Assembly (NCBI GenBank): GCA_963816145.1
Contig: CAWFJP010000030.1
Coordinates: forward strand, 320,001-384,000
Source of the DNA: an uncultured delta proteobacterium
GTDB taxonomy: Bacteria > Desulfobacterota > Binatia > UBA9968
Reading direction: 5' to 3'
DNA: 64,000 nt
Shown: positions 1 to 64,000 of the stretch, piece after piece
Layout: every line of letters starts with the position of its first letter
Numbering within the stretch: position 1 is the stretch's first letter
Program-made: the position numbers and the translations under genes
Notes under the pieces: generated by a model
Database searches by the model: none
Told to the model about the DNA's origin: nothing
The model's input: the letters and a program-made list of their open reading frames with translations, nothing else

Positions 1-219
1 CGCCGCCATCACCGTTGGTCCGCTGCGCACGTAGACCGGGGTGACTTCGAAACCTTCCGCGGTGAAAAATCCCAACTCCTGGGCGACCAGGATCGGCAGC
101 ATGACGTTGAGAGAGTTGGTATTGTACGCGAGCGTGATCGGCTTAGCCTGAGCGTGATCGCCGGCACAGAGCCAAAGCGCCAACGCGGCGGCGAAAATTC
201 TAAGCGAGCCGTTGAACAT
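1..219 (-). CDS. ABC substrate-binding protein, NMT1/TauA/SsuA family (5' part; runs off window edge)
   Basis: Hand translation of the minus strand from ATG at 219 gives MFNGSLRIFAAALALWLCAGDHAQAKPITLAYNTNSLNVMLPILVAQELGFFTAEGFEV: a signal peptide plus the 'P..VA.E.GFF..EG.EV' family motif. Confidence 0.8.
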   Translation of the reverse strand, partial: MFNGSLRIFAAALALWLCAGDHAQAKPITLAYNTNSLNVMLPILVAQELGFFTAEGFEVTPVYVRSGPTVMAA

Positions 220-252
220 GTCTGGGTTTCCCCTGAATGAACCGGGGAGACA

Positions 253-1209
253 CTATTTTTTTCCGAACAAATTGATGAAGCTGCCGTCGATCATCTCGCT
301 CGCTGAAATTTTCCTCTTTAGCCGGCCGGTCTCGATCTCCTGCTCGACCGTGGCGGTAATGCCGGCGTCGAGGATGCGCCCGTCCATGGGAAAGGAATCG
401 CGGTACTCGTCGTACCCGGCGGCGGCTTCGCCGGCGTTTAGGCCGACATATTTTCTCAAGGCGCGAATGCCATCGTCGCGATTCTCGCGGGTGTGCTTCA
501 CGCCGCGCTGGTAAGCGCGCAAGAATTTCGTCGCTTGCTCTTTTTCTTTGGCGAGCCAGCTTTCCCGGGCGATAAAGCCGACGTTAGTCCAGTTGGGATA
601 GAGCTCTTTCAGATCGAAGAGCTTATTCAAGCCGGCCGCTTTGGCGCGCTCGGTGACGGGAAACCATAGAATGGTCGCATCGACGATGCCGCCGGCGAGC
701 GTGGTAAAGCGCGCCGGCGTGCCGCCGATCTGCACCATGGTAACATCTTTCGGATCGACTCCGACATGGCGCAGCGCCGAGCGGGTGAGAAATTCCGACA
801 ACGAGCCGAAGCGGCTGATGGCAAATTTTTTGCCCTTACCGTCCTTCAACGATTTCACGCTCGGGCTGCCGTAGATCTGAAACGGCATAACATTGGAAAT
901 CGCCCAAAAGTTTTTGATATCCACGCCGCCCGCCCGGGCAAGCACCGTCTCCGGCACGCCGCCGGCCATGACCTGCACGTCGCCGCCGATCATCGCCTGA
1001 AGATTGGTCGCTCCGGCGTTGAACATGACGACGAGAACGTCCAAGCCCTCGTCTTTGAAGAAGCCTTTGTCCTGGGTCACATAGATGGGCAAGAAGGCGA
1101 CGTTCACCGTCGACACGCCGACGACCATCCGGGCATCGATGGCAGCAGGCTGGACGCTGCCAACGAGCAATAACAGGGTTAGGCAAAGCCAGGATCGGCG
1201 CTCAAGCAT
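253..1209 (-). CDS. ABC substrate-binding protein, NMT1/TauA/SsuA family
   Basis: Signal peptide, LPIYVTQDKGFFKDEGLDV motif, (L)KGKK..ISRFGS motif. Confidence 0.9.
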   Translation of the reverse strand: MLERRSWLCLTLLLLVGSVQPAAIDARMVVGVSTVNVAFLPIYVTQDKGFFKDEGLDVLVVMFNAGATNLQAMIGGDVQVMAGGVPETVLARAGGVDIKNFWAISNVMPFQIYGSPSVKSLKDGKGKKFAISRFGSLSEFLTRSALRHVGVDPKDVTMVQIGGTPARFTTLAGGIVDATILWFPVTERAKAAGLNKLFDLKELYPNWTNVGFIARESWLAKEKEQATKFLRAYQRGVKHTRENRDDGIRALRKYVGLNAGEAAAGYDEYRDSFPMDGRILDAGITATVEQEIETGRLKRKISASEMIDGSFINLFGKK

Positions 1210-1298
1210 TTATTTGTCCTCCGCCGCGGAGATTAGAGAGATCGACCCTTTCAGTCAAGCACATTTCGCTTCACGCCTTCGTGACATTCTGAGTTCTC

Positions 1299-2306
1299 TC
1301 AACGCGGCTTAGTCTTATACAGACCGTCGATGTAGCCACTGTCGTCGAGCTCTTTGATAAAACGGTTGTCGACGAAGTCTTCCGGTTTAGCGACCTTCGC
1401 TTTGGGGTTTTCGTCGGCCAACAAATCGAGCGCCATCTGCAAACCGGCGAGAGACGGATATTGTTTGCGCGAGATCCGGTTGTCCGGCGCAGCGGATTCA
1501 TAGGATTTCGCCAGCACGTCCCGCTCTTTGATCTGCCCAAGATATTTGCCCAGCACTTTGAGCGCTAATTCCCGATCGGTTTTCATCAGCGCGACCGCCT
1601 CGACATGGGACTTGACGTAGCGGCGCACGATCTCGGGTTTGTCTCGGATCATCGCGCGGGTGGTCACTACGCCGATATGCACGAACGGCAAGCCGAGCTC
1701 GGCGACATCCGCCAGCGCGTTGAAGCCTTCCCGCTGCGCCGTGATATTTTGCGGCGGGCTGAACAGCGTCCCGTGAATTTTTCCCAGCCGCAGGCTGGCG
1801 ATGCGCTCGCTGGTGCCGCCGACCACGATAAGCGATACGTCCTTCGGTGCCAGGCCCAGCTTTTGTAAAGCGAAACGAGTGGCGGTTGGATTGGCGCCGC
1901 GGATCGCCGACAAGCCCACCGTACCGCCTTTGAGTTGCTCCGCGGTTTTTATTTCCGGCCGGGTGACGAGGACGAAGTCGAGGGTCGACATGCCGCCGGC
2001 AACGTAGACGGTATTGGAGCCACGGAGCGCGCTTTCGACCACCACCGGTCCCGAAGCGAGGACGAATTGCAATTCGCCGGACATCAACGCCATGACCCCC
2101 ACCGAGGCATGGACCCGCACGGCCTGCACGTCCAAGCCGTTACGCGCGAAAATACCGGCCTCCTTGGCGATCCAGAGCGGCAGGACACCGGCCGAATCGG
2201 AAACGTAGGCGGTCGTGGTTTTGCTGACCTGTGCCTGGGTCTCCAGCGCAAACAGGCTCAGCCAAACGAACGCCAGTAGGAGAAAAAACAGTTTAGCGAT
2301 TTTCAT
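1299..2306 (-). CDS. ABC substrate-binding protein, NMT1/TauA/SsuA family
   Basis: Signal peptide, LPLWIAKEAGIFARNGLDV, C-terminal 'FVDNRFIKELDDSGYID'. Confidence 0.9.
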   Translation of the reverse strand: MKIAKLFFLLLAFVWLSLFALETQAQVSKTTTAYVSDSAGVLPLWIAKEAGIFARNGLDVQAVRVHASVGVMALMSGELQFVLASGPVVVESALRGSNTVYVAGGMSTLDFVLVTRPEIKTAEQLKGGTVGLSAIRGANPTATRFALQKLGLAPKDVSLIVVGGTSERIASLRLGKIHGTLFSPPQNITAQREGFNALADVAELGLPFVHIGVVTTRAMIRDKPEIVRRYVKSHVEAVALMKTDRELALKVLGKYLGQIKERDVLAKSYESAAPDNRISRKQYPSLAGLQMALDLLADENPKAKVAKPEDFVDNRFIKELDDSGYIDGLYKTKPR

Positions 2307-2473
2307 CGGCAGCCCTCAAAGCCCATGGCCGGGAAACTAACCGAAGCGGCGCCGCGCCGTCAATGGCGCCTAATTTAATCTCGCGGCGAACCATTGACGG
2401 CGAAGAACATCGGTTGCTAAAGTGCGGCTATCGTAGGGTTCGCGAGTTCAAGTCAGCTTAGCGGAGGTGACCT

Positions 2474-3592
2474 ATGGCGATCGGACTTTCACATGGCGGG
2501 ACCAACGTTTATTCGGCGGGCGAGCGCTCCAATCAACTTTGGGTGGCCACCCAAGATGGACTCGTTCTGTTCGAGCGCGCCGGAATTGGCCAATGGCGCG
2601 AAGCCCAGCGCGCTCTGCGCGGCCAACATATCAGCGCGATCATCTTTGAAAAAACCACCGGCACCATGTTAGCCGGCACCTTCTTCGGCTCGATCCACGC
2701 CAGCACCGACGGCGGCAAGACTTGGGAACGGCGCGATAATGGAATGCCGATCCACGATGTCTACAGCTTGGCGTCCCATGTCATCGACGGCAAAGTCCGC
2801 GTCTACGCCGGCACCCAACCGGCGCATCTGTTCGTCAGCGAAGACTTGGGAATGCATTGGCGCGAGCTGCCGTCGATGCGCGAAGTGCCGAGCGCGACCC
2901 AATGGTCCTTCCCCGCTCCGCCGCATATCGCGCATACCAAATTCATCACTTTCGATCCGTTCGATCAGAACGCGCTCTACGCCTGCGTCGAGCAGGGCGC
3001 ATTTTTGAAGAGCAGCGATTTAGGCAAGAGCTGGAAACAGCTGAACACCGTCGGCCTGTACAAAGACGAAAACCGCCCGGTGGAACATTTCTACGATGTT
3101 CACCGCTGCCTCATCGACCCGCGCAAACCCGATAACATTTACGTCACCGGCGGCGCCGGTTTGTACGTCACCCACAACGGCGGCGGCAGTTGGGAGCGTT
3201 GGACGGCGCCGGATTGGGCGCCCGACGTCTATCCTGACGGTTTTACTTGGAATCCGAAAAATCCCAACATGATGTTCGTCGCCGCCGCCGAGCATAACCC
3301 GGTAACTTGGCGCAAAGCCGGACCGGCGGCCCGCGCCGAGGGCAAAATTTATCGCAGCAAAGACTGCGGCAAGAACTGGGAGCGCTTAAGTGGCGGCCTG
3401 CCCGCCAGCTTGAAGCATGAGTTCGGTGCACTATGCCTCGAGGAGGTCAATGGAACCTGTTCGATCTTCGGCGGCACCACCGGCGGCGAGGTGTTTTGCA
3501 GCGAAGACAACGGCGAGACCTGGACAATGATTACCGACAAATTGGCACCAATCTCAAAGAAGGGACATGAGCGGCTGCTGGCGGCAAGCTAA
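2474..3592 (+). CDS. BNR/Asp-box repeat beta-propeller protein (sialidase/Ycf48-like fold), no signal peptide
   Basis: Repeated S.D.G..W Asp boxes (STDGGKTW, SEDLGMHW, SSDLGKSW, SKDCGKNW, SEDNGETW); GGAGG SD at 2463. Confidence 0.85.
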   Translation: MAIGLSHGGTNVYSAGERSNQLWVATQDGLVLFERAGIGQWREAQRALRGQHISAIIFEKTTGTMLAGTFFGSIHASTDGGKTWERRDNGMPIHDVYSLASHVIDGKVRVYAGTQPAHLFVSEDLGMHWRELPSMREVPSATQWSFPAPPHIAHTKFITFDPFDQNALYACVEQGAFLKSSDLGKSWKQLNTVGLYKDENRPVEHFYDVHRCLIDPRKPDNIYVTGGAGLYVTHNGGGSWERWTAPDWAPDVYPDGFTWNPKNPNMMFVAAAEHNPVTWRKAGPAARAEGKIYRSKDCGKNWERLSGGLPASLKHEFGALCLEEVNGTCSIFGGTTGGEVFCSEDNGETWTMITDKLAPISKKGHERLLAAS

Positions 3593-3629
3593 AAAATGCC
3601 GTCTTTTATGCATCCCCCTCTTCTCCGAT

Positions 3630-3653
3630 TCTCTCCCCCGTGACGGGGGAGAG
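3630..3653. repeat. REP-like palindrome
   Basis: ctctcccccg-tga-cgggggagag perfect hairpin; related elements at 3694-3718/3851-3864 and 10593-10628. Confidence 0.65.
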
Positions 3654-3718
3654 TTAGAGTGGGGGTACTGGTCACATGACGCGGTGTTGAGCACCCCCAT
3701 CTTAATCTTCCCCCGTCG

Positions 3719-3850
3719 AAGGTTGTGTCGTAATGCGTGAATGCCCCACATCTGTCATACCGAGCACAGCGAGGGATCTCGTCTTTTCAGCCACGTACGA
3801 AGAAGAGATTCCTCGGCTTCACCTCGGAATGACAGTTGCGACGCAATCTC
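3719..3850. mobile_element. MITE-like element with internal GTCAT..CGAG/CTCG..ATGAC palindrome
   Basis: Imperfect terminal inverted repeats aaggttgtgtcgtaa / ttgcgacgcaatctc, flanked by TCG on both sides; interrupts a REP-like hairpin. Confidence 0.55.
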
Positions 3851-3917
3851 TCGAGAGGGAGGATACCGGATCGGCCGGTGAACCCTCTCGGCGGAATTTG
3901 AATTTGTCCTATTCGCG

Positions 3918-4667
3918 GTGACTACCTCAACCGACAGGCCCGGCTCAGCCCTCGCCAAGCAATTGCTTGCGCGCAGCGAACAAGATGCCGCCATCACGCC
4001 AATGGACGCTGTGATCGACGCGGCACGCGCAGGTAAATTCACCAACGATCACTGTTTTCGCCTGCTGGCGCGGCTGTGGACGCTCAAGCGCATGCTTTAC
4101 TATGTTTACGGCGGTTGGGCACAGGGCATAAACCTGAACGACTATCCGCCCGGCGTCGCCTATCTCTTCGGCAGGCAGACCTACGACGAGTCGACCCAGG
4201 AGATGCAGTACTGTGACGAGATTCTACGCCGCCGCTTCGTGCTGACGCAGCGCGAGTTATTCGTGCACCCCTACGGCCAGTTCGACACCGCCACCCGGAC
4301 CGGCGCTTATATATTTTGTCTGCGCGCGCTCGCCAACTATCCGCACAACATCCGCATCGCCGCGCTTAATCTCGGACCGAAGGTCATCGAACTCGCCTGG
4401 ACCGAAAGATTCGCCAAATTATTGCCCGATGAATCCATGCAGGCGGTTTTTCACAGCCAACTCGCGGAAACCCGCAGCCATGTCTTGATGGGCCGTCATC
4501 AAGTCGAACAATATGTACAGAAGGAAGTCGACGCCGAATTAGCCCGGCGCTTATGTGCGGAGACCAAGCGCGACTATTTATTCTTTCTCGAAGAAACCGC
4601 CCGCTTCGTCCTCGACATGGCCGAAGAGAAAGCCGGAGAAGTGACGGTACAGGCGGATGTCGACTAA
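3918..4667 (+). CDS. Ferritin-like protein with degenerate diiron ligands (putative structural beta subunit)
   Basis: RQTYDESTQEMQYCDEILRR aligns by eye with RQIWDEVKHGQLHADVLLRG of 5204-5944; second site ETRSH. Confidence 0.65.
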   Translation: MTTSTDRPGSALAKQLLARSEQDAAITPMDAVIDAARAGKFTNDHCFRLLARLWTLKRMLYYVYGGWAQGINLNDYPPGVAYLFGRQTYDESTQEMQYCDEILRRRFVLTQRELFVHPYGQFDTATRTGAYIFCLRALANYPHNIRIAALNLGPKVIELAWTERFAKLLPDESMQAVFHSQLAETRSHVLMGRHQVEQYVQKEVDAELARRLCAETKRDYLFFLEETARFVLDMAEEKAGEVTVQADVD

Positions 4668-4679
4668 CGGAAAACAGCC

Positions 4680-4795
4680 GTTCAAGGGTTCAAGGTTCAA
4701 AGGTTCAACGATTTCCGGATTCCGACCTTGAACAAAACGTTTTGAACGGCTTGAACGATTGGAACCTCTGGAACTTTTGGAACAGCTGGAACTAA
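4680..4795. repeat. Short inverted tandem repeat array (GTTCAAG units then 9-bp TTGAAC/TGGAAC units)
   Basis: ttcaagggttcaaggttcaaaggttcaa ... ttgaacggc ttgaacgat tggaacctc tggaacttt tggaacagc tggaac. Confidence 0.8.
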
Positions 4796-4825
4796 TATAA
4801 TTCGCCTGAACTACCAGAAGTCAAA

Positions 4826-5104
4826 ATGACACCACCGAGACTCAAAATTGATCATGCTAAGTGTACCGAATGCCGCATGTGCTACGTCGTCTGCCGCGAG
4901 ATCGAAATCAATGCAGTTGTCATCGCGCCGACTTCGCAACATTTTTTGGAGATCGATGAGCGCTGCACCTACCCCGGTTGCACGGTGTGCTTGATGTACT
5001 GCCCTGCGGAAGGCTCCATCGTCGAGGCCGCCACCGGCCGCTCCATGGTGCCGCCGCCGCCGGAAGTCTGGACGGAAAATAAACGCTGGCCGCGCATCCC
5101 TTGA
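4826..5104 (+). CDS. 2[4Fe-4S] ferredoxin
   Basis: CTECRMCYVVC and CTYPGCTVCLMYCP cluster motifs. Confidence 0.85.
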   Translation: MTPPRLKIDHAKCTECRMCYVVCREIEINAVVIAPTSQHFLEIDERCTYPGCTVCLMYCPAEGSIVEAATGRSMVPPPPEVWTENKRWPRIP

Positions 5105-5115
5105 CCGAGAACGAA

Positions 5116-5178
5116 TTGAACGGCTTGAACGTTTTGAACGATTGAAACCTCTGGAACAACTGGAACCCTTGGAACCAA
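5116..5178. repeat. 9-bp tandem repeat array (TTGAAC/TGGAAC core)
   Basis: ttgaacggc ttgaacgtt ttgaacgat tgaaacctc tggaacaac tggaaccct tggaac; same unit order as 4742-4792. Confidence 0.8.
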
Positions 5179-5203
5179 GCCAAACATTAAGACGGATTTC
5201 CCC

Positions 5204-5944
5204 ATGCATACCATTCTAAAAGACTTCCTGGAGAAATGGGTCTATCCGACCGGCTTCACCGGCCCCGGAGTCGACTTTCGCCTGCGCCAGACCGAGCGGT
5301 GCTTGCCGCTCTGGGACAAGCTGGTGCTCCAAGCGATCAAGGCCGCTGAGACCGACTTGAAATCCGGCAGCGACGAGTACAAAGCGGCCCGCGCCCGCGG
5401 CGGTTACGCTGCCGAAGGACCGTTCATGTCGTTGAAACAAATGTCGACCCAGATTCTTTCGGTCAGCACCGACCAGCAGCCAAAGTACATCGACCTGCAG
5501 CGCATGCGCGCTCGGCAGATCTGGGACGAGGTCAAACACGGCCAGCTCCACGCCGATGTCCTACTGCGCGGCGGCTTCATTGAGCGCGAAGAAGAATTGA
5601 TGGACGATGCCCGCGCCAATACTCAACCGAAACTTTCTTACTTCGGCATGACCGCCATGTTCCCGCATATTCATCCGCTCGCCCGCGCCGGACAACATTA
5701 TTACAACGAGTCGATGGCTTGTCTCGGCATCGCCGCGACGCTGAGCGTCATCGACGACGAACTGATCCGTCATCAACTGCATAGCCAATCGGCGGAAGAA
5801 TTGATGCACTTTATGGAAGGCAAATATCAGATCGACGCCTACGCGCTCACACCTGAGGACCAGAAACCCATCGAAGCAGTGTTCGACTTCCTGCTACGCC
5901 CCTGGGCCCCTGAACCCAGCCGCGCTCTGGGCGGCAACGCGTAA
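5204..5944 (+). CDS. Ferritin-like diiron-carboxylate protein (putative catalytic subunit)
   Basis: Canonical E ... ExxH ... E ... ExxH order: AAEG, DEVKH, YNES, EELMH. Confidence 0.75.
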   Translation: MHTILKDFLEKWVYPTGFTGPGVDFRLRQTERCLPLWDKLVLQAIKAAETDLKSGSDEYKAARARGGYAAEGPFMSLKQMSTQILSVSTDQQPKYIDLQRMRARQIWDEVKHGQLHADVLLRGGFIEREEELMDDARANTQPKLSYFGMTAMFPHIHPLARAGQHYYNESMACLGIAATLSVIDDELIRHQLHSQSAEELMHFMEGKYQIDAYALTPEDQKPIEAVFDFLLRPWAPEPSRALGGNA

Positions 5945-5957
5945 ATTGAGCACAAAC

Positions 5958-6146
5958 ATGAAAGTGAAAATCGTCGAATCTCTCTGCATCGCCTGCGGCC
6001 TGTGCCGCGAAGTCTGCCCCGAAGGCGCTGTCCATCCCAAGATGCAGGACATCCATCACATGTACGAAGTGATCGAGTACGAATGCACCGGCTGCGCCGA
6101 ATGCCTGCCCTACTGCCCGGAGCCGGGAGCTTTGCTGCAATACTAG
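5958..6146 (+). CDS. 2[4Fe-4S] ferredoxin
   Basis: CIACGLCREVCP and CTGCAECLPYCP. Confidence 0.9.
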   Translation: MKVKIVESLCIACGLCREVCPEGAVHPKMQDIHHMYEVIEYECTGCAECLPYCPEPGALLQY

Positions 6147-6243
6147 AGGCTCCCTGGCTTTTTCTTTTCCTCATCGCTTGCCAATCTTACCTTGACATCT
6201 AATTCGAGTCCGCACTAAAACGGACGGATTCGGAGGGAAGTGT

Positions 6244-7426
6244 ATGGCGAGCGATCCACGCACCCATGGTTTGCATGAGACCTGCAATCAACGCGGCCCC
6301 AACCGGCCGTTATTCACTAAAGGGGGGCCACCCAATTACGTGGAGAAATCGCTGGCCGCCGCCGCCGAGCCGTTCAAAGGCATAACAAGCGACGGCGTCG
6401 TCATTCCCAATCTCTACGGTTTGCACAAGACCGGGATATCGACTCAGGCAATCCGTAAAGCTGCCGAAGCTTTTCTCGCATCGCTGACCGCCGAGCAACG
6501 CGCCAAGACGCTCTTTCCCGTCGACACCGACCAATGGCGCAAGTGGAGCAACATTCATCCGACTTTGTTGCGCCATGGCATGGCGCTCTTCGAGATGAGC
6601 GACGGCCAGCGCGATTGCGCCTTTGCGCTCCTGCGCGAGAGTTTGAGCCAACGGGGTTTCGAAGAAACCCTCGACATCATGCATTTGAATGAAACGGTCC
6701 GAGAAATGACCGGCCGGCTCGATGAGTATGGCGAAGATCTTTATTGGCTGAGCATTATGGGCGCGCCGTCGGCCAGCGAACCCTGGGGCTGGCAGTGGGA
6801 TGGCCATCATTTGATCATCAATTATTTCATCCTCGGCAATCAGATTGTCGTGACACCGACGTTCTTGGGTGCCGAACCGGTGCACGCGGTCAGCGGCAAA
6901 TACGTCGGTGTCCGCGCATTCAAGGGCGACGAAGACCGCGGCCTGGCCTTGTTCCGCGCGCTTTCGGAATCGCAACGGGTCAAAGCGGTGATCGCGCCCG
7001 AGACAACCGGCGAGGACTTTACCACCGCGTTTCGCGACAACCTCGTGCTCGATTACAAAGGCATCCGCTCCGGCGAGTTGTCGAGCGCACAACAGGAACT
7101 GCTGCTCGGCCTGGTGGACTATCATGTCGGCCGCATGCGCGACGGCCATGCGCAGGTCAAGATGGATGAAGTGAAGCGCCATTTGAACGACACGTATTTT
7201 TGCTGGATGGGCGGCGACGCGGCTGGACGGTGTCTTTTACTATCGCGTCCAGAGTCCGGTAATCATCGTCGAGTTCGACCACCAACGCGGCATCGCCTTC
7301 CGCGAGCGCACCAAGCCGTACAAGGACCATATTCACGTCATCCTGCGCACGCCCAACGGCAACGACTACGGCAAAGACTTGCTGCGTCTACATTATCAGC
7401 AAGGCCATCATGCGACCGGGCGGTGA
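6244..7426 (+). pseudogene. DUF3500 family protein, frameshifted near 7220 (pseudogene or sequence error)
   Basis: WSNIHP, PWGWQWDGHHL motifs; the expected C-terminus [16 protein letters not shown]...[19 protein letters not shown] lies in the +1 frame, ending TGA at 7424-7426. Confidence 0.8.
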
Positions 7427-7519
7427 GCATTTGGCATTGAGTCAGCGACGCCGGAGTGAAATTACCATCGCGCCCTGTGCGTGCTTGGCGCGAGCCATTC
7501 CGAGACTGAGGGAGGCATC

Positions 7520-8509
7520 ATGACCGGCAAACCTCGCCATCGACTGATAATTCTCCTTTTGATCGCGTCGGTCGCCGCCAGCGCCCGCGCTGAAAAGATC
7601 CGCACCAGCATTCCCGGCGCCAATCTCAATTATCTCTCGGTTTACAGCGCTGACGAACGCCATTTCTTCCGCGATGAAGGCTTGGAAAATGAAACCATCG
7701 CCATCGGTGGCCCCGCCGGTATCGCCGCTTTGGTGAGCGGCGACGTCGATTTCAGCGGCGCCGGCGGCAGCGGTCTGCGTGGAGCGGTGCGCGGCGCCCC
7801 GCTCAAAGCGATTTTCTATCAGACCGAAAAACCGACCTGGTATTTGGTCGTTCATCCGAGCATCACTCAGGGCGCCGACTTAAAAGGCAAAAAAATTGGC
7901 GTCGCGCTGATCGGCGACAGCGAAGATCGCTTTATCACTTTGTACGCCGAACGGGCGGGCGTGTCGGCGAAGGATATCACCCGGCTATCTCTGGGCACGA
8001 GCATCGGCGACAAAATCCTCGGCGTCAAGACTGGCGCGGTGTCGGCCGTGGTTCTCGATCCCGCCGGCACCGTGGCGGCGGAACGCGAGGGGTTGCGCAA
8101 GCTTGTCTTCATGGGAGATATTTTCACGCTGCCCTTTCAAGGCTATGTCGCCACCCATCAAAAACTCGCCGAGAATCCAGCGCAAGTCAAAAGATGGATT
8201 CGCGCCATGACCCGCTCGCTGCTCTTCGTGCGCGACCGGCCCGAAGACGCCGCCGACATCGCGCTGCGCCGCCTGCGCTTGAGAAATATCACCAAGCCCA
8301 TGCTGGTCGAAGCGATCCGCAGTTACACCCGCGCGTTTCCGCCCGGCGTGCCCGGCGTGCCGTCGGCGGAAGGGGTGAAGAGCATTCTCGAAAACGAACT
8401 GAGAATTCCCTTGAAACTCGATAAGCCGCTGGCGGCGGAGAACTTTTTCGACCTGCGCTGGGCCGAAGAAGTGCGCAAGGAATTTACCGTCAAAGGGACA
8501 AACCAGTAA
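7520..8509 (+). CDS. ABC substrate-binding protein, NMT1/TauA family
   Basis: GGAGG SD, signal peptide (ARA-EK), FFRDEGLE and DLKGKKIGV motifs. Confidence 0.9.
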   Translation: MTGKPRHRLIILLLIASVAASARAEKIRTSIPGANLNYLSVYSADERHFFRDEGLENETIAIGGPAGIAALVSGDVDFSGAGGSGLRGAVRGAPLKAIFYQTEKPTWYLVVHPSITQGADLKGKKIGVALIGDSEDRFITLYAERAGVSAKDITRLSLGTSIGDKILGVKTGAVSAVVLDPAGTVAAEREGLRKLVFMGDIFTLPFQGYVATHQKLAENPAQVKRWIRAMTRSLLFVRDRPEDAADIALRRLRLRNITKPMLVEAIRSYTRAFPPGVPGVPSAEGVKSILENELRIPLKLDKPLAAENFFDLRWAEEVRKEFTVKGTNQ

Positions 8510-8540
8510 AACAGTCGCGTTGACCTAGGGAGACATCTCC

Positions 8541-9530
8541 ATGTGTCAGAGATATCTGCATCGACTCAGCTATGCCGCTCTGATTGCCGTTGAGATCTGG
8601 CTTTGCGCCTCAGCGCCAGCCCAGACAACGCTGAAAAAACTCCGCCTCGGCATTGCCGCCACGAGCGTCGGATTTCTCCCAATCTACGCAGCTCATCAAA
8701 AAGGATTTTACCGAGACGAAGGCATCGATCTGGAAATCATCTTGATGTCGCTGGCCGCCGCCAACAATGCATTCTTCAAAAACGAGATCGAATACAGCGC
8801 TGGGTTGACCGGTCTGGCCCTCGCGGTGGCACGTAATTATCCGGCGAAGATACTGATATTCACTGTCGCCAAACCGCTGCAATCTTTCGTCAGCCGCAAG
8901 GAGATTAAAGAGCCGCGCGATCTGAAAGGCAAGAAAGTCGCCGGCAGCTCACCCGGCGGTTCGGCAACGATCCTCGCCTATCAAGCTTTGAAGCACTTCG
9001 GGCTGGAGCCCGGTAAAGACGTGCAGGTCGTGCCCATGGGCGGCTCGGGCGCGGGGCGCCTCGCGGTGTTGGAACAGGGTGTCGTCGACGCGGCGCTGCT
9101 GTCGGTGCCGGAAAATATCATCGCCGTGAACAAAGGCTACAACGAGCTGATTTTTTTGGGCGATGTCGTGAGTTTCCCGCAAAATGGCTTCGGCACCTCG
9201 GTGACACGCATCCAACAGCAACCGGATGAAGTGTATCGCATGGTGCGAGCCACGCTGCGTGGGTTGCTGTTCGTCACCGACGAGGCAAATCGCGAACAAG
9301 CGCGCGACATTATGATGAAGCAATGGCGCGTCAGCGACCAAAAGCTCGCTGGTGAAATGATCGCCTTTCTCAAACGCGGTCTGGCCAAAGACGCGGTGAT
9401 CAGTCCGCAAGCAGTGCAATACTTCATCGATTTGACCCGCGAGACCTCCAATGTCACGCAACCGATCTCCGGGGCCCAGGTCGTTGACTTCAGTTTTCTC
9501 GAAAAAGCGCGTAAAGAATTGGTTCGGTAG
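8541..9530 (+). CDS. ABC substrate-binding protein, NMT1/TauA family
   Basis: Signal peptide, LPIYAAHQKGFYRDEGIDLE, DLKGKKVAGSSPG. Confidence 0.9.
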   Translation: MCQRYLHRLSYAALIAVEIWLCASAPAQTTLKKLRLGIAATSVGFLPIYAAHQKGFYRDEGIDLEIILMSLAAANNAFFKNEIEYSAGLTGLALAVARNYPAKILIFTVAKPLQSFVSRKEIKEPRDLKGKKVAGSSPGGSATILAYQALKHFGLEPGKDVQVVPMGGSGAGRLAVLEQGVVDAALLSVPENIIAVNKGYNELIFLGDVVSFPQNGFGTSVTRIQQQPDEVYRMVRATLRGLLFVTDEANREQARDIMMKQWRVSDQKLAGEMIAFLKRGLAKDAVISPQAVQYFIDLTRETSNVTQPISGAQVVDFSFLEKARKELVR

Positions 9531-9550
9531 TTCCACAACGAGGAGGCTCT

Positions 9551-10183
9551 ATGCTCGAATTTGCAGGCCGGAAAATCCCCACTGAACTGAAAGAGATCGT
9601 CGATCCCAAACATACGGTCCTGCTCGTATGGGACATGCAGAACGATCAAGCCGGCGGTTCATTTAACAAAGACGCGCTGATCCGCACGGCGCCGCCGCTC
9701 ATTGCCGCCGCGGCCAATGCGGGCGTGAAGACCGTTTACACGCGCCAGACCCCGTTTCTCTGGAGCGAGGAGGCGGTCACCTGGATTCGCCGCGCGATGG
9801 TCAACGAAAAGGTCGATCATCCGAGCAAGTTGAAGCCGCGACGTTTGAAGGGCAGCACCAACTGGCAAATCATGGAACCCTTCAAACCGGCGCTCGAAGA
9901 CATCGTCATCGACAAGCGGCGGCCGAGCATGTTCGTCGGCAACGAGTTCGAAACCATCGTGCACAACCTCGGCGCCACGACCGTAGTCATGATCGGTTGC
10001 ACCACTGACGGCGGCGTCGAGATGACCGTGCGCGACGGCCACAACCGCGGCCACTTGATGGTCGTCGTCCGCGATTGCGTCGGCACCTACACCGAGGAAG
10101 GCCACAACGCCGCGCTCAAAAGAATCGAGCGCTTCGCCGATGTGGTGGAGTCGAAAGCACTGATCGAGATCTGGCAGCGCTAA
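9551..10183 (+). CDS. Isochorismatase/cysteine hydrolase family protein
   Basis: LLVWDMQND, DIVIDKRRPSMF, GCTTDGGVEMTVRD. Confidence 0.88.
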   Translation: MLEFAGRKIPTELKEIVDPKHTVLLVWDMQNDQAGGSFNKDALIRTAPPLIAAAANAGVKTVYTRQTPFLWSEEAVTWIRRAMVNEKVDHPSKLKPRRLKGSTNWQIMEPFKPALEDIVIDKRRPSMFVGNEFETIVHNLGATTVVMIGCTTDGGVEMTVRDGHNRGHLMVVVRDCVGTYTEEGHNAALKRIERFADVVESKALIEIWQR

Positions 10184-10189
10184 ATAACC

Positions 10190-10591
10190 ATGGAAGAAAA
10201 AATACGCGCTGCCGTGGAGGCCTATCGTAACGGCGAAGACGAAGAACCGTTGGCGGCGTTGCTCGAATTGGATGCCGACATCGTGCCGGCCATGGCCGAA
10301 CTATTCCGTGGCGAGACCGATCCCAATGTGCGCGCATTTCTCGTAAGAGTCGCTTGGGAGCGCCGCGAGCGAAATTCCGTCGAATTTCTCGTCGAGGCGC
10401 TAAGCGACCCCACGGAGGAAGTCTGGCAGTCGGCGCTTGACGGCACCGTCGCACTCGCATCACCGGAAATTCTCGAAGTTCTGCACGCCGTCAAGCTGCA
10501 AGTAAGGCCCGATGCCGCAATGGCCCGGCGATTTCAGATGTGCGTAGAGGAAGCGATTTTATATGTGGAAGGTTTGCTGCGTGCCAGATAA
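10190..10591 (+). CDS. HEAT/PBS-lyase repeat protein
   Basis: DPNVRAFLV and FLVEALSDPTEEVWQSALD repeats. Confidence 0.65.
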   Translation: MEEKIRAAVEAYRNGEDEEPLAALLELDADIVPAMAELFRGETDPNVRAFLVRVAWERRERNSVEFLVEALSDPTEEVWQSALDGTVALASPEILEVLHAVKLQVRPDAAMARRFQMCVEEAILYVEGLLRAR

Positions 10592-10787
10592 CACCCTCAC
10601 CTCGTTCCTCTCCCATCAAGGGCGAGGATGTAATTCAGGTTTCTGCGTCTCACTACCATCAGCAACCGCGACTTTTCAAACAATCGGAACTTGCTTCGTC
10701 AATCCCACTCTCCATTTGCCAACCCCACCCCTGTCGAGTTAATACTAAGGCAAATTTCACTCGGCATTTCGACCCAAGGAGACCTTC

Positions 10788-11756
10788 ATGAGCGGCACGA
10801 ATGGTAAAAAGGCACTGCACGTCGCGACATTTTCCGGCTGGTACCGTTTCGAGCAGAATGGCAAGCAGTTCACACAGACCAAACGCGATCTTTCGTACTG
10901 GACAATCACCTGCATGACCGTGGACCCGGAAGATCCCAAAGCGCTCTACGCCGGCACCGAACACTCCGGTCTCTTCTACACCAAGGACGCCGGCGCCCAT
11001 TGGCACCGCGCCGATCCGCAGGTGCCGAAAATGTTTCTCTACTCGGCGCTGGCGCTTAACGGCGGCGTCATGGTCGGCACGATACCGTCCGCGGTCTACC
11101 GCAGCACGAACGGCGGCTGGGAAGAACTGGAAGGCGTGAGGTTGCACAGCGCCGGCGCCAATTTCCCGCCGAGTCCTGAGCTGCAGTCGCGCACGCGCTA
11201 CCTCGCCTATGATCCGGAAAACAAGAATCGTCTTTACGCCGGCATCGAAGTCGGCGGCATGGTGCTGAGCGACGACGGCGGCCGCGGCTGGGAACCCTGC
11301 AACGAAGGGCTCACCGATATGGACATCCATGAGATCCTCGCCTCCGAGCAACATAGCGGCATGGTGTTTCTCGCCTGCGGCGAATCCTGCTTCCGCAGCC
11401 CGGACCGCGCCGGCCACTGGGAAAACATCTCGCCGAAAAATCACGACTACGGCATCTCGGTCGCCGAAGACAAAAACGGGGTCATCTATGTCGGTGCCGC
11501 GCACGGCCGGCCGAATCTATGGCTGCGCGAACAAGGCGCAATGTCGGCGATCCTGCGCAGCAGCGACAAAGGCAAGAGCTGGGAAACGGTCATCGACAAT
11601 TTGAACGGCGGCGTCATGCATCTCTGCCCCACGCCCGACGGCAACGGCATGGTCGCCGGGACCTCGGACGGAACGCTGCTCGTCGTCGACGACAGCGGCG
11701 CGCGTGAAGTCGTCAAAGGCCTGCCCTTTGTCACCTCGGTGGAATTGGCAGCTTAA
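10788..11756 (+). CDS. BNR/Asp-box beta-propeller protein, paralog of 2474-3592
   Basis: TKDAGAHW, SDDGGRGW, SPDRAGHW, SSDKGKSW Asp boxes; GGAG SD. Confidence 0.85.
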   Translation: MSGTNGKKALHVATFSGWYRFEQNGKQFTQTKRDLSYWTITCMTVDPEDPKALYAGTEHSGLFYTKDAGAHWHRADPQVPKMFLYSALALNGGVMVGTIPSAVYRSTNGGWEELEGVRLHSAGANFPPSPELQSRTRYLAYDPENKNRLYAGIEVGGMVLSDDGGRGWEPCNEGLTDMDIHEILASEQHSGMVFLACGESCFRSPDRAGHWENISPKNHDYGISVAEDKNGVIYVGAAHGRPNLWLREQGAMSAILRSSDKGKSWETVIDNLNGGVMHLCPTPDGNGMVAGTSDGTLLVVDDSGAREVVKGLPFVTSVELAA

Positions 11757-11762
11757 GAAATA

Positions 11763-11858
11763 AAGATTAAAGGCGGAAGGATAAGGGATGAACTTCGGAT
11801 GTGCAAAAGCTTCCACTCCGAAAATTACTTCATCCTTCCGCCTTCATCCTTCGTCCTT
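11763..11858. repeat. 7-bp-unit inverted tandem repeat
   Basis: aaggcggaaggataagggatgaa ... ttcatccttccgccttcatccttc (complementary arms). Confidence 0.7.
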
Positions 11859-11883
11859 TTCTGAATCAACCTGTGAGACCCAC

Positions 11884-12873
11884 ATGAAGGCACTACTAGT
11901 ACTTGTATCTCTATTGCTCGCCACCCCCGCTACCGCCCAGGACGCGAAGCTGATCGCCGAAGGTAGAAAAGAAGGCCGAGTCGTCATTTACGGTTCTATG
12001 GAAACCGACATTTTCGAGGGTATTCAAAAGGCTTTCGAGAAAAAGACCGGCATCAAGGTCGATTACTGGCGTGCCGCCGGCGCCACCGTGCTCGAACGGG
12101 CGTCGAGCGAACGAAAAGCCAACAAAGTCGCTTACGATCTAGTCTTGAATAACGCCGGCCCGATGGAAATCTTGCTGACCGAGGGAGCGCTGGCTAAATA
12201 CGATTCACCACTGGCCAAGAATTTTCCCGCTGAATTCGTCCATCCGCAGTTGGGACCGAGTTATCGAACCTCCATAGTCGGGATCATTTATAACAAGAGC
12301 ATCCTCAGTTCCGACAAAGCGCCGAAGTCGCTGGAAGATCTTTTAAAACCCGAATTCAGTGGCAAACTGGCGTTCCCCGACCCAAGCCGCGGCGCGGTCG
12401 CCGTCATGTGGCCTATGAGTCTTTACAAACTCATGGGCAAAGACCGCGCCGACAAATATCTCCGCGATCTCGCGGCTACGAAACCGGTGATTGTCGAAGG
12501 CGTATTGCCCGCTGCCGAACGAGTCACCAGCGGCGAAACGCCGATCGCCATCAGCTATTTGAAGTATGTCATCAATTTTGGCCAGAAAGGCGCGCCGCTC
12601 GATTATGTCCGCCAGGAAAAAATGCTCGGCCACAATCATGCGATCGCGCTCAGCATCAAAGCGGCGCACCCCAACGCGGCGAAAGCGTTTCTCGATTATT
12701 TTTACAGCGATGACAGTCTGAAGATCATGGCCAAGTCCGGCGAATTTATGACCCGCAAAGGCATCTACCCGCCGCTGCCCGACGCGGAAAAGATTCAAAT
12801 CGTCCCAATGGACGAACCCGACGCCAGCACGATGGCCGAGAAACGCAAGGAATACAGGAAAATATTTCAATGA
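11884..12873 (+). CDS. Extracellular solute-binding protein (Fe3+/thiamine/polyamine cluster)
   Basis: Signal peptide, KEGRVVIYGS, YNK...PKSLEDLLKPEFSGK, AAHPNAAKAFLDY. Confidence 0.9.
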   Translation: MKALLVLVSLLLATPATAQDAKLIAEGRKEGRVVIYGSMETDIFEGIQKAFEKKTGIKVDYWRAAGATVLERASSERKANKVAYDLVLNNAGPMEILLTEGALAKYDSPLAKNFPAEFVHPQLGPSYRTSIVGIIYNKSILSSDKAPKSLEDLLKPEFSGKLAFPDPSRGAVAVMWPMSLYKLMGKDRADKYLRDLAATKPVIVEGVLPAAERVTSGETPIAISYLKYVINFGQKGAPLDYVRQEKMLGHNHAIALSIKAAHPNAAKAFLDYFYSDDSLKIMAKSGEFMTRKGIYPPLPDAEKIQIVPMDEPDASTMAEKRKEYRKIFQ

Positions 12874-13514
12874 AACTCTACACCTTCTTCCGCAGCTCCG
12901 CTTCCTACCGTGTGCGCATCGCGCTCAATTTGAAAGGCATTAGCTACGAACAGGCCGCGATCCATCTGCGCCGCGGTGGCGGCGAGCAACTGATGCCGGC
13001 TTACAAGGCGCTCAATCCGCAAGCGTTGGTGCCGGCGCTGGAAGACAACGGCAGGATTCTCACCCAGTCGTTAGCGATCATCGAATATCTCGAAGAAACC
13101 CATCCCAATCCGCCGTTGCTGCCCAAAGACCCGGCGGACAAAGCGCTGGTGCGCAGCATGGCGCTTGTCGTGGCTTGCGAAATCCATCCGATCCAGAATC
13201 TGCGCGTGCTCAATTACGTCAAGGCGACCTACAATCAGACCGATGAACAGGTAAACAAGTGGGCGCAGCACTGGATCGATCTCGGACTGTCGGCGCTCCA
13301 AGAGATGATCGTCGGCCAATCCAAGCGCGGAAAATTCTGCTTCGGCGACAGCGCAACCCTGGCGGACATTTGCCTGATCCCCCAGCTCGGCAACGCCCGC
13401 CGTTACGGCTGCGACCTGTCGAAGTATCCAACGATTTTAGAGATTGAAAAGAACAGCAACGCGATCCCAGCCTTTGCCGACGCCGCGCCGGAGAAACAGC
13501 CGGACGCGGAATGA
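12870..13514 (+). CDS. maiA: Maleylacetoacetate/maleylpyruvate isomerase (GST zeta)
   Basis: MKLYTFFRSSASYRVRIALNLKG, NPQALVP, CEIHPIQNLRVL, PEKQPDA. Confidence 0.95.
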   Translation: MKLYTFFRSSASYRVRIALNLKGISYEQAAIHLRRGGGEQLMPAYKALNPQALVPALEDNGRILTQSLAIIEYLEETHPNPPLLPKDPADKALVRSMALVVACEIHPIQNLRVLNYVKATYNQTDEQVNKWAQHWIDLGLSALQEMIVGQSKRGKFCFGDSATLADICLIPQLGNARRYGCDLSKYPTILEIEKNSNAIPAFADAAPEKQPDAE

Positions 13515-13521
13515 AATCTGG

Positions 13522-13598
13522 CAGCAGTCAGCTAGCAGCGGTCAGCAATTAGATCGCAAAAACCGAAGTTGACAGCTGATCGCTGACACCTGACACCT
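13522..13598. repeat. 7-bp-unit inverted tandem repeat
   Basis: cagcagtcagctagcagcggtcagc ... gacagctgatcgctgacacctgacacc. Confidence 0.65.
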
Positions 13599-13605
13599 AT
13601 CCCCC

Positions 13606-14379
13606 ATGTTCATCCTCAAGCAATTCTTGAAAGCGCTCCTGTTGCCACCGATGCCGTGGCTGCTGATGCTGCTCGCGGTGTTGATCTTCTGGCAGCGCCA
13701 CTGGGCGCGCAAGCTGCTGTTCCTGTCGTTTGTAGTCATCCTGGGTCTCCACTGCGGCCCGGCAAACTACGCGCTGCGCTACCAACTCGAGTCGCGCTAT
13801 CCGGCGTTACTCGATCCGCGTAAAGCAGGACCTTACGATGCCATCGTGGTACTCACTGGCGGCAGCCTGCCGGCGACCGGCTTGATCCCGTTTCCATCCG
13901 TTAATGAGCATATGTTTCGCCGTCTCGACGAGGCCTGGCGGTTATATCGCATCCAGCCCAAGCCGATCATCATCTCGGGCGGCCATGTCAATCCGTTCAC
14001 CCCGGCGATGGGCGAGAACAAGATCGCCCGCGATTTCTTGATCAAGTGGGGCGTGCCGAAGCACGATATCATCGGCGAAGAAAAATCCCGCGACACTTTC
14101 GAGAGTGCATTGGAGAGCGAAAAGATATTGAAGAACCGTGGCTGGAAGCGCTACCTCCTGGTCACTTCGGCCATGCATATGCCACGTAGTATGCTGATCT
14201 TTAACGCGCGGGTGCCCGAGCCGATCCCCGCTCCCGGCGATTTTTCCATCGGTGAGTTCAAGCTAACGCCTTTCGACTTCTTTCCCAACGAAAGTGTCGC
14301 GCCGAAAATTTTCGCCACCCTTCACGAGTATGTCGGCTGGGCGAATTACTATTGGCGCCTGCACTTTTCCACTAACTAA
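13606..14379 (+). CDS. YdcF/ElyC (DUF218) family protein
   Basis: DAIVVLTGG, IIISGG, EEKSRDTFESA, LLVTSAMHMPRS, LHEYVG. Confidence 0.9.
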   Translation: MFILKQFLKALLLPPMPWLLMLLAVLIFWQRHWARKLLFLSFVVILGLHCGPANYALRYQLESRYPALLDPRKAGPYDAIVVLTGGSLPATGLIPFPSVNEHMFRRLDEAWRLYRIQPKPIIISGGHVNPFTPAMGENKIARDFLIKWGVPKHDIIGEEKSRDTFESALESEKILKNRGWKRYLLVTSAMHMPRSMLIFNARVPEPIPAPGDFSIGEFKLTPFDFFPNESVAPKIFATLHEYVGWANYYWRLHFSTN

Positions 14380-14480
14380 CCGGCGCAAGTCGAGTTGCAA
14401 ATCCCCGGCAGCGTGATAAAAAATGCGCTTGAATTTCGCGCGCAGAGTTTTCTCGACGTCGGATCGAGAACCACCCGATC

Positions 14481-15548
14481 ATGATCTCGGTAAGAAACTT
14501 ACATAAGATTTTCAAGTCCGGCACCGATGCGGTGCATGCCGTCGACGGCGTCAGCATCGATGTCGCCGAGCAGGAGTTTTTCGTGCTGCTCGGGCTCAGC
14601 GGTTCGGGCAAAACGACGCTTTTGCGCTGCGTCGCCGGCTTGGAAAGACCCGACGGCGGCGAGATCGCCATCAGCAACGTCCTGGTCAGCTCCGCCGAAC
14701 GCAACTTCTTCGTCGCTCCGGAAGGCCGCGGCATCGGCATGGTGTTCCAGTCCTACGCCGTCTGGCCGCATATGACGGTGTTCGACAACGTCGCCTTCCC
14801 GCTCATCAATGGACCGCATAAACTGTCCCGGGGCGGCATCAAGAAGCGCGTGTTGAACGCCCTGGACCTAGTTCAGCTCGGCGGCCTCGCCGACCGTCCC
14901 GCGCCGTTCTTGAGCGGCGGCCAGCAACAACGCGTCGCTCTGGCCCGCGCTCTGGCCGTCGAACCGAAAGTGCTATTGATGGATGAGCCGCTCAGCAACC
15001 TCGACGCCCGCCTACGCGAAGAAGTGCGCGACGAGATCAAAAACCTATCGAAGAAATTCGGCATCGCAGTGCTCTACGTCACTCACGATCAAGTCGAAGC
15101 CATGGCGCTAGCCGATCGCGTCGCGGTGATGAGCAAAGGCAAAGTCTTGCAATGCGCGCCGCCGCGCGAGCTTTACGATCGGCCATCGAGCCGGGAAGTC
15201 TGCGAGTTTCTCGGGTCGACCAACTTGATCGACGGAATCGTCGGCAACGGCGGCCAAGTCGACACCGATTTGGGCAAGCTCAACTGCGTCGTCAGCGACG
15301 GTAGTCTGCGCAATGTCAGCGTCGCCATCCGCCCGGAAGAGTTGCAGATGGCCGCCGCGCCCACCGGCTTGGAAAACGAATTCGCCGCCGAAGTGTTGGC
15401 ATCGACGTTTCTCGGCGAGCTGACGGTATGCGACGTGAAAGTGAATGGCAAAGCTTTACGCTTCAAGACCACTCAAAGCACCGCACCGGCGCAACAGGTT
15501 TACATCCGGCTACCGGCTGAAAAATTGAAATTGTTCGTACGATCGTGA
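14481..15548 (+). CDS. ABC transporter ATP-binding protein (FbpC/PotA-like, TOBE domain)
   Basis: Walker A GLSGSGKT, LSGGQQQRVALARAL, LLMDEPLSNLD. Confidence 0.95.
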   Translation: MISVRNLHKIFKSGTDAVHAVDGVSIDVAEQEFFVLLGLSGSGKTTLLRCVAGLERPDGGEIAISNVLVSSAERNFFVAPEGRGIGMVFQSYAVWPHMTVFDNVAFPLINGPHKLSRGGIKKRVLNALDLVQLGGLADRPAPFLSGGQQQRVALARALAVEPKVLLMDEPLSNLDARLREEVRDEIKNLSKKFGIAVLYVTHDQVEAMALADRVAVMSKGKVLQCAPPRELYDRPSSREVCEFLGSTNLIDGIVGNGGQVDTDLGKLNCVVSDGSLRNVSVAIRPEELQMAAAPTGLENEFAAEVLASTFLGELTVCDVKVNGKALRFKTTQSTAPAQQVYIRLPAEKLKLFVRS

Positions 15549-15568
15549 TCAAGGAACGAAACACTATT

Positions 15569-15650
15569 TTCACCACGAAGGACACCAAGCGCACGAAGTT
15601 CGGAAAATTATAAAACGAAACCTTCGTGCCCTTCGTGATCTTCGTGGTGA
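15569..15650. repeat. 9-bp-unit inverted repeat
   Basis: tcaccacgaaggacaccaagcgcacgaag ... cttcgtgcccttcgtgatcttcgtggtga. Confidence 0.75.
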
Positions 15651-15674
15651 GACCGTATTTTAGGAGAGCGACCC

Positions 15675-16829
15675 ATGGCACTCACGCCCCAGGAAAATGA
15701 CGACCTGACCCGAGTCGGGCCAGGCACGCCGTGCGGCACGATGATGCGCCGATATTGGCACCCGGTCGGCTTCAGCGCCGAACTCAAGGGCAAGCCGGTG
15801 CGGCGCAGGCTGCTCGGTGAAGATTTGGTGCTATTCCGCGATGGAAACGGCCAATTGGGTCTCATCGGCGCACGATGTCCGCACCGCGGCACTTCGCTGC
15901 ATTTAGGCTATATCGAAGACGGCGGTTTGCGCTGCTGTTATCACGGCTGGCTGTTCGACGTGAACGGTCGCTGTCTGGAGCAACCCACCGAACCGGCCGA
16001 GGCGAACTTCAAAGACAAAGTGCGCCAGCCCGCCTACAAAGTCGAAGAATTGGCCGGCGTTGTCTTCGCGTATCTCGGTCCCGAGCCGGCACCGCTTCTG
16101 CCGCGCTACGATGTGCTCGTGCGCGACGACGGTGTGCGCTCGCTGCAAGGTCGCATCGCCAGCTGCAATTTTCTGCAAATGGTCGAGAACACCGTCGATC
16201 AACACCACTTCAAGTGGCTGCATCGCACACCCAACACCAAGATGTGGACCGACACGGTGCTGACATCCGAGTACTTCGCCTACGGCATCCGCGACACCTT
16301 CGCTCGCACCGGCGGCGGCGAGCGTTATCAAACCGTCAGCTATTTCATCATGCCGACGATGAACAAGACCGGCTATCATGTGCCGGACGAGCATCCCTGC
16401 GGCATGGCAGCCAATCACCCTGGCTATGAAGCGTTGCGCTGGCGCGTGCCGGCGGATGACACCCACACGATGCATTTCACCGTCTGCTTCACCCCTTTGG
16501 TAAACGGCAAACCGATGGGTAAAATTCCGCCGGACAGCGCCGAAAAAGGCGTGGTCGAGACCACGCCGGGGCGATACCGTTACGACGAAGCGACGGGATA
16601 TCTAGCGCGTGGCGACCAGGACCGCGCCGCCCAGGAAAGCCAAGGTGAAATTTGCGACCGCAGCATCGAACACTTGGGCGTATCGGACAAGGGCGTGATC
16701 ATGTTGCGCAAGCTTTACAAAGATTCCATGGACGCCATCGCCGCCGGTAAAGACCCCATCGGCACGATCCGCGACCCGGCGACAAATCGCATCGTCGAAA
16801 TCAAGCCGGGAGAATTCAAAATCGGCTAA
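15675..16829 (+). CDS. Rieske non-heme iron oxygenase alpha subunit (phthalate 4,5-dioxygenase/LigX-like)
   Basis: CPHRG...CCYHGW Rieske motif; ENTVDQHHFKWLH and D(RAAQE) mononuclear Fe ligands. Confidence 0.92.
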   Translation: MALTPQENDDLTRVGPGTPCGTMMRRYWHPVGFSAELKGKPVRRRLLGEDLVLFRDGNGQLGLIGARCPHRGTSLHLGYIEDGGLRCCYHGWLFDVNGRCLEQPTEPAEANFKDKVRQPAYKVEELAGVVFAYLGPEPAPLLPRYDVLVRDDGVRSLQGRIASCNFLQMVENTVDQHHFKWLHRTPNTKMWTDTVLTSEYFAYGIRDTFARTGGGERYQTVSYFIMPTMNKTGYHVPDEHPCGMAANHPGYEALRWRVPADDTHTMHFTVCFTPLVNGKPMGKIPPDSAEKGVVETTPGRYRYDEATGYLARGDQDRAAQESQGEICDRSIEHLGVSDKGVIMLRKLYKDSMDAIAAGKDPIGTIRDPATNRIVEIKPGEFKIG

Positions 16830-16861
16830 GCGACATTTTCGATCTCGAAGAGGACCATGCC

Positions 16862-18139
16862 ATGCTGTCACGCGAAGAAAACGACATGTTAACGCAAGTA
16901 AGTCCGGACAAACCGATGGGCCAACTGATGCGTCGCTATTGGATACCGGCGCTGCTCGCCAGTGAAATTCCCGAACCCGACAGCGCGCCCGTGCGTGTGC
17001 GTCTGCTCGGCGAAGATCTGGTCGCCTTTCGCGATACTCAAGGCAGAGTCGGCTTACTCGAAGAGCACTGCCCGCACCGCGGCACCTCGCTATTCTTCGG
17101 CAGGAATGAAGAGTGCGGGCTGCGCTGCATTTATCATGGCTGGAAAATGGACTTCGAAGGCAAGGTGCTCGACACGCCGGCCGAGCCCGCCGACAGCACA
17201 CTGAAAAATAAAGTCCGCCAAACCGCCTATCCGTGCAAAGAAGCCGCCGGGATTATTTGGACCTACATGGGATCCAAGCACAAGCAGCCGCTGTTGCCGG
17301 CTTACGAATGGCTGAGTATGCCGGCGGAAAAAATCTATGTCAGCAAGTCCATCCAAGAGTGCAGTTGGCTGCAAGGCCTCGAAGGCGAATGCGATTCGTC
17401 GCACCTGTCCTTCCTGCATCGATCCTTTACCGGCGAACGGCCGCGCGGCGGCGGCGATGGCGCGTTGTACGTCGCGGACACGGCGCCGACTCTGGAAGGC
17501 ATCGATATGGACTACGGTATCCGCATGTTGTCCTGCCGCAAGATCGCCGCCGATACCGTCTATCTAAGAGTTTCGAATATCGTCATGCCCTGCCACGGCT
17601 TTATCCCTACCGGCGGCATCAAAGGTAACTCGGAAGGCTACACCATCCACTCCCATGTGCCGGTGGATGACAGCCACAGCCTACGCTTCAATATCCACTT
17701 TCGCCGCAACCGGCCCATCGAGTCGGAGGAACGGCAGCATGAAGAGGAAATCGGTCCCGACTTCCTCAAGATTCGCAATTTCAACAACGATTATCTTATC
17801 GACCGGGAAAAGCAGAAGCGCGAAAACTTCACCGGCATGGGACCGATCTTCATGGTGCACGACGCCTGCGCCACCGAAACCATGGGGCCGATCTACGATC
17901 GCTCGCAAGAGCATCTCGGCGTCAGCGACATGACGGTCATCGCCGTGCGCAAATTCATGTTGAACGCCGCGCGCGCCGTCGCCGCCGGCAAGGAGCCACC
18001 CCATGTGATCCGCAGCGCGGAACAGGCGGACATGCGCCACGTCGCCTGCATCGCAACGCAGATCCCCGCGAGCATAGACCCGAAGACCTACGTCGTCGAG
18101 CAGTTGAAAAAAGACAAGTATTGGGAAGCGGAGAATTAG
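16862..18139 (+). CDS. Rieske non-heme iron oxygenase alpha subunit (phthalate 4,5-dioxygenase-like)
   Basis: CPHRG...CIYHGW; EGECDSSHLSFLH; DACATETMG; EHLGVSD. Confidence 0.92.
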   Translation: MLSREENDMLTQVSPDKPMGQLMRRYWIPALLASEIPEPDSAPVRVRLLGEDLVAFRDTQGRVGLLEEHCPHRGTSLFFGRNEECGLRCIYHGWKMDFEGKVLDTPAEPADSTLKNKVRQTAYPCKEAAGIIWTYMGSKHKQPLLPAYEWLSMPAEKIYVSKSIQECSWLQGLEGECDSSHLSFLHRSFTGERPRGGGDGALYVADTAPTLEGIDMDYGIRMLSCRKIAADTVYLRVSNIVMPCHGFIPTGGIKGNSEGYTIHSHVPVDDSHSLRFNIHFRRNRPIESEERQHEEEIGPDFLKIRNFNNDYLIDREKQKRENFTGMGPIFMVHDACATETMGPIYDRSQEHLGVSDMTVIAVRKFMLNAARAVAAGKEPPHVIRSAEQADMRHVACIATQIPASIDPKTYVVEQLKKDKYWEAEN

Positions 18140-18371
18140 CCGCAAAAAACGCACCTGAATGACCCTCGGCTTCAAGCTGAGCGGTTCTGAATTCGTCGAC
18201 TGGAAGTCGACTCATCTTTTCATCATTCCGGCGCAGAGCCTGCCCCGGACTCGATCCGGGGCCGGAATCCAGGTTTTCTTTGGCCTTCCAACGAAGCCGA
18301 AGATGGATGCCGGCCTGCGCCGGCATGACAAATCCCTCTTTGCCTGAAGGCGAGGGATTTCAATCATCCCC
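18128..18371. mobile_element. MITE-like element, copy 1 (degenerate right end)
   Basis: Shares the ~200-bp core ctgaatgac...ccggcgcagagcctgcccc...gccggcatgacaaat...gaaggcgagggatt with 20294-20590; left end gcggagaattag. Confidence 0.7.
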
Positions 18372-18397
18372 GAAAGGACATTAAGAAATTGGATTGT

Positions 18398-18527
18398 CTC
18401 CCGCACAGGCGCCAAGACGCAAAGGTCTCGGGCCAAGCCCGTCATCCCGAGCCATGGCGAGGGATCTAAGAAAATTTCTCTTTTCGGTCCTGATGAAGTG
18501 ATTCCGAACTTAACGTCTTTGCGGGAA
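18398..18527. repeat. Composite palindromic repeat element, homologous to 63536-63667
   Basis: ctcccgcacaggcgccaag ... catcccgagc..gcgagggatctaag ... tccgaacttaacgtctttgcggga. Confidence 0.65.
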
Positions 18528-18622
18528 AATCACCCGAATCCGAATGTCACCTCGACAAGTTTCTCATTGTATTGACTCCTCCTTCTTGGTAAGAGCGGGC
18601 TAGCTTTTACCCTGGAGGTCCC

Positions 18623-20266
18623 ATGAAAGTCGTCGACGTTATCGCCGAGATTTTGAAGCGCGAAGGCGTAGAGTTCCTCTCCTGCTACCCGACCAATACC
18701 ATGATCGAAGCTGCTGCGTCGGCGGGCATCCGGCCAATCGTCTGCCGCCAAGAGCGCGTCGGCGTCGGCATCGCCGACGGCTTTTCCCGCGTCACCAACG
18801 GCAAACGCATCGGCGTTTTCAGCATGCAAGCCGGACCAGGCGCGGAAAACGCCTACTCCGGCATCACGACTGCCTACTCGGACTCCACGCCGATCCTACT
18901 CTTGCCTGTCGGCCACGCGCGCAACACGTCGCAAGTGCATCGATTCTTTCGTTCGGTGGAAGCCTACGCTTCGGTCACTAAATGGACCGAAGAGATCACG
19001 CTGGCGAATCAAGTGCCGGAGATCATGCGGCGCGCCTTCAGTTATATGAAAATGGGCCGCCCTGGTCCGGTGCTGGTGGAGATCCCCAATGACGCCGCCA
19101 TCGAAGAATTCCCCGCGGCGGCGATCGACTACACGGCAGTCAAGCGCACCGTCGCCGGCGCCAATGTACAAGATGTCGAAGCCGCTGCCAGAGTTTTAGT
19201 CCAAGCCAAACGTCCAGTGATCGTCGCCGGCCAGGGCGTGCTTTGGGCCGAAGCGACGGCCGAGTTGGTCGAGCTTGCGGAACTCTTGCAAGCGCCGGTA
19301 ACCACACCGCTCGAGGGCAAGAGCGCTTTTCCCGAGCATCATCCCTTGTCCCTCGGCACCGGCGCCGGTGTCATGCCCCGGCCAGTGCACAGCTTCTTGC
19401 AGAAAGCCGATGTCGTCTTCGCTATCGGCGCGAGCTTGACTAAACACAACATCGTCGCCGCGCCGATCCCGGCGGGTAAGACGATCATTCACGCCACCAA
19501 CGACGAACGCGACTTGAACAAACACTACGCCACTGATTATCCGCTGTTGGGCGACGCCAAGCCGGTATTGCAGCAATTCATCGCAGCGGTAAAAGATCAG
19601 CTCGGCAACAAAAAGCGCGAAGCCAACGGCGTCGCCGCAGAGATCAAAAAGGGCAAAGAAGAGTGGATGGCGGAGTGGCTGCCAAAGCTCACGTCGAGCG
19701 AAAAACCGATGACACCCTACCGCGTCATGTGGGAGTTCATGAATCTGTTCGACCGCAAAGATGTCATCGTCACCCACGACGCCGGCAGCCCGCGCAACCA
19801 ACTCGTGCCGTTTTACCAAGCGCCAGTGCCGCGCAGTTACCTGGGCTGGGGCAAGTCCCACGCTCTGGGAACCGGTTTGGGTTTAATTATGGGCGCCAAG
19901 CTCGCCGCCCCGGAAAGGTTCTGTGTCAACTTTATGGGCGACGCGGCCTTCGGCATGACCGGTTTGGATTTCGAAACCGCCGTGCGCAATAACATCCCGA
20001 CTTTGACAATCGTGTTGAATAACAACTTCATGGCCGCCGAAACCCACAGCATGCAAGCCTCCCACGAACGCTACGGCACCATGAATATTCTCGGCAACTA
20101 CGCCGACCTGGCAAAATCCCTCGGCGGCTGGTCGGAGCGCGTCGAAGATCCCGGACAAATCGTCCCGGCGCTCCAGCGCGCCTACAAAACAACTCAAGAC
20201 GGCAAGGCGGCGTTGCTGGAGTTTGTCACTAGCCGGGAGATCGCTTATTCAAGAATGAGAGATTGA
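18623..20266 (+). CDS. Thiamine pyrophosphate-dependent enzyme (acetolactate synthase large subunit-like, probably catabolic)
   Basis: RQERVGVGIADG, GPGAEN, GRPGPVLVEIP, GDAAFGM...NN TPP motif. Confidence 0.9.
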   Translation: MKVVDVIAEILKREGVEFLSCYPTNTMIEAAASAGIRPIVCRQERVGVGIADGFSRVTNGKRIGVFSMQAGPGAENAYSGITTAYSDSTPILLLPVGHARNTSQVHRFFRSVEAYASVTKWTEEITLANQVPEIMRRAFSYMKMGRPGPVLVEIPNDAAIEEFPAAAIDYTAVKRTVAGANVQDVEAAARVLVQAKRPVIVAGQGVLWAEATAELVELAELLQAPVTTPLEGKSAFPEHHPLSLGTGAGVMPRPVHSFLQKADVVFAIGASLTKHNIVAAPIPAGKTIIHATNDERDLNKHYATDYPLLGDAKPVLQQFIAAVKDQLGNKKREANGVAAEIKKGKEEWMAEWLPKLTSSEKPMTPYRVMWEFMNLFDRKDVIVTHDAGSPRNQLVPFYQAPVPRSYLGWGKSHALGTGLGLIMGAKLAAPERFCVNFMGDAAFGMTGLDFETAVRNNIPTLTIVLNNNFMAAETHSMQASHERYGTMNILGNYADLAKSLGGWSERVEDPGQIVPALQRAYKTTQDGKAALLEFVTSREIAYSRMRD

Positions 20267-20293
20267 CGACAGATTTTGCTGGTGTGTGAAATG

Positions 20294-20590
20294 GGGGAGA
20301 ATTAGCTCCTGAGTAGCTAATACTGATCCGCCGTGCACTTTGCATAGTAAACCTTCAGCTCAAGCCAGCAACAAAACTGAATGACACTTGGCTTCAAGCG
20401 ACGGGGTTCTGAATTCATCGAATGAAAGTCGGCTCTCCCTTCGTCAATCCGGCGCAGAGCCTGCCCCGAACTCGATCTGGGGCCGGAATCCAGACTTTTG
20501 AACTCGAACCGGACTCGAATCGGGATGCCGGCTTGCGCCGGCATGACAAATCTTCCCTTGGCATGAAGGCGAGGGATTCTAATTCTCCCC
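20294..20590. mobile_element. MITE-like element, copy 2
   Basis: Perfect 12-bp terminal inverted repeats GGGGAGAATTAG (20294-20305) / CTAATTCTCCCC (20579-20590); non-coding palindromic core. Confidence 0.75.
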
Positions 20591-20660
20591 GAGAGACACC
20601 AACTCATACCCCCCCCGGACATATTGACTTGCTCCATCGAAATGTTTACCCGTATTTGCC

Positions 20661-20984
20661 GTGGGCCGTACTCTTATCAACTGCCTTCTCGTGCTGAGCC
20701 TCGTTCTCGGCGTCGCGCCGGCGGGTGCGGTCTTCCCGCACGAGCTAAGCGAGCGATCGACTGAGCCTGGAACTCCCCTTGAACGGGAGGAAGCGGTCGC
20801 ACGCTCCGCCGTCTCGCGGGCAGCGTCAAATCGGAGCGGCAAATATAGCCCAGCCGATCTCCCCGGACGATTGATAATCATTACGGCCGCGCCGCAATCG
20901 ATTTCTGCGCAACCACTACCGCTCGCCCCTTCTGTCAGCTCTCCGCCTCATCTGCATCAGCTTTACGGCGTGCTGCGTATCTAA
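20661..20984 (+). CDS. Small signal-peptide-bearing leader ORF upstream of terC (candidate regulatory nascent peptide)
   Basis: GTG start, hydrophobic LLVLSLVLGVAPAGA signal, low-complexity S/A/P linker, C-terminus LHQLYGVLRI. Confidence 0.55.
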   Translation: MGRTLINCLLVLSLVLGVAPAGAVFPHELSERSTEPGTPLEREEAVARSAVSRAASNRSGKYSPADLPGRLIIITAAPQSISAQPLPLAPSVSSPPHLHQLYGVLRI

Positions 20985-20988
20985 ACTC

Positions 20989-21060
20989 GTCTCCGTTCAT
21001 TCTAGTTTTGTGACCTGGCCCATTCCTGTGCTTCTATAGCTCTTTTTTCGGAACGGAGAC
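20989..21060 (+). promoter_or_regulatory. SD-sequestering stem for terC
   Basis: gtctccgttc (20989-20998) is the exact reverse complement of gaacggagac (21051-21060), which contains the GGAG SD just before the ATG at 21064. Confidence 0.65.
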
Positions 21061-21063
21061 CCC

Positions 21064-22008
21064 ATGGATTCGGATCGCCTACTGCTGTGGATTGTTTTCA
21101 ATATTTTCGTATTTGGCATGCTCACCCTCGATCTGGGTGTGTTTCACCGTAAGGCTCATGCGGTGTCGCTCAAAGAGGCCGGCGTTTGGAGCTGTATTTG
21201 GGTGAGCTTAGCGCTGGTCTTTAACTTCGGGATTTACTACCTCTGGGGACAGGAGAAGGCACTGGAGTTCTTGACCGGTTACGTCATCGAAAAATCGCTC
21301 AGCGTCGACAACCTCTTTGTCTTCTTAATGATCTTCCAATATTTTAACACCCCGGCGGAGTACCAGCACCGGATTTTGTTCTGGGGCATTGTCGGCGCGT
21401 TGATTCTGCGCGCGATCTTCATCGCCACCGGTTCGGCTCTGTTGTCGAATTTCCATTGGATGATCTACGTCTTTGGCGGCTTTCTTGTCATCACCGGTAT
21501 CAAGATGTTCATGCAGGGCGACGAGAAGATCGAGCCGGAGAAAAACCCGGTGGTGCGGCTGTTTCAGCGCATGATGCCGGTGACCCACAATTATCACGGT
21601 CAGAATTTCTTCGTCTCGAAGGACGGGAAGAGACAGGCCACGCTGATGATGGTCGTGCTGATCGTGGTGGAAACCACCGACGTAATCTTCGCGGTCGACT
21701 CGATACCGGCGATCTTCGCCATCACCACCGACCCGTTCATCGTCTACACGTCCAACGTGTTTGCCATCCTCGGCCTGCGCGCCCTCTATTTCATGCTCGC
21801 GGGCGTTATGGAAATGTTTGTCTACCTGAAAGTAGGTCTTTCCTTTGTGCTGGTTTTCGTCGGCGTCAAGATGACCCTGGTCGACGTCTACAAGATCCCC
21901 ATCGGCGCATCGCTTGGCGTGATTGGCGGGATACTCTTGCTTTCGGTCCTGATGTCCCTGGCATCTCAGCGCCGCCCGGTTCCAAGCAGCAGTGACGAGC
22001 CCCTCTAG
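21064..22008 (+). CDS. terC: TerC/Alx family membrane protein (metal homeostasis)
   Basis: EKSLSVDNLFVF, ETTDVIFAVDSIPAIFAIT, SNVFAILGLRALYF. Confidence 0.95.
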   Translation: MDSDRLLLWIVFNIFVFGMLTLDLGVFHRKAHAVSLKEAGVWSCIWVSLALVFNFGIYYLWGQEKALEFLTGYVIEKSLSVDNLFVFLMIFQYFNTPAEYQHRILFWGIVGALILRAIFIATGSALLSNFHWMIYVFGGFLVITGIKMFMQGDEKIEPEKNPVVRLFQRMMPVTHNYHGQNFFVSKDGKRQATLMMVVLIVVETTDVIFAVDSIPAIFAITTDPFIVYTSNVFAILGLRALYFMLAGVMEMFVYLKVGLSFVLVFVGVKMTLVDVYKIPIGASLGVIGGILLLSVLMSLASQRRPVPSSSDEPL

Positions 22009-22100
22009 ACCGGCTGGGTTATGCGCCATGGCAGCAGCAGAGCGGACCAAGCTTGAGTTTTCCGAAGACACGAATTAGCTTAGCGCCGGAGGGATTTTCC

Positions 22101-23123
22101 ATGCTGCATACCCAAGTAACTCGCCGGATCGTGTCGCTATCGTTTCTCATAGGAGCACTGGTCATCGCGCAAGGCACGCTATTCGCTCAATCGCTCGACG
22201 TTGAAGCCGCCAAGAAGGAAGGCAAAGTCACTGTCTACGGCACGACGGTTACGAACGTCATGGTGCCGATCCATACGGCCTTCGAAAAGCGCTATGGCGT
22301 CAAGGTGGACTATTGGCGCGCTTCGGCGACGGCTGTCGCCGAACGGGCGATCGCCGAATGGCGCGCGGGCAAGCCGGGATTCGATGTCATCTTCGCGATC
22401 AACGGCACGGTCGCGCTCTTGAAAGGCGAAAACGCTCTGGCCAAGTTCACAGCGCCGGCCGCGGCCAAGTTTCCTGCGCAGTTCAAAGACAAGGACGGTA
22501 TCTTGACGGCGTTCCGCCATACGCCGATCAGCCTGCTCTACAATACGGAGTTAGTGAAGCCCGCCGACCTGCCCAAAGGATTCGACGACTTGCTCGATGC
22601 CAAATGGCAGGGCAAGATCTCGATCCCCGATCCGTCGCGCCACACCAGCACGGCGCAGTTTCTCTGGAACCTGCAGAAGATCAAAGGCGACAAATGGATG
22701 GACTACGTGCGCGCGCTGGCAAAGCAGAAGCCATTTTTGGTCGAGTCCTTCGCGCCGCTGCCGCAAGCACTAGTCAAAGGCGAAGCCCATATCGGCATCA
22801 CTTATGCTCAATACACCACACAAGTAAAAGGGCCGTTGAGCCACGTAGTCTTCGACAAAGTTTTTACGGATTCCACAGACCTGGCTTTGGGAGCCAAGGT
22901 GGCGAGCCCTAACGCCGGCAAATTATACATCGACTTCCTCTGCACTCCGGAAATCCAAAAGATCATCGCAGACGCCGGCGACTTCCCCCTTGCCCCGGGC
23001 GTCTATCCCAACGTCAAAGACGCCGAGAAGGTCGTCGCCAACGCGATCTTCATGGACAACCCGAGCGAGGAGGAGTTCAAGAAACTGCGAGCCGAGTTTC
23101 GCAAGATTTTCGTAGGGCAGTAA
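22101..23123 (+). CDS. Extracellular solute-binding protein (Fe3+/thiamine cluster), paralog of 11884-12873
   Basis: Signal peptide, AKKEGKVTVYG, VKVDYWRA, YNTELV..PKGFDDLL, PNAGKLYIDF. Confidence 0.9.
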   Translation: MLHTQVTRRIVSLSFLIGALVIAQGTLFAQSLDVEAAKKEGKVTVYGTTVTNVMVPIHTAFEKRYGVKVDYWRASATAVAERAIAEWRAGKPGFDVIFAINGTVALLKGENALAKFTAPAAAKFPAQFKDKDGILTAFRHTPISLLYNTELVKPADLPKGFDDLLDAKWQGKISIPDPSRHTSTAQFLWNLQKIKGDKWMDYVRALAKQKPFLVESFAPLPQALVKGEAHIGITYAQYTTQVKGPLSHVVFDKVFTDSTDLALGAKVASPNAGKLYIDFLCTPEIQKIIADAGDFPLAPGVYPNVKDAEKVVANAIFMDNPSEEEFKKLRAEFRKIFVGQ

Positions 23124-23288
23124 AGACCGCGTCGACACGAACTTTCACATTGCGTCTTCGCCGGCTTCATTTTTAACAATCCCTTCGCCTGAGGCTTTGT
23201 ACAGGAAAGGTTAATCAAGGACTGGGCTAACTTTCTTGTTCGATATCCTACGCATAAACTTTTGAACCTAGAACCTTTGAACGGAAAT

Positions 23289-24380
23289 TTAGGGCATAAC
23301 CCCATTCGCCCGCAGCGCTGACTGATAACGTTTCGGGATCTCCGGGTCTTCGTTTTCGTAGGTGATCATCCAACCGCCTTCATCGACACTGCGGAAGACA
23401 TCGTCATCAGTCTTCTGGTGCGACACTTTGAAACCCAGCGGATGGATGCGGCTGCCGTAACGCACGGCTAGATGACGCGCCGGTTCTTTGCCGGTGTTGA
23501 AATGCTGGTGAAACCAGTCACCCGGCGGGCAGTAGATGCTGCCCTCGCCCCATTTGATGTCGATGATCTTGTCTTCGTGGCCGTCCGTGTACGGGTGCAT
23601 GCCCCATTGTTTGTGCCACAGGAGCACGTTACCGACCGACTTCGTGCCGACGATGATCGCGCCCGGGCCATGATAGTGCGCTTTGTGGTATTTGCCCACC
23701 GGCCACTCGCCCAAATGACCGACCAGCGCGTTGCCGGCCATTTCAAATTGCGCCAGGCGCAGACCGGCGCCTTTCACTTCAAGGCTTTCCAGCATTGCGG
23801 CATTGATGTCGGGAATAAAATTGGTCTCCCAGATATTGATCAAGCCGCTTACGTAACGCTTTTTACCAACCTCGAAATAATCCTCCTCGCCGTAGTAACG
23901 GTCTTTGAAACTGTAGGGGCAATTGAAAACAAAATTCTCATCGCGGTAGATATCGAACGTTAAGGGTGCATTGGTCACGGCGAGAAAACGCACCGGCTCG
24001 CGGGAGCCATTGACCAGGCGATGGACCGTGTTCAGCGGCGGCGCGAACAGACTCCACTTGTTCCACTCGAACATTTTTTTGTTGCCATGGTCGTCCCACA
24101 ACTCGGTGGCACCCTGGCCGTTCAAGATACAAATGACTTCTTCATAGAGATGGCGCTCTGGTTTGAGCGTATCACCCGGCGGTATCTCGCCGATGTAGCC
24201 GCCGGTAATCCCCTGCATGCCATGCAGGTGAATGAATGCGGCGTTGCCGCCCATACGGGCATAGGGCGCGACTTCGAGGGCGCGCAGATCGGCCATGCCA
24301 TGGCCGTTGTGAATCGGCAGCCCCTGGCTCTTCATCCAGCGAACGTAACCGGTTTTTTCATTGAGTGGCGCAATGTCCAT
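23289..24380 (-). CDS. Bicupin protein (gentisate 1,2-dioxygenase-like fold)
   Basis: Two cupin motifs: ERHLYEE..ILNGQG...PPLNTVH and HKAHYH...PPGDWFHQHFN; GGAGG SD before MDIAPL. Confidence 0.75.
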   Translation of the reverse strand: MDIAPLNEKTGYVRWMKSQGLPIHNGHGMADLRALEVAPYARMGGNAAFIHLHGMQGITGGYIGEIPPGDTLKPERHLYEEVICILNGQGATELWDDHGNKKMFEWNKWSLFAPPLNTVHRLVNGSREPVRFLAVTNAPLTFDIYRDENFVFNCPYSFKDRYYGEEDYFEVGKKRYVSGLINIWETNFIPDINAAMLESLEVKGAGLRLAQFEMAGNALVGHLGEWPVGKYHKAHYHGPGAIIVGTKSVGNVLLWHKQWGMHPYTDGHEDKIIDIKWGEGSIYCPPGDWFHQHFNTGKEPARHLAVRYGSRIHPLGFKVSHQKTDDDVFRSVDEGGWMITYENEDPEIPKRYQSALRANGVMP

Positions 24381-24501
24381 CGGTTCCTCCGTCGGTGGGT
24401 TAATGCTATCTACCCGCGAATTTTGTGATCGTTCAAGGACCAGATCAAGACATAAAGCCGAATTCGGATTCGACCTTGAACTCTTGAACCTTGAACACCG
24501 G

Positions 24502-25536
24502 CTATGCCGGTTTGTGCCAGAACTCCGGATTATTTTTGAAAATGTTCTTGGGAATCTTGGCATAGACGAGATTGACGATATCGACGGCTTCGCCAATTCC
24601 CAAGTCCACGGCCAGGCTCGACAGCGCGTAGGCATCCGCCGCACTCAGCCCTTTTTCCTCCTGGAGATAGTCGACCGCTTCTTGCAGCGCGATGCGCGTG
24701 GCAATGTTAAGATCGACGTCGAGGCCGGTGGTCAGATAATCGATCGCGGTTTCGACCCGCGGCTGCCTGATCGTCTTGCCCTTGTGCACGATAAACTGCA
24801 GCGTCGGCTTGAGCGAGATTTCAATCGCGCCGCCGTCCACCTCGCCGTCACCCTGCACGGCATGACCGTCACCGGTAAAGAATTGCCCGCCTTTGTTGAA
24901 TACCGGCAGGAACAACGATGAACCGATGCCGGTGTATTTCAAATCGATATTGCCGCCCCAAGCGCCCGGCGGCGTCGATGAGACCATTCCCAAACTCGTC
25001 GGCGGCGACACCGCCATGATGCCCATGAACGGATTGAGCGGAATCTGAATGTCGTCGGAGAACAGCGCCACACGCCGTTCGAGATCGATGCGGATCAGTT
25101 TCGCGGTGGCGTCTTTGAGCAGCTTCGGTAGCACGCCTTTGCCGGGTCCGGTATTATTGACGCCATAGGGCACGCGAAACTTGATGTCGTGAACACGGAT
25201 CTCCAAGGTATCGCCGGGATCAGCTCCCTCGATATAGATCGGCCCGGTGAGAATATGCACGCTGGCGCCCTTGGGGCGTTTCACCTCGGCGTAAATACTC
25301 TTCGCATCGGCGAGCACTTCATTGCCCGGAATTCCGTAACCGGCGAAAAACTTCTCGGGATCTTTATTGGTGGTCAGCCCCTGGTGCGACAGCGCTTCGA
25401 TCTCGACGATCTGCCCCGATTTGATCGTCAACGCCGGCTGTAGATTCGCCGCGATATAACCCCAGAGGATCGTATCGGGCGTCGATTTCAACGTCGCGTC
25501 GGGCTGAACGGTAGGTTGGATCGCGGTTTCACTCAT
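24502..25536 (-). CDS. Acetamidase/formamidase family protein
   Basis: HILTGPIYIEGA.PGD, PFMGIMAV, GGNIDLK, GDGHAVQGDGEV. Confidence 0.92.
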   Translation of the reverse strand: MSETAIQPTVQPDATLKSTPDTILWGYIAANLQPALTIKSGQIVEIEALSHQGLTTNKDPEKFFAGYGIPGNEVLADAKSIYAEVKRPKGASVHILTGPIYIEGADPGDTLEIRVHDIKFRVPYGVNNTGPGKGVLPKLLKDATAKLIRIDLERRVALFSDDIQIPLNPFMGIMAVSPPTSLGMVSSTPPGAWGGNIDLKYTGIGSSLFLPVFNKGGQFFTGDGHAVQGDGEVDGGAIEISLKPTLQFIVHKGKTIRQPRVETAIDYLTTGLDVDLNIATRIALQEAVDYLQEEKGLSAADAYALSSLAVDLGIGEAVDIVNLVYAKIPKNIFKNNPEFWHKPA

Positions 25537-25596
25537 GGTTGCTCCGATTCCCGGCGAAGTTATCCGATCGACCGAAAGACTGTCAACGCGCGTCAA

Positions 25597-25624
25597 GCGG
25601 GCGGGTTTAAAACCCGCCCTCTAC
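25597..25624. repeat. GTAG-type REP-like palindrome
   Basis: gggcgggttt-aa-aacccgccc followed by tctac (GTAG on minus strand). Confidence 0.55.
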
Positions 25625-25746
25625 ATTCGGAATTCCTCTTGGAATTTTTTGCACCCTTTGCGTTCTTTCCGGTCATATTTCCGAGTACTGACCTTCCACT
25701 CTGCGACCTCGGTTACTCTGCGGTGAGTCTTGTCGAATCCCGGACC

Positions 25747-25785
25747 AAAAAAAGGCGGTGAAGTCGCAAAAACTCCCCCGCCTTT
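25747..25785 (-). terminator. Intrinsic terminator after SDR gene
   Basis: aaaggcgg...ccgccttt stem with a T run on the minus strand. Confidence 0.6.
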
Positions 25786-25803
25786 ACTTAAAATATTGAG
25801 AAT

Positions 25804-26550
25804 CTAATCGCGGATCGCCAACGCGCCGCCGTCGACCGGCAAATCGATCGCATAGATGAACTCCGACTCGTCGGAAACCATGAACACGACCGCTTTGGCA
25901 ATGTCCATCGGCACGCCGCGCCGACCGGCGAGATTTTTCACGAAACGATTTTCCGGCACGTCCTGTTGCCCGACCGGCGAGCCGATGCGGTTGGGAGAGA
26001 CGGAATTAACCCGGATGCCTTCCGGCGCCAGTTGCACGGCGATGGAGCGGGTCAGGTTCAACACGCCGGCTTTCGCAGTAGTGTAAGCGGTCGCTTCTTT
26101 GCGGCCCCAGTGGCCCGAAGTCGACGCGATGTTGACGATCCGGCCTTTGCGCTTTTGGTCGATCATGACCTTGGCCGCTGCGCGGGTGCAGTACCACACG
26201 CTGCGCATGCACACGTTCATCGTCCGGTCCCACTCTTCTTCGGAGATGTCGAAAATAGTTTTATGGTCGGTCCAGGCCGCGTTGTTGACCAAGATATCGA
26301 CACCGCCAAAAGCTTTCACCACCTTCTCCACCATGCTGTTGACGGAACTGGCGTTGGCGACATCACAGACGACCGAAATAGCTTTGCCAGGATTCTTGGC
26401 ATTGATTTCTCCGGCGACCTTGCTGCCCCGCCCCGGATCTAAATCAACAACCGCGACCTTGGCGCCTTCCTCGACGAATAGTTTGCAAACATCTTCGCCG
26501 ATATTGCGCCCCGCGCCGGTCACGATCGCCACTTGATCTTTAAGTCTCAT
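25804..26550 (-). CDS. Short-chain dehydrogenase/reductase (FabG-like)
   Basis: TGAGRNIG, NNA, S...YTTAK catalytic motif, VDGG. Confidence 0.93.
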   Translation of the reverse strand: MRLKDQVAIVTGAGRNIGEDVCKLFVEEGAKVAVVDLDPGRGSKVAGEINAKNPGKAISVVCDVANASSVNSMVEKVVKAFGGVDILVNNAAWTDHKTIFDISEEEWDRTMNVCMRSVWYCTRAAAKVMIDQKRKGRIVNIASTSGHWGRKEATAYTTAKAGVLNLTRSIAVQLAPEGIRVNSVSPNRIGSPVGQQDVPENRFVKNLAGRRGVPMDIAKAVVFMVSDESEFIYAIDLPVDGGALAIRD

Positions 26551-26740
26551 GAGTTCCTCCGATTTAATTTGTTCTCTGCTGCATATCAAAAGGGTTGTGA
26601 AAGTTCCAGTTCGGCGGCCTTAACCGGAGACTCGGCAAAGTCCCCATCGAGCAAGGATGCGCGAACAGAAGATCGCCATCTGCGATCTTCCCTCCTCGAT
26701 CCTGGATTTGTTCAATCTACGTGAATCTAACCGCGGCCGG

Positions 26741-27766
26741 TCAGAGGCTCACCTTCTCAACGTAAAGGTCCTTCAAGAACTTGCTGTTCTTGAGCTCGTC
26801 GAAAAAGCGCGGCTCAGTGATATCGGCGGGTTTGAGCTTGCCGGCGCGCTGGTCCGCCTGGGCGCTGACGTCGATGATCGCCTGAAGCGATTCATCGTTA
26901 AGCTCGGGCAGCGGCCGAAGTTGGGCGGAGTAAGCGTCGTACATGGTGTCGACCGAGATACCTTGAGTGCCGGGAAAGTATTTTTTCAAGATCGCCAAAC
27001 TTTCGCTCCGTTTCGAGATGAAATAATGGATCGCCGCCGCGTATCCTTTCATGAAACGGCGGATGACGTCTTCGTCCCGCTTGATAAACGAGCGCGTCGT
27101 CATCAACAGGTCAGTAAGCACGGGAACGCTTTTGATGTCGATAATCTTGATGCCGGCTTTCTTCGCTTCGGCGGCGATATCCTCCCGAAACGGCACTCCC
27201 TGCACCAGATTTTTTGACAGTGCTAACGCCCGTTGCGGCGCCAGGCCGGCAGCGACCATTTCAACATCCTTGGCCGGATCTAACCCGGCGCGCCGCAGCA
27301 TGACGCGGGCAATGAGATCCGAGCGCGCGCCGAGCGCGGAAACACCGACTTTTTGACCCTTTAAATCTTTGACCGCTTGGATGGATGAAGTGACACCCAT
27401 GCCGTACTGATCGAAGCTGACATGGGAGCCAATAACCGTGACATCACCGCCGCTCGCCACTGGCTGCACCACTGCAAGCGGATTGCCGAAACCGATCAAC
27501 AGGTCGACGCCAAGCAGCGATTGCACGCCGGCGCTCAGCGTGTCGCGGATCGGTAGCTCTTCGATGTCGAGGCCATGCTGTTTGAACAATCCCCCGTCGA
27601 CACCGATGTAAGCCACCGCTGTGCCGATTTCCCAACCGGCATAAGCCAAGCGCAGCTTCTTCGGACCATCAGCAGCCCGAGAAACGCCGGCGGCAAAAAC
27701 AACCAATCCAACTGCCAACCCCATCGAATAAATCCGAGGGAAGTTAAATCGACGAAAAATCATCAT
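26741..27766 (-). CDS. ABC substrate-binding protein, NMT1/TauA family
   Basis: Signal peptide, GLFKQHGLDIE, DLKGQKVGVS, AGLDPAKDV. Confidence 0.88.
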   Translation of the reverse strand: MMIFRRFNFPRIYSMGLAVGLVVFAAGVSRAADGPKKLRLAYAGWEIGTAVAYIGVDGGLFKQHGLDIEELPIRDTLSAGVQSLLGVDLLIGFGNPLAVVQPVASGGDVTVIGSHVSFDQYGMGVTSSIQAVKDLKGQKVGVSALGARSDLIARVMLRRAGLDPAKDVEMVAAGLAPQRALALSKNLVQGVPFREDIAAEAKKAGIKIIDIKSVPVLTDLLMTTRSFIKRDEDVIRRFMKGYAAAIHYFISKRSESLAILKKYFPGTQGISVDTMYDAYSAQLRPLPELNDESLQAIIDVSAQADQRAGKLKPADITEPRFFDELKNSKFLKDLYVEKVSL

Positions 27767-27845
27767 GCGGCATCATAGCCCACCAGAATCGGCGCGCCAA
27801 GAGGCCGGCGACTGTCATCTCGAGATAGCAGCAACCATTTGGACG

Positions 27846-28784
27846 CTACCGATTGCCGGGGCAAACTCTAAAATCGGCCAACGCTGGGAACGCTTTTACC
27901 AGGGACTCGGGTGGCGCGGCGCCATCGTCGAGCCCCAGCGCCAGCTTGAGCATGAAGGCATTGGCCACCGCCTGGCCGCGCGCGTGGTTGTTGAAAAAAA
28001 CGTAGGACTTGGCGGTCGGCGCCTGGCCGCCAAGCTGCTTCAGTTTGGCCGCGAGCCGATGAATGTTTTCCGGCTGGTAGAAGTAATCGTAGCGCTCCCA
28101 GGCGCTGTCGTGGCGCCACCACTTTTCTCGATTGCGTCCGTGCAAGCGCAGATAGTTGAAATTGCCCTGCGCGGCAATCTCCTGATGGACCGAAGAGGGG
28201 AACTTGGGTTCGTCGATGAATGCCCAGGTAGCGTTGAATTTACCGAGTAGCGCTTCAGTTTCATCGCGCCGGTCGCTCCAGCTTTTGTGGCGTAGCTCGA
28301 CGACTTTGGGCGCCATAGTAAAATTCGCCAGCGCCGACTCCAGCCGTTCAACATTGGCTGCTTCAAATGAAAAACTCGCCGGATATTGAAACAGCAACGC
28401 GCCCAATCGCCTCGCTTCCGCCAAGGGCGCGATGCCTTCACTGAAGCGCTCGACATCGGTCTTGTCGAACGCCGTCCACTTGGAGCCCGGCAGCTTGCCG
28501 TCGCGACCGAGTTCCGTCGGATGGGTGAACTTTTGCCAGACTTTTGCCGTGAAGATGAAGTCCGCGGGAGTCTTCGCGAGCCAGCCGCGCGCCATCGCGG
28601 CGCTTGCTGGCCGGTAAAAGGTCGAATTGATCTCGACACAATTGAAATGCGCTGCGTAGAACTCCAATTCATCGACCCTTGTGCGCCCGGCCTTGGGATA
28701 AAACACGCCGCTCCAACCTTTGGGCGGCAGGCCGGGATAGGAATAGCCGCAGGTACCGATAAAATAGTGCGCTTCGTTGGTCAT
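27846..28784 (-). CDS. DUF72 (YecE) family protein
   Basis: GTCGYSY, VEINSTFY, LLFQYP, ELRHKSW, YLRLHGRN, FFNNH. Confidence 0.92.
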   Translation of the reverse strand: MTNEAHYFIGTCGYSYPGLPPKGWSGVFYPKAGRTRVDELEFYAAHFNCVEINSTFYRPASAAMARGWLAKTPADFIFTAKVWQKFTHPTELGRDGKLPGSKWTAFDKTDVERFSEGIAPLAEARRLGALLFQYPASFSFEAANVERLESALANFTMAPKVVELRHKSWSDRRDETEALLGKFNATWAFIDEPKFPSSVHQEIAAQGNFNYLRLHGRNREKWWRHDSAWERYDYFYQPENIHRLAAKLKQLGGQAPTAKSYVFFNNHARGQAVANAFMLKLALGLDDGAAPPESLVKAFPALADFRVCPGNR

Positions 28785-28951
28785 CGAAAAAGCTCGTCAG
28801 CTATTGCCGGCGTTGCAGGCGCGGAAAACGCCTCTGATATTCCGATCTCAGCGGATTTGAAGATTTGCAACGCCAATTTTTTTCATCTAGGATATGCCGA
28901 GTTTCACGCCCATGGCAATTCCGCGCTAGTTATTTTGGAGGTTTCAAGCTC

Positions 28952-29776
28952 ATGGCAACGATGATCGCCAACGATTGTATCAACTGCGGCGCCTGCGAAC
29001 CCGAGTGTCCCAACAACGCGATTTCCCAGGGTGACCCGATTTTCGTCATCGATCCAAAGCTTTGCACGGAATGCGTCGGTTTTCACGACTACGAGGCCTG
29101 CGCGGCGGTTTGTCCGGTCGATGTCTGCATCACCGATCCCAATAACGTCGAGTCCGAAGAGGTTTTGATAGCACGGGCGCGCCAGCTTCATCCCGAGACC
29201 GACTTCGGTGATAGTTTCGAGTCGCGTTTTCGCAAGGGTCAAGGGAAGACGGCTGGAGCCACTGCAGCCCCTGCAGCCGCGGTTCAAGCCGCGGCCACAT
29301 CGGCCGGCCCAAGTGCGGCGCAAGCAGCGGCCGACGCCAGCGCGGTCTCGGCATTCGTCGAGGCCGATGTGAATTATGTCGAGCTGCCGCCCATCGACTC
29401 CTGGAACATTCCGCTGCGTTGCTACAAATGCAACGCCGTCCAGGAACAGAACGTCAAGAACTTCACCATCGGCAACGTAATCTTCTGCCCACATTGCCAC
29501 AAATCGACGGTTGTTCGGGACAATTTAAATTTTCATATCCGCACGCTGCTCAAAGACTCCTACGACAAGTGGGAAAACGAGCAACGGGAGTTCGTCGAAC
29601 GGCGCGAGCGTGAGCTGGCGCAATTCGTCGAGCGGCGCGCTAAAGACGCCGCCGCCTTCGAGGCACACCAGGAGCGCGAGCGCGAGCGCATCCGCGAACA
29701 ACTCGACATTATCGGCGACACCTACGACGCCGCCGGCAAACCTTACAAGAAGGGTTCGCGCTTTAGCTGGGGATGA
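28952..29776 (+). CDS. YfhL-type 2[4Fe-4S] ferredoxin fused to Zn-ribbon and coiled-coil domain
   Basis: CINCGACEPECPN / CTECVGFHD..ACAAVCPVD; Ala-rich linker; CYKC...CPHC; E/R-rich helix; GGAGG SD. Confidence 0.85.
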   Translation: MATMIANDCINCGACEPECPNNAISQGDPIFVIDPKLCTECVGFHDYEACAAVCPVDVCITDPNNVESEEVLIARARQLHPETDFGDSFESRFRKGQGKTAGATAAPAAAVQAAATSAGPSAAQAAADASAVSAFVEADVNYVELPPIDSWNIPLRCYKCNAVQEQNVKNFTIGNVIFCPHCHKSTVVRDNLNFHIRTLLKDSYDKWENEQREFVERRERELAQFVERRAKDAAAFEAHQERERERIREQLDIIGDTYDAAGKPYKKGSRFSWG

Positions 29777-29788
29777 TCCCACCGCCCC

Positions 29789-30262
29789 ATGTTCTACTCC
29801 TGGCTCCATTTGATCGCCCTGGTGGTCTACCTGGGGGCGGTCATCGGCTTTTGGCTCATGCTGCTGCCCGCAGTAGCAGTATTGGAGAATCATGACGAGA
29901 AGGTGCGATTTTTCGTCCGCGGCTTGAAGTTTTACAACCCCCTCCAGGTCGGCTCCCTGGGCATCATCTTGTTTACCGGAGCCTTCCAGCTCACCGAATT
30001 GAAAGCGGCATACCGCGAAAACTTTTTCAAATATCTCGAATACAACCTGTTCATAAAGTTGATCTTCGCCTTCCTGCTGGTCATGTTCAGCGTCTACCAG
30101 GCGCTTGGTATCGGCCATCGTTTCGTCCGGCGAACCGAAGGCGGCGACGAGGTCAGTCCCGAGCAGCTAAGCTCAATCATCAACCGCATGACCAGCGCCA
30201 ACTGGGGTATCCTGTTATTCGCCGCCATCACACTCTGGCTTGGGCTTCGGCTTCACCCGTAA
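29789..30262 (+). CDS. Four-TM membrane protein (CopD/DUF4149-like)
   Basis: WLHLIALVVYLG N-terminus, four hydrophobic segments, IKLIF motif. Confidence 0.6.
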   Translation: MFYSWLHLIALVVYLGAVIGFWLMLLPAVAVLENHDEKVRFFVRGLKFYNPLQVGSLGIILFTGAFQLTELKAAYRENFFKYLEYNLFIKLIFAFLLVMFSVYQALGIGHRFVRRTEGGDEVSPEQLSSIINRMTSANWGILLFAAITLWLGLRLHP

Positions 30263-30338
30263 GCCGCCGCTGGCAAAACAGTTCTGACTAATGCTATGAC
30301 CCGCTTAGCAGCGCTTTACATTTCGAGAGGAAATTCCC

Positions 30339-31274
30339 ATGTCAAACAAAAGACTCCGGATCATTTATCGCTCCAATTCTCACGCGCCACTTTGGCTGGT
30401 TGCCGATAAATCGGGCTGCTGGCAAAAGAATGGTCTTGAAGTCGACACCTCGCCGCAACTCGTCCGCGAAAAAGCCGTCGAGTCGCTCAAGAACGGCAGT
30501 GTCGACCTGATCTCCGGCAATCATCATAATCTGTATGTCCGTAACGCCAAAAACGGCGAAGACTTCGTCCACCTGGCCCAGCCGACCAATAATTGGACTG
30601 AGAATAAACTGATCGTCCGGCCGGCAATTCGCTCGGTCCAGGATCTTAAAGGTAAAAAGATTGTCGCTGACAAGCTTACCTCCCACGCTGGCCTCAACAT
30701 TTGGCTGTTTTTGAAACAAGAAGGATTGGATGTCGACCGCGGCGACATCGAACTTATCGAGTTGCGCGGTTCGTCCGAAGATCGCTGGAAGAAGGTGTTG
30801 AGCGGCGAATACGACGCCACCTTCGTCACCATCCCGCATGACAGCCGCGCCGCCAAAGCGGGCGCTCACGTCATCACCGTGCGGGCAATTCCGATGATCC
30901 GCGGCGTTACGCTGACGACCACCACCGGCTTTGTGAGAAGTCATCCCGGCGAGATTCGCCTGCTGACCAAAGGTCTGGTCGATGCCATCCACTTTTTTCT
31001 CACCCGCAAACAGGAGACGCTGGAGATTCTCAAGGAGCACGCAACCCCAATCTTGAAGCTTCAAACCGACCAGGAAGTCGAAACCCTGTACGACGAATGG
31101 GCACAGTCTTTGGAGAAAAAGCCCTATCCGTCCCTTGAAGGGATTGCCAACGTTTTCCAGCTCGCCGTGCGGCGCGACCCCGAAATCGCCGGCTTCAATC
31201 CACTGGCGCTGTGGAACACCCACTTCGTGCGTGAGTTGGACGACAGTGGTTACATCGATAAACTCTATCACTAA
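30339..31274 (+). CDS. NMT1/THI5-like substrate-binding-fold protein without signal peptide
   Basis: PLWLVADKSGCWQKNGLEV, DLKGKKI, KKPYPS, ELDDSGYIDKLY; no hydrophobic N-terminus. Confidence 0.85.
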   Translation: MSNKRLRIIYRSNSHAPLWLVADKSGCWQKNGLEVDTSPQLVREKAVESLKNGSVDLISGNHHNLYVRNAKNGEDFVHLAQPTNNWTENKLIVRPAIRSVQDLKGKKIVADKLTSHAGLNIWLFLKQEGLDVDRGDIELIELRGSSEDRWKKVLSGEYDATFVTIPHDSRAAKAGAHVITVRAIPMIRGVTLTTTTGFVRSHPGEIRLLTKGLVDAIHFFLTRKQETLEILKEHATPILKLQTDQEVETLYDEWAQSLEKKPYPSLEGIANVFQLAVRRDPEIAGFNPLALWNTHFVRELDDSGYIDKLYH

Positions 31275-31315
31275 ACCCGGACGCTGCCGCGTCCAGGGAT
31301 AAAATGCCGGCCCAT

Positions 31316-31349
31316 AAAAAAAGGCGGAGTCGAAGACTCCGCCTTTTTT
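31316..31349. terminator. Bidirectional intrinsic terminator
   Basis: aaaaaaaggcggagtc-gaa-gactccgcctttttt between convergent genes. Confidence 0.85.
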
Positions 31350-31378
31350 CGCTGCCCCCCGTGTTTCTTACAAAGAAA

Positions 31379-32149
31379 CTAGCGCTGGGTGATCTTCTCC
31401 CCGGCTGGCTCGGTCGTCGTCTGCGACGAGCGCGGCGCGGCTGGCTGCTGCGGCGCCGGAGCGGCCGCCTGCGAAGTGATGCCTTCGCGATAGACCAAGA
31501 TTTCCACGCGGCGGTTCTTAGCTCGGCCCTGGGCGTTGTTGTTTTCCGCTACCGGAGCGCTCTGGCCGTAGGACACCGGAATGACCTTCATCGGGTCCAT
31601 GCTCTTTTTCGTGATCAGATAACGGCTCACCGCATCGGCGCGCTTCTTGCCGAGTTCATAATTGTACTCTTCACTGCCGACGCTATCAGTATGGCCGGCG
31701 ACCAAAAAAATCGTTCCCTCCGCACCGGAAACATCGCCCTTGAGGTCGCTCAGGAAACCGTCGATCTCGCGCTGCGCCTGCTGTGGCAAGCTAGCCGAAT
31801 TAAACGCGAAGTTGGCGCCATCCTTCATGTCGATGACAATCTTGCGCTCCAGGCGAAGATTGGCGATGGCATTTAGAGCACGGTCAGCCTTGGCATCAAC
31901 CTGTCCGAGGCGGCCTTCAAATTGGCCAAGCTTACCTTCGACACCGGTCATACGGTTACCCAGACTACCGATCTGGCTGTCATGCCCATCCAAACGCCCT
32001 TCCGTTTGCGAGATGCGCCCGGACAACGGATCGTTGACGTTCTCGCGAACCCAATCCCGGGTTGCCAAACAGCCCTGGCCCATGAGCAACGTCGCCGTTA
32101 CCCCTGCGCCGATAAAATATTTAACGCCATTGCGGCTAAAACCATTCAT
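31379..32149 (-). CDS. OmpA-family lipoprotein with N-terminal heptad coiled coil
   Basis: Lipobox-like GQGC; GHTDSVG..YNYELGKKRA.AV; GRAKNRRVEI. Confidence 0.92.
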   Translation of the reverse strand: MNGFSRNGVKYFIGAGVTATLLMGQGCLATRDWVRENVNDPLSGRISQTEGRLDGHDSQIGSLGNRMTGVEGKLGQFEGRLGQVDAKADRALNAIANLRLERKIVIDMKDGANFAFNSASLPQQAQREIDGFLSDLKGDVSGAEGTIFLVAGHTDSVGSEEYNYELGKKRADAVSRYLITKKSMDPMKVIPVSYGQSAPVAENNNAQGRAKNRRVEILVYREGITSQAAAPAPQQPAAPRSSQTTTEPAGEKITQR

Positions 32150-32251
32150 ACCTATTCCTCCTGTTAGTCGGTTGTTGATCAGTTTTTCTTTATCTTTCGT
32201 GCTTTTGGATTCATCGCATGAACCTTAGCTATCACTTGTTACAAGCATATA

Positions 32252-32267
32252 ATCAAATTCTATACCA
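32252..32267 (-). promoter_or_regulatory. Candidate sigma54 promoter for the OmpA-family gene
   Basis: Minus strand TGGTAT-AGAAT-TTGAT: GG-N10-GA, a variant of GG-N10-GC; next to a sigma54 activator gene. Confidence 0.4.
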
Positions 32268-32437
32268 TCCCCAAAAACAGCCAAAACTACCAAATTCACC
32301 GATTTTTATCGCTTTTTACTTAGTTATCATGGGGCAGCGAAGGGTTTTCCTACACCGCTGAAGGTTCCTGGAAATCACTCATCGCTTCTTATTCCGTTAA
32401 TTCTATCTCGGCAGTACACCCTGAATCAGCTCAAATC

Positions 32438-32574
32438 TTATATTTCGATCTGATGCATCAGAGCATCCCGAGAAAATGGCTTCGCAATGATCTTCGCCGA
32501 AAATTCTCATCGTTCCCGGTCCAGCGCCGCCAGCTCTTCATCATCATCGACAACTAACGCGGTATGCTCGCCAT
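32438..32574 (-). pseudogene. Remnant of a response-regulator receiver domain
   Basis: Minus strand reads HTALVVDDDEELAALDRER*EFSAKIIAKPFSRDALMHQIEI*: receiver N-terminal (VVDDD) and C-terminal (KPF) motifs with the middle missing. Confidence 0.5.
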
Positions 32575-32835
32575 GAAAACCCCCATCCTGGCTGACGAAG
32601 CGATGGAGCAATCTCTATTCCATCGATTTCATCATCGTTAACCAGTGGGAAAGTTTAGTCATTGTTCTCGGACACAAGAGTCCAAGAAAGCGGCCGAGGA
32701 GGATTGTCCCGGCGTTTCGTGATCAAAATAGCCGGCAGTCGAATACTTGAGGAAAGTGAGACCCGCAGTAAACCGCGATGGCACGTAAGGGGTGGCGGAT
32801 GGAGATTCAGTGACCAAGCCCGCAGATCAAGAGAT

Positions 32836-34260
32836 TTAATGCTGGTACGAAGGCTTGACGCGTTTGAACTCATCGACCTTGAGATCATGCTTCTTCAGCA
32901 GGTCGTAAAAATCGGCGCGATATTTCCCTGCGAGCTTAGCGGCTTGACTAACGTTACCTTCGGTCATCGAGAGAACTTGAACTAAATAGTCGCGCTCAAA
33001 GGCGTCGCGCGCATCTTTGAGCGATTTAAGCGCGTCGGCAGTCATGGCTTGCCGCTCCAGCGGAAAGCCGCCAGCCCGTTCCGCCGGCGATTGTTTCCCC
33101 TGAATGACGTAGTCCTCGGTCACCATATCCTTCTGGGTCATTGCCACCGCATACTCGATGGTGTTCTCCAACTCGCGCACGTTGCCGGGCCAATCGTGCA
33201 ACATGAGCCGGCGCACCGCTTCCGGCGTCAGGCCTTTCACCTCTCGCTTCATCTGCTGACTGTATTTTTTTAGAAAGTGCTCGGCGAGGGGCAGAATGTC
33301 CTCTTTACGCTCGCGCAGCGGCGGCAAATAGATCGGTATGACGTGAATGCGGTAGTAGAGATCATCGCGGAACAGACCCTTTTTCACCTGCTCGGCTAAG
33401 TCTTTATTGGTCGCGACGATAACCCGCACGTCTACCTCGACGGGAGATTCACTACCGACCGGATAGAATTGCCGCTCTTGCAGCGCGCGCAGCAATTTGG
33501 ATTGCGTCGCCAACGGCATGTCGCCGATCTCGTCCAAAAAAAGCGTTCCGCCATGGGCTTGGGTAAACAATCCCTTGGTGCTGCGAACTGCGCCGGTAAA
33601 AGCGCCTTTTTCATGGCCGAACAGTTCGCTTTCGAGCAGCGTCTCGGGCAGCGCGGCGCAGTTGAGCGCGACAAATGTCGTGTCCTTGCGGTCGCTGGCG
33701 AGATGAATCGCCTTCGCGACCAACTCCTTACCCGTGCCGCTCTCGCCGTGAATGTAAACTGTCGAGTCGAGCTTGGCGATGCGTGTGACCACGTCCAGAA
33801 TCGCCCGCATCTTACCGCTGCGTGCAATGATATTGGTGAAATCGAAGCGCTCATGCAACAATTCCTTAAGCCGCTTGATCTCTGAGTTGAGATTGCGATT
33901 CTCCAGCGCACGCTCGATCTGCAGTAGCAAGTCGGTCGGCTCAAAGGGTTTGGTCAGATAACTGTAGGCGCCACGGCGCATCGCTTCGACGGCGTTTTCA
34001 ATCGTGCCGTGAGCGGTCAGGATAATCGTCGGAATATCCGGATGGATCAAACGGAACTGCTCCATCAGAGTCAATCCATCACTTTGCGCCAACATCAAAT
34101 CAACGACGCACAAGTCGAAAGCCTTGTCCTTGAAAGCATTCAGCGCTTTGTCTTCCTCGCCGAGAGCGGTAACCTCGTAATTCGCCGCCTCCAGGCGCAT
34201 TTTGATCAGCTCCAACAGGTTGGGGTTGTCGTCTACGACTAAAATATTGCCCTTTGCCAC
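32836..34260 (-). CDS. Sigma54-dependent response regulator (GlrR/QseF/NtrC family)
   Basis: Receiver, [31 protein letters not shown], Fis-type HTH (GNVSQAAKLAGKYRADFY). Confidence 0.93.
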   Translation of the reverse strand: MAKGNILVVDDNPNLLELIKMRLEAANYEVTALGEEDKALNAFKDKAFDLCVVDLMLAQSDGLTLMEQFRLIHPDIPTIILTAHGTIENAVEAMRRGAYSYLTKPFEPTDLLLQIERALENRNLNSEIKRLKELLHERFDFTNIIARSGKMRAILDVVTRIAKLDSTVYIHGESGTGKELVAKAIHLASDRKDTTFVALNCAALPETLLESELFGHEKGAFTGAVRSTKGLFTQAHGGTLFLDEIGDMPLATQSKLLRALQERQFYPVGSESPVEVDVRVIVATNKDLAEQVKKGLFRDDLYYRIHVIPIYLPPLRERKEDILPLAEHFLKKYSQQMKREVKGLTPEAVRRLMLHDWPGNVRELENTIEYAVAMTQKDMVTEDYVIQGKQSPAERAGGFPLERQAMTADALKSLKDARDAFERDYLVQVLSMTEGNVSQAAKLAGKYRADFYDLLKKHDLKVDEFKRVKPSYQH

Positions 34261-34267
34261 GAGACCC

Positions 34268-34876
34268 TCATCTCCCCCGTTCGCGCCGCTTTTTTTCGAT
34301 TTGAATGTCCACCTGCTTGGATTTCTCGATCAACTGCTTGGCCTTCTCAAAATCCTGGCGGGATTTTTCAAGTTCCAGCCGGGACTTTTCGGCTTCCTGT
34401 TTGGAGCGTTCGGCGGCGCGCCGGGATATTTCAATTTCTTGCTTAGACTTCTCAGCCTCGATTTTGGTTCGCTCTATTTCTTGTATTGTCGCATCTATTT
34501 CGTCTAGAATACCAGACCAGACCTTAGCCGGTTCGGCAAAGCGGCTCTCTGGATACTGCGTCAGCACCCGTTGAAATGAACCAAGCGCCTTCTGCCGATC
34601 CTTGCGTGGATTCTGCGGGTGTGCGTACACGACCCCAATATAGAAATTCGCCGCATCCGCCGGCGGTTGATCCTTGGCGATCGCGATAACATTTTGAAAG
34701 GCGTTGAGCGAGCCCTCATAGTCACCGCGAGCGAGCAACTGCTGACCTTGGGTCAAGGCTTCGCGCAATTCCCGGCGCCGAATCGATTCCTGAAATAGCC
34801 CGCAGCCCGAAATGATTATCAGCAGGGCAAGACAAAAACAAATTTGCTGCCACTGCCCAATTGGCTTTCCGCCCAT
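34268..34876 (-). CDS. TPR-containing lipoprotein with coiled coil (QseG/YfhG-like)
   Basis: Lipobox ISGC, TPR-like helices, K/E-rich tail ending 'KQVDIQIEKKRR'; located between kinase and regulator. Confidence 0.7.
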   Translation of the reverse strand: MGGKPIGQWQQICFCLALLIIISGCGLFQESIRRRELREALTQGQQLLARGDYEGSLNAFQNVIAIAKDQPPADAANFYIGVVYAHPQNPRKDRQKALGSFQRVLTQYPESRFAEPAKVWSGILDEIDATIQEIERTKIEAEKSKQEIEISRRAAERSKQEAEKSRLELEKSRQDFEKAKQLIEKSKQVDIQIEKKRRERGR

Positions 34877-36261
34877 AAATTTCCACCATGCGATGTAATA
34901 ATGTTTTTAGCTATCGCCAAACCGAGGCCTGTGCCCTGACGGTGATTGGCGCCCGCGTGACTGCCCTGGCTGAATTTTTCGAAGATCGACCCAAGACTCT
35001 CCGCTGGGATGCCCGGGCCGGAGTCTTTCACAGAAACTTCCAGGATGCCATCGTGGGTCTTGGCCGCAACCGACACTTGCCCTCCCTTGGGGGTGAACTT
35101 GACGGCATTACCCATCAGGTTGCGCAACACTTGTAAAATTCTCTCAGGATCGAGCCGCAACGCCGGCATCGGTTCATCCAGCGCACTTTCAAATTGAATC
35201 TGCTTGGCCTCCACCAATGGCGTAATCTCGGCGACCGCACGTTTGATCAAGGGCTCGATATGCGTGGTCTCGAAATCGTAACGCATCATGCCGGCTTCCA
35301 TTTTCGAAAGATCGAGGAACGTATTGACCAGGCTGATCAAGCGGTTGCTTTCCTCGGTGATAATGCCGAGCAGCTTTTGTTGCTTCTCCGTGGTCGCACC
35401 GCCGACGCCGTCGAGCAAGAGACCGGTGCCCTCCTTGATCGAGGTCAAAGGGGTGCGCAGTTCATGGGACATGGCCGCGAAAAAATCCGCCTTCAAGCGA
35501 TCGAGCTCCTTGAGCCGCTGGCTCATCGAATTAAGCGCCACCGCCAACTCGGCAATCTCACGGGGCGACTTGATCTGAACCGGATGATCGAAATTGCCAC
35601 GAGCAATTTCTTGAGTCTTGGCTTTGAGCGCGGCTAACGGCCGAGTAATGCTCTTGGTGATCAGCATCGACATCAGAACAAGCGCCAGCAGACTGCCCGC
35701 GGCGATCGACAACGCGGCTTCTCGCGCCTGCGCCGCGGTGGCGGCCAACTCCTTAACTTTAGAGTAGGTCGTCTGTTGTTGATTGGCGCGCAAGCGCTCA
35801 AGCTCATCCAACATAGCATCGACTAGATTGTCCTTGTCCTGCTTGAACTGCGCTTGTGGATAATTCTTCTTGGTGCGCACCCAGCGCGCCTCGAACTCGA
35901 CCAATTCGACGTAACGGCGGTAGTTTTCACGCACCCGCCGCACGATCGCCTGGGCGAGAACATCGGCCACCGCCGCCGCGTTCTCGACACGCGCTTCGAA
36001 ATCGATCTTCAAGCGAACAAATTGTAGATACCACGCTTCGTCGCGGCTCAGGACAAACTTCTGCTCGGCGCGGCTTTGCGACAACAACAGATCGGTGAGA
36101 AATTTTTCGTGGTCGAGCACCCGATTGTCGATACGTAGGATCGACTCCGCCTGGTTGCCGAAATCGGTCAGCTCGAGGATCGCATACGAACTTGCCGCCG
36201 CGACGATCGCAAAGATCGCCAGATAGCCCAGCGTCAGACGGGAAAACAGACTCAGATGCAT
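34819..36261 (-). CDS. HAMP sensor histidine kinase (GlrK/QseE-like)
   Basis: Two TM, HAMP, SHELRTPLTSIKEG H-box, NAVKFT, DSGPGI, GTGLGL. Confidence 0.93.
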   Translation of the reverse strand: MHLSLFSRLTLGYLAIFAIVAAASSYAILELTDFGNQAESILRIDNRVLDHEKFLTDLLLSQSRAEQKFVLSRDEAWYLQFVRLKIDFEARVENAAAVADVLAQAIVRRVRENYRRYVELVEFEARWVRTKKNYPQAQFKQDKDNLVDAMLDELERLRANQQQTTYSKVKELAATAAQAREAALSIAAGSLLALVLMSMLITKSITRPLAALKAKTQEIARGNFDHPVQIKSPREIAELAVALNSMSQRLKELDRLKADFFAAMSHELRTPLTSIKEGTGLLLDGVGGATTEKQQKLLGIITEESNRLISLVNTFLDLSKMEAGMMRYDFETTHIEPLIKRAVAEITPLVEAKQIQFESALDEPMPALRLDPERILQVLRNLMGNAVKFTPKGGQVSVAAKTHDGILEVSVKDSGPGIPAESLGSIFEKFSQGSHAGANHRQGTGLGLAIAKNIITSHGGNLWAESQLGSGSKFVFVLPC

Positions 36262-36270
36262 GGCGACTCA

Positions 36271-37398
36271 CTAGGTGGTTTTAGCACTGTTGGGATTCGG
36301 CTCAAAAGGCTCGCTCCGCGCCGATTCCGCGGCTAGGAATTTTTGGCCGAATTGTTCAAGCCGTTTGTCGGCGCTCTGATAACTCGACTGGGCATGGGCT
36401 AAGTGTTTGCCGAGAACGACAAAATCGTCGCGAAACTTGGCGAAATCGCCCTGCAACCGGCCCAGGTACTGAATGATTTCCTTGGTCCGGTCTTCGATCC
36501 GCAAACCTTTAAGACCCAAAATGATCGCCTGCAAATACGCGTAGAAACTATTGGGCGAAACCGGAATCACCCGCCTGCTCATGGCATACTGACACAGGTT
36601 GCGTTCGTCGTCGGCTTCATCCTTGATGACCGTTTCATAATAAACGTTTTCCGCCGGGATATACATGAGGGCAAAATCATAAGTCCCTTCGTCTGGCAGG
36701 ATATACTTGGAGGCGATCGCGTCAATATGCTTGCGCACATCGACGGCGAATTGTTTCTTCGCCCGGTTGCGCTCCTCGTCGCTCGCCGCCTCCACTAGCC
36801 GTTTGAAATTTTCCAAGGGAAATTTCGCGTCCACCGGCACCAGGGAAGCGCCGAGCTTGATCACCGCGTCGACTTTTTCGCCGCTGCGAAAGCCATATTG
36901 GATCGAAAAATGTTGCGGCGGCAAGATCTGCCCCAACAAGTCCTCGAGAAAAAATTCGCCGAGTCCACCGCGCAGCTTGGGCGCCCGCAGGATGTCCTGC
37001 AATGACGCGATGTCTTTGCCGACTTCGTAAATTCGCCGATTGGTTTCTTCGAGGCCGCCAAGGCTTTTCTGCACGCCGCCGACCACACGCGCCGCGTTGT
37101 CGAGCCGTTCGCCCAAATTCTGTTGGGTGTCGTTGAGCACCTGAGCATTTTCTTTTAGACGCTCGTTGACCTGAGCGATCATTTGACCCAACTGCTGCTG
37201 CAAGGCCCGGGTGTTGTTATCCAGCGTCGCGCTCAGCTGCGAGCGCAGTTGATCGATCTGCTGCTGCATCAAGAGCATCGACTGATCTTCCGATTTCTCT
37301 TGAACCAGCGTGCGCAAGCGGCCAAGAAAAAACCAGCTAAGCAGAACCAAACCGACAAAGGAAATAAAAACGGCAACTAAGAGGGGGATAAGATCCAC
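36271..37398 (-). CDS. rmuC: DNA recombination protein RmuC
   Basis: RGGLGEFFLE, DAKFP, SKYILP..GTYDFALMYIPAE. Confidence 0.92.
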   Translation of the reverse strand: MDLIPLLVAVFISFVGLVLLSWFFLGRLRTLVQEKSEDQSMLLMQQQIDQLRSQLSATLDNNTRALQQQLGQMIAQVNERLKENAQVLNDTQQNLGERLDNAARVVGGVQKSLGGLEETNRRIYEVGKDIASLQDILRAPKLRGGLGEFFLEDLLGQILPPQHFSIQYGFRSGEKVDAVIKLGASLVPVDAKFPLENFKRLVEAASDEERNRAKKQFAVDVRKHIDAIASKYILPDEGTYDFALMYIPAENVYYETVIKDEADDERNLCQYAMSRRVIPVSPNSFYAYLQAIILGLKGLRIEDRTKEIIQYLGRLQGDFAKFRDDFVVLGKHLAHAQSSYQSADKRLEQFGQKFLAAESARSEPFEPNPNSAKTT

Positions 37399-37415
37399 GA
37401 CTGACCGTGGCCGGG

Positions 37416-37628
37416 CTAGAGCAGTCTCAGCGCATACTCGAGGATTTCGCTGAGCTTGCGGATTTGGGTTGCGCGCATGGATCGTTCTTCGCGTGGCGCG
37501 GCGAAGTAATCATCGACGCTCTTTTTCAAATTCCACTCCAAAAGCTCGATGCATTGATGCATGCTGACTTTTTCCGACTTGCGCCGGCGGGCTTGATGCA
37601 GCTCTTGTAGTTGAATGATCTGACCCAT
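37416..37628 (-). CDS. Small hypothetical protein
   Basis: MGQIIQLQELHQARRRK... helical ORF filling the gap between co-oriented genes. Confidence 0.5.
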   Translation of the reverse strand: MGQIIQLQELHQARRRKSEKVSMHQCIELLEWNLKKSVDDYFAAPREERSMRATQIRKLSEILEYALRLL

Positions 37629-37710
37629 ACCAGCGGCCAGGATAGGGCAGCGCAAAAAATAGTCAAGGCCTCGAAGACGAATATGGCACAATAAGGACAA
37701 CGCCAAGAAA

Positions 37711-38775
37711 TCAGCGCACCGCTGGCTGCTGTTGCGTGACGCAGTGAATCGCGCCTAAACCGGCCACCACTTCATTGCAGCGCAGGCCGATTATTTTTCG
37801 CTTGGGAAAACATTCTTGCAAGAGTCCCAGAGCTTTATGGTCGTTGCCATCGTCGAACACCGGCACGAGCACGACCTCGTTGGCGATGTAAAAATTAGCG
37901 TAGCTCGCCGGCAGCCGCGCGCCGTCGTAGAAAACCGGCGCCGGACAGGGCAAGCAAACGATTTCTAACTTCTTGCCGTCCTGATCGCGGGCGCTCTGCA
38001 AGCGCTCGTAGTTTTCTTGCAAGAAGCGGTAGTTATCGTCATGAGGATTTGCCTCGACAATACATGCAACTACCGTCGGATTGACAAAGCGCGCGATATC
38101 GTCGATATGGCCGTCGGTATCGTCGCCGACAATCCCTTCGCCGAGCCAGAGAATCTGCCGTACGCCAAGCGATGCTTTAAGAAAATCTTCGATCTGCGTG
38201 CGGCTCAAATTTGGATTGCGATTGCGGTTGAGGAGGCACTGTTCGGTGGTCAGACATGTTCCACTGCCGTTCACTTCGATGGAACCGCCTTCAAGGATCA
38301 ATTTGTGCTCGAACACCGGCAATTGCAGAAGCTCTGCGATCGCGCGCGCCACCCGATCGTCTTCCTCGTAAGCTTGGTACTTGCCGCCCCAACCGTTGAA
38401 GATCCAATCGTTGAACGCCAGCGGCCGGTCCGTGGCGTTCCGGGTGACGAATGTCGGGCCGTAATCGCGCATCCAGACATCGACCGTGGGGATCTCCAGC
38501 AGGGTCACATTGTTCATTGCCGCTTTGGCGCCGTTGAGCCGCGCCGCCAACTGTGTTTTTGCGGCGCCATCGTTGACCAGCAAGTAAACCTGCTCGTGGG
38601 GCGACAGCGCCGCCACCATCTGCACCCAGATGTCCCGGACTTTTTCCAAGTCGGTCGGCCAGGTTTCTAAATTATGCGGCCAGGACAGCCAGGTGGCCCG
38701 ATGCGGCGCCCACTCGGCCGGCATGGAATAACCCAAACTAGTAGGCGTGGATGAACTCGGGAATGAATTTGCCAT
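37711..38775 (-). CDS. aguA: Agmatine deiminase
   Basis: MPAEW, WMRDYGP, LEGGSIE, DDTDGHID, ASYANFY, GAIHCVTQQQP. Confidence 0.93.
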   Translation of the reverse strand: MANSFPSSSTPTSLGYSMPAEWAPHRATWLSWPHNLETWPTDLEKVRDIWVQMVAALSPHEQVYLLVNDGAAKTQLAARLNGAKAAMNNVTLLEIPTVDVWMRDYGPTFVTRNATDRPLAFNDWIFNGWGGKYQAYEEDDRVARAIAELLQLPVFEHKLILEGGSIEVNGSGTCLTTEQCLLNRNRNPNLSRTQIEDFLKASLGVRQILWLGEGIVGDDTDGHIDDIARFVNPTVVACIVEANPHDDNYRFLQENYERLQSARDQDGKKLEIVCLPCPAPVFYDGARLPASYANFYIANEVVLVPVFDDGNDHKALGLLQECFPKRKIIGLRCNEVVAGLGAIHCVTQQQPAVR

Positions 38776-38800
38776 GGAATGCTGTTTTCAATCTGAGGGA

Positions 38801-39685
38801 TTAGCGGTCGAGCGAACGGGTCAGTAACGCGCCGTACGCGTCGATACGCCGGTCGCGCAGAAACGGCCAGGCTTGGCGCGTCTCTTCGATCTTGCTGAGA
38901 TCGCAATTGGCGATGAGAATCTCTTCCCGCTTTGCGCCGGCATGGGCAACGATCTCGCCCAGCGGCCCGGCGACAAACGAATTGCCCCAAAACCTGATCT
39001 TGCCTTCGCTGCCGACGCGGTTGACCGAGACAACGTAAACCCCGTTGGCGATCGCGTGCGAGCGCTGTATCAACTCCCACGCGTTGCGTTGATTCCGCGC
39101 CACGGTGCGCGGCTCCTTCGGTATCCAGCCGATCGCTGTCGGATAAAACAAGATCTGTGCGCCGCCCAGCACCGCCGCCCGCGCCCCTTCGGGAAACCAC
39201 TGATCCCAGCAGACCAGCACCGCGATCCTGGCGTAGCGCGTCTGAAAACTGGGGAAGCCTAGATCGCCGGGGGTGAAATAAAATTTTTCGTAATAGAGCG
39301 GATCGTCGGGAATATGCATCTTGCGGTACTTGCCGGCAATCGAACCATCGGCATCGAGCACCACCGCAGTGTTGTGGTAGATGCCGGCTGTGCGCCGCTC
39401 GAAGAGCGACGCGACGATGACGATTTTCTTTCGCCGCGCCACCGCGCCTAAAACTTCCGTGCTCGGCCCGGGAATAGGTTCAGCAAGCTTGAAGTTACGA
39501 GGGTCCTCGCTCTGGCAAAAATAACGCGAGCGAAACAGCTCCTGCAGGCAGACGATCTTGGTGCCCTTCTTGGCCGCCGCTTCAATGCGTTGCACGGCTT
39601 TGGCGAGATTGGCGATGGGGTCGTTGGCGCAGCTCATCTGCACCAAGGCAATTTTAACTTGCTCGGGATTTTTCGTTCTTGCCAT
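38801..39685 (-). CDS. aguB: N-carbamoylputrescine amidase (carbon-nitrogen hydrolase)
   Basis: LQELF, YRKMHIPDDP.YYEKFYFTPGD, CWDQWFPE, WPFLRDRR; adjacent to aguA. Confidence 0.9.
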   Translation of the reverse strand: MARTKNPEQVKIALVQMSCANDPIANLAKAVQRIEAAAKKGTKIVCLQELFRSRYFCQSEDPRNFKLAEPIPGPSTEVLGAVARRKKIVIVASLFERRTAGIYHNTAVVLDADGSIAGKYRKMHIPDDPLYYEKFYFTPGDLGFPSFQTRYARIAVLVCWDQWFPEGARAAVLGGAQILFYPTAIGWIPKEPRTVARNQRNAWELIQRSHAIANGVYVVSVNRVGSEGKIRFWGNSFVAGPLGEIVAHAGAKREEILIANCDLSKIEETRQAWPFLRDRRIDAYGALLTRSLDR

Positions 39686-39722
39686 GATGCCGGCTAATCT
39701 AACTGAAATAGCTCAAAGAAAC

Positions 39723-39763
39723 AAAAAAAAGGGAGGGGAAAAGTAACCACCTTTCCCCTCCCT
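39723..39763 (-). terminator. Intrinsic terminator
   Basis: agggaggggaaa...tttcccctccct stem with poly-T on the minus strand. Confidence 0.75.
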
Positions 39764-39782
39764 CGGACTGCGCTACCCTGAA

Positions 39783-40502
39783 CTATTTAAGATGCTGCGC
39801 GAAGAAACTCTTGGTCTTTTCCCAGGCATCGGCAGCCGACTTTTCATGATAGCTGCCGCGCTCGTCGCAGAAAAAGCCGTGGCCCGCGTCGGGATAGATC
39901 TTCATCTGGAACGGCACCTTTTTGGTCGTCAATTCGGTATTGATCTGACCCACCTGATCCATCGGGATCAGCTGATCCTTGGCGCCAAAGAATAGATACA
40001 TCGGGCATTTGATCTCGCCGGTGCGCGACAACGGGCTCGGATTGCCCATGGTAATGCCGCCGCCGTAATACGGCACCGCGCACTTCACGTCATTGGCGTG
40101 ATGCGCCGCGCTCAAATAGGTCAAGCGTCCACCCATGCAGAAGCCGACCACGCCGAGAGAACCGGATTTGACGTTGCTTTGCGATTTCAAGTGTGCGATC
40201 GCCGCACTGACATCTTCCATCGCCTTGGGATCCTGCACCCGCTGCAGGGTCGCAATCGCCTTGGCCATGTCGGAGAACGGAATCACCCGCTCCGCCTCGC
40301 GATGAAAAATATCCGGGCAGATCGCCACGTAGCCTTCGGCCGCGATCCGATCTGTGACTTTCTTCATGTGATCGTTCACACCAAAAGCTTCCTGTATTAC
40401 GACGATGCCCGGATAACTGCCGCCTTCCTTCGGCTGCGCCACGTAGGCATCCATCTTGCCGTCAGAAATGTTGAGTTGAACAGTAGAGTTGGAAACGTCC
40501 AT
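39783..40502 (-). CDS. Dienelactone hydrolase family protein
   Basis: QEAFG, GFCMGG nucleophile elbow, D, YPDAGHGF. Confidence 0.93.
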   Translation of the reverse strand: MDVSNSTVQLNISDGKMDAYVAQPKEGGSYPGIVVIQEAFGVNDHMKKVTDRIAAEGYVAICPDIFHREAERVIPFSDMAKAIATLQRVQDPKAMEDVSAAIAHLKSQSNVKSGSLGVVGFCMGGRLTYLSAAHHANDVKCAVPYYGGGITMGNPSPLSRTGEIKCPMYLFFGAKDQLIPMDQVGQINTELTTKKVPFQMKIYPDAGHGFFCDERGSYHEKSAADAWEKTKSFFAQHLK

Positions 40503-40602
40503 CGGTACCTCCTTAGATTCGTGAATGACAGTTCAAAGTGGATTTTGTCTATCAAATTTCGCCGCAGCGGTCCACACCTCATCGAGGCGACTTCAGGAAA
40601 AT

Positions 40603-41457
40603 TCAATCATGCTTGCGGCAGAACTCGAGAACCCGATCGACCACTGTTTGCGTCGACTGCTGCGGCGGCATGACGTTCCAAAATTCGTTATTGGGCAGTA
40701 ACTCCCGCAGGTAATGCGCGCCCGAGGTCGCGTGGGACGGGTCGTCGCCGGGGATGATCAGCGACGGCGTCTTGATTCCCATCACCTCTTCGGGCTCGGC
40801 GCCGGGTGCGGTGTCGCGGTCAAACAAAGTTCGGCCGCTAGTGATCATCATCCCCAGGTAGTGTTCCAAATCTTGCTTGACGAAGCGGTCGGCGAATTCT
40901 TTGTCGCGCGCGATCATCCCGGCCCAGGGACCGGTTTCCGGGTCGAGCCAAAAACTTTTCTTGTCTTGGGCGCGCTCAACCACGCCTTTGAGCCCATTTT
41001 GTTTGGCAAACTCACAGTGGCGCATGAAGCGCGCCTGGCTGTTGGCCTTCCAACGATAGCCGCCCACCGGCCAATGCAGCAGCAAGCCACGGGTCGCTTG
41101 CGGATAATGCACGCCGAAAGCGAGGGCCATGGAACAACCCATGCAGCCACCGAGAATCCAGGCCGAATCGATCTTCAGATGATCGAGCAACGCTTTGCCA
41201 TGACGCGTGAAAGTCGCCCAGGTCAATCGCTCGACCCGCCCGCCGGACTGGCCGCACTCGCGCCGGTCGTAGACTATCACCCGATGCTCTGCCGCGAGCG
41301 CTTGGATCGCGTCGATTCCCGTCCAGGCGCTCGCCACGCGCCACTTATCGATTGTCGCGTCGAACCCGCCCGGCGCGCACATTAAAATCGCCGTTCCCGA
41401 ACCATGAACCTCATAGTAAGTGTCAATCCCATCGACATTGGCTAGCGGCATGAGCAT
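40603..41457 (-). CDS. Alpha/beta hydrolase with Cys nucleophile elbow
   Basis: YYEVHGSG, YDRRECGQS, GGCMG in the GxSxG position. Confidence 0.85.
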   Translation of the reverse strand: MLMPLANVDGIDTYYEVHGSGTAILMCAPGGFDATIDKWRVASAWTGIDAIQALAAEHRVIVYDRRECGQSGGRVERLTWATFTRHGKALLDHLKIDSAWILGGCMGCSMALAFGVHYPQATRGLLLHWPVGGYRWKANSQARFMRHCEFAKQNGLKGVVERAQDKKSFWLDPETGPWAGMIARDKEFADRFVKQDLEHYLGMMITSGRTLFDRDTAPGAEPEEVMGIKTPSLIIPGDDPSHATSGAHYLRELLPNNEFWNVMPPQQSTQTVVDRVLEFCRKHD

Positions 41458-41563
41458 CTCTCCTTTGGTTTGCTGGACTTCAATAACTGCGACCAGTAAG
41501 ATTTAGCACGCTGCCCGCTCGGAAGGAAAGTTCGCAAGCCCATGCAGCGCGGAGGCAAGATCT

Positions 41564-42379
41564 GTGAGCGATCGCGACATCGAAGTGAAATTCACTGAAC
41601 TGCTCAATGTCATGACGCAACTGCGCAGCGACAACGGTTGCCCCTGGGACAGGGAGCAGACCCACCTCTCGCTCAAGCCCTGTTTGCTCGAAGAAACCTA
41701 TGAACTGCTCGAAGCGCTGGACGACGGCGGCGCGAAAAAGGTGAAAGAGGAGCTGGGCGACGTGCTGCTCCAGGTCGTCTTTCATTCGCAGATCGCCAGC
41801 GAAGAAAACCGTTTTACCATCAAGGACGTGATTGAAATTCTTATCGACAAGTTGGTGCGCCGGCATCCCTACGTCTTCGCCGGCGAACCGCTGCCGGAGG
41901 ATCCCGCCGCCGCGCTCAAACAGCGGGCGCAGCTCAAAGCCAATGAAAAGAAAGACGGCGAAAGCAGATCAGCGCTCGGCAACGTGCCCAAAGCGATGCC
42001 GGCGCTGGCGCGGGCGCAATCGATCTCGCGGCGCGCCGCCAGTTTGGGCTTCGAATGGCCGAGTATCGATCAGGTCTGGGCCAAGGTCGACGAAGAGATG
42101 CGCGAACTCAAACAAGCCGTCGCGTCCGGCGACAAAGTCCACACCGGCGAGGAGCTTGGCGACCTTCTCTTCACTATGGTCAATATCGCGCGTTTTCTCG
42201 ATGTCGAATCCGAGGCGGTCCTGGCGCAGACCATCGAACGATTTACTCGGCGGTTTCACCACATCGAAGCCAAGCTGCGCCAAGCCAACAAAGATTTCGC
42301 CCAATCGTCCATCGACGAAATGGACCGCTACTGGGACGAAGCGAAAAAACTCGAAGCCCAAGGGAAGCTCGCGAAATGA
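41564..42379 (+). CDS. mazG: Nucleoside triphosphate pyrophosphohydrolase MazG
   Basis: GCPWDREQT, EETYE, EELGDVLLQVVFH, RRHP, EELGDLLF. Confidence 0.95.
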   Translation: MSDRDIEVKFTELLNVMTQLRSDNGCPWDREQTHLSLKPCLLEETYELLEALDDGGAKKVKEELGDVLLQVVFHSQIASEENRFTIKDVIEILIDKLVRRHPYVFAGEPLPEDPAAALKQRAQLKANEKKDGESRSALGNVPKAMPALARAQSISRRAASLGFEWPSIDQVWAKVDEEMRELKQAVASGDKVHTGEELGDLLFTMVNIARFLDVESEAVLAQTIERFTRRFHHIEAKLRQANKDFAQSSIDEMDRYWDEAKKLEAQGKLAK

Positions 42380-43353
42380 GCAAGCCGCAAGCAAGCATTG
42401 TTTTTCTCGACGCCGCCACCTACGGCGACATGCCGCTAACGGCATTCACCGAGACTTGGCACTGCAAGGTGCATCAAGTGACAAACGCCGCACAAACTGG
42501 TGAGCGACTAGCGGGGCACGCCATCGCCGTCACTAACAAAGTCGTCATTGACGAAGCGATATTGAATTCCACCGCCGTCCGCGAGCTGAAGCTTATCGCC
42601 GTGGCCGCCACCGGCACCGACGTCATCGACAAAGGAGCCGCAAGCAAACGCGGCGTCAAAGTCTGCAATGTGCCGGGCTACGCCAGCCAATCGGTGGCCC
42701 AATTTACCATGGCGCTGATCTTGGAGCTGGCCAGCCGCGCCAACAGCTATGCCGCCGCCGTGAAAGCCGGTGAATGGCAGAAGAGTCCGATTTTCGCTCT
42801 CCTAACATTTCCGAACATGGAACTCGCCGGCAAGAAACTTGGCATCATTGGTTTCGGCAACATTGGCAAGACGGTGGCGCAGATGGCGCGCGGCTTCGGC
42901 ATGGAGATCCTCATCGGCGCTCGCCCCGGAGAGCTGACACCCGGAGCAGATCGAGTCCCCTTGGCAGAGCTATTTCGCCAAGCCGATTTCATTTCGCTGC
43001 ACTGCCCGCTGACCGCCGAGACGAGAAATTTGATCAACGGCCAACCTTTGGCGTCGATGAAACCGAGCGCATTTCTAATCAATACCGCCCGCGGCGCTCT
43101 GATCGACGAGCCGGCGCTGATTGAAGCGCTAAGCAACAAGCGCATCGCCGGCGCCGCCCTCGATGTGATCACGCAAGAGCCGCCGGCCGCCGATCACCCG
43201 ATCATCCGCGCCGCCTCCGAGTTGGACAGTCTCATCGTCACGCCGCACACCGCCTGGTCGGCGCGCGAAGCGCGCGAGCGGCTGTTAGTGGAAGTCAAAA
43301 CCAACATTGAAGCATTTCTGCGCGGCGAGCCGCGAAATCTTGTGGCGCAATAG
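42376..43353 (+). CDS. D-2-hydroxyacid dehydrogenase (glycerate dehydrogenase/hydroxypyruvate reductase-like)
   Basis: TNKVVI, ATGTD, GFGNIG, SLHCPL, INTARG, TPHTAW; ATGA overlap with mazG. Confidence 0.9.
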   Translation: MSKPQASIVFLDAATYGDMPLTAFTETWHCKVHQVTNAAQTGERLAGHAIAVTNKVVIDEAILNSTAVRELKLIAVAATGTDVIDKGAASKRGVKVCNVPGYASQSVAQFTMALILELASRANSYAAAVKAGEWQKSPIFALLTFPNMELAGKKLGIIGFGNIGKTVAQMARGFGMEILIGARPGELTPGADRVPLAELFRQADFISLHCPLTAETRNLINGQPLASMKPSAFLINTARGALIDEPALIEALSNKRIAGAALDVITQEPPAADHPIIRAASELDSLIVTPHTAWSAREARERLLVEVKTNIEAFLRGEPRNLVAQ

Positions 43354-43451
43354 AACTCTTTGTGACAGGCCGGTCTCGGCTCCATACACGCGCTTCCAAT
43401 AGATGAGCGCGGCGAGACAAGCCGGTTTTTCTCCGCGCAGCCGTATTCACG

Positions 43452-44492
43452 TTACATCCTTCGGGTATGGTGCCGGCTTGCCGCCGGCGCATCAACGTCG
43501 ACCTTGACGTCGGGCGGCGAGTTGCGTGACAAAGTCTTGAGTAGCCAGGGTCTAACGATCAGGGTGAAACCTTTCGGCGCTGCGCGAGCCGACATCGATA
43601 AGCCGATCCCGCCAAGAATCGCCGTAGCGGCGATCAACGAGCGTGCCGTGGCCTCTTCCGACAAGAATGCGACTCCGCCGAACGCGGCGATCACCGGGAC
43701 GGAAAGCTGCAAAGTGGCCGCACGGGTCGCGGTCAGCCGGTCAAGTACCGTATACCAAATGACATAGCCCAGAGCCGAAGTGATTGTGCCGGAAAGAACC
43801 GCCCAGATGACACCGACGGGCGAGGCCGTCAGCAGCGGCAATTGGACCAGCGCCAAAACCAGGACCAACGGCACCGCCCGCAAAAAGTTATCCGCGGTTG
43901 TTTGAACTGGATCGCCCACGCCGCGGCCAAGAAGTGAATAGGCGCCCCAGGCGATCCCCGCCGCCGCCATGAGCATCGAGCCAGCGAATGACGGCGCGGC
44001 GATCCCCGGAAAAATCAGATAGACCAGTCCTGTCATCGCCACGAACCACCCCAACCATTCTAACGGCGAAGGTTTCTCGCCCGCTCGGAGGGCGGATCCG
44101 ATCATGGTCAGCTGCACCGCGGCGAAGAGGATCAACGCTCCGGTGCCGGCACTCAGGCTGCGATAGGCGTACGCAAAGGCTGCCGCGTAGAGAAATAGCA
44201 GGGCCCCGGCACCCCAGCTTCCACTCGATCTCGTGGGCGATAGGCGACTACCGAGAAATCTCCCGATCAGCCGCAACATCAGAGCACCCGAAACCAACCG
44301 CACCGCCGTATAGCTCGCCGGATCGATGGCCGCCGAGCCAAGAGCGAGCCGGCACAGAATTGAATTTCCGGCAAACGCCGTCAGCGCGATTGCGGTCAGC
44401 GCTACGGTGCAAACGGCACGACTGGTTTTCCTGCTCGGCAAAACCATCGACTGGGTGGAAAATTTTTCAGCCATGACCGTCTTATCGCACAT
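43452..44492 (-). CDS. DMT/EamA family transporter
   Basis: AFAGNSILCRLAL, GTGALILF.AVQ, SALGYVIWY, QLSVPVIAA; about 10 TM; start codon uncertain. Confidence 0.88.
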   Translation of the reverse strand: MCDKTVMAEKFSTQSMVLPSRKTSRAVCTVALTAIALTAFAGNSILCRLALGSAAIDPASYTAVRLVSGALMLRLIGRFLGSRLSPTRSSGSWGAGALLFLYAAAFAYAYRSLSAGTGALILFAAVQLTMIGSALRAGEKPSPLEWLGWFVAMTGLVYLIFPGIAAPSFAGSMLMAAAGIAWGAYSLLGRGVGDPVQTTADNFLRAVPLVLVLALVQLPLLTASPVGVIWAVLSGTITSALGYVIWYTVLDRLTATRAATLQLSVPVIAAFGGVAFLSEEATARSLIAATAILGGIGLSMSARAAPKGFTLIVRPWLLKTLSRNSPPDVKVDVDAPAASRHHTRRM

Positions 44493-44502
44493 TGGGAGCC
44501 GA

Positions 44503-44916
44503 TCAAAAATACTGACAGTGATCGGCTTTGATCGCCTTTTCGTTCAAAAACCACGACGAATCGACGATACCCGCCGCTTCGGGAATGAGGCCCGCCTCGT
44601 CGACAGCGAAAGTCGCCGCCGCCAGCCGGCAAGCGTAAAGCGCGACATTTCCGGTGCCGGCCAGAAGTTTCAAGAAATCGTAGATACCCGAAATCCCTTC
44701 TTCGGCCATGCTCCGGCGCAGCCATAGGTCGTCAGACTCGTGACGCGGATCGATCGTAAGCGCTGCGGCGCCCTTTTCGGTCAGCGCGCGCACCGCCCAG
44801 AGCACGAAGAGAATATCGACCTGAACTCCCTCGCGCGCCTGCAAGTAGGCAAAGGTCAACGGGGTCAATAGCTTGTCGAAAGCGTCGTCGCGAATCACAA
44901 TAGCCAGCCGTTGCAT
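44503..44916 (-). CDS. DsrE/DsrF/DrsH-like family protein
   Basis: G.QVDILF..WAV, LYAC motif, GIVDSSWFL. Confidence 0.7.
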
Positions 44917-45055
44917 GATCCATCCTCACGCTGACGGGCGGTGAATCCTATCGCATGTCCAACTGGCCCACCGCCCGCAGTACAGCTTCCTGCAAAACGT
45001 CACTTGTCATGTAGAAATGCGACGGCCGCAGCCTCGCGGCCGTCGCTTATCACCC

Positions 45056-45967
45056 TCAGCTGAACGCCTTTGCCATGGCCTCGATCTGCTCTTTCGCCTC
45101 AGGCTTGATCTGTTCCACCGTGGCGAGAAAGTTCGGATGGGTCATACCTGTGCCGAGATAGGTCCAGCGCATCCCTTTCAACACAGTCTCGCACATCTCC
45201 TGACGCTCATGGTTTGCAAGCTTGCGCCCGCTCGCCCGATCGAAGGCGGCAACATCGAACTCCGACTGCTGCTGGAGACCTTGGTCGATGAAGGCGCCAA
45301 TCTTGCCGTACTCCTCGAACGCCAGGTCGATTTCATCCGGCGTCGCCGTGGCCGCCATTTCCTCGACGATCAAAGTATCGATCTTGGTGTGCTGCGACTC
45401 CTCCAACCAGTGATGCTTCAACAGGCTCTTGAACTGCGAATCGAGCTCTTGGTTATCGCGTACGCTGTCGATGTAGTGCCGCAGCGTGATCCACTCGATA
45501 TGCAGGACCGCTATTCCGACGCCCAGCGGACTGTGCGATAGCACGAAGCGTTTGACGTCTTCCGCTGGACCGATGAACTCACACTGGCTGCCAAAGCCCG
45601 CGGCAAAGTCGTTGCGGAACTGTTTGAACAGATGAATATGTTTGGCCTCTTCACCGGCGAATTTGAGCAGCGCGCGAGTGCGAAAGTCGTCGCCGCTCAA
45701 CTGCGCCCTTGCGTGGTCGACGGCGAATGGCAAAATGAACTCTTCGACCAGACCGAACATGGCGAGATATTCGTGGCCGCGGATTTGGTTCAAGAGCCGT
45801 TTCTCCTCAGCGGATAGAAATCCCAGCCCATCCACCTGCGCCAACGATTCCGGCATGAACGGCTTGGCAAAATCCAACCGCTTGTCGCCGCCGATGAGAT
45901 CCTCGATGCGCCAGTTGATCCGTTCCGATGTTTCCAAGGCGTCCTGATAACTGTAGTGATTCTTCAT
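45056..45967 (-). CDS. Ferritin-like diiron oxygenase (AurF-like)
   Basis: VEEFI, EEAKH, HIEW, HHWLEESQH ligand pattern; GGAGG SD. Confidence 0.75.
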   Translation of the reverse strand: MKNHYSYQDALETSERINWRIEDLIGGDKRLDFAKPFMPESLAQVDGLGFLSAEEKRLLNQIRGHEYLAMFGLVEEFILPFAVDHARAQLSGDDFRTRALLKFAGEEAKHIHLFKQFRNDFAAGFGSQCEFIGPAEDVKRFVLSHSPLGVGIAVLHIEWITLRHYIDSVRDNQELDSQFKSLLKHHWLEESQHTKIDTLIVEEMAATATPDEIDLAFEEYGKIGAFIDQGLQQQSEFDVAAFDRASGRKLANHERQEMCETVLKGMRWTYLGTGMTHPNFLATVEQIKPEAKEQIEAMAKAFS

Positions 45968-46021
45968 GACCCTTCCTCCGTAATTTTTTTTTCCGGCTCC
46001 GCGCCGTTACCATGGATCGAT

Positions 46022-46037
46022 TGCGCAAACCATGCCA
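46022..46037 (-). promoter_or_regulatory. Sigma54 -24/-12 promoter
   Basis: Minus strand TGGCATGGTTTGCGCA = GG-N10-GC, about 55 nt upstream of the start codon at 45967. Confidence 0.7.
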
Positions 46038-46108
46038 ACGCCGTGTTGTAACCAAATAGTTTTAGAAATCAGGAGCTTAAGAAGTTAATTCAGGGATGAA
46101 CAGACGAT

Positions 46109-46133
46109 GAGATTTCGTTACTAACGAAATCTC
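46109..46133. promoter_or_regulatory. Candidate upstream activator sequence (FhlA-like)
   Basis: Perfect inverted repeat gagatttcgtta-c-taacgaaatctc about 70-95 bp upstream of the -24 box. Confidence 0.6.
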
Positions 46134-46166
46134 GTCAGGGCGGAAAATGATTTCTCGTGAGTGTGA

Positions 46167-48092
46167 TTAGCGTTTGCGCTCGATGCCGAGCGCTTTCATG
46201 CGCGAGCTGAGCGTCGTCGGCTTGATGCCAAGCAGGGTCGCCGCGCCGTTGGCGCCGGCGACTTTCCAATCGCTCGCTTCCAGGGCGACGACGATATTTC
46301 CCCGCTCCAAGTCTTCGAGCTCTTTTGCGGTGAGCACGCGCTTGGCAGCGGCTTCGCCTCCGGCCGCGGCCGCGGCGATCACGCCGATGCTTTCCGGCAG
46401 CGCCCGGTCAAGATTGAGTTTGCCATCACGGGCTGTGATCACGGCGCGTTCGATGATATTTTGCAGCTCGCGGACGTTACCGGGCCAGCGATAGGCTTCA
46501 AGGCGGCGGATACAATCCGCCGAGAGCGGTTCGATCGTCCGCCCCAGGCTCTTGGCGAATTTTTTCACGAAGGCCCCGGCCAGAGCGCCGATATCGCCGC
46601 GCCGTTCGCGCAGCGGCGGCAGCTCAATGGGAAAAACATTCAAGCGGTAATAAAGATCTTCGCGGAATTTACCCTCGCCGATGGCGCGTTGGAGGTCTCG
46701 ATTGGTGGCGGCCAAGACGCGCACATCGACCTTTCGGGTCTGCGAACTGCCGACCGGCTCGAACTCACCTTCTTGCAAGACCCGCAGCAGTTTACTCTGC
46801 AAGTCCAAAGGCAGCTCGCCCACTTCGTCGAGAAAGATCGTGCCGCCATGGGCCATGGCGAAGCGGCCATCGCGCTTCTTAGTGGCGCCTGTAAAGGCGC
46901 CCGCTTCATGGCCGAACAGTTCGCTCTCTATCAATGTCGCCGGAATCGCCGCGCAATTAACTTTGATGAGCGGCTTGTTGTGGCGTCGGCTGGTGCGGTG
47001 GATGGATCGCGCGATCACTTCTTTTCCCGTGCCGGTTTCACCGAGAATTAAGACCGTCGCATCGGTGGCCGCAACCTCTTGCGCGTCATTCAAGACTTTT
47101 AACCAAGTCGAGCTCTGGCCGACAACGCCATCGGCACCCACCAGCGTTTTGATTTCTTCGCGCAAATATTCGGTCTCGACGGTGAGGGAATGTATCTTGT
47201 TCTCCGCTTCGATGCGCTCATTCACATTGCGCAGAATGAACGTGTAAAAAGGTTCCCGCTCGACATCAAAGCGCGCCAGGGTCGCTTCGGCTTGAAAGGG
47301 TGCGCCATTGCGAGCGATAGCGTTAAAACCACCCGGAACCCACAACGACCGCTGACCCTCCGGCCGGGTATCGAGATCGACGATCAAACGGGCGAGTTTT
47401 TCGCGTGCGTCGGGCACGAGAAAATGGCTGAAGGATTGCCCGATAACCGCGGCAGCGCTGCAGCCGAAAACTCGTTCCGCCGCCGGATTCATCTGCGTGA
47501 CCGCCAAATAGCGATCGATCTCAACGATCGCGTCCATGGCATTGCCGACAAGCCGGCCCAGCTTTTGTTCGCGCTCGCGCACCTGAGTCTCAGCCCGCAA
47601 ACGGCGCAATTCGGCGGCTGCCCTGGCGGCGAAGATCTGGAATAAAGCCTGCGTCCTCGGCTCAGCCGGCATGGGCCGCTTGTCGAGGACTGCGAGATGT
47701 CCGAGAATTTTGCCATCCAAGTCCAAGAGCGGCATGCCCATATAACTCGCCGCTCCGACTGCTTTGACATCGGGGTCGTCCCAATAAATGTTCAGCAAAT
47801 TGTCCGGGATATGAATCAAACAACGCTGATCGATGACTCGTTCGCAGGGAGTTCCGTCGACGATCATCTCCCAGCCATCGAGCCACTGATCACCCATCCA
47901 GAAAGCCAGCGCCTTGAGCCGGCGCGATTCGGGGAAGTATTCCGTCACCCAGGCGCCGTGAGTACCGAGCGCCTCGGCAAGATTTTTCACCAACGCCCGA
48001 AAAAACTCGGCGCCGGTTTCAGTTGCGGTTCCTTCCAAGATCGTGCGCAGGGCGGCATCGACGTCGATCTTTTGCAGCGGCGAACGTTCCAT
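46167..48092 (-). CDS. Sigma54 enhancer-binding protein with GAF and PAS domains (FhlA/HyfR-like)
   Basis: GAF (GTPCE..Y.G.PL), [45 protein letters not shown]. Confidence 0.92.
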
Positions 48093-48197
48093 TACGCACC
48101 TTGAAGCAAGGTAGCTAGAGTTCTAAACCGGATTGTTAAAAATACTAACCGCGGGCGCAAACGCGGCCATGATGACACATTGGCGGCGATGATACGC

Positions 48198-48635
48198 TCA
48201 GAACGGAATATCGTCGTCCACCGGCGGCTGGCCGCCGCCCATGCCACCCATCGCCATGTCGTCGACGCCGCCGGTATCCATACCTTGTTGCGGCAACCGA
48301 GTGCCACCGCCACCGCCAAGGAATTGAATGCGTTGGGCAACGATCTCGGTGATGTAACGCTTGTTACCGCTCTTGTCGTCGTAGCTCCGTGTGCGGATGC
48401 TGCCTTCGATATAGACTTGGCGGCCCTTCGACAGGTACTGGCCGCAATGCTCGGCTTGCTTGCCCCAGACCACGATGTTGTGCCATTCGGTGCGCTCCTG
48501 CTTCTTGCCGTCGCGATCGTTCCACTGCTCGGAAGTGGCGATGGAGAAATTTGCCACAGCACTGCCCGTCTGGGTGTAACGCACCTCGGGATCCTTGCCG
48601 AGATTGCCGACCAGAATGACTTTATTAACGGACAT
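48198..48635 (-). CDS. ssb: Single-stranded DNA-binding protein
   Basis: [20 protein letters not shown]-terminal DDDIPF. Confidence 0.97.
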
Positions 48636-48826
48636 GCTTCCTCCCGAACTCCAGAAAAAACCTTGAGGCGGAAAAGTGCCCTCAACTTAACCCTGGCCAT
48701 CGGGAGAGTCAACTCAATTGAGCTGAACTTCGGAAAACTTCCTAACATTGATTTTTGGCCAAGGCTTCTCTACAATTAGTTACTTATTTCCAATGAGTTC
48801 GACAGTTCAAATTTAGCTTTGTCTTG

Positions 48827-49597
48827 ATGTTTTACGCAGTTAAATTAGCAGTCGTCATCGCGGTCACTATGCTGCTTTCGCTGGTGATCGTTCTATGCGG
48901 ACTGTTCGATACCCAAGGCAAGCGGGTTTATCGCATCAATCAATTTTGGACTTGGTTGATTATCAAATTCAGCGGCATCACGATGACCGTAGACGGTCTG
49001 AATCGCTTAGACCCACAGCGCCAGTATCTTTTTATCGTCAATCACCAAAGCAACTTCGACATTCCAGTGCTGGTTCAAGCGTTGCCGCAGTTCCAGCTAC
49101 GCTGGATCGCCAAGAAACAACTCCTTTGGATACCTTTCTTCGGTTGGGCGATGTGGGCGGCCAAACATATTTTCGTGGACCGGGCGGATTCGTTGGACGC
49201 GCTGAAAAGTTTGAAGCTCGCCAAGCAGCGCATCGCGGCGGGAATCTCGGTTGTGGTATTCCCGGAAGGCACCCGTAGTCCGGATGGCAAATTGTTGCCA
49301 TTCAAACGTGGCGGCTTTCTCCTGGCGCTGAAAACCAAGACGCCGATTGTGCCGGTGACTATCAACGGTACGGGTAAGCTCCTTGCCAAAGGCGAATGGC
49401 GCGTCCGGCCCGGGGCAATTAGGGTCACTATCGGCGCACCGATCATGGCGGAAGAATTTCGCCCAAGAGGGCTGCGCGGCTTGAGCGCACAGGTTCAAGA
49501 AATCATCGCAGCTAATCTGCAAACCACTGAGCCATTTGCCAGAAACCAAGACAACATGACCAGAGCGACCATCGCGGCGCCAGGGAGAACCGTCTAA
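48827..49597 (+). CDS. plsC: 1-acyl-sn-glycerol-3-phosphate acyltransferase
   Basis: NHQSNFD, FPEGTRS motifs. Confidence 0.9.
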   Translation: MFYAVKLAVVIAVTMLLSLVIVLCGLFDTQGKRVYRINQFWTWLIIKFSGITMTVDGLNRLDPQRQYLFIVNHQSNFDIPVLVQALPQFQLRWIAKKQLLWIPFFGWAMWAAKHIFVDRADSLDALKSLKLAKQRIAAGISVVVFPEGTRSPDGKLLPFKRGGFLLALKTKTPIVPVTINGTGKLLAKGEWRVRPGAIRVTIGAPIMAEEFRPRGLRGLSAQVQEIIAANLQTTEPFARNQDNMTRATIAAPGRTV

Positions 49598-49604
49598 CCC
49601 ATTC

Positions 49605-51260
49605 ATGGAACCATTGAAGATCATACCGCTCGGCGGCCTCGGCGAGTTCGGCTTGAACATGATGCTGATCGAGTATGGCGACGACGCCATAGCCGTGGAT
49701 TGCGGTCTCATGTTCCCCGACGCCCATTTGTTGGGCATCGACTTGGTGATCCCCGACGTCAGCTATTTGCTGGAAGAGAAGAGCAAGCTCAAGGCAATTG
49801 TGCTGACCCACGCGCACGAGGATCATGTCGGCGCCCTGCCCTTCGTCTTAAAGCATTTCGATGTGCCGATCTACGGCACCAAGCTAACGTTGGGCCTATT
49901 GGCGAACAAATTGAAAGAGCATGATCTCGAAGACAGCGCCGAGATCCATGAGATCACCGCCGGCGCACCCTGGCAGATCGGTCCATTCACCGTCGAAGGC
50001 ATCAGGGTTACGCACAGCTTGATGGACTGCCTCGCCTTGGCGGTCGAGACGCCGCTCGGGACGGTGATCCACACTGGCGATTTCAAGATCGACAACACGC
50101 CGATGGATGGCGAGATGTTCGACTTCCAACGCTTTGCCGCTTACGGCGAAAAGGGCGTGCTGCTGCTTATGTCGGACTCGACCAACGTCGAACGGCGCGG
50201 CCACACGCCTTCCGAGCGCGAAGTCGGGACGAATTTGGAACAGATCATCTTCAAAAGCACCGGCAAAGTCTTGGTTTCGACTTTCTCGTCAAGCATCCCG
50301 CGCATCCAGCAGGTCGTCGAAATTGCCGAGCGCTGCGACCGGCGCGTCGTGCTCAGCGGCCGCAGTATGATTCGTAACTGTGAAGTTGCCGCCGACCTGG
50401 GCTATTTGCGCTTGCCGCGCAGTTTCATGACCGACGGCGACCGCTGGCAAGGCTTGGCGCCCGACCGCCTGATGTTTCTCACCACCGGCAGTCAGGGCGA
50501 GCCCATGTCGGTCCTGCACCGGGTCGCCTTGGACGATCACAAGACACTCAAAGTCGAAAGTGGCGACACAGTGATTCTCTCGTCGAAGTTTATTCCCGGC
50601 AACGAGAAGGTTATTTCGAACCTGATCAATCACCTCTACCGCCGCGGCGCCGAGGTCCATTACGAAAAGGTCTCGGAGATTCATGTCTCTGGCCACGCCA
50701 GTCAGGAAGAGCTGAAAACCATGTTGCAGCTCACCCGGCCGCGTTACTTCGTGCCGATCCACGGCGAATATCGTCATTTGGTGCGCCACCGGCGGCTCGC
50801 TCAAGAGGTCGGCATCCCTGAAGAGAATTGTTTTCTCCTCGACGATGGCGATGTCCTCGAGTTGACTTCCCGCGGTGCCGAGAAGGTCAAGCCGATTCAA
50901 GTCGGCCGCGTCTTCGTCGACGGCAAAGGCGTCGGCGACGTCGGTGATGTGGTCATCCGTGACCGGCGTCATCTTTCCGAAGACGGCATGGTCCTGGCCG
51001 TCATGGCGATCCATCAGCAATCCGGCGAACTGGTCGCTGGCCCGGACCTGATTTCACGCGGTTTCATGCTCGCAGAAGAAAGCGAAGAAGTCATGGAGAG
51101 CGCGAAACAGGCCGTGCTGGCCGCGCTCGCCGACATGAACCGCGAGACTCGCACCGACCCGGAAGAGCTCAAAGAAGAAGTGCGCCGAGTGTTGCGGCGA
51201 TTTTTCCGCAAGAAACTTGAGCGCCGTCCCGTGGTGCTGCCCTACATCATCGAAACCTAA
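49605..51260 (+). CDS. rnj: Ribonuclease J
   Basis: PLGGLGEFG.NM, THAHEDH, TGSQGEP, HVSGH, PIHGEYRH. Confidence 0.96.
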   Translation: MEPLKIIPLGGLGEFGLNMMLIEYGDDAIAVDCGLMFPDAHLLGIDLVIPDVSYLLEEKSKLKAIVLTHAHEDHVGALPFVLKHFDVPIYGTKLTLGLLANKLKEHDLEDSAEIHEITAGAPWQIGPFTVEGIRVTHSLMDCLALAVETPLGTVIHTGDFKIDNTPMDGEMFDFQRFAAYGEKGVLLLMSDSTNVERRGHTPSEREVGTNLEQIIFKSTGKVLVSTFSSSIPRIQQVVEIAERCDRRVVLSGRSMIRNCEVAADLGYLRLPRSFMTDGDRWQGLAPDRLMFLTTGSQGEPMSVLHRVALDDHKTLKVESGDTVILSSKFIPGNEKVISNLINHLYRRGAEVHYEKVSEIHVSGHASQEELKTMLQLTRPRYFVPIHGEYRHLVRHRRLAQEVGIPEENCFLLDDGDVLELTSRGAEKVKPIQVGRVFVDGKGVGDVGDVVIRDRRHLSEDGMVLAVMAIHQQSGELVAGPDLISRGFMLAEESEEVMESAKQAVLAALADMNRETRTDPEELKEEVRRVLRRFFRKKLERRPVVLPYIIET

Positions 51261-51272
51261 GGGAAGCGAATT

Positions 51273-53540
51273 ATGCCAGCTGTAATCGAAAAAGGTCGTC
51301 TCAATCGTGAAATCTGGGCTGTGGTGATTGCGCTCACGGCGCTGCTCATCGCCATTAGCTTGGTTTCCTATAGCGTCAACGATCGCTCGTTCAATACGCC
51401 TTCGGGCGCGGTTGACACGCACAACTGGGGCGGCTTTCTCGGCGCGTTCCTCGCCGACCTGCTACTCCAGGGCCTGGGGCTGTCGTCGTATCTCGTTCCG
51501 GTGTTCTTAATTGCCGGCGCGACGCAAATGTTCCGCGCCAGTTACAAGGGGGTCTCGCTGGCTCGCGCTTCGGCCTACGCGGTTCTCCTAGTGAGCATCG
51601 GCGTCTTCTTGAGCGTCATCATTGACAGCGAAAGCGCCCGCGATGCCGGCGGCATTGTCGGCGGTTTCCTTAAGGAAAGTATTTTGATCCCGCTGTTCGG
51701 CCGTTTGAGCTCGGTGTTGATCGCCTGCTTCATGCTGCTTTTGTCGATCATGATGCTGACTCAGTATTCGTTGCTCGACTTGATCGGTGCCACCAAAAAG
51801 AACTTCAGCGAATTCAAAAAATCCCTAGTACCGGCGATCAACGACCGGATGAAGGAACTCAAAGAGATAAATGATAAACGCAAAGGTGAAAACACCAAGA
51901 AAGAGAAAAAGGATTATACCCCGCCGACGATCCTGACCAAAGACGATCCCATCGACGACTTGGTCATAAGAAAAGCTACCAAGAAGCCGGTGGCGCAGGC
52001 GCCGGAACAGTTTAAGCTTCCGGAAGTCGGCGAGGGCTACAAACTGCCACCGCTGGAGCTTCTAGACCCGCCGGAGCATGAGCAGATCAGTATCGACAAG
52101 GACACCCTGCACGCCAATTCGCTGATCTTGCAGAAAAAACTCGAAGACTTCGGCGTCGAGGGCGAAGTCGTCGCGGTGCGCCCTGGGCCGGTCATCACCA
52201 TGTACGAGTTCAAGCCCGCGCCCGGTGTCAAAGTCCGGCGCATCGTCATGTTGGCCGACGATCTCGCCATGGCACTGCGCGCCGTCAGCGTCCGCATCTT
52301 AGCGCCGATCCCCGGCGAATCCGTGGTGGGCATCGAGATCCCCAATCCGCGGCGCGAAACCGTCTATTTACGCGAAGTGATCGAGAGTGAGTCCTACCGT
52401 ACCGCCGATTCGAAGATTACCTTGGCGCTGGGCAAGGACATCGGCGGAGTGCCGTTTACCACCGATCTCTCCAGAATGCCTCATCTCCTGGTCGCGGGAG
52501 CTACCGGCACCGGTAAATCTGTATCGATCAACGCGATGATCTTGAGTTTGTTATTCAAGAGCAACCCACAGGACGTCAAGTTCATCATGGTCGATCCCAA
52601 GATGCTCGAATTGACCGTTTATGAAGACATCCCGCATCAGTTGGTGCCGGTCGTCACCGATCCCAAGAAAGCCGCCGCCGCGCTGTTCTGGGCGATGGAT
52701 GAAATGGATCGCCGCTATCGCCTAATGAGGGAAAAAGGCGTGCGCAATATCGACGGCTACAACCGGTCGATAGAAAAGGAGTCTGGGAACAAAAAAGATC
52801 TCATCCACCTAACCGATGAAGAACCGATGGAAGAAACGCCGGCGATCGGCGGCAGGCTGTCGAAAGACGCGCCCTTGGTCCATGGCCATTTGCCGCGCAT
52901 CGTTATCATCATCGACGAATTGGCTGATCTCATGATGACTGTCGGACGGGACATCGAAGAGTATATTACCCGCCTGGCGCAGAAAGCGCGCGCGGCGGGC
53001 ATTCATTTGATCCTAGCCACCCAGCGGCCCTCGGTCGACGTCATCACCGGCCTCATCAAGGCCAACTTTCCGGCACGCATTTCTTTTCAAGTGACCTCGC
53101 GCATCGATTCGCGGACGATCTTGGACTCCATGGGCGGCGAGAAACTCCTAGGCAACGGCGATATGCTCTTCCTGCCGCCGGGAACGGCAAGGCTCACCCG
53201 GATCCATGGCGCCTTCGTCTCCGATCAGGAAGTGCGCAAAGTGGTGAAATTCATCAAACAACAGGGCCGGCCTAACTACCGCACCGATATACTGGAAGCC
53301 AAAAAAGAAATCGAAGCTGCCGCTGCGGCCGACGAAGAATATGACGAGATGTACGATCAGGCGGTTGCCATCGTTACCGAGACCCAACAGGCTTCGATCT
53401 CTATGATTCAACGGCGATTGCGTGTAGGGTACAACCGCGCTGCGCGGATGATCGAAGTCATGGAACGCGACGGCGTCATCGGTCCGGCCGACGGTGCCAA
53501 ACCGAGAGAAGTTTATGCGCAAAAAATCGAAGAAAACTAG
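51273..53540 (+). CDS. ftsK: DNA translocase FtsK
   Basis: 4-TM N-terminus, PHLLVAGATGTGKS, DELADLMM, ATQRPSVDV, GYNRAAR gamma domain. Confidence 0.97.
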   Translation: MPAVIEKGRLNREIWAVVIALTALLIAISLVSYSVNDRSFNTPSGAVDTHNWGGFLGAFLADLLLQGLGLSSYLVPVFLIAGATQMFRASYKGVSLARASAYAVLLVSIGVFLSVIIDSESARDAGGIVGGFLKESILIPLFGRLSSVLIACFMLLLSIMMLTQYSLLDLIGATKKNFSEFKKSLVPAINDRMKELKEINDKRKGENTKKEKKDYTPPTILTKDDPIDDLVIRKATKKPVAQAPEQFKLPEVGEGYKLPPLELLDPPEHEQISIDKDTLHANSLILQKKLEDFGVEGEVVAVRPGPVITMYEFKPAPGVKVRRIVMLADDLAMALRAVSVRILAPIPGESVVGIEIPNPRRETVYLREVIESESYRTADSKITLALGKDIGGVPFTTDLSRMPHLLVAGATGTGKSVSINAMILSLLFKSNPQDVKFIMVDPKMLELTVYEDIPHQLVPVVTDPKKAAAALFWAMDEMDRRYRLMREKGVRNIDGYNRSIEKESGNKKDLIHLTDEEPMEETPAIGGRLSKDAPLVHGHLPRIVIIIDELADLMMTVGRDIEEYITRLAQKARAAGIHLILATQRPSVDVITGLIKANFPARISFQVTSRIDSRTILDSMGGEKLLGNGDMLFLPPGTARLTRIHGAFVSDQEVRKVVKFIKQQGRPNYRTDILEAKKEIEAAAAADEEYDEMYDQAVAIVTETQQASISMIQRRLRVGYNRAARMIEVMERDGVIGPADGAKPREVYAQKIEEN

Positions 53541-54201
53541 GCAAATCCTTTGGATGCTGCTCGTTGCATCGGGCCTGGTGTCGACCGTGCAGAGCCAACT
53601 GGGCCGCGCTGCCGAAACCAACAGTGCCGATGCGGTTGTCGACGCCTTGCAAAAAACCTACGACGCCACCGTCGATTTCGTCGCCGACTTCCGCCAGGAG
53701 ACTGAAGTCAAAACTCTCGGCCGGAGCCTCAAAGCGTCGGGGAAGCTCTCTTTCAAGCGCCCCGGAAGAATGCTCTGGACCTATGAAACGCCCAAGGGTC
53801 AGTTCGTCTTGGCCGACGGCAAGCATCTATTTTTCTATCAGCCCGAGCAGAATCAAGTGATCAAAAGCCCGCTCAAAAACGCCTTTCGCGGCGACATTCC
53901 ACTGTCGTTTCTGCTCGGTCTCGGCAACCTCAAGAAAGATTTCAACGCAACACTCAAAGCCTCCGACGAAAGCCAAAGTATTCTGCGCCTGGAGCCCAAG
54001 GGCGAAGCCGGGGGTTACAGTGAAATCCTCGTTGGCGTCAGCAAAAGTTCGTCGGACATTTTGTGGGTCAGCGTGCGCGATGCCGCCAGCAATCTGACCA
54101 CCTTGCGCTTTTCCGGTATGCGCAAGAGCGTCGGCTTGAAAGACAACCTGTTTCAGGTGCAAATCCCCAATGGCGCCGATGTCGTCGAACTAGGCCAATG
54201 A
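53515..54201 (+). CDS. lolA: Outer membrane lipoprotein carrier LolA
   Basis: F.ADF.Q, KRPG.M.W.Y..P, DGK.L..Y.P..NQV; follows ftsK; start uncertain. Confidence 0.88.
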   Translation: MRKKSKKTRQILWMLLVASGLVSTVQSQLGRAAETNSADAVVDALQKTYDATVDFVADFRQETEVKTLGRSLKASGKLSFKRPGRMLWTYETPKGQFVLADGKHLFFYQPEQNQVIKSPLKNAFRGDIPLSFLLGLGNLKKDFNATLKASDESQSILRLEPKGEAGGYSEILVGVSKSSSDILWVSVRDAASNLTTLRFSGMRKSVGLKDNLFQVQIPNGADVVELGQ

Positions 54202-55553
54202 CGATCAAGCAAAAATTCAGCATTGTCAGCCTTGGCTGCGCGCGCAATTTGGTCGACTCCGAGGTGATGGCCGGACTGCTGCAGAAAAATGACTACGAGA
54301 TCGTCAGCGAGCCGGCTGACGCCGATGTTGTCATGGTCAACACCTGCGGCTTTATCGGCGCCGCCAAGGAAGAATCCATCGATACCATTGTCGAGATGGG
54401 CCGCCTCAAGGAATCCGGTAAACTAAAAAAACTGGTGGTGGCGGGATGCCTGTCCCAGCGCTACCCCACCGAGCTCGCCGCTGAACTCTCGGAGGTCGAT
54501 CTATTCATCGGCACCGGGGAAGTGCCGCGCATCGCCGAGATCCTGCGCGAACATGAAACGACCCGGCAGCGCCAATATGTCGGCTTGCCGAGTTACATCT
54601 ACGACCACGCAACGCCGCGAGATCGATCCACCCCGTCCCATACGGCATTTCTGAAAGTCTCGGAAGGCTGCGACCACAAATGCGCCTTCTGCATCATCCC
54701 GCAATTGCGCGGCCCGCACCGCAGCCGCAGCGTCGAATCGGTGGTAACCGAGACTCATCAGCTCGCCCAAGCCGGGGTGAAGGAAATAAACTTAATCGCC
54801 CAGGATCTCACCGCCTACGGTCGCGATCGCAAAGACGGGACGACGCTTTACGGCCTGTTGCGCGAGATGTCCCAGGTCGATGACCTGCAGTGGATTCGTC
54901 TGCTTTATTCGTATCCTAACTACCTCGACCCAGAGTTGCTCGAGCTGATCGCCAACAGCGCCAAGATTTGCAAATATGTCGATATCCCGTTTCAGCATAT
55001 CAGTCAGCGGCTGTTGCAACGCATGCGCCGCGGCAAAAGCGGCAGCGCGGTGCGGCAAACCATCGAAAAGCTGCGGCAAGCGATTCCGGGGTTGACGCTG
55101 CGCACGTCAATCATCGTCGGCTTTCCCGGCGAAACCGACGTAGAGTTCGCCGAGCTTTTGGATTTTGTCGAAACTGCCAAATTCGACCGGCTCGGGGTTT
55201 TCAAATACTCCGAGGAAGAGGGCACCAACGCCGTCAAGCTCGGCGGCAAGGTGAGCGAAGAGGAAAAGGAAGACCGTTGGCAGCAAGTGATGGACATCCA
55301 AGCCGTGGTTTCACTAAAAAAAAATCAGGCCTTGATTGGCACCATACAGAGCGTTATGATCGACGGCGCCGATCCGGACTCCGGCCGGTACACCGGTCGA
55401 ACCGAGGCCCATGCGCCTGAGGTTGACGGGGTTGTTTATATAGACGAGCAAAATTTCAAGGGGGACGAACCGCCCCATGGCGGTGACATGCTGATTGTGA
55501 AAATCACCGGCGCCTCCGATTATGACCTGATAGGTGAAACACTCCATGGCTAG
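54198..55553 (+). CDS. rimO: Ribosomal protein S12 methylthiotransferase RimO
   Basis: SLGCARNLVDSE, NTCGFI..AKEES, EGCDHKCAFCIIP, APEVDG TRAM domain. Confidence 0.95.
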   Translation: MTIKQKFSIVSLGCARNLVDSEVMAGLLQKNDYEIVSEPADADVVMVNTCGFIGAAKEESIDTIVEMGRLKESGKLKKLVVAGCLSQRYPTELAAELSEVDLFIGTGEVPRIAEILREHETTRQRQYVGLPSYIYDHATPRDRSTPSHTAFLKVSEGCDHKCAFCIIPQLRGPHRSRSVESVVTETHQLAQAGVKEINLIAQDLTAYGRDRKDGTTLYGLLREMSQVDDLQWIRLLYSYPNYLDPELLELIANSAKICKYVDIPFQHISQRLLQRMRRGKSGSAVRQTIEKLRQAIPGLTLRTSIIVGFPGETDVEFAELLDFVETAKFDRLGVFKYSEEEGTNAVKLGGKVSEEEKEDRWQQVMDIQAVVSLKKNQALIGTIQSVMIDGADPDSGRYTGRTEAHAPEVDGVVYIDEQNFKGDEPPHGGDMLIVKITGASDYDLIGETLHG

Positions 55554-56004
55554 ACTCGACGTAGACAAAGAAAAAAAGCAGCGACGAGACTTCTTGAAAC
55601 AAGCCTCCGAGATGCTCGCAGAGATGAAGCGCTCCTTGATGAAGGAAATGCAGACTCGCGTCAAAGGGGAGACCGAAGGTTCCAAGGATGAAGGCCGCGA
55701 CACCTATGATCTCGCCAGCGATGAGCGCGACCGGGAGATCAATTTCATCTTGAACGACCGCGAGCGCGAGAAGCTTCACGCCATCGATGAAGCCTTGCAG
55801 CGCATCTCCGACAAGACCTATGGGTTATGCGAGAGTTGCGAGGGAGAGATCCAGTTGGGACGCCTCAAAGTCCTGCCCTTCACCCGCCTCTGCGTCCGTT
55901 GCCAGGAAGAGAACGAGAAGGAAAGCAAAAGGCAAAAGACTCTGGAGAACGAGCGCAGCTATCGCCGGCTCGACGCCACCGACGCTGAAGACGAGAGCTT
56001 TTAG
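55546..56004 (+). CDS. dksA: DksA/TraR family C4 zinc-finger protein
   Basis: D..D.AS coiled-coil tip (DTYDLASDE), YGLCESC..I...RL...P...LCVRC. Confidence 0.85.
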   Translation: MARLDVDKEKKQRRDFLKQASEMLAEMKRSLMKEMQTRVKGETEGSKDEGRDTYDLASDERDREINFILNDREREKLHAIDEALQRISDKTYGLCESCEGEIQLGRLKVLPFTRLCVRCQEENEKESKRQKTLENERSYRRLDATDAEDESF

Positions 56005-56077
56005 TCAAGTAACATTCCCCGGCGCGCCGTTGATTCAAGGGCGGCGAGGCAATACCGAATCACTAGCCCGGTAATAA

Positions 56078-56120
56078 TAAAGGGGGCGGGCACAAAGCGA
56101 GCTGTGCCGCCCCCTTTTAA
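56078..56120. terminator. Bidirectional intrinsic terminator
   Basis: aaagggggcgggcaca...tgtgccgccccctttt between convergent genes. Confidence 0.75.
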
Positions 56121-56142
56121 TTCAGCGCTTGTTAGCGAAGGG

Positions 56143-56499
56143 CTATTCGCCCTTGGCAGGGACGAAGGTCATCTTCGAGAGGAAATTCTTCTCACCCTTG
56201 GTGACGTACTCGACAGTGGCCGATGAGCCAAGTCCGACGTCGCTCATCTTCGTTTTCGATTCGACGATTTCAGTCGCCTTGGTTTTAGCGTTGTAGTCCA
56301 AGGTGACCAGCTTGCCATCCTTGGTAACCACGATCATGTAGTTCTTTTCAGTGTCCAACAAACCGATGTCACCGGAAACTTTTTCCGCTTTAGCCTTGGC
56401 CGGTTCGGCCTTCTTTTCTTCTTGTGCCATTGCTGGCAAGGCAAGAGATGCTGCGGCGATAACCGCGACCGCCCCGACAATTTGGTTATTTATTTTCAT
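56143..56499 (-). CDS. Small secreted beta-rich (OB-fold-like) protein, PAKGE family, type B
   Basis: SPI signal (AMA-QE), core GDIGLLDTEKNYMIVVTKDGKLVTLD, ends PAKGE. Confidence 0.85.
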   Translation of the reverse strand: MKINNQIVGAVAVIAAASLALPAMAQEEKKAEPAKAKAEKVSGDIGLLDTEKNYMIVVTKDGKLVTLDYNAKTKATEIVESKTKMSDVGLGSSATVEYVTKGEKNFLSKMTFVPAKGE

Positions 56500-56549
56500 A
56501 TAACTCTCTCCTTCTGATGCGTCTTTAGTCGGCAGTTCTTCAAGCGACC

Positions 56550-56960
56550 CTATTCGCCCTTCGCCGGCAGATACTCGATACTCGAAGCGATACTCTTGTC
56601 GCCGACTTTTGTATAGACGACCGTTGCCGCCGAACCAAGGCCGATGTCGGCGATCTTAGCAGGTTTGAACTCTCGCTGAATCGGCTGAAACTTCGGATCG
56701 TAGTCAACCGTCACGAGCTTGCCCTCTTTCGTGACGATAATCATGTAATTTTTTTCGGTGTCCAAGAGCCCTACATCGCCGGCTATCTTGGTTGCCTTTG
56801 CCGCTGGTGCTTTTGCTTCGGCCTTCGCCTCAGTCTTTGCGGCTGGTGCTGGTGCCGGTGCCGCAGGTTTGGCGGCCATCTCCTCTTGCGTCGAGCACGA
56901 CGTAAAAGCTACCGACATCGCTACCAATGCCACTCCACTCACTGACACCAATCTGTTCAT
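56550..56960 (-). CDS. Small lipoprotein, PAKGE family, type A
   Basis: Lipobox FTSC, Ala/Pro/Lys tether, GDVGLLDTEKNYMIIVTKEGKLVTVD, ends PAKGE. Confidence 0.85.
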   Translation of the reverse strand: MNRLVSVSGVALVAMSVAFTSCSTQEEMAAKPAAPAPAPAAKTEAKAEAKAPAAKATKIAGDVGLLDTEKNYMIIVTKEGKLVTVDYDPKFQPIQREFKPAKIADIGLGSAATVVYTKVGDKSIASSIEYLPAKGE

Positions 56961-57084
56961 CGTTCCTCCCTACTGAGCTAAATTTTCTAATATTTGTTTC
57001 ATTTACTTATCGTGACCCAGATGGTTATCTCAATACGCTTTAAGTAGGAATTTTCCTCAGCCATTGCGAAACACGGCTATCATG

Positions 57085-57102
57085 GTAGGACTTAAGTCTT
57101 AC
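57085..57102. promoter_or_regulatory. Palindromic operator candidate
   Basis: gtaggacttaagtcttac, near-perfect 18-bp palindrome between divergent genes; core repeated at 60117-60128. Confidence 0.6.
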
Positions 57103-57193
57103 AGCATAACATTTAAGCAAAATCGCCTATTTGCACCCTTAATTATTTGATGTATGCGTAATTAAGCGTAAGTGAAAGGCGGAGAGACTTGCT

Positions 57194-57856
57194 ATGGCCC
57201 CGATCAAAGTCGTGATTGCCGATGACCACACCCTCTTCCGCGAGGGATTGCGCAAAATCTTGTCTCTGGAAAAAGACATCCTCGTCGCAGGCGAAGCATC
57301 GAATGGCGAGGAAGCCGGCAAATTGGCCGAACGGATCAAACCGGATGTCTTGCTCATGGATCTCAAAATGCCCAAAAGCGATCTGGTGCAGAGTCTTCTC
57401 GAGATGAGTACATCGGCGCCCGCTACTAAAGTTCTCGTCCTTACCGCCTTCTCTGACGAAGAAAACGTCCTAAACGCAGCCAAGAGCGGCGCACGCGGCT
57501 ACGTTACCAAAGGTGTGCCCACGACCTCTTTGATTCAGGCCATTAAAACAATTTACGGCGGCGGCACCTGGGTCGATAAGGACATCCCCTGCTGGCAGGC
57601 TTTCGAGGAAATCGCCGGCAATAACACCGGTATGACTCGCGCCGTCACGCCGCTCGGCGATGAAAGCATTCAGTCGCTAACTAAACGCGAGCTGGAAATC
57701 CTAAAACTCGTCGCCGAGGGGCTGACCAACGAGGAGATCGGCAAGAAAATCTTTATTAGCGAGAAAACCGTCAAGACTCATTTAACCAATATCTTTGACA
57801 AACTTAAGGTGAATAACCGTTTCAAGGCGGCTCTGATGTTGATGGGGCAGCCGTAG
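57194..57856 (+). CDS. NarL/LuxR-family response regulator
   Basis: IADDH..FREGL, DVLLMDLKMP, LTKRELEILKLVAEGLTNEEI...ISEKTVKTHL. Confidence 0.95.
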   Translation: MAPIKVVIADDHTLFREGLRKILSLEKDILVAGEASNGEEAGKLAERIKPDVLLMDLKMPKSDLVQSLLEMSTSAPATKVLVLTAFSDEENVLNAAKSGARGYVTKGVPTTSLIQAIKTIYGGGTWVDKDIPCWQAFEEIAGNNTGMTRAVTPLGDESIQSLTKRELEILKLVAEGLTNEEIGKKIFISEKTVKTHLTNIFDKLKVNNRFKAALMLMGQP

Positions 57857-57988
57857 AATTAGTCCACAGACCCGCCCCTACAACGCGGCGGTTTGTGCAG
57901 GATTCGGCGCGCAAAACACGCTAAACCCATCAGGTTCCACGGATCATGATGAACATGATTGGATAATCTAACGATCACCCACGCCGGG

Positions 57989-59230
57989 ATGTCTATGACA
58001 CCGACAACGGATAACCAACACCCGACCCAGCTGGAACACGAATGGTTCCGCGAACGCGAACGCGCCGCGTCTTGGTTGCGCCTGGCGTTCGCCGTGATTG
58101 CTATCTTCGTGATCCAACTTAATCCGTCACGCGTCGCTCGTTATCCCTCGTTGTCGACGGTCGCTCTAATATCGTTCTTGATCTATAGCGCCGGCGCGGT
58201 TTGGTTGGTCTGGAAAAACAAGTTTCCGTTCATTTCTCTGGGGCCGATCAGTACCGCACTCGATACCATTTGGATCGCACTAATTGTTATTTCCACCGGC
58301 GGCACCAGAACGCCCTTTTTCATTTACTATTCGTTCCCGGTTATTACCGCGAGCCTGCGATGGGGCCTAAAAGGCAGCCTGCCGGTCGCCGGCATTGGCG
58401 TCGGCATCTACATCGCTATCCGTCTCACCCTAGCCGCCGAGTCCATCAGCGAGCCGATCGGCATCGACACCATCGTCGTGCGCAGCTTCTATCTATTCGC
58501 TCTCGCCGGTATTTTCGGATACGTCAGCGAGTTCGAACAAAAGCAAAATCGCAAGCTGCTGGCCTTCTCGCGCGCCGCCGGCGAGTTGGCGGCATTACAA
58601 GAGCGCCAGAGAATTATGTACGAGCTGCACGACGGCCTGCTCCAATCGCTGGCGACTATGATCCTGCACGTTGAAAGCTACCGGGCTCGGGCTCGATCGG
58701 GCGAAACAGCAAAGGAGTTAGCCGGCGAGCTCGGACAGTTAGAAGACATGTCCCGAAAAACCATGAACGAGATCCGCCAGTTTCTCGCCGGTAAAGAACC
58801 GACGCCGATCGCGCCGGGTACGCTGATGGAGAGACTCAAAGACGAGCTGCGCTTTCTCCAAGGGCTGGGCATCGAGGCTTTACTCGAATCCGATCCGGAA
58901 GAGCTCATTTTGCCGCCGGAGATCGAAAGAGAACTCTACTATGTGTTGCGCGAGGCGCTGACCAATATCACCCGTCACGCGCACGCGACGAGAGTTGCCA
59001 TAGATCTGCGCCAGAGAAATGACCGGGTCGACGGCTCGATTGAAGACAATGGCGTCGGCACGGATCTCTTTCGGGGTGTTCACGGTAACCGCGTCGGCAT
59101 GGCCAGCATGCGCGATCGCATCGAAAAAAAAGGGGGAGGATTCGAACTACAATCCTCCCCCGGGCACGGCTTCAAAATTATTTTTTCAGTCCCGCTAGAC
59201 TCGCCGAACCGGTTAGCGGTCAATCAATAA
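57989..59230 (+). CDS. Membrane-embedded sensor histidine kinase (HisKA_3)
   Basis: Several N-terminal TM helices, ERQRI..ELHDGLLQSL, REALTNI.RHA, DNGVG, G...MRDR; start uncertain. Confidence 0.92.
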   Translation: MSMTPTTDNQHPTQLEHEWFRERERAASWLRLAFAVIAIFVIQLNPSRVARYPSLSTVALISFLIYSAGAVWLVWKNKFPFISLGPISTALDTIWIALIVISTGGTRTPFFIYYSFPVITASLRWGLKGSLPVAGIGVGIYIAIRLTLAAESISEPIGIDTIVVRSFYLFALAGIFGYVSEFEQKQNRKLLAFSRAAGELAALQERQRIMYELHDGLLQSLATMILHVESYRARARSGETAKELAGELGQLEDMSRKTMNEIRQFLAGKEPTPIAPGTLMERLKDELRFLQGLGIEALLESDPEELILPPEIERELYYVLREALTNITRHAHATRVAIDLRQRNDRVDGSIEDNGVGTDLFRGVHGNRVGMASMRDRIEKKGGGFELQSSPGHGFKIIFSVPLDSPNRLAVNQ

Positions 59231-59287
59231 GACTCAACCCAAAAGCGCTCGCCCCACCTTACCTGCACGCCAGCGGACGATGCAAAC

Positions 59288-59638
59288 TTATTCACCCTTG
59301 GCAGGAACAAAAATCATCTTGGTGAGAAAGTTCTTTTCACCTTTGACAACATATTCCACTTGCGCGGACGAACCGAGTCCCACATCGGACATCTTCGCCT
59401 TCGTGTCGACAAGTTGGGTCGTCTTGGTTTTCGCGTTGATATCTACTGTGACAAGTTTGCCATCCTTGGTCACGACGATCATGTAATTCTTTTCCGTATC
59501 GAGTAAACCGATATCGCCGGCTACTTTCTCGGCCTTGGCCTTAGCTGGCTCAGCCTTCTTTTCCTGCGCCGCTGCTGGCGTTATCCAAGCCACTACCGCA
59601 GCAACTGCTATTCCGATTAACAAGTTCTTAGATCTCAT
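59288..59638 (-). CDS. Small secreted protein, PAKGE family, type B (paralog of 56143-56499)
   Basis: SPI signal (AAA-QE), mature region nearly identical to 56143-56499. Confidence 0.85.
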   Translation of the reverse strand: MRSKNLLIGIAVAAVVAWITPAAAQEKKAEPAKAKAEKVAGDIGLLDTEKNYMIVVTKDGKLVTVDINAKTKTTQLVDTKAKMSDVGLGSSAQVEYVVKGEKNFLTKMIFVPAKGE

Positions 59639-59695
59639 CCTCAGTCTCCTTATTAATTATTACCGCAATCCCACAGTAAAGAGTCGGCAGCCAAG

Positions 59696-60097
59696 TTACT
59701 CGCCTTTTGCCGGCAGGTACTCAACGTTGGTAGCGATATTTTTATCGCCTTGCTTAGTGTACGTCACGGTCGCCGACGACCCCAAACCTATGTCTGCGAC
59801 CTTCGACGGCTTTGGTGACCTCATCGTCGGCTGAAATTTAGGATCGTAATCCACCGTCACGAGCTTGCCATCTTTGGTGACGACAATCAGGTAATTCTTT
59901 TCAGTATCCAATAATCCGATGTCGCCGGCAATTTTAGTTGCTTTCGCCGGTGCCGCTTTCGCTTCGGGTTTTGCTGCCGCAGCAGGCGCAACCGGTGCCG
60001 GCTTGGCGACCATCTCCTCCTGCGACGAGCAAGCACTGAGCGCGAAAGCGAGCCCAACCACCGCAGCGGTATTCGTAATCGATAAATAATTTTTCAT
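59696..60097 (-). CDS. Small lipoprotein, PAKGE family, type A (paralog of 56550-56960)
   Basis: Lipobox LSAC, same core and YDPKFQP segment, ends PAKGE; GGAGG SD. Confidence 0.85.
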   Translation of the reverse strand: MKNYLSITNTAAVVGLAFALSACSSQEEMVAKPAPVAPAAAAKPEAKAAPAKATKIAGDIGLLDTEKNYLIVVTKDGKLVTVDYDPKFQPTMRSPKPSKVADIGLGSSATVTYTKQGDKNIATNVEYLPAKGE

Positions 60098-60116
60098 TGA
60101 TGCCTCCCAGTTATTA

Positions 60117-60176
60117 AGACTTAAGTCTCGTCTCTACGTCATTCGTCGTATACTTTACGAAGCGTCGGGTTGTCAA
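60117..60176 (-). promoter_or_regulatory. Candidate sigma70 promoter with downstream palindrome
   Basis: TTGACA (60176-60171)-18 nt-TATACG; perfect AGACTTAAGTCT at 60117-60128 just upstream of the SD. Confidence 0.5.
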
Positions 60177-60825
60177 GCGGATAAACCAGGATTCTTAAAA
60201 TGGTCGATTTTTTTGCCTAGATAATTGGTTTTACAGAGGGGAATGACCTGGCCAGCAGCAATAACCATTACCACACTTCATTCCGAGATATTCCGACAAT
60301 CGAACGCGACACTTAGTTGCGACAAAAGGCCTTGATGCTATTTAGGCAACTAAGCATGTGAGGTGCGCTGAGAACGCTTGGCTAAAGCTGGCTCACTCGC
60401 GAATGCCAACACTTCACGACTCACAATCCGCACCAACATCAGGCTTTCATCACGCAACGCGAAGCCCTTGGAAAGCCAAATATCACCATTGCAACCAAAT
60501 CCTCTATTTACCCCAAACTCATCTCGTCCTCGATGAATGATGATGGCTATCAAACCAGGCGATCATACCTGCAATCCAAAAGCGATGGCCCCACGCGCTC
60601 GCTCCAAGCAACATCTCGCTGCTCTCAGGTAGACCGTTCAACTCGCTCATAGCCATCCGACATCGCCAGCTCAGGATCGTTAGAATGGCAGCGAGACAGC
60701 CAAATTTGCAACTCGACTCAAGCCAATCGCGCAAGCGGTTCCAACCTCAACCTGGACATCGCCTCCACACCCTGGTCAAGTTGGTATTGATCTCACGCCC
60801 GTCCCGCACAAGGTCCACGCGAAAC

Positions 60826-60859
60826 AAAAAAAAGGGGAGCCCATGGGGCTCCCCCTTTT
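60826..60859 (-). terminator. Intrinsic terminator after porin gene
   Basis: aaaaaaaaggggagccc-atg-gggctcccctttt type hairpin with poly-T on the minus strand. Confidence 0.8.
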
Positions 60860-60887
60860 CGCTATATCACTTCTGCGGAGTTACAGC

Positions 60888-62429
60888 CTAGAAGGTGTAA
60901 CGCCAGTTCAAAGCCACCGTTACCCAGTCGCCGCCAACGCCACGCCGGCAATCGGTCGCGCCAGCGACTCCTACTTTGTCACAAATCCCAAGCGCATATC
61001 CAGCTTGGTTGGTGCGGTTGCCCAAGTTCGAGGCGTCATACCACAAGAAGTTCGCGCCTATGCTCATGCGCGGGGCGATGAAATACCATATATCCCACTC
61101 ACGGAGCAATATGCGGTTACGGTGGAATTGACCCAGCAGCGAGGTAGGGCCACCGCAAGCCAAAACACCGAAATCATTACAACTACTTGATATGTCGGTC
61201 CGCTCAAAGTGCGTGCCGACTAGGACTGAGCCAGTTTGGGTTGCCGACCCCGTCAGCCAGCCCTTTGGGCTCCACAAAAACAGGTCGTGACCGATCAACC
61301 AGTCATGAGCGCGTTTCTTACCAACCGAGCCGCCCTTGTCAGCGGCCTGCAAAAACTGAGTCATGGCACGCAGGGTGTAGGGCCCGACGTTCCACACCAA
61401 GCCTGGTCCAATCGCGATAGCGGTTCCTTTACCCACGCTGTCCGCCCCGGTGTCAAACAAGGACTGCCGGCCGCCGTCGCCATGATCCTGAATCCGGAAA
61501 CGTTCGAGGCAGACGGCGGAGCCCTCAGAGGCGCTGGGACTTCGGGTGTCGTTGTTACAGAACCAGGCGCCAGTCTCAAAGGTCAAGCCGCTGATCCATT
61601 TGTTCTTGACTTGCGAGAACGGCTGGATATTGCCGTACACGTTGAAGTTCTGACGGTCCGACATGGTCTGCGTGCCGTCGTCGCCTTCGGCGCTTGTCGA
61701 CATGCTGAATTGCAGCCTGCCGATGCGGCCGGGGATGCCAATGCCGCTTAGGCTTCTATCATCCCAGTTGAACGTCGCACCGCTGCCCGCGCGGCCGGTG
61801 TTGAAACCGTTGTTGCGGGTGAGCAAGTCATACTCCATCTGTGCGCCGGTGCTACCCGAGCCCTGACGAGACAAGCTGCTGCCTGAGGCATTTTGCACTT
61901 CCATGCCGAACTGCACGGTCGGCAACCATGGGCTGATGTCTTCGCCATGGAAGTAGACCGCGCCGCGCTGCAACATGGACCCTACGCCGGTCGCTTGGTT
62001 GTTCTTGCCGTTACCCGTGCCCCAGCCGTCGAGGTCGAGACTCGCTTCCATTTCCCACAAGCAGTTGTTGATGCAATAGAAGATACTCGGGCGGAAACGC
62101 CGGCCCATGAGCTGGCCGTTGGTCCGACCCTGCTGGTCGCGCCCGTTCTCAAAATTGTAGCGGAAGTGAGATTCCAAGGAGAACCGCAGCCCCCACGCCT
62201 TGTCCGCCGCCTCGATATTCACACCGTTGCCGGGACGATACGAAAACGAGGGCATCGCTGCTGCCGCCGCCGTCGCCTCCTTCTTCAGCTCGATCTGCTG
62301 TTCTTTTAGCTGCTGGAGTTCTTGCTCGAGCACACTGATCTTGTCACTGACGCTCTGGGCTTGAACCGTCCCCGCAGTTAAAAGGAAAGCAGCTAGCATG
62401 CTGGCTAACCACATTTTCTTTCTCATCAT
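60888..62429 (-). CDS. Putative outer-membrane porin (OprO/OprP-like architecture)
   Basis: Signal peptide, N-terminal coiled coil, amphipathic beta strands, C-terminal aromatic WRYTF; GGAGG SD. Confidence 0.75.
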   Translation of the reverse strand: MMRKKMWLASMLAAFLLTAGTVQAQSVSDKISVLEQELQQLKEQQIELKKEATAAAAAMPSFSYRPGNGVNIEAADKAWGLRFSLESHFRYNFENGRDQQGRTNGQLMGRRFRPSIFYCINNCLWEMEASLDLDGWGTGNGKNNQATGVGSMLQRGAVYFHGEDISPWLPTVQFGMEVQNASGSSLSRQGSGSTGAQMEYDLLTRNNGFNTGRAGSGATFNWDDRSLSGIGIPGRIGRLQFSMSTSAEGDDGTQTMSDRQNFNVYGNIQPFSQVKNKWISGLTFETGAWFCNNDTRSPSASEGSAVCLERFRIQDHGDGGRQSLFDTGADSVGKGTAIAIGPGLVWNVGPYTLRAMTQFLQAADKGGSVGKKRAHDWLIGHDLFLWSPKGWLTGSATQTGSVLVGTHFERTDISSSCNDFGVLACGGPTSLLGQFHRNRILLREWDIWYFIAPRMSIGANFLWYDASNLGNRTNQAGYALGICDKVGVAGATDCRRGVGGDWVTVALNWRYTF

Positions 62430-62757
62430 TGCCTCCTTTTGCCTCCCTGAAAATTGACTACTTAATTAGTCCTACTTCCGCCGTTTTTTAGCCTATGCAC
62501 CTAATTCTGTCAAGCCAAAAGTAGTAAATTGGAAAAGTATACCGATTATTTATAGGCTTTTAGTACCGGATTTGGCACTTTTAACCTACTCATTGACCAT
62601 CTGTCAAGCCTTAAGTCGTAAGACTAAACGGGTTTTTCTACCGTCGCCATGAGCATTGTAAGTTTTGGAATTACCAAAAGAACTTCTGATCCCACGGCAT
62701 CACGCACCTAGGAATGGTTGTTAACCAGAAACGGCTTGGCTAAACTCGGTCACCGAG

Positions 62758-63519
62758 ATGTTGGCAAAAAGAATTATTCCCTGCCTCGATGTCAAAGCCG
62801 GAAGAGTCGTCAAAGGGGTAAAATTTCTCGAACTGCGCGATGCCGGCGACCCCGTGGAGGTCGCGCGCGTCTACGATCGCGAAGGTGCCGATGAGCTATG
62901 TTTTCTCGACATCACCGCATCCCACGAACAGCGAGGCATCATCCTCGATGTAGTTGCTCGCACCGCGGAGCAAGTCTTCATGCCCCTTACAGTCGGCGGC
63001 GGCATCAACCAAGTCGGTGATATTCGCGCTCTGCTCCAGGCTGGCGCCGATAAGACATCGATCAACACCGGGGCGGTCAAGCGACCGGAGTTCGTCCGCG
63101 AAGCCGCGCAGATGTTCGGCAGCCAGTGCATCGTCGTCGCCATCGACGCCAAGCGTGTCGGCGATCACTGGGAAGTGTTTACCCACGGTGGGCGGAATCC
63201 CACCGGAATCGATGCCTGCGAGTGGGCCGAGCGCATGGAGAAATATGGCGCTGGAGAGATCCTGCTCACCAGCATGGATCGCGATGGCACCAAGGCAGGC
63301 TATGATTTGGCACTGACCAGGGCGATCTCAGATCGTGTCGCGATTCCGGTCATCGCCTCCGGTGGCGTAGGCAATTTGGCGCATATCTACGATGGGCTCA
63401 CCGAAGGTAAAGCCAGCGCAGCTCTCGCGGCGTCGATCTTTCATTTCCGCGAGTACTCCATCGCCGACTGCAAGAAGTATTTGCAGAGCCGCGGCGTCTG
63501 TGTTCGGCCGGTGCGTTAG
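62758..63519 (+). CDS. hisF: Imidazole glycerol phosphate synthase subunit HisF
   Basis: [43 protein letters not shown]. Confidence 0.97.
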
Positions 63520-63535
63520 CTTAGTCGAAGATTGA

Positions 63536-63667
63536 CTCGCGCAAAGGCGCCAAGGCCGCAAAGGTGACGGGGCGATACCGGCCATCCCAGCGAATGCGAG
63601 GGATTTAAGGAGACTTCTCCCTGCGGTCGAACTAATAACGAATCCGAACTTGGCGCCTTTGCGCGAG
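63536..63667. repeat. Composite palindromic repeat / MITE-like element
   Basis: Perfect 19-bp terminal inverted repeat ctcgcgcaaaggcgccaag / cttggcgcctttgcgcgag; homologous to 18398-18527. Confidence 0.75.
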
Positions 63668-63695
63668 ATATTCCGGGTTCCCGCACAGTCAGTCT

Positions 63696-64000
63696 TTAAA
63701 ACACCGCACGTTTGCGCGGTGGATCGTAGAACGGCAGCTTGACAACGGTCGCGCTGGCGCTTTTTTGGCGGTGATCGACGGTGACTTCGACATTGACCTG
63801 TGTACCAACTGACATGCAGGCTTTTTCGAGGGTCGCTAGAGCGAAATATTTTTTTAGCGCTGGGGACCAGGCGCCGGTAGTCGCGTAGCCGACCTGCCGA
63901 TCGTCTTTGCGTAACGGCACACTGCCGCGCCAGGCGGCCAACGGGTATTGCGGCGCCAGACCCTCCTGTTGGTAGAGATACTCGTAATCTAACAAGTTGA
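63696..64000 (-). CDS. Aminomethyltransferase (GcvT family), C-terminal part
   Basis: QVGYATTGAWSPALKKYFALA ... VVKLPFYDPPRK C-terminal barrel; 5' end outside window. Confidence 0.85.
   Translation of the reverse strand, partial: NLLDYEYLYQQEGLAPQYPLAAWRGSVPLRKDDRQVGYATTGAWSPALKKYFALATLEKACMSVGTQVNVEVTVDHRQKSASATVVKLPFYDPPRKRAVF

Follow-up and report, generated by a model that had tools for sequence, protein, structure and literature searches.

In a window of 64,000 nucleotides (64 kb) from an uncultured bacterium of the Binatia, we found four open reading frames (ORFs) on the forward strand between positions 3918 and 6146, as an earlier note on this DNA had claimed. They form a cassette of about 2.2 kb encoding two larger proteins, subunits A and B, and two small ones, fd1 and fd2. 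The cassette and its immediate surroundings contain the following features:

2474..3592, + strand: BNR/Asp-box beta-propeller protein, 372 aa, with Ycf48/sortilin-like repeats (Pfam Sortilin-Vps10, BNR, and PSII_BNR)
3918..4667, + strand: subunit A, 249 aa, GTG start; ligand-degenerate paralog of subunit B
4668..4825, + strand: A-fd1 spacer with 9-nt-period T(G/T)GAAC arrays and inverted GTTCAA copies upstream
4826..5104, + strand: fd1, 92 aa, a 2x[4Fe-4S] ferredoxin extended at its C terminus
5105..5203, + strand: fd1-B spacer with the same 9-nt-period hexamer array as the A-fd1 spacer
5204..5944, + strand: subunit B, 246 aa, a putative catalytic diiron-carboxylate subunit
5946..6146, + strand: fd2, 66 aa from a TTG start, a classic 2x[4Fe-4S] ferredoxin
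6244..7440, + strand: DUF3500 protein (Pfam PF12006, E 2.3e-78)

Since most fd2 orthologs align from the ATG at position 5958, this codon is probably the true start of fd2, giving a protein of 62 aa. Within the 64-kb window, T(G/T)GAAC arrays are present in the two cassette spacers only. Genome-wide, the repeat family comprises 233 arrays, only 9 of which have an SD-like motif a few nucleotides downstream; the spacer arrays are thus not specific to the cassette, and we ruled them out as a cassette-specific regulatory element. An Rfam scan of positions 3500 to 6400 returned nothing at E values up to 1. A promoter and terminator scan, by a method that is uninformative, gave one promoter-like site 5' of the BNR gene, no convincing promoter before A, and no terminator after fd2.

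A synteny search showed that the tandem arrangement described in the earlier note, in which each large gene is followed by a ferredoxin gene, is widely conserved, with the order A-fd1-B-fd2 retained in 43 of 46 species-level loci and the remaining 3 ending at contig edges. The hosts of these loci (Binatia-type, Methylomirabilota, Dehalococcoidia, and Gammaproteobacteria MAGs) represent at least four phyla, and the Methylomirabilota loci have overlapping stops and starts. Short contigs of three RNA libraries matched A, fd1, B, and fd2 at 90 to 99% identity; they covered the locus partially and cannot trace a transcript or an operon. We regard these matches as weak evidence, since such libraries can contain DNA.

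Both small ORFs scored above the Pfam cut-offs of Fer4 dicluster models, which bears out the proposal that each paralog has a 2x[4Fe-4S] ferredoxin of its own. Hits above cut-off were Fer4_21 (36.3 bits; cut-off, 35), Fer4_6, and Fer4_2 for fd1 and Fer4 (41.5 bits), Fer4_7, Fer4_9, and Fer4_21 for fd2. Each protein also contains the two CxxCxxCxxxC(P) motifs of clostridial-type ferredoxins, the second motif of fd1 taking the form CxxxxCxxCxxxCP. The identity of fd1 is 60 to 92% over the 45 loci that hold it. In many loci the B stop and the fd2 start touch or overlap, and in one case (P0042, 319 aa) B and fd2 are fused in frame. No longer B fusion was scored among 2239 candidates of 432 to 2000 aa, and P0054, considered as a fusion, looks like a frameshifted gene call instead. 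A ferredoxin reductase was not found among the ORFs scanned between positions 253 and 29776. From the synteny, the overlapping stop and start codons, and the B-fd2 fusion, we infer that the metal site of B would be reduced directly by fd1 and fd2.

The motifs quoted in the earlier note are present in both larger proteins, as is the shared helix RQxxDE...D..LR. In B, these motifs supply E71 (AAEG), E109 and H112 (DEVKH), E169 (NES), and E199 and H202 (EELMH), a His2-Glu4 set (E71/E109xxH112/E169/E199xxH202) with E...ExxH spacings of 38 and 30 residues. None of the ligands varies among the 47 B sequences, E71 being present in all 46 that cover it. When 7 relatives at 17 to 26% identity were included, giving an alignment of 36 sequences, E71, E109, H112, D118, E169, Q195, E199, H202, and Q220 were invariant in 36/36; the six ligands together with D118, Q195, and Q220 were then the sole invariant columns. 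This conservation suggests that four glutamates and two histidines of B hold a dinuclear cofactor, probably diiron. All 317 homologs of B that we found are labelled "hypothetical."

Subunits A and B are paralogs, as proposed earlier: BLASTP aligned them at 23% identity over 132 aa (E 8e-7), and hhalign scored the pair at 42% with shallow profiles and at 99.1% (E 1.2e-18, 207 columns) with deeper ones. None of the 769 homologs of A is named. The earlier note had also stated that A, with the motifs DESTQ and ETRSH, has lost the ligand set, and this holds for three positions, where R58 (43/43), K155 (46/46), and T185 (46/46) replace carboxylate ligands, so that A is unable to build a B-type site. 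The loss is nevertheless incomplete: all 46 sequences retain H188, and the first motif reads (E/D)xxH in 31 of 43 and (E/D)xxQ in the other 12, the protein in this window among them. What A retains is a partial site made up of E/D91, H94 (31/43), E158, E184, and H188. We consider A to be probably a non-catalytic scaffold subunit.

We found no match in Pfam or NCBIfam, for A or B, their distant relatives, or, at E values up to 10, the 36 members of A3, and searches of the PDB by sequence (A and B) and with three profiles gave best E values of only 0.47 to 2, the best profile match being a non-significant one to the ferritin BfrB (E 2). There was no significant sequence or profile match of A or B to a curated ferritin-clan family, no match of the cassette proteins to PF05138 (PaaA/PaaC), and no Pfam match of B to PF14518 or PF03070. 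An Atlas lead to DUF455 (PF04305), scored at 0.89 and 0.91 and derived from a cluster where 30% of members carry this domain, was rejected, as hmmscan gave no match and a single DUF455 protein aligned to the query with hhalign at 0.8%. A literature search found no description of the cassette, and the Pfam, NCBIfam, and PDB sequence searches agree with the earlier note, which could assign it to no named system.

B is about 250 aa long, with additional helices at both termini, and its fold was compared using an AF2 model (pLDDT 73, with residues 60 to 160 below 60); the unusable model of A (pLDDT 44) was left out of the fold search. The top Foldseek match was MiaE (E 0.1, prob 0.96). Structural comparison gave slightly higher scores to the heme-oxygenase-like TenA (Z 7.8 to 8.0; rmsd 3.9, 147 aligned), HrmI (7.6), and CADD (7.3) than to the ferritin-like MiaE (VIA Z 6.5) and ADO-like proteins (6.2 to 6.3), with UndA at 6.5 and BesC at 5.6; the heme-oxygenase-like matches together spanned Z 5.4 to 8.0, with 145 to 164 residues aligned over B residues 18 to 241. 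The model core is weak, and rubrerythrin and encapsulated-ferritin helices scored about 5. All of these scores are too low for the tool to rate them reliable for helical bundles, and a gap of about 1.5 Z counts as near-tied; a repeat comparison left the ranking unchanged. With hhalign, the B profile scored at most 1.6% against our own MiaE, PF14518, and PaaA/C alignments, which are small samples drawn from genomes, and 0.9% against the PaaA sample, in a test that cannot decide the fold class because the MiaE-PaaA control itself reached only 1.1%. In these non-significant alignments, the B motifs lined up with their counterparts in the MiaE sample (ExxH, E, and ExxH), and both B ExxH motifs lined up with those of the PaaA sample.

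According to a BesC preprint, ferritin-like diiron oxygenases (FDOs) are His2-3(Glu/Asp)4-coordinated, while heme-oxygenase-like diiron oxidases/oxygenases (HDOs) draw three ligands from one helix. Two E...ExxH units, giving the His2(-3)/carboxylate4 set of that definition, are found in B in 36/36 aligned and 47/47 B sequences. Our sample of PF14518 proteins (n = 12) has instead an invariant ExxxxH (H83), E137, and H168xxxD172xxH175, that is, His3-carboxylate3 with HxxxDxxH on one helix, and the HxxxD/ExxH helix that is the HDO hallmark is absent from B. By its sequence, the His2-carboxylate4 pattern of B is that of a ferritin-like diiron oxygenase and not that of an HDO. The earlier description of these proteins as ferritin-like thus stands for the ligand pattern, whereas the fold searches leave MiaE (Z 6.5) near-tied with TenA and HrmI (Z 7.6 to 8.0).

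If B were nevertheless an HDO, the partnership with A and the ferredoxin supply would be unchanged. Such proteins (UndA, SznF, BesC, HrmI, and CADD) are of similar size, all-helical, and dinuclear in iron, they give the best-ranked structural matches (Z 6.4 to 8.0), with TenA at the top, and the low-confidence region around E71 is reminiscent of the core helix that the BesC preprint describes as dynamic in HDOs. We consider this assignment unlikely, since the His2-Glu4 set with two ExxH motifs differs from both the three-ligands-on-one-helix description in that source and the PF14518 sample, H190 of B is lost in distant relatives, neither PF14518 nor PF03070 matched, and MiaE and ADO-like proteins lie within the near-tied interval. 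The arrangement of the cassette is a further difference, and, to our knowledge, no HDO characterised so far has been described as having both an inactive paralogous subunit and paired genes for ferredoxins.

More distant relatives bear on the origin of the pair. P0301, P0291, P0298, P0331, P0337, P0340, and P0345, from the same unnamed superfamily, matched the B profile at E values from 7e-17 to 6e-4. Units of this kind (P0301 and similar) have a single ferredoxin and a single ligand-complete gene whose invariant ligand set is identical to that of B, and are likewise uncharacterised and outside any Pfam family; the loci inspected lacked an A-type partner. In the P0301 clade, an fd2-like ferredoxin (41% identity, E 2e-13) lies directly 5' of the enzyme gene in all 4 loci with room for one, whereas in the cassette the ferredoxins lie 3'. 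The neighbors of this clade include genes for alpha/beta-hydrolase, SnoaL, CoA-transferase III, enoyl-CoA hydratase, and Mo-hydroxylase. The A/B pair could plausibly have arisen, as proposed earlier, when a two-gene unit was duplicated, in keeping with the single ferredoxin-plus-enzyme relatives and with fd1 and fd2 being reciprocal best matches within the genome. However, the relatives have the order ferredoxin-then-enzyme, and in a quick tree their ligand-complete single genes fall on both the A side and the B side, so any such duplication would be ancient.

The distribution of the cassette is rare and patchy: it occurs in 2 of the 151 genomes from its class, counting G000, and in 1 of the 3 further genomes from its genus. 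In 25 of 28 Binatia-type loci, the BNR gene immediately precedes A in the same orientation, the other 3 being contig-cut, with a BNR-A gap of 0 to 55 nt in some loci; none of the 18 loci found in other phyla has this gene, a lineage-specific fifth member of the locus. The DUF3500 gene, 3' of the cassette in 11 of 28 Binatia-type loci, is a frequent neighbor. A CoA-transferase III gene lies just 5' of the cassette in locus L031 and a gene for an adenylation-carrier-thioesterase protein lies 3' of it in locus L029, and both Pfam-annotated Dehalococcoidia loci (L042 and L044) have a ZnuA/ABC/ABC-3 metal importer directly 5' on the same strand. Beyond the four genes, no pathway context is consistently shared across phyla.

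A self-contained four-gene unit with varying neighbors, twice next to a metal importer, could also serve detoxification or metal handling, with ferredoxin feeding a rubrerythrin-like peroxidase, an O2 reductase, a ferroxidase, or an iron store of the bacterioferritin-Bfd type, and the BfrB, rubrerythrin, and encapsulated-ferritin matches reported above, non-significant or of low score, point the same way. Yet a rare and patchy cassette is unlike a general stress or iron storage system, the proteins are about 250 aa long with extra terminal helices, a permanently dead partner is typical of oxygenases and not of cage-forming ferritins, and the relatives are located in catabolic clusters. On balance, we find a role of this kind improbable.

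The proposal that A and B form a heterodimer was supported in silico. Prediction of the A+B complex gave an ipSAE of 0.81 (runs of 0.81, 0.83, and 0.76) compared to 0.00 for the best of 3 controls, with a pLDDT of 88 on both sides and contact agreement of at least 95%; of 157 solved complexes, 116 attain this mark, as do 2 of 215 mismatched pairs. In this confident predicted interface, which is formed by equivalent helices of each protein, A residues 58 to 96 and 111 to 122 contact B. Recall of a known complex is unlikely, since no solved relative is detectable by sequence. That B instead acts alone or as a homodimer, with A a separate metallochaperone, regulator, or fd1 docking or maturation factor whose partial site could hold one metal, and that the interface reflects paralogy only, as the complex tool may also score close cousins of a true partner well, seems to us very unlikely given that A and B occur together in every uncut locus with broadly congruent (quick) trees, share just 23% identity, far from close cousins, and scored 0.76 to 0.83 on equivalent helices against 0.00 for controls.

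Among characterised enzymes, the small FDOs MiaE, a tRNA hydroxylase, and ADO (aldehyde-deformylating oxygenase) are likewise helical, about 200 to 250 aa long, and equipped with two E...ExxH motifs, and ferredoxin is the reductant of ADO. They function as single subunits, show no significant sequence or profile similarity to the cassette proteins, and are not known to have either a ligand-less paralog partner or two dedicated 2x[4Fe-4S] ferredoxin genes like those of the cassette. Phenylacetyl-CoA epoxidase (Paa) systems and bacterial multicomponent monooxygenases (BMMs) combine catalytic and ligand-less subunits with PaaB/PaaD or coupling proteins and a flavin/[2Fe-2S] reductase. The cassette shares with PaaABC(D)E and BMMs a catalytic diiron-type subunit paired with a homologous subunit without the metal ligands, a mechanistic resemblance to PaaA/PaaC that is not evidence of membership, as well as the alternation of genes for large and small subunits, and its relatives may share the CoA-linked context of PaaABC(D)E. 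In contrast, its small proteins are 2x[4Fe-4S] ferredoxins where the known systems have PaaB/PaaD or coupling proteins, and the alpha subunits of BMMs are far larger. The flavin/[2Fe-2S] reductase has no counterpart among the ORFs scanned (positions 253 to 29776), and the only small genes of the cassette are the Fer4 ferredoxins, with no PaaB, PaaD, or PaaE partner, in agreement with the earlier note that Paa/BMM-type reductases and accessory subunits are missing here.

The reading that we favor, with modest confidence, is that the cassette encodes a ferredoxin-driven heterodimeric diiron oxygenase or oxidase of an unclassified family. The four genes would then make up one self-contained redox enzyme in which B is the catalytic subunit holding a dinuclear, probably diiron, center on its four glutamates and two histidines, and A is an ancient paralog that has lost its site. 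The first two ligand helices of A and B would pair to give an alpha-beta heterodimer, by analogy with PaaC-PaaA. As dedicated electron carriers, fd1 and fd2 would re-reduce the diiron center, which would in turn activate O2 to hydroxylate, epoxidise, or desaturate a small organic substrate. The gene context of relatives points to a catabolic intermediate or a CoA thioester as a possible substrate.

A bolder version of this reading, which we regard as possible but doubtful, is that the cassette represents a new family of minimal multicomponent oxygenases that work without flavin, in which the dead subunit A has been kept as a dock for fd1 and four [4Fe-4S] clusters wire the diiron site. Here fd1 would sit on A and fd2 on B, with a private electron path across the A-B interface to the single diiron site. 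If this were true, low-potential ferredoxins would directly supply the electrons with which uncultured soil bacteria oxidise a substrate of catabolism that may be a CoA thioester.

Diiron oxygenases carry out demanding oxidations, among them C-H hydroxylation, epoxidation of aromatic CoA esters, and formation of alkanes and alkenes. To these enzymes the cassette would add an unannotated family of unusual composition, in which a catalytic subunit is joined by a pseudo-subunit and a pair of dedicated 2x[4Fe-4S] ferredoxins replaces the flavin/[2Fe-2S] reductase. Its hosts are abundant uncultured lineages of soil, wetland, and groundwater (Binatia-type, Methylomirabilota, and Dehalococcoidia), in which all members are filed as "hypothetical protein." Because the cassette is small and apparently self-contained, it should be easy to express and test; identification of its substrate would give a function to several hundred database proteins, and a compact biocatalyst might follow.

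The cassette consists of four open reading frames on the plus strand, in agreement with what the earlier note had described for positions 3918-6146:

3918-4667, plus strand: A, open reading frame of 249 aa
4826-5104, plus strand: fd1, open reading frame of 92 aa
5204-5944, plus strand: B, open reading frame of 246 aa
5946-6146, plus strand: fd2, open reading frame of 66 aa

Both ferredoxins, fd1 and fd2, contain two Cys motifs and match Pfam 4Fe-4S dicluster models above the cut-off; the alignment of most fd2 orthologs starts at the ATG at 5958. We found no matches for A or B in Pfam or NCBIfam, or among PDB sequences with either single sequences or profiles, which bears out the absence of a named system, and we found no description of this cassette in the literature. 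At E ≤ 0.001, 317 of 1296 candidates are homologs of B and 769 of 2751 are homologs of A. Where the source names these proteins they are called "hypothetical protein," except for one fusion (P0042), named "ferredoxin." A and B are thus real, conserved genes, and the genome that contains the window has a single copy of each cassette gene.

The proposed paralogy of A and B is weak by BLASTP (23% identity over 132 aa, E 8e-7) and clear when deep profiles are aligned (hhalign, 99.1%, E 1.2e-18, 207 columns). When the B profile was searched against 1.84 billion cluster representatives, the 110 matches were mostly fragments of the same family. The search also yielded seven distant full-length relatives (P0291, P0298, P0301, P0331, P0337, P0340, and P0345), which scored from E 7e-17 to 6e-4 and belong to no Pfam family. 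Across 29 B sequences and these seven relatives, the sole invariant columns are E71, E109, H112, D118, E169, Q195, E199, H202, and Q220, and the same nine are invariant in 47/47 sequences from the window and 46 other loci (46/46 covering the position for E71).

Residues of A equivalent to ligand positions of B, with equivalence taken from the profile alignment
B E71: A R58 (43/43 A sequences)
B E109: A E or D91 (27 E, 16 D)
B H112: A H or Q94 (31 H, 12 Q; Q in the window)
B E169: A K155 (46/46)
B E199: A T185 (46/46)
B H202: A H188 (46/46)

Since residues such as R58, K155, and T185 occupy these positions, A cannot form the canonical site, and as judged from these alignments the full metal site is kept by B only. 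The claim that A has lost its ligand set therefore holds for the canonical site and is otherwise too simple, as a partial site survives.

The AlphaFold2 model of B is of middling quality (pLDDT 73, with core residues 60-160 below 60), and that of A was unusable. The top Foldseek match for B was MiaE, a ferritin-like tRNA hydroxylase (E 0.1, probability 0.96). VIA-align placed heme-oxygenase-like proteins first (TenA, Z 8.0; HrmI, 7.6; CADD, 7.3; UndA, 6.5), with MiaE (6.5) and ADO-like chains (6.2-6.3) within about 1.5 Z of them and all values below the tool's reliable level for helical bundles. This ranking favors placing B in the fold class of the heme-oxygenase-like diiron oxidases/oxygenases (HDOs), which we nonetheless consider unlikely given its ligands. 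Among MiaE, PF14518, and PaaA/C proteins sampled from genomes, the PF14518 sample has the pattern ExxxxH, E, HxxxDxxH, in which a single helix supplies three ligands, while MiaE has ExxH, E, ExxH; B shares the latter, His2-Glu4 pattern and not HxxxDxxH. The BesC preprint describes HDO ligands in agreement with the PF14518 pattern and assigns the His2-Glu4 type to ferritin-like diiron oxygenases. In nonsignificant hhalign alignments, the B motifs are in register with ExxH, E, ExxH of MiaE and with both ExxH motifs of PaaA, although this test is powerless for the sampled families (MiaE against PaaA gave only 1.1%). An Atlas lead to DUF455 (0.89 and 0.91) was not confirmed. Because of its two-ExxH pattern, B appears ferritin-like in ligand architecture, as the earlier note had proposed; its fold class is unproven.

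To assess conservation, we scanned one genome per species for 185,579 species and found 46 cassette loci, in metagenome-assembled genomes labeled Binatia or "delta proteobacterium," Methylomirabilota/Rokubacteria, Dehalococcoidia/Chloroflexota, Gammaproteobacteria (Immundisolibacteraceae), and a few others. The order A-fd1-B-fd2 was found in 43/46 loci, three of them with A truncated at a contig end, and the other three (L019, L036, and L039) are interrupted by contig ends. In Methylomirabilota the genes abut or overlap. B and fd2 are fused in frame in one protein of 319 aa (P0042); the other candidate fusion, P0054, appears to be frameshifted, and no longer fusions were found. The distribution is rare and patchy: the cassette occurs in 2/151 sampled genomes of the window's own class, the window's genome counted, and in 1/3 other genomes of the same genus, and among 251 Chloroflexota genomes a superfamily member was seen in the starting genome only. 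Two cassette-bearing genomes also have weak matches to the distant-relative profile (G123:C13:295442-295906, E 4e-5; G125:C127:4709-5143, E 2e-4), which may be more divergent superfamily members. The stretch is present in soil, wetland, and sediment metagenomes from 19 studies, and three RNA libraries contain short contigs that match parts of all four genes at 90-99%, which is weak evidence of expression.

The A-fd1 and fd1-B spacers hold sense-strand tandem T(G/T)GAAC arrays (4680-4792 and 5116-5175) of strict 9-nt period, with conserved hexamers and variable 3-nt spacers. In the window the arrays occur only there (9 matches versus 0.04 expected), and many Binatia-type loci have them in the corresponding spacers. 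Since 233 arrays of at least three copies are spread over most contigs of the genome, these are a lineage-wide intergenic repeat family. No Rfam match was found in 3500-6400. Two inverted-repeat elements (3631-3717 and 3739-3848) fill the unusually long gap between A and the upstream BNR gene, a gap much shorter in related loci; the second (about 3740-3873) is multicopy and MITE-like, as its depth is 563 against about 8 in the flanks in a soil metagenome run.

The genes around the cassette differ from lineage to lineage. Of the 28 Binatia-type loci, 25 have directly upstream a BNR beta-propeller gene whose product looks cytoplasmic (the other 3 are cut), and 11 have DUF3500 downstream. The BNR link is confined to these loci; the window has two paralogous BNR/Asp-box propellers flanking the region (2474-3592 and 10788-11756, 27% identical), and tblastn of the genome gave 13 match rows, including several other places, the best of which have 48% and 41% identity. 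In two Dehalococcoidia loci (L042:537-4474 and L044:2166-4769), a same-strand ZnuA/ABC ATPase/ABC-3 permease metal importer lies directly upstream, which may hint at the metal of the enzyme, and fd2 is followed by an ORF of about 210 aa that has no annotation. A detoxification or metal-handling role for the cassette seems improbable to us. Other neighbors are CoA-transferase III upstream (L031) and an adenylation-carrier-thioesterase protein downstream (L029) in Methylomirabilota, and Rieske oxygenases and MarR flanking L038. Single-unit relatives of the P0301 clade neighbor alpha/beta-hydrolase, SnoaL, CoA-transferase III, enoyl-CoA hydratase, and Mo-hydroxylase genes. The window itself is a transporter-rich catabolic neighborhood in which NMT1-type binding proteins are numerous and LigXa-type Rieske oxygenases, glutathione S-transferase (GST), and amidases also occur. 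Genes for periplasmic binding proteins of the NMT1/THI5 type number at least five within 28 kb (253-2306, 7481-9530, and 26741-27766), with two SBP_bac_6/11 genes in the same area, near LigXa-type oxygenases, GST, and amidase.

In the P0301 clade, a single ligand-complete gene is immediately preceded by one for a 74- to 89-aa ferredoxin in 4/4 loci with room (the other 4 begin too near the gene); this ferredoxin is closer to fd2 (41%, E 2e-13) than to fd1 (33%, E 2e-6). Each of fd1 and fd2 is the other's best nonself match in the window's genome, by a small margin (38.9 bits versus 34.3-34.7). In a quick tree with long branches, A (100) and B (99) are each monophyletic, with single relatives on both sides. 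The suggested duplication of a two-gene unit is plausible, but A and B diverged long ago and the P0301-clade units have another gene order.

Complex prediction for A and B gave an ipSAE of 0.81 (runs 0.81, 0.83, and 0.76; best of three controls 0.00), with pLDDT 88 on both sides and contact agreement between runs of at least 95%. The ipSAE mark is reached by 116/157 solved complexes and 2/215 mismatched pairs, rough counts because our own alignments were used. Recall of a known complex is unlikely, as no sequence-similar solved complex exists. The predicted interface joins A 58-96 and 111-122 with B 72-117 and 129-139, the equivalent first two ligand helices, in a pseudosymmetric dimer. The model therefore supports the suggested heterodimer, and an independent role for A is very doubtful. 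A compact ferredoxin-coupled heterodimeric diiron enzyme, as first proposed, is the best supported of the readings weighed and, in our judgment, rather likely correct. The neighborhoods point to a role in small-molecule catabolism; PaaAC and BoxB act on CoA thioesters, and by analogy these are possibly substrates here too. From its sequences, the cassette would represent a diiron family that has not been classified and that combines a pseudo-subunit with two 2x[4Fe-4S] ferredoxins of its own.

Follow-up and report, generated by a model that had tools for sequence, protein, structure and literature searches.

How is a terC gene of the riboswitch-associated Alx subfamily controlled when the riboswitch is not found in front of it? 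The question is raised by a gene in the window, that is, the whole 64,000-nt stretch of DNA analysed here. terC/alx (21064..22008, + strand), with its ATG at 21064, encodes a protein of 314 aa that matches Pfam PF03741 (4.4e-54; 183 bits, cut-off 27.8) and NCBIfam TIGR03718, R_switched_Alx (2e-132; 441 bits, cut-off 246). In the literature searched, TerC/Alx genes are placed under yybP-ykoY riboswitches or, for mgpA, under a short leader. An earlier note, made from the sequence of this DNA, had seen no yybP-ykoY element here, and searches agree: the family (RF00080) has no match at E≤10 in 20200-21400, a scan of the full 7.8-Mb genome gave none either, although the positive controls from E. 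coli and B. subtilis were detected, and none reaches the gathering score at 20 other terC-homolog loci. No Rfam family of any kind was returned for the region at E≤10.

What precedes terC is an upstream open reading frame (uORF; 20661..20984, + strand) of 107 aa, with a GTG start, a TAA stop (20982..20984, + strand) and a C-terminus reading ...HLHQLYGVLRI. Both this frame and a perfect 10-nt stem starting 4 nt past its stop had been claimed in the earlier note, and ORF calls and an inverted-repeat search recovered them as described. We propose that the uORF and the stem are parts of a cis-regulatory cassette in which translation of an exported leader, and not a riboswitch, would control a TerC/Alx-family gene.

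The upstream reading frame and its relatives

ORF calls, homologs and dN/dS together point to the uORF as the gene of an exported-type leader peptide. Residues 1-24 (20661..20732, + strand), consisting of MGR, a hydrophobic core and APAGA, resemble a signal peptide, an assignment made on composition (a positive n-region followed by an uncharged core); among 26 family members, the n-region carries a charge of +1 or +2 in 21, the uncharged core has a median length of 18 aa, and small residues stand just before the predicted signal-peptide end in the alignment. An acidic patch, L-E-R-E-E (residues 40-44; 20778..20792, + strand), comes next and is followed by conserved R48, S52, R53 and R58; R42 is present in 92% of the 26 members, and E44 and R48 in 85% each. 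The linker beyond is unconserved (BLOSUM sum-of-pairs -0.29), consists to about 40% of P/S/A/G/T and is predicted to be disordered. Signal peptide and low-complexity linker had both been described in the earlier note and are upheld, the former as far as composition goes. Spacing is narrow throughout the family: 59-67 residues (median 65) separate the R42 column from the C-terminus, and 77-89 aa (median 85) separate the signal core from it. In an AF2 model (pLDDT 61, pTM 0.19), only residues 2-17 form a helix and the remainder is predicted to be disordered, and a complex prediction of TerC 1-314 with the mature uORF product (24-107) scored 0.00. The protein was assigned to no Pfam or NCBIfam family. 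A feature search of the ESM Atlas returned hypothetical-protein clusters; the named clusters that came nearest included DUF2946/DUF6769/CzcI, at 0.91, a match through few shared features of a kind that often arises by chance and one for which Pfam gave no confirmation.

As the earlier note had anticipated, the frame is conserved ahead of terC: it was found 5′ of 23 of the 29 assessable best terC/alx orthologs, which come from one family of uncultured bacteria whose records carry the label Candidatus Binatia or that of a delta proteobacterium. At E≤1e-3, homologs of the uORF fall into 29 representative clusters. Every locus with a member of the uORF family has terC directly downstream, the frame is open over 103-110 codons in 27/27 loci, and in the main group the intergenic region (IGR) is 67-99 nt long and itself poorly conserved in sequence. 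A paralogous terC (MDSQ...) has its own paralogous uORF, ending in ...V[VL]L[RQ][IV]-stop; the IGR of this second module (given as 32-36 nt and also as 32-82 nt) and the position of its anti-SD inside the coding region mean that the architecture of the module is not uniform. No such uORF was found 5′ of more distant terC homologs (53-65% identity) from Geobacteraceae, Thermoanaerobaculia, Planctomycetota and others. One locus, L006 (G058), matches the uORF family profile weakly; two further weak matches, L032 (G104) and L033 (G099), were discarded as long unrelated frames with no terC downstream.

Substitution patterns show that the uORF belongs to a conserved coding gene family under purifying selection, its dN/dS being 0.09-0.55 (broadly about 0.2-0.5) versus 0.03-0.08 for terC, with a dS similar to that of terC. 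Its protein changes at 5-7 times the rate of TerC. Conservation is gathered in three blocks, namely the signal peptide, the acidic/basic patch and the last 7-13 residues, the final 7 residues being the segment with the highest conservation. The earlier expectation that conservation would lie at the signal and the last ~10 aa thus holds in that it is concentrated there, and at the level of the peptide, but not in that it would be confined there, given the third block, E-R-E-E plus the basic S-R..R.R.

The C-terminal motif H-L-H-Q-L-Y-G-V-L-R-I (20949..20981, + strand), a candidate arrest sequence, was delimited from 24 loci and 26 representatives, and the family consensus is L-H-x-L-L-x-V-[FL]-R-I-stop. 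Arg at -2 occurs in 24/24 loci (R106, invariant in 26/26 representatives), Ile at -1 in 23/24 and Val at -4 in 20/24. The Arg is encoded by CGC at 12 loci, CGT at 6, and CGA, CGG and AGA at 2 each, and its retention through five codons, AGA included, indicates selection on the peptide; V(-4) and L/F(-3) also vary synonymously. The stop codons of the family are TAG in 20 of the 24 loci, TAA in 4 and TGA in none, whereas TGA ends 1113 (37%) of the long frames of the genome, TAA 1004 and TAG 917. Further upstream, 13/24 loci have Pro at -13 and 7/24 have it at -12, P-P at -13/-12 being present in 7/24. The motif itself, V-[FL]-R-I-stop, holds no Pro, is unlike RAPP, as the earlier note had it, and resembles none of the arrest motifs named in the literature drawn on here, so that its sequence alone gives no grounds for expecting stalling.

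Probable transcript start and predicted pairing over the terC initiation region

A promoter-like motif that is conserved in relatives lies just ahead of the uORF (20624..20652, + strand) and is made up of TTGACT (20624-20629), a 17-nt spacer and TACCCG (20647-20652). The pattern TTGAnT, N16-17, TAnnnn recurs at 27/27 loci, each with a start codon in frame 6-10 nt further on, and a scan for the sigma-70 consensus does not report the motif, since its -10 hexamer agrees with the consensus in TA alone. Here, the start codon follows TACCCG by 8 nt, so that the mRNA probably has no leader, or almost none, ahead of the uORF, with a start site that we infer from this spacing. Near-identical contigs from RNA libraries (4 runs) lie within the uORF in X18 (20672-20849) and X19 (20736-20886) and within terC in X17 and X20; they may include DNA and are thus no proof of transcription, they contain neither a 5′ end nor a bridge from the uORF to terC, and they leave 20913-21083 uncovered.

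The only inverted repeat in 20900-21120 joins GTCTCCGTTC (20989..20998, + strand), the anti-SD arm that begins 4 nt past the uORF stop, to GAACGGAGAC (21051..21060, + strand), the arm that contains the terC SD, GGAG (21055-21058), 5 nt ahead of the ATG. These arms of 10 nt, 100% complementary and 52 nt apart, would form a helix here called P2, and none of 100 dinucleotide shuffles of that region reproduced the pattern. In the predicted fold, the loop (20999..21050, + strand) contains a T-rich tract (21042-21048) as well as an internal hairpin that is weak here and rich in GC in relatives. The minimum free energy (MFE) structure of 20960-21090 includes P2 at -36.1 kcal/mol (z -1.9), and 8/200 shuffles were as stable. 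As a duplex, P2 reaches -18.7 kcal/mol, a value attained by 0.75% of 398 co-directional gene pairs that were taken from this genome as a crude background, each with an IGR of 55-105 nt and an SD-bearing start (mean -8.0, sd 3.7). No intrinsic terminator was called in 20200-22200. A terminator or attenuator was considered and set aside, there being no terminator here and the hairpin plus T-run of L004 and L011 not being kept in the other group.

Comparative folding adds a second helix, P1, in which the last uORF codons and the UA of the stop (20973..20983, + strand) are predicted to pair with the UG of the terC start and codons 2-4 (21065..21075, + strand); over 24 loci, it is 81% paired. This second helix had not appeared in the earlier note. 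When the uORF codons of P1 were recoded synonymously, the native sequence ranked at a median percentile of 0.27 and at or below 0.1 in 5/22 cases: the uORF codons are not strongly adapted to pairing, and P1 is not maintained by codon choice in the uORF. The idea that the C-terminal residues are conserved as a by-product of P1 pairing was dismissed on the strength of this recoding and of the mixture of AGA and CGN codons for Arg.

For P2, the SD core pairs with nucleotides +1 to +15 after the stop in the MFE structures of 19/24 loci, and masking the stop and the following 12 nt raises the predicted accessibility of the SD by at least 0.1 in 16/24, with no rise in 8/24. Cognate arms bind at -13.2 kcal/mol versus -11.0 for non-cognate ones (0/20,000 permutations), and 71.7% of the cells of the alignment are paired versus 66.3% after shuffling (0/500) and 32-55% after sliding, all of these being comparisons that ignore the kinship of the loci and use a structure derived from the same sequences. 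Both sides of P2 have changed in 8/12 pairs. Taken together, these comparisons indicate co-variation between the arm after the stop and the SD region. The conservation of the stem foreseen in the earlier note is seen in the anti-SD/SD pairing, kept through different sequences, but the stem is weak in several close relatives (L002, L009, L010, L011/L012). In silico, the terC SD is held in a stem that a ribosome could disrupt, P2 being weak or displaced in 5/24 loci (L009, L011, L012, L026 and L027).

Readings of the cassette

The account that we favour, with moderate confidence, is that the uORF encodes a Sec-type monitoring substrate or termination-arrest peptide that gates TerC translation through a logic like that of CutF or SecM. 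The promoter-like motif would place the 5′ end of the mRNA at, or a few nucleotides from, the uORF start codon, and the leader product would present, in this order, a Sec-type signal peptide, a patch of acidic residues, one of basic residues, a disordered linker and L-H-x-L-L-x-V-[FL]-R-I at the stop. The terC initiation region would be locked by P2, joining the 10-15 nt after the stop to the SD, and by P1, joining the last uORF codons to the AUG and codons 2-4, and only a ribosome standing on the last codons or stop of the uORF would be able to open the two of them. If Ile occupies the P site, the leading edge of that ribosome would reach about 20994 by the usual +15/16 toeprint geometry, covering 6 of the 10 nt of the arm. 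The ribosome arrest that we infer at the uORF end would most likely come about through the C-terminal peptide slowing termination or the final elongation steps; the pause of the ribosome would allow translation of terC, and would be cut short once the Sec translocon engages the N-terminal part. TerC synthesis would thereby become a readout of export over the membrane or of some condition that is sensed at this place. A more specific version, which we regard as unlikely, makes the leader a trans-membrane ‘ruler’ sensor replacing the Mn2+ riboswitch: with the ribosome at V-F-R-I-stop, the acidic patch, at its fixed 59-67 residues from the peptidyl-transferase centre, would have just come out at the outer face of SecYEG and the basic patch would lie in the channel, and the binding of a cation (Mn2+/Ca2+), or the action of the membrane potential on the charge dipole, would set the pulling force, the dwell at the stop and the synthesis of TerC/Alx.

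Much of the same evidence could be accommodated without arrest. In the main rival account, the uORF product is a small exported protein working with TerC, for instance as a subunit in the periplasm that handles metal or has an accessory role; the helices would then reflect co-translation coupling and the C-terminus would be a determinant of binding or sorting, and we find this possible, if somewhat doubtful. Such a partner would be expected to be under purifying selection, as the uORF is, and to be strictly linked to terC, as is seen in two paralogous groups; its acidic patch, one of three conserved blocks, could bind hard cations, conservation outside the ends fits a mature peptide, and ordinary coupling would account for the helices equally well. 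It fits poorly, however, with the lack of any predicted fold past the signal helix (pLDDT 61, pTM 0.19), with an unconserved linker that is some 40% P/S/A/G/T and with a protein that evolves 5-7 times faster than the one it would assist, and the sharpest conservation abuts the stop and is accompanied by a stop-codon bias, features typical of nascent-chain effectors and unusual in a binding tail. Plain translational coupling, with the uORF as a leaderless entry ramp, would ask still less of the peptide: any ribosome finishing the uORF would open the terC RBS, and the peptide would be conserved for export clearance or as a degradation tag. The sequestered SD and AUG of terC and a uORF that starts at the inferred transcription start suit this idea, the helices are explained just as well without arrest, and arrest-defective uORF variants are described as also opening the stem-loops transiently in the system of PMC10987492. 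It nevertheless leaves unexplained an Arg-Ile-stop kept invariant through five Arg codons and a fixed ruler of 59-67 residues, and a short uORF would suffice where an exported frame of 100-110 codons has been kept, which makes it decidedly improbable in our view.

Least credible of all, and very improbable, is an element made of RNA only, an unrecognised riboswitch or thermosensor controlling terC with the ORF as an incidental feature. The Alx subfamily is usually riboswitch-controlled, as the name of TIGR03718 conveys, and the IGR does contain a conserved internal hairpin; against these stand the absence of any Rfam family at E≤10, a uORF dN/dS well below 1 at a normal dS, a frame that stays open at 103-110 codons in 27/27 loci and the poor conservation of the IGR sequence. 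The favoured reading, a nascent leader gating TerC translation, would widen nascent-chain sensing to a new target, the Alx-type TerC, and would agree with a recent suggestion that TerC proteins belong to the secretion machinery as accessory components with the task of metalating exported proteins; a new proline-free candidate arrest motif acting at the stop codon would come with it. If the ruler version were true, the leader would be the first nascent chain found to sense extracytoplasmic hard-metal status or PMF and the first monitoring substrate for a component of the TerC ‘secretosome’, with a Pro-free termination-arrest motif. If there is no arrest, the locus remains a clean case in which the place of a riboswitch is taken by a uORF that is leaderless and translationally coupled.

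Relation to known leader peptides and riboswitches

Monitoring substrates and CutF-like sensors have been described 5′ of secA, secDF, yidC and metal genes of the Cu/Ni type in the portions of PMC10987492 and PMC9973294 drawn on here. For ‘TerC’ together with ‘arrest peptide’, nothing was found in the open literature, and among the matches listed for TerC with leader peptide, translocon or manganese, or with uORF, stalling or Alx, none describes such a leader. The criteria for Sec/YidC monitoring substrates, as given in the excerpted text of a 2024 study (PMC10987492), are a small unannotated protein encoded by a uORF of a sec or yidC gene, an N-terminal signal or TM segment, a conserved C-terminus and a spacer of >30 aa. 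The present uORF shares the small unannotated frame, an export signal (judged from composition), a spacer of >30 aa, a C-terminus conserved in divergent homologs and the SD stem. It differs in its downstream gene, which is TerC/Alx and not secA, secDF or yidC, the genes to which that screen was limited; the main text of PMC10987492 mentions TerC 0 times. TerC proteins do co-purify with SecY/SecDF in B. subtilis (PMC10550928), which makes a link to secretion plausible, though terC is still neither a sec gene nor yidC. Going by the same excerpts of PMC10987492, the uORF also differs from the monitoring substrates in having no Pro and no RAPP-like element in V-[FL]-R-I-stop, in a tight spacer (77-89 aa) where that of Sec monitors varies widely, and in an added acidic/basic block, and its arrest is putative; stalling while a stop codon occupies the A site is already known from that work. 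MifM, the YidC monitor of B. subtilis, is likewise a membrane-targeted nascent chain of ~100 aa whose arrest opens an SD-sequestering hairpin (PMC10987492, in part). Compared by description alone, it has a TM anchor where the uORF product has a signal of the cleavable type, the protein it monitors is YidC, and it stalls at several sites ahead of its end.

For a metal-linked version, the closest precedent is CutF (Ozturk et al. 2023, PMC9973294), which was absent from the earlier note. According to the sections of that paper used here, CutF and CutF-like (DUF2946) proteins are <150 aa long and begin with a Sec signal peptide. Their exported part contains a conserved motif for a putative ligand, their C-terminus a conserved stalling-like motif, and they precede a same-strand metal-homeostasis gene across an IGR of <100 nt with an SD-shielding stem-loop; CutF acts in cis. 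The uORF family shares this layout but lacks the Cys/His motif of the CutF-like proteins, having the acidic E-R-E-E in its place and no conserved Cys/His outside the C-terminal motif, and their PP motif is not conserved in it. DUF2946 (Pfam PF11162 or related) was matched by 0/26 members at E≤1, no other Pfam family was matched consistently, and in PMC9973294 neither TerC nor manganese is mentioned in the main text, nor TerC in two supplementary files.

The leader thus looks like the known secretion-monitor arrest peptides, with a gene class and a peptide motif not reported for those. Among the leaders of TerC-domain genes, YoaL, the leader of mgpA/yoaE (TerC-CBS-CorC) in Salmonella and E. coli, shares the property that uORF translation raises the level of a TerC-domain membrane protein (PMC12421838, in part); compared by description alone, it overlaps the upstream region of mgpA, and the available text of PMC12421838 mentions no export signal, arrest motif or stem. 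The yybP-ykoY riboswitch (RF00080), finally, stands like the uORF in the regulatory region 5′ of a TerC gene of the Alx subfamily and shares with it control of the downstream RBS or transcript. It reads its signal in the cytoplasm, whereas an exported-peptide sensor, being translated and exported, would read it at or across the membrane.

The leader frame and its association with terC

The gene that starts at 21064 belongs to the TerC family (Pfam PF03741, 4.4e-54) and within it to the Alx subfamily, as TIGR03718 ('R_switched_Alx') matches with 441 bits (2e-132), over the cut-off of 246. It is one of two TerC-family genes in the genome; the second and more distant one (G000:C30:316751-317548, 71 bits to PF03741) lies outside the window, ~24 kb upstream. 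The 107-aa ORF that the earlier note had placed upstream of terC is present exactly as claimed, at 20661..20984 on the plus strand, with a GTG start, a TAA stop (20982-20984) and the C-terminus ...HLHQLYGVLRI. This upstream ORF (uORF) encodes a product that matches no Pfam or NCBIfam family, and its motif ending is found once in the window's genome.

Upstream of the uORF, all 27 loci compared share TTGAnT, a 16-17-nt spacer and TAnnnn, followed 6-10 nt on by an in-frame start; the motif in the window (region 20624-20660) reads TTGACT-N17-TAnnnn, and TG often stands two to three nt before TA. Start codons are ATG (14), GTG (12) and TTG (1), and most lack a Shine-Dalgarno (SD) sequence. We infer a promoter whose transcripts would begin at or a few nt from the uORF start codon, which would make the uORF leaderless or near-leaderless; a scan with the E. 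coli consensus did not list this promoter motif. The ~350-nt gap between a TPP-enzyme gene (18623-20266) and the promoter holds a GC-rich hairpin, GCCGGC-TTGC-GCCGGC (20521-20544), whose sole Rfam match, CRISPR-DR28, is at chance level (E 9.8).

A single-sequence search recovered eight metagenomic homologs of 103-148 aa with 62-74% identity, and searching 1.84 billion representatives with a profile brought up 29 uORF-like proteins at E<=1e-3, mostly of 102-110 aa. Among public records, the relatives are MAGs under titles such as Candidatus Binatia bacterium and uncultured delta proteobacterium, and 16 soil or wetland metagenome runs contain at least 79% of the words sampled from the stretch. 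Within the order, the uORF profile matched 22 of 123 genomes, all in the window's family (21/89 in f1, against 0/5 and 0/28 in families f2 and f3), tallies that are too low because the profile missed 6 of 23 uORF loci (G006, G026, G014, G080, G122 and G028). The two weakest matches, L032 and L033, were rejected as unrelated long frames, leaving 20 genome matches.

The ORF proved to be conserved upstream of terC orthologs in the window's family. A terC ortholog at E<=1e-60 occurs in 59 of 90 family genomes, the only tally that the unpublished G035 and G088 enter, and among the best 30 terC loci of the family the uORF is present in 23, cut by a contig end in one and absent from six. In every uORF-bearing locus the next gene is terC (beginning M-[DE]-S-[DE]-R-[LI]..LW..FN), across an intergenic region (IGR) of 67-99 nt. 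Genome G008 (L078) keeps the promoter and the first ~25 uORF codons, encoding the signal peptide, and has lost the rest, its frame running into the terC SD region, an apparent internal deletion removing the regulatory peptide; terC also stands without the uORF in G114, G023, G074, G103 and G009, where terC identity is at most 75%. Among terC homologs at greater distance (53-65% identity; Geobacteraceae, Thermoanaerobaculia, Planctomycetota and others), no such uORF stands upstream and no riboswitch reaches the gathering score.

Several loci depart in detail. The N- and C-terminal halves of the uORF lie in different frames in L025 (G025; ...LQILRI-stop) and L030 (G018; ...LHLLQVRRI-stop), through either frameshift or assembly error. 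TerC orthologs are 383-433 aa, versus ~314, in L004, L017, L019, L023, L024, L027, L028, L031 and L035; in the three tested (L004, L017 and L028) Pfam matches the TerC domain alone, at residues 70-272. In L005 the terC reading frame that follows the uORF (1886-2020) stays open for just 45 codons and TerC homology begins at 2156, possibly a frameshift or assembly error. Its genome, G005 (flagged unpublished; L005/L016), contributes one row to the uORF profile alignment, the locus alignment and the 24-locus counts, and no conclusion hangs on it; an identical uORF protein (P0017) is also in the public representative library. At Geobacteraceae-type loci (L044, L045, L050-L052, L054, L060, L070 and L102) the ORF just before terC has the ending ...FSTHPPMEERIARLE..., which we take to resemble the C-terminus of an HtpX/M48 protease. 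HtpX is reported in PMC10550928 as one of the proteins co-purifying with a B. subtilis TerC protein.

Selection on the leader peptide

Pairwise dN/dS was taken over nine loci of the window's subgroup, giving 36 pairs of which two are undefined; the uORF ranges over 0.09-0.55 and terC over 0.03-0.08, at similar dS. The uORF is therefore coding, and purifying selection acts on it, though 5-7 times less tightly than on terC. Between loci, TerC retains 74-91% identity where uORF products drop to 18-62%. The earlier note had expected conservation to be confined to the signal and the last ~10 residues. By mean BLOSUM62 sum-of-pairs over 26 representatives, both ends are indeed conserved (signal, residues 1-24, 1.04; C-terminus, residues 95-107, 1.74, and 2.48 over the last seven residues) and the linker is not (residues 63-94, -0.29), but the post-signal acidic block (residues 25-50, 1.36) and the basic block (residues 51-62, 0.98) are conserved too.

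The C-terminal consensus is L-H-x-L-L-x-V-[FL]-R-I-stop. Across 24 loci, Arg(-2) is invariant (CGT 6, CGA 2, CGC 12, CGG 2, AGA 2), Ile(-1) is present in 23 (ATC or ATT) and Val(-4) in 20 (GTG, GTC or GTT), while at position -3 eight different codons encode Leu or Phe. Since Arg(-2) is encoded by CGN codons in some loci and by AGA, of another codon family, in others, nucleotide conservation cannot account for it, and, judging by these codons, selection acts on the peptide and not on the nucleotides.

The geometry of the product is also constrained. Of 26 members, 21 carry positive charge in the n-region; in the same set the uncharged core measures 18 aa in the median and ends 77-89 aa (median 85) before the C-terminus. 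The acidic motif [ED]-R-[EQD]-[EDQ], at the R42 column, is 59-67 residues (median 65) away from the C-terminus across a near-unconserved linker, and total length is 103-110 aa in 27/27 loci. Such fixed spacing between acidic block and C-terminus is an unusual ruler; Sec-type monitors, according to PMC10987492, tolerate and show wide spacer variation. AF2, run on a 26-row alignment, predicted an N-terminal helix (2-17) alone (pLDDT 61, pTM 0.19), which, as the alignment is shallow, gives moderate support for a product disordered past that helix.

RNA helices over the terC start

The perfect pairing described in the earlier note, between an arm 4 nt past the uORF stop and the arm holding the terC SD, was confirmed. 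The arms of this helix, P2, occupy 20989-20998 (GTCTCCGTTC) and 21051-21060 (GAACGGAGAC), 52 nt apart, and form the sole perfect inverted repeat in 20900-21120, a pattern occurring once in the window and in 0/100 shuffles. The 3' arm contains GGAG (21055-21058), 5 nt ahead of the terC ATG at 21064, and the minimum-energy fold of 20960-21090 includes the stem. Its duplex energy is -18.7 kcal/mol, a value reached by 0.75% of a crude background of 398 co-directional open-frame pairs from the same genome, chosen for an SD-bearing ATG and an IGR between 55 and 105 nt (mean -8.0, sd 3.7).

In relatives, P2 pairs the SD region with the 10-15 nt that follow the stop, which are rich in pyrimidines; the helix varies in sequence between subgroups and retains its complementarity: GTCTCC-GTTC : GAAC-GGAGAC in the window's group, TTCCnTTCTCC : GGAGAAnGGAA in most other loci, with the half-site order swapped on both strands, ATTTCATTC : GAATGAAAT in L037 and TAGCTCCGTTC : GAACGGAGTTA in L014. 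The SD core pairs with nt +1 to +15 past the stop in 19 of 24 minimum-energy folds (exceptions L009, L011, L012, L026 and L027), and when the stop plus 12 nt is masked as a ribosome mimic, 16 of 24 loci gain at least 0.1 in the unpaired probability of the SD and eight do not. Cognate arms average -13.2 kcal/mol versus -11.0 for non-cognate ones (0/20,000 permutations, among related loci). P2 together with P1, a helix between the last uORF codons and the terC AUG region, pairs 71.7% of cells in the locus alignment versus 66.3% in shuffles (0/500) and 32-55% in slid registers, and scores 0.223 versus 0.161 for covariation (0/500), with both-side changes in 8 of 12 P2 pairs, values to be read with the loci being related, the structure derived from the same sequences and MAFFT misaligning P2 at indels. 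Of the covariation proposed in the earlier note, co-variation of the arms thus held up, but P2 is clearly degraded in close relatives of the window (L002, L009, L010 and L011/L012); when only the arm is shuffled by mononucleotides, many loci reach no more than modest z-scores.

P1, which together with P2 would close off the terC initiation region, joins the last three to four uORF codons and the UA of the stop to the UG of the terC start and codons 2-4 (81% paired over 24 loci). Under synonymous recoding its median percentile is 0.27, with 5 of 22 loci at or below 0.1, so codon choice shows no particular tuning for the helix; P1 thus mostly follows from the two encoded peptides and cannot account for peptide conservation. 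The uORF stops are TAG in 20 loci, TAA in four and TGA in none, versus 37% TGA, 33% TAA and 30% TAG for long frames of the window's genome, a bias that fits either RF1-specific termination or a need for UA in P1. No terminator was called at the uORF-terC locus.

Four genomes (G121, G120, G116 and G118; L104-L107) carry a second TerC group (MDSQ..., ~73% identical) with a paralogous uORF, whose promoter motif, signal and acidic block are those of the main group and whose C-terminus is ...F-x-V-[VL]-L-[RQ]-[IV]-stop; in G118 both terC copies stand in tandem. The IGR is 82 nt in G121 and 32-36 nt in the other three, where the predicted SD partner (CCUUU) falls within the last uORF codons, which shows that the architecture is not uniform. 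Persistence of the motif while the RNA layout changes argues that the peptide motif may have a role of its own.

A probable programmed dwell, its rivals and known systems

We propose that efficient terC initiation would occur only with a ribosome sitting at the uORF end, that the conserved C-terminus would cause a programmed dwell, a putative arrest, at or beside the stop codon, and that export of the nascent chain would modulate it. This reading seems to us on balance probable, because the strongest constraint falls on residues that would occupy the peptidyl-transferase centre and upper tunnel with the stop in the A site, and because the peptide is long, of exported type, probably disordered, ends in a biased stop codon and keeps a fixed distance to the acidic/basic charge block. 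An exported-type product under purifying selection could also be a real small TerC partner joined to terC by ordinary coupling; this main rival we regard as rather unlikely. Plain coupling to a peptide otherwise irrelevant, set beside the invariant C-terminal Arg, is improbable, and control of terC by an RNA-only sensor is very improbable. The earlier note had seen no yybP-ykoY riboswitch at this terC, in agreement with an Rfam scan that found none at E<=10 in 20200-21400 and none anywhere in the 7.8-Mb, 99.5%-complete genome.

Under the dwell reading, the signal could be Sec capacity, the membrane potential working on the charge block, or a cation outside the cytoplasm, for instance Mn2+ or Ca2+. 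According to PMC10550928, B. subtilis TerC proteins co-purify with SecY, SecDF and YrbF and are proposed to metalate proteins during export.

Among the papers listed in literature searches, none was found to describe an arrest-peptide-type uORF on TerC genes. TerC goes unmentioned in the main text of PMC10987492, whose supplements could list such neighbours, and in the main text and two supplement files of PMC9973294, whose other supplements could do so. A leader ORF on a TerC-domain gene has a precedent in YoaL/mgpA, as described in PMC12421838. The proposed logic is shared with SecM and VemP, with the stop-codon stallers of PMC10987492 and with CutF of PMC9973294. Of the screening criteria for monitoring substrates in PMC10987492, the uORF shows ii-iv and lacks i, a sec or yidC gene downstream; of the CutF-like definition it has the size, signal, short IGR and stem-loop, but neither a Cys/His nor a PP motif, and it does not belong to DUF2946. 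Because of these differences we infer a separate family, neither monitoring substrate nor CutF-like, with a working likeness to both, that would bring a new target gene class, terC, and a new C-terminal motif.
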